In this document: piece after piece, positions 1-2,140 of the stretch
Numbering within the stretch: the stretch's first letter is position 1
How the letters are laid out: each line of letters starts with the position of its first letter
From: Naegleria gruberi
Taxonomy: Eukaryota
NCBI GenBank assembly: GCA_000004985.1
Contig: GG739287.1
Length of the DNA stretch: 2,140 nucleotides
Direction: 5' to 3' (one strand)
The notes under the pieces: model-generated
Seen by the model: only the letters and a program-made list of their open reading frames with translations
Databases searched by the model: none
Told to the model about the DNA's origin: nothing
Position numbers and translations under genes: made by a program

Positions 1-34
1 TACATGTAAACTCGTATTTCAAATCATGATGATT

Positions 35-59
35 GTACATGTCTACATGTCTACATGAA
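35..59. repeat. Short tandem repeat, (TACATGTC) x about 2.9, built from palindromic ACATGT cores. A further palindromic copy, TACATGTA, lies at 1-8.
   Basis: The sequence is tgTACATGTCTACATGTCTACATGAag. ACATGT is self-complementary, and cores occur at 2-7, 38-43 and 46-51, with ACATGA at 54-59. An additional palindromic ATCATGAT lies at 23-30 and a near copy ATCATGA at 142-148. Confidence 0.5.
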
Positions 60-223
60 GTGGTAATTTTTTAGTCAGTTATCAATTTGGTGATTACACA
101 AGTTTCAATGAGTTCCCATTCAATGGATTGAAGCTGATGTGATCATGACGGTTAAAAGAGAATATTGTAAACTAAATATCCTCCCTCTTACAATAATCCT
201 ATTTTTGCTGTATCCTATTCAAT

Positions 224-269
224 AGTAAGATGCATTCGAAGAAACTGAGGTGTTACCATTCATCTTACT
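224..269. repeat. Perfect 9-bp inverted repeat (AGTAAGATG ... CATCTTACT) with a 28-nt spacer, in the ORF1 upstream region.
   Basis: Bases 224-232 (agtaagatg) are the exact reverse complement of 261-269 (catcttact). This lies about 210-250 nt upstream of the ORF1 ATG. It could be a protein-binding dyad or a cruciform/hairpin element. Confidence 0.45.
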
Positions 270-381
270 GACTTCTCAATAAGGTTGTTCCACAAATGTT
301 CAACCAATTCAATTCTCAGAAAACCATTGAACTCTATTAAACTCCATTGTAACTGTTGTAATCTTATTCTTTAAAAATTGC

Positions 382-388
382 TATAAAT
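382..388 (+). promoter_or_regulatory. TATA-box-like element (TATAAAT), about 90 nt upstream of the ORF1 ATG. An A-rich, G-poor leader follows at 400-474.
   Basis: I see 'ctataaattc' at 381-390. This sits in the typical yeast TATA-to-ATG distance window (40-120 nt). The stretch between the TATA and the ATG is almost pure A/T/C, like leaders of highly expressed yeast genes. I cannot see a transcription start site from sequence alone. Confidence 0.35.
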
Positions 389-474
389 TCAAATTATCAT
401 TCATTTAATCATTAAACAAATCAAAAAACAAATTCAATAGCTGAATAACTCAAAAACTATTAAAATCTTAAGAA

Positions 475-729
475 ATGACTGAACAAACTCACGAAGAATT
501 ATTCAACCAAAACATGTGTGGAAGTGGTTTGGCATTCAAGAAGGTAGTTCGTGAATTATTCAACAATCGAATTGTTCCTGCTACTAAGAATCTTCAACAA
601 GTCAATCCAAAGATGATCATCTTGTTGGATTGGGCTTCTCTTGCTGCATTTCCAACTGAAACCAAGTACAAGTATGGTGATAGATTTGCTGAAGATACCT
701 TGTTGAATAATTGTATCAAAAATTCTTAA
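475..729 (+). CDS. Small protein-coding ORF of 84 aa with unknown function. It is the first of three tandem same-strand ORFs and looks globular, with no low-complexity stretch.
   Basis: The ATG at 475 is the first in-frame start after an in-frame TAA at 469-471. A sits at -3 (aagaaATGa). The TAA stop is at 727-729. Codon usage is strongly biased (TTG, GCT, TCT, GGT, AAG, GAT, CCA, ACT), typical of expressed yeast genes. The antisense ORF 556-741 lacks this bias. I could not assign the protein (MTEQTHEELFNQNMCGSGLAFKKVV...) to any family by eye. Confidence 0.6.
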   Translation: MTEQTHEELFNQNMCGSGLAFKKVVRELFNNRIVPATKNLQQVNPKMIILLDWASLAAFPTETKYKYGDRFAEDTLLNNCIKNS

Positions 730-752
730 CCGAATGTCCAAGATTGAGCAAT

Positions 753-1013
753 ATGGGTGAAATTGGAAAGGTTTTCATCAAGGATCCTGATTGTAAGGAT
801 GCTTTCATGGGATTGGAAAAGTTGATTTTCAGAGTTGTTCACAATGCTGATAGTAAGGATTCTTCTGGTTTCCTTGGCTATTCTTACAAGGTTAATGGTT
901 CTGATTTGGTTGTCACTTTGGAATGCAATTTGACTCTTGTTATGAAGGTTGCCAATGAAAGACAAAGTCCATCTGCTGATTCTGAAGCTAAAAAGTTGAT
1001 TAATGCTTTCTAA
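753..1013 (+). CDS. Small protein-coding ORF of 86 aa from the first ATG, with unknown function. The frame is open from 711, but the TTG 'start' in the ORF track is not credible in a eukaryotic context.
   Basis: Frame 0 is open from 711 (after a TAA at 708-710) to the TAA at 1011-1013. The first in-frame ATG is at 753, with A at -3 (gcaatATGg). It shows the same codon bias as ORF1 (GGT, GCT, TCT, TTG, AAG, GTT). The protein is MGEIGKVFIKDPDCKDAFMGLEKLIFRVVHNADSKDSSGFLGYSYKVNGSDLVVTLECNLTLVMKVANERQSPSADSEAKKLINAF. Its alternation of hydrophobic strands suggests a small alpha/beta domain, but I cannot assign a family. The ORF may instead be the C-terminal part of a single ORF1+ORF2 protein (see findings). 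Confidence 0.55.
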   Translation: MGEIGKVFIKDPDCKDAFMGLEKLIFRVVHNADSKDSSGFLGYSYKVNGSDLVVTLECNLTLVMKVANERQSPSADSEAKKLINAF

Positions 1014-1024
1014 TGATTTTTTAA

Positions 1025-1504
1025 ATGGCATTACTTAATGAATCAATATTGATATCAATAAAAACAAGCTTCTTTGTTGAATTTGAAACTCAACCAAAAC
1101 AATCATTCTTCCCACAAGTTTCTGCCACTGCACAAACAAAACCAAAAGTGAGAAGAATTGAAATTAATCTTGCTGATCTTTTGGGAATTCCAACAAGTAA
1201 TGAAGCTCAACAACAACCAAAGAAAGAAGAACCAAAGAAAGAAAAGAAAGAAACTACTTCTACACCTCAATCATTCAGAGAATTATTACTTCAAAGAATG
1301 AAGGAAATGAGAGAAGAACAAAAGAGTCAACCATCACAAACTCAAGAAAAGAAACAAGAAGAGAAACCAATTGAAACTTCTCCAAGTGCAGCTGTTGCTT
1401 CTCAGCCGAAAGGAGAAGAATCAATTCAACAACAAGTGAAGGAACAAGAAATTGTTGCCGAAAATACTCCAAATATGACCAGATACAAGACTGCACAAGT
1501 GTAA
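1025..1504 (+). CDS. ORF of 159 aa encoding a Lys/Glu/Gln-rich, low-complexity and probably intrinsically disordered protein. The N-terminus has a short hydrophobic segment. Function is unknown.
   Basis: ATG at 1025-1027 follows an in-frame TAA at 1022-1024, with A at -3 (ttaaATGg). The TAA stop is at 1502-1504. There is a clear 3-nt periodicity of cca/caa/aag/gaa/aga codons. Repeated charged motifs include KKEEPKKEKKE, EEQKSQPSQTQEKKQEEK and QQQVKEQE. The antisense ORF 1275-1496 has no comparable bias. The composition resembles nucleolar or ribosome-associated K/E-rich proteins, but I cannot make a specific assignment. Confidence 0.55.
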   Translation: MALLNESILISIKTSFFVEFETQPKQSFFPQVSATAQTKPKVRRIEINLADLLGIPTSNEAQQQPKKEEPKKEKKETTSTPQSFRELLLQRMKEMREEQKSQPSQTQEKKQEEKPIETSPSAAVASQPKGEESIQQQVKEQEIVAENTPNMTRYKTAQV

Positions 1505-1561
1505 AATCTGCAACAAAAGACTACAGCACCACAGGTTCCCAAGTTGTCTCCAACCTCAGTA

Positions 1562-1600
1562 CTGTATGCTCCATATATGTTGTTTTAAAAATAGACTGGT
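1562..1600 (+). terminator. Probable mRNA 3'-end formation signals for the 475-1504 transcription unit.
   Basis: I see actGTATGCtccaTATATGttgttttaaaaatag, 60-95 nt after the ORF3 stop. TATATA/TATGTA-type efficiency elements followed by A-rich positioning-like sequence are the established yeast polyadenylation signal architecture. There is no rho-independent hairpin with a U-tract, which is consistent with a eukaryotic origin. Confidence 0.3.
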
Positions 1601-1623
1601 CAGCTATATTGTTGAAGTCTTAA

Positions 1624-1637
1624 TTTCAATATTGAAA
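1624..1637. repeat. Perfect 14-bp palindrome TTTCAATATTGAAA in the 3' intergenic region.
   Basis: The sequence 1624-1637 is its own reverse complement. It lies about 120 nt downstream of the ORF3 stop, just past the putative 3'-end signals. Confidence 0.45.
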
Positions 1638-1887
1638 CTGTTGATTAATTTAGAAACCAATAAAACCACAATAACAAATACAATTTCTCTTTTCTCCTTT
1701 CCAAAACTATATTTTAGAGCTAATTATATTGAGAATTACAAATAGTTACCATTTAATGGAACAACAGACCACTAAGTCAGTGAATCTCCCTAAGTAACTG
1801 GAAGATCCACTTACTACTGGTAAAGTAGTTGGGAATCGAGAGAGGATTTCTTAAAAAAGAAGTCAGCTCTCAACATATCCCGATAAG

Positions 1888-1900
1888 ATGAACTGTATGT
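1888..1900 (+). other. Candidate start codon immediately followed by a consensus yeast 5' splice site (ATGAACT|GTATGT). This may be the beginning of a downstream intron-containing gene.
   Basis: I see gataagATGaactGTATGTaattc, with A at -3 of the ATG. GTATGT is the canonical budding-yeast 5' splice site. No ORF of 60 aa or more follows in the window. The only branch-point-like sequence in the window is a degenerate TATTAAC at 2095-2101 followed by CAG at 2103-2105. Splicing at that site gives an immediate stop, so exon 2 probably lies beyond the window, if the call is real at all. Confidence 0.2.
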
Positions 1901-2140
1901 AATTCTTTTGCATATTTTGATAAGGAAAGTAAAATTGTCTGACGTAATTTGGACGAAACCTGCAATTTTGAAATTCTTCAATAAGATTCCAATTCAAGAG
2001 CTGCCACAAAATGATCCACAACCTGTTGAAAAATAAATTTCTCGTTTTAAAATCAAATAAAAATTAAGAGCTATTCAAATTTATTATCATATTTTATTAA
2101 CACAGCTAATAATGATAAAGGTTGTTAATAAAATTAGCTT

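Follow-up and report, generated by a model that had tools for sequence, protein, structure and literature searches.

The homologies found across the window (by which we mean the whole 2,140-nt stretch of DNA that was analysed) indicate, with a probability that we put at about 0.85, that it is a mosaic of a frameshifted or mis-sequenced gene paralogue, a duplicated linker fragment of the gene NAEGRDRAFT_69945 and a relic of a 5S rRNA gene. These three pieces are unrelated to one another and make up no functional module, and nothing at the locus lies outside the known kinds of genome feature. Tool results show directly the homologies, the insertion of 2 nt by which the paralogue is split and the boundaries of the gene fragment.

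Three ORFs are present on the plus strand, ORF1 at 475-729 (84 aa), ORF2 at 753-1013 and ORF3 at 1025-1504 (159 aa), which lie in frames 1, 3 and 2, respectively (each step being -1 or, equally, +2), with spacers of 23 and 11 nt between them. In this layout of successive -1 frames the original prediction was accurate, and its statement that the ORFs look coding also holds beyond chance, given that ORF1 and ORF2 match real proteins (E=8e-105) and that an open run such as that of ORF3 arose in 0 of 5000 shuffles. The interpretation placed on the ORFs is another matter, and the value of our analysis is mainly corrective: what had been taken for a “yeast” example of a rare eukaryotic polycistron or of a recoding site becomes a frameshifted or mis-sequenced member of a multi-copy Naegleria gene family beside a duplicated fragment. 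The appropriate annotation is that of a pseudogene or candidate assembly error, plus a gene fragment, and ORF-based scans should check frame-overlapping neighbours before operon-like modules are proposed.

ORF1 and ORF2 as parts of one gene

Sequence comparison identifies ORF1 and ORF2 as the halves of one 178-aa gene that belongs to a Naegleria-specific family. A conceptual fusion of the two ORFs matched P0001, a 178-aa “predicted protein” of N. gruberi, with 100% coverage and 93% identity (E=8e-105), and two metagenome-derived proteins matched the fusion as well. After repair by removal of two A's, the window protein was identical to P0013 (NAEGRDRAFT_54296) at 176 of 178 residues, and from these two differences the locus can therefore be assigned to Naegleria gruberi (Heterolobosea) or a very close relative, and not to a yeast. 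The description of the locus as “yeast-type” was wrong, as all homologues with a named source are from N. gruberi. There are at least ten annotated copies of the family (the P0001 cluster together with P0002, P0003, P0006 and P0007), with the 90% cluster of P0001 holding five further N. gruberi gene models on different scaffolds, and its members include NAEGRDRAFT_54296, NAEGRDRAFT_63263, NAEGRDRAFT_52426, NAEGRDRAFT_74215 and NAEGRDRAFT_54911.

The first part of the family gene (codons 1-82) occupies 475-720 in frame 1 of the plus strand and corresponds to ORF1 minus its out-of-frame tail at 721-729; it is colinear with P0001, P0013 and other members. The second part (codons 83-178 and the TAA) occupies 723-1013 of the same strand in frame 3, and ORF2 merely starts within it, at the codon for an internal methionine (753). 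That methionine is family residue Met-93, and it is replaced by leucine in a diverged homologue, L001, one of the two homologous DNA contigs that we compared with the window (L001, 67% amino acid identity, and L002, ~92%). The frame of ORF2 is open from as early as 711, giving an overlap of 19 nt with the end of ORF1, which is the signature of a frameshift inside one gene and not of two genes. The C-terminus KKLINAF and the stop that follows it are kept in all full-length homologues, the 67%-identical L001 included. When read in the family frame, the window and L002 have a dN/dS of 0.12 overall, with 0.20 on the 5′ side of the shift and 0.09 on the 3′ side, and ORF1 and ORF2 have therefore evolved as one protein.

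Once the two A's are removed, the window copy is colinear with the family over its full length (93-99% amino acid identity) and shares with it the start, the KKLINAF terminus and stop, and an upstream block of ~230 nt. It differs in having a frame-splitting 2-nt insertion and a phenylalanine at residue 59, where leucine is otherwise invariant (Leu59Phe). The family gene is a single uninterrupted reading frame and the window copy is not, having A5 instead of A3 at 718-722; it is a new broken or mis-sequenced member of an already annotated gene family.

As to what the family does, a Pfam search with the three ORFs and the fusion gave nothing above cut-off, a profile search of the PDB with the 178-aa family gave no match, and an AlphaFold2 model of P0001 from a 6-sequence alignment was unusable (pLDDT 37.8). 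No relatives of the family were found in JGI metagenome contigs or viral contigs, and the locus tags of the family and of P0008, the parent of ORF3, were found in no paper. The family is thus an uncharacterised one, present in many copies whose codon use is strongly biased and whose promoter block is conserved. Copies appear to be gained and lost fast, and both fragments of coding sequence and 5S relics build up beside its members.

The upstream block and the 3′ end

A putative promoter/5′-UTR block precedes the family gene on the plus strand at 235-474. In blastn, window 235-467 aligned with 289-521 of L002 (73% identity, E=5e-32) and window 273-363 with 351-434 of L001 (E=2e-11). It contains the motif GGTTGTTCCACAAATGTTCAACC at 283-305 and, as had been noted for this DNA, a TATAAAT at 382-388. 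A conserved block of ~230 nt with a TATA-like box fits one promoter for one gene.

Homology of the window with L001 and L002 stops at the family stop codon. Shortly 3′ of the ORF2 stop is a candidate poly(A) signal, AATAAA, at 1057-1062 (plus strand), which recurs at a comparable position in L001 and L002, where it lies no more than 20 nt from the family stop. If Naegleria uses this hexamer, the family mRNA would end near it, before most of ORF3. The original prediction had instead put a single set of 3′-end signals at about 1562-1600; we could not confirm these, and the stretch concerned sits within a minus-strand match to 5S rRNA.

The lesion in the A-run

The gene is split into ORF1 and ORF2 by a run of five A's at 718-722 (plus strand), two more than the family has at that place in the DNA alignment with L001 and L002. 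Both contigs have ATC/ATT AAA TTC (A3) where the window has ATC AAA AAT TC (ATCAAAAATTC), and the resulting two-column gap, AA, is the sole CDS indel between the window and either of them at the ORF1/ORF2 junction. All paralogue proteins that cover the site read NNCIKFL (...LLNNCIKFLTECPR...) in one frame. With its frame shifted by the two extra A's, a ribosome that set out from 475 would terminate at 727-729, leaving 96 codons to appear in the next frame as a separate “ORF2”. Decay is otherwise almost absent from the window copy, which means that the frameshift, if it is not an error, must be very recent.

Other copies of the family are damaged as well. L001 has a TGA at a conserved tryptophan (680-682) and L002 a TAA at a conserved Glu/Asp position (971-973), while P0006 has a tail read in a shifted frame and the gene models P0002 and P0003 skip segments, that skipped in P0003 being exactly the 19 residues around the lesion site. 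Real decay would therefore be common in this family.

A side observation concerns the number of these lesions, since each of the three readable DNA copies has exactly one, all of them different, and yet still looks selected. Any one of recent decay, gene conversion and assembly errors at low coverage would account for such a pattern.

ORF3 as a fragment of NAEGRDRAFT_69945

ORF3 is, by its homology, an isolated and domain-less internal piece of another gene, the PB1/UBA-like NAEGRDRAFT_69945 (P0008). An exhaustive HMMER search aligned residues 12-153 of ORF3 with residues 212-344 of P0008 (456 aa) at 84% identity (E=1.2e-51) and returned a second match, P0009 (419 aa, from the Logan contig L003; E=2e-7). 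A word-indexed protein search with ORF3 gave no match, which is a false negative given that P0008 shares an exact run of 59 aa with it. By HMMER and tblastn the copy of the linker, P0008 residues 222-343, occupies 1088-1480 on the plus strand, with weak similarity that may reach back to ~1055. ORF3 itself (1025-1504) is a mechanical ORF, made up of 21 poorly homologous or non-homologous codons, the gene fragment, seven unrelated codons and a TAA.

P0008 and P0009 each have a weak N-terminal PB1 match and a weak C-terminal NBR1-type UBA match in Pfam, both below curated cut-offs, on either side of the low-complexity linker to which ORF3 corresponds. An architecture of PB1, disordered linker and NBR1-type UBA is reminiscent of the NBR1/p62 autophagy receptors, with the proviso that the Pfam matches are below cut-off. 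When P0008 and P0009 were compared with the window by tblastn in six frames, only 1055-1480 matched (linker residues 211-343, strongly from 1088), and no PB1 or UBA part was found in any frame. The homology ends at 1480, inside the motif TPNMTTSLLLSN that P0008 and P0009 have in common. In L003 the parent gene is a single uninterrupted ORF to which P0008 aligns end to end (residues 1-456), and the fragment ends are therefore not exon boundaries. We also considered a nested gene, in which the family gene would lie in an intron of the PB1/UBA gene, and rejected it: the parent gene has no intron in L003 and P0008 is colinear with it, and there is no GT at the 1480 breakpoint, which falls inside the conserved motif.

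The window copy thus resembles NAEGRDRAFT_69945 in that 1088-1480 encodes linker residues 222-343 at ~84% identity with a 59-residue identical run, and differs from it in lacking PB1 and UBA, in a 10-codon insertion and a 1-codon deletion, and in being cut inside TPNMTTSLLLSN. The two indels are the only ones relative to P0008, both are in frame and no stop is present, which mildly favours continued coding constraint; slippage in AAG/AAA/GAA-rich repeats can also yield such in-frame indels. The 159-codon open run was seen in 0 of 5000 shuffles of 1014-1513, for which the mean longest run was 52. When 20-40 neutral substitutions were simulated, 10-30% of trials kept the frame open, and no selection is therefore needed to account for its openness.

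A strong codon bias common to all three ORFs had been claimed, and this fails on inspection of ORF3. The lysine codons AAG and AAA stand at 14:2 in ORF1/2 versus 8:10 in ORF3, TTG accounts for 12 of 19 leucine codons in ORF1/2 versus 2 of 9 in ORF3, and third-position A is at 0.21 and 0.55, respectively; ATA, TCA and ACA do not occur in ORF1/2, whereas ORF3 has three, six and four of them. ORF3 owes its coding look, both the periodicity of its composition and the length of its open frame, to the parent gene.

How would such an arrangement have come about? A piece of the linker of ~390 nt, lacking PB1 and UBA, would have been duplicated to a position ~75 nt past the family stop, and it would have stayed open as a fairly recent copy of A-rich, T-poor coding sequence. 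A chance ATG (1025) directly after an in-frame TAA would then supply the “start” of ORF3. We infer that ORF2 and ORF3 are probably not translated as proteins. The locus is like duplicated (non-processed) pseudogenes and gene-fragment duplicates in having one recent frameshift in an otherwise intact paralogue and an adjoining domain-less piece whose breakpoints ignore domain and motif boundaries. It differs from them in that the linker fragment is still fully open and in that the frameshift may be either biological or an assembly error.

Competing explanations

Of the readings of the lesion, a genuine frameshift mutation that recently turned the copy into a pseudogene is the one to which we would give somewhat better than even odds. 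Should it be a sequencing or assembly error, the two A's would be a homopolymer miscall, the family gene would be intact and the division into ORF1 and ORF2 would be an artefact, with ORF3 still a gene fragment. We regard such an error as possible, if rather unlikely: the lesion is in a homopolymer, the copy is otherwise 176/178 identical to an intact annotated gene and purifying selection is evident on both sides of the lesion, but a gain of two in a run of just three A's would be unusual on any platform, the other family copies have their own damage (the TGA of L001, the TAA of L002, the tail of P0006 and the skips of P0002 and P0003) and the window has phenylalanine at the otherwise invariant Leu-59. 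Could the cell be tolerating the shift? Were ribosomes programmed to shift frame at the A-run (-1 or +2), the full protein of 178/179 aa would result, and a -1 slip on AAA 718-720 would indeed produce ...NNCIKKFLTECPR..., the family sequence with one extra lysine; the presence of a single lesion in each of three selected-looking DNA copies can also be cited in its favour. Viral -1 frameshift sites have an X XXY YYZ heptamer with a pseudoknot, and termination-reinitiation in bicistronic mRNAs uses UAAUG-type overlaps. The site in the window is AUC AAA AAU, that is, C AAA AAU, and not an X XXY YYZ heptamer in the zero frame; for the adjoining 724-823 the folding energy is -20.3 kcal/mol, where shuffles average -20.5 (z=0.07, for folding without pseudoknots); no change of frame is seen at the site in any homologous DNA copy or in any protein that covers it; and the lesions of the other copies are unlike this one in kind and position. 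With no canonical slippery heptamer, no stimulatory structure and the shift absent from all relatives, the suggestion of recoding in the original prediction is unsupported, and we consider it barely conceivable. The likeness of the locus to eukaryotic bicistronic mRNAs and -1 frameshift sites (short spacers, -1 frames, a TAATG overlap, an A-run at the shift) is superficial, in that the defining features of those systems that were tested in the window were not found there.

In the headline reading, a single transcript made from the TATA at 382-388 would have been a functional polycistronic mRNA, its three ORFs served by leaky scanning or termination-reinitiation; this reading too is unsupported and, in our estimation, very improbable. 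The ORFs are closely spaced on one strand, the ORF2 stop overlaps an ATG (TAATG, 1011-1015), the ORF3 ATG comes directly after a 3-codon mini-ORF and the open frame of ORF3 is far longer than its composition would yield by chance. Against this, ORF1 and ORF2 are not independent, being residues 1-82 and 83-178 of one conserved protein, the ORF2 ATG is internal and not conserved (Leu in L001), the first 21 codons of ORF3 are without clear homology, and ORF3 is a domain-less piece of another gene that neither L001 nor L002 has behind its family gene. The conserved AATAAA ahead of most of ORF3 also argues, weakly, against an mRNA that spans all of the ORFs. The orthologue comparison, chosen beforehand as the refutation of a polycistron, returned one uninterrupted gene for ORF1+ORF2. 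Heterolobosean genome architecture is described as being of a monocistronic type (bioRxiv 10.64898/2026.07.29.740908), and we found no report of Naegleria polycistrons in the literature. The further proposal that one ancestral gene had been broken into pieces stands for ORF1+ORF2, which have uninterrupted 178-aa homologues and a 2-nt insertion, and falls for ORF3, which is a piece of NAEGRDRAFT_69945. Might ORF3 nevertheless be expressed, either as a spliced C-terminal extension of the family copy or as a new mini-protein made from the linker fragment? In-frame GT...AG pairs exist (e.g., 995...1068, 74 nt), two linker motifs common to P0008 and P0009, RRIEINLADLLGIP and QSFRELLLQRMKE, are kept and the indels are in frame only. 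The donors, however, depart from the consensus (GTTGAT, GTCCAT), and a GT and an AG paired at random would be in phase about one time in three; the family C-terminus KKLINAF and its stop are conserved even at 67% identity; a ribosome would not reach such an exon past the upstream frameshift; and no homologue has such a fusion, all of which leaves this a quite improbable explanation. Finally, we allow a slim chance that either ORF3 is a young expressed mini-protein that has RRIEINLADLLGIP and QSFRELLLQRMKE without PB1/UBA, and might act as a decoy or competitor, or the pattern of one lesion per copy (the frameshift, the TGA of L001 and the TAA of L002, with conserved coding downstream) reflects tolerated recoding or read-through.

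The downstream 5S-rRNA-like relic

On the minus strand at 1518-1619, cmscan detected a degenerate match to 5S rRNA (RF00001, model positions 1-120) that scored 23.8 bits against a gathering score of 38 (E=0.056 window-wide, 0.0066 locally). Helix I, the 3′ domain (helix IV/V) and the 3′ T-run are recognisable, as in 5S rRNA; the differences are the score below the gathering threshold and the replacement of the central domain, in which 35 AT-rich nt with a T5 run take the place of the middle 51 model positions. The stretch folds no better than its shuffles (z=-0.99). We read it as a probable decayed 5S copy, a relic and not a working gene, which is unremarkable in N. gruberi, for which ~279 5S copies have been reported (PMC3369914). 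Other Rfam matches in the window were all far below threshold, and no tRNA genes were found there.

The contig L002 ends with the same AAAAGACTACAGC ~85 nt after its own family stop. Its spacer has a 13-nt match to the window (E=0.068) and a gapped alignment that scores ~3 SD higher than shuffles and ties with the best of 300; taken by themselves these are no more than suggestive, and we used them solely together with the 5S-like match. Taken in that way they suggest, marginally, that L002 may have the same order of family gene and then 5S, without most of the linker fragment.

Lesions in other copies of the family gene

The window's copy is not the only one of this 178-aa Naegleria family to carry a lesion, as both other DNA copies, those on contigs L001 and L002 (67% and ~92% amino acid identity, respectively), contain one in-frame stop each: a TGA in place of a conserved Trp in L001 (680-682) and a TAA in place of a conserved Glu/Asp in L002 (971-973). 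In both contigs the coding sequence 3′ of the stop is still conserved, and the ENA gene call for L001 renders its TGA as Trp. Several annotated N. gruberi paralogues (P0002, P0003, P0006, P0007 and P0012) likewise look as though their gene models had been fitted around lesions. For instance, the 19 residues that span the point where the window's reading frame shifts are missing from the P0003 model, the last part of P0006 is read in a shifted frame, P0007 becomes chimeric beyond residue 67 and P0012 is without its N-terminus.

Sequences flanking the family gene

Conservation extends into a non-coding block 5′ of the family gene (window 235-474; L002 289-521; L001 351-434), reaching even the 67%-identical homologue. 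Elements conserved within this block, for example GGTTGTTCCACAAATGTTCAACC (window 283-305), ATTGTAAC (346-353) and TATAAAT (382-388), are probably promoter elements common to the family. The extreme 5′ end of the window also carries a perfect tandem repeat, TACATGTC x2.8 (36-57).

On the other side of the ORFs, the minus strand of window 1518-1619 holds a 5S-rRNA-like relic that scores 23.8 bits versus a gathering score of 38. AT-rich sequence has taken the place of its central domain, but helix I is intact, as are the 3′ domain and a T-run. Thirteen nucleotides of this relic also form the end of contig L002, ~85 nt past its family gene.

Relatives of ORF3 and the ORF2/ORF3 junction

A word-indexed protein search with ORF3 gave zero matches, even though the collection includes the PB1/UBA-like protein P0008, which has a 59-residue exact stretch in common with ORF3; that match was recovered by exhaustive search only. 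The PB1/UBA-like gene encoding P0009 is one intronless ORF (2563-3822) on L003, a Logan contig of 7.3 kb (run SRR25266747) on which neither a family gene nor a 5S gene is present.

At the ORF2/ORF3 junction (window 1011-1027, TAATGATTTTTTAAATG), an ATG overlapping the ORF2 stop opens a 3-codon mini-ORF in the frame of ORF3, and the TAA of this mini-ORF directly abuts the ORF3 ATG. The arrangement is reminiscent of termination-reinitiation motifs, but it is probably due to chance in AT-rich sequence. Antisense to ORF2, the minus strand of window 726-1031 contains a 101-aa ATG ORF, which is most likely a by-product of sense-strand codon composition.

Follow-up and report, generated by a model that had tools for sequence, protein, structure and literature searches.

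As judged by comparison with their homologues, the two overlapping open reading frames that lie between positions 475 and 1013 of the window (the whole stretch of Naegleria gruberi DNA analysed here, 2140 nt) are the two halves of a single 178-residue N. gruberi gene, interrupted by a frameshift in a short run of A residues. The copy belongs, in disrupted form, to a Naegleria family that is annotated but uncharacterised, and a homopolymer frameshift of this kind is a routine phenomenon. Either this copy is broken in an ordinary way or its sequence contains an error, and programmed frameshifting is not the explanation.

Reading frames and gene family

The first reading frame, ORF1, runs in frame 1 from an ATG at 475 to a TAA at 727-729 (84 aa in the ORF listing of the window), and its 3′ end reads ...TGT ATC AAA AAT TCT TAA. 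In frame 0, a TAA at 708-710 is followed by an open stretch from 711 to a TAA at 1011-1013, which makes up the second reading frame, ORF2 (100 aa). The two frames overlap by 16 nt (711-726), and the sole run of five or more A residues in this overlap is the A5 at 718-722. Adding one A to the run produces a 179-codon ORF, while removing two A's produces one of 178 codons. The overlapping frames and the A5 had been reported in a preliminary description of the window, and both the coordinates and the arithmetic of the single added A were correct on re-checking. By itself, the A5 run has little meaning in this window, which is AT-rich (about 32% GC) and contains ten A runs of at least five residues, two of them within the 475-1013 coding sequence.

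When the two frames are joined, the resulting protein is identical at 176 of 178 residues (98.9%) to NAEGRDRAFT_54296 (P0018; EFC36594.1 / XP_002669338.1), a 178-aa N. gruberi entry annotated as a 'predicted protein', and it matches another N. gruberi protein, P0001, with 94% identity over 100% coverage (E = 5.6e-107). Expansion of the 90% cluster yielded five intact 178-aa paralogues, of which P0018, on a scaffold of 160,583 nt, is the closest to the window. The TTT codon at 649-651 and the 3′ flank beyond 1013 single out the window copy. The similarity of the joined window ORFs to this NAEGRDRAFT_54296-like family is full-length; the window itself contains no uninterrupted ORF of about 175-180 codons, which would appear only if two nucleotides were deleted, or one inserted, at 718-722. 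At the DNA level, BLASTN aligned the window with the homologous environmental locus L001 over 244-1013 (84.6% identity), with the environmental locus L002 also aligned over 273-363. Because the upstream segment 244-474 is conserved with L001, and in part with L002, the duplicated unit extends some 230 nt upstream of the ATG, into the putative promoter and 5′ UTR. The parts of the disrupted gene, all on the + strand, are as follows.

244..474, + strand: 5′ non-coding region, putative promoter and 5′ UTR, part of the duplicated gene unit (BLASTN against L001 and L002)
475..720, + strand: N-terminal half of the gene, family residues 1-82 (Met1 to Lys82), frame 1; equal to P0018 residues 1-82 except for L59F (TTT, 649-651)
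718..722, + strand: A5 homopolymer, consisting of the Lys82 AAA codon plus two extra A's (formally 721-722), the frameshifting lesion; opposite a 2-nt gap in L001 and L002, with AAA TTC in L001, L002, L007 and L009
721..729, + strand: out-of-frame tail of ORF1, AAT TCT TAA (Asn-Ser-stop), the premature stop arising from the frameshift (ORF listing and junction letters)
723..1013, + strand: C-terminal half of the gene, family residues 83-178 (Phe83 to Phe178 plus TAA), frame 0; equal to P0018 residues 83-178 except for F144L

The family to which this gene belongs is restricted to Naegleria and is multi-copy, with at least 15 gene models in N. gruberi and a length of ~178 residues. A profile search of 1.84 billion representatives returned nine relatives only, all from N. 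gruberi or from environmental Naegleria-like sequence. Pfam gave nothing above threshold for ORF1, ORF2, their fusion or ORF3 (a further reading frame, described below), and the family is thus without a Pfam domain. A scan of metagenome protein patterns confirmed no relatives, an exact-protein contig look-up with ORF1, ORF3 and an ATG-started ORF2 returned no other contig, and a literature search on the NAEGRDRAFT locus tags found nothing relevant. Loci L003-L006, which came from an exact 21-mer metagenome scan, were rejected as relatives, as BLASTN shows no further similarity and the matches are due to chance. Among the distant relatives, P0022 (505 aa, Logan/ENA ERR1078381) carries the family domain at its N-terminus and has a C-terminus that is weakly 2OG-Fe(II)-oxygenase-like (PF13640, E = 0.008, 17.5 bits, under the cut-off of 27), and two N. 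gruberi proteins, P0012 and P0021, are relatives of it. The fusion seen in P0022 is a possible functional lead for the family.

We modelled the joined protein with AlphaFold2 using an alignment of 12 diverse sequences (pLDDT 87.7, pTM 0.86); an earlier AlphaFold run on 6 close sequences had been unusable (pLDDT 37.8). The model is one compact α/β domain comprising residues 1-178, in which Lys82, the residue at the junction, lies inside helix 76-86, and no confident structural neighbour of this domain was found. As the predicted domain is single and compact across the junction, ORF1 and ORF2 are halves of one domain and not two separate proteins. That they might nevertheless be two genuinely separate small genes of 84 aa and 100 aa is suggested by their both being open frames with mechanical start codons, and this is the least credible of the readings considered here. 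The two ORFs match a single 178-aa protein end to end and form one domain in the model, the start of ORF2 is, in a eukaryote, a TTG located inside ORF1, and the split arrangement is found in none of the homologues, so that this reading is in effect refuted. The occurrence of two separate ORFs in orthologues had been named at the outset as an observation that would overturn the single-gene reading; when checked, the homologues were found to have one uninterrupted ORF.

The lesion in the A run

The homologues indicate what the junction looked like before it was disrupted. All 12 aligned family proteins, a set that includes members just 28-49% identical to P0018, are gapless across the junction, where they read [I/V/M]-K-F-L with a single Lys (..CIK-FLTE..). 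The homologous environmental DNA loci agree, with AAA TTC at the junction in 4/4 (L001, L002, L007 and L009), so that the window letters, ATCAAAAATTC, stand against ATC AAA TTC in the homologues. In a three-way DNA alignment of ~540 coding bases, the sole indel is a 2-nt gap in L001 and L002 opposite the A run of the window. Since the only coding indel falls exactly in the A run, the association of the frame junction with the homopolymer is genuine and not a matter of chance. Furthermore, the presence of AAA TTC in all four loci, together with the single Lys, argues for an insertion of two nucleotides (AA) into A3, and not for an A6 that has lost one A. On the strength of these alignments, the reference state at the junction is A3 and the lesion in the window is a +2 (AA) expansion. 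Relative to its intact homologues, the window copy therefore carries a disabling lesion: two added nucleotides, followed by a premature TAA at 727-729. We also considered a variant genetic code, of the ciliate type or another, and dropped it, given the clear Naegleria identity of the sequence and the collinearity of the homologues.

These comparisons both support and amend the preliminary description. Its central proposal, that a frameshift in the A run has divided one gene into the two ORFs, is upheld by the single uninterrupted ORF and the single-Lys junction that the homologues conserve. Its single-base repair stands in part: one extra A does fuse the frames into 179 codons, but the ancestral run is A3 and not A6, and the Lys added by such a repair is absent in every homologue. 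The product expected from a -1 slip, given there as ..IKKF.., has to be corrected to ..IKNF.., because an Asn-tRNA decodes AAU before the slip takes place; this product is likewise one residue longer than any homologue.

Decay, error or recoding

Constraint on the sequence that follows the lesion was estimated by the Nei-Gojobori method. Between the window and L001, dS is 0.31 and dN/dS is 0.14 for the comparison as a whole and 0.09 for the part downstream of the shift, and the codon changes private to the window comprise 8 synonymous vs 1 non-synonymous. These substitutions indicate that, for practically its entire history, the frame downstream of the lesion has been subject to purifying selection. 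As coding constraint is kept downstream of the shift, the lesion is either very recent or not real, the latter being an assembly error.

We give about an even chance to a recent lesion, whereby the window copy would be a very recently inactivated paralogue or null allele, in other words a young pseudogene. The two extra A's would be present in the organism's DNA and no full-length product would be made. The proposed history begins with the AAA codon of Lys82, which would have grown by two A's (A3 to A5) through replication slippage. Such expansion is the usual outcome of slippage at mononucleotide runs. Translation would then proceed from Met1 to Lys82, incorporate Asn-Ser and stop at 727-729, giving an 84-residue product that amounts to half of the single domain and would presumably lack stability. 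The remainder, residues 83-178, has no start codon, promoter or initiation context of its own and would not be made; as possible starts, the C-terminal half offers only the TTG at 711, which is mechanical, and the ATG at 753, which is internal. The locus would thereby be non-functional, with intact paralogues such as NAEGRDRAFT_54296 supplying the function.

Other members of the family also look disabled, which makes young pseudogenes a common occurrence within it. In L001, a GAA codon has become an in-frame TAA (~977-979), and the 30 codons after it, among them an AGT/TCT serine switch, are still conserved. In L002, an in-frame TGA stands in place of TGG at the family's invariant Trp (LLD-W-QAF), a position where the database protein P0005 is called with W. 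Together with the window, all three available close-subfamily DNA loci are thus disrupted. The N. gruberi models P0002, P0003, P0006, P0007 and P0008 have conserved segments that are skipped or lost, or show abrupt divergence; P0003 is without LLNNCIKFLTESPRLSNMS, exactly 19 codons around the A run of the window, while P0002 is without VFIKDPDCK. Several of the skipped-segment models among these five are located on scaffolds of several hundred kb. From their pattern, the skips look like the work of a gene predictor that placed introns around lesions in pseudogene copies.

The other outcome compatible with continued constraint is that the lesion does not exist. Here, the organism's DNA would have A3 and an intact 178-codon gene, with the extra A's having been introduced by mistake during base calling or consensus building in a contig of low coverage, and we regard this as a serious contender whose probability falls somewhat short of even. 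The window may in that case duplicate the NAEGRDRAFT_54296 locus, as an allele or a paralogue with poor coverage. Indel aside, the gene looks fully functional, as only 2/178 residues differ from P0018, dN/dS is low and the private changes run 8:1 in favour of synonymous ones; the lack of relaxed constraint after the lesion, under which dN/dS would approach 1, fits a recent lesion and a nonexistent one equally. The whole source is only 2140 nt in length, and other family members are also found on small N. gruberi scaffolds (1246-3039 nt), which suggests that these small scaffolds are low-coverage, unmerged repeat-family sequence. In addition, the lesion lies within a homopolymer, where indel errors concentrate. 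However, an over-call of 2 nt in a 3-nt run is unusual for a Sanger or Illumina consensus and counts against an artefact, as does the observation that real disabling lesions are evidently common in the family, also on large, well-assembled scaffolds. All readings other than a real young pseudogene or null allele and an artefact share, when taken together, at most a small residual probability.

Part of this small residue belongs to recoding. It is conceivable that a -1 ribosomal frameshift at C AAA AAU, or transcriptional slippage in the A run, restores a full-length protein of 179 residues, and we rate this as very unlikely. The required frame change is indeed -1, the A-site codon AAU is able to re-pair as AAA, and the frame downstream of the junction still looks constrained; moreover, the window, L001 and L002 have one lesion each and yet keep a coding-like substitution pattern. 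Nonetheless, the heptamer C AAA AAU (717-723) does not conform to X XXY YYZ, and its first base, a C, would force the P-site tRNA-Lys to re-pair on CAA. Folding of the RNA from 724 to 820 gave an MFE of -19.9 kcal/mol vs -20.1 ± 3.0 for shuffles (z = 0.07, by a method that models no pseudoknots), and Rfam returned no match in the junction region. The two-frame layout is found in no family member, close or distant, with the 12 proteins being collinear and the four DNA loci reading AAA TTC. The product would hold within a helix an extra residue that is absent from all homologues, and the lesions in L001 and L002 differ from each other in kind and site, as random decay predicts. With regard to transcription, slippage by polymerases typically needs about 8 or more A/T; the A5 is far shorter and does not qualify as a long-homopolymer slippage site. 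A search of the literature for recoding or frameshifting in nuclear genes of Naegleria found none.

In the preliminary description, programmed -1 frameshifting had been ranked as the least likely of three explanations, and our results lead to the same ranking: the heptamer, described there as imperfect, is non-canonical, the downstream region that it had proposed for checking contains no fold better than shuffled sequence (pseudoknots being outside the method), and no homologue is two-framed. A broader form of the idea is equally improbable and finds no positive support here, namely that the A5 is real, that the gene is still expressed full-length by low-level recoding, and that the family tolerates single lesions by means of frameshifting or readthrough. 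Such family-wide tolerance would explain the single lesions in the window, L001 (TAA) and L002 (TGA) alongside coding-like substitutions, and recoding, if true, would give Heterolobosea its first case in a nuclear gene.

More improbable still is a spliceosomal intron that spans the junction and whose removal restores the frame. There are 63 GT...AG pairs with a length of 2 modulo 3 that leave an open frame, for example 702-742 (41 nt), and the N. gruberi model P0003 skips exactly the junction region (LLNNCIKFLTESPRLSNMS). Each of the 63 candidates, however, would cost the compact domain 13 or more conserved codons at its centre, whereas homologous DNA and proteins are collinear through the junction apart from the AA, and these two observations together exclude an intron for practical purposes. 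The AG that a P0003-type intron requires is missing in the window, which has ATG GGT and not ATG AGT, and the skips in P0002 and P0003 are probably predictor work-arounds for lesions.

Neighbouring features and known systems

Three further features were observed in the window. Short direct repeats of TACATGT(C) occur at 1-57 (+), reading tacatgtaaa ... gtacatgtctacatgtctacatg. On the other side of the family gene, ORF3 (1025-1504, +) encodes 159 aa, is K/E/Q-rich and has its ATG 11 nt past the stop of the family gene, a spacing too short for a eukaryotic gene to be independent. In codon usage it is coding-like, with +0.55 bits/codon in its own frame vs -0.19 and -0.40 in the other frames. No homologue of ORF3 was found in 5.8 billion proteins, and the similarity of the window to L001 and L002 stops at 1013, i.e. 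before ORF3. ORF3 may represent an orphan gene or an exon, or else have arisen by chance in a sequence rich in A and poor in T. At 1518-1619 (-) there is a sub-threshold Rfam match to 5S_rRNA (23.8 bits, where the gathering score is 38; E = 0.056 over the whole window). The match covers model positions 1-120, with an internal stretch of 51 model positions covered by just 35 nt. The resemblance to 5S is convincing in the half that corresponds to helix IV/V, and TTTT comes after the 3′ end, while a UUUUU inside the element indicates that it is probably degenerate. This element is probably a degenerate 5S pseudogene, a 5S-derived element, or simply a product of chance.

For annotation, positions 475-1013 should be described as one disrupted or low-quality NAEGRDRAFT_54296-family gene, and not as two small ORFs. 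The locus has little importance beyond this, its minor value being to document a Naegleria-restricted, expanded family with many degenerate copies.

Among known systems, canonical eukaryotic and viral -1 programmed frameshifting sites, which combine an X XXY YYZ heptamer, a spacer of 5-9 nt and a pseudoknot or stem-loop, resemble the window in the -1 change and in the A-rich stretch ending in AAU at the junction. In contrast to such sites, the window has a different heptamer, a downstream region whose structure does not beat shuffles, and an arrangement that is conserved in no homologue. The closest counterpart of the gene itself is NAEGRDRAFT_54296, with which it shares length, start, stop and 176/178 residues once AA is removed from the window copy, and whose N. 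gruberi paralogues NAEGRDRAFT_63263, _52426, _54911 and _74215 belong to the same family. As for the lesion, the likeness is to frameshift pseudogenes and null alleles that arise by mononucleotide-run slippage, with a homopolymer indel, a stop a few codons on, intact paralogues, and sibling copies that carry other lesions. The window copy differs from this class in having no visible decay after the lesion, and the lesion would accordingly be either very young or not real.
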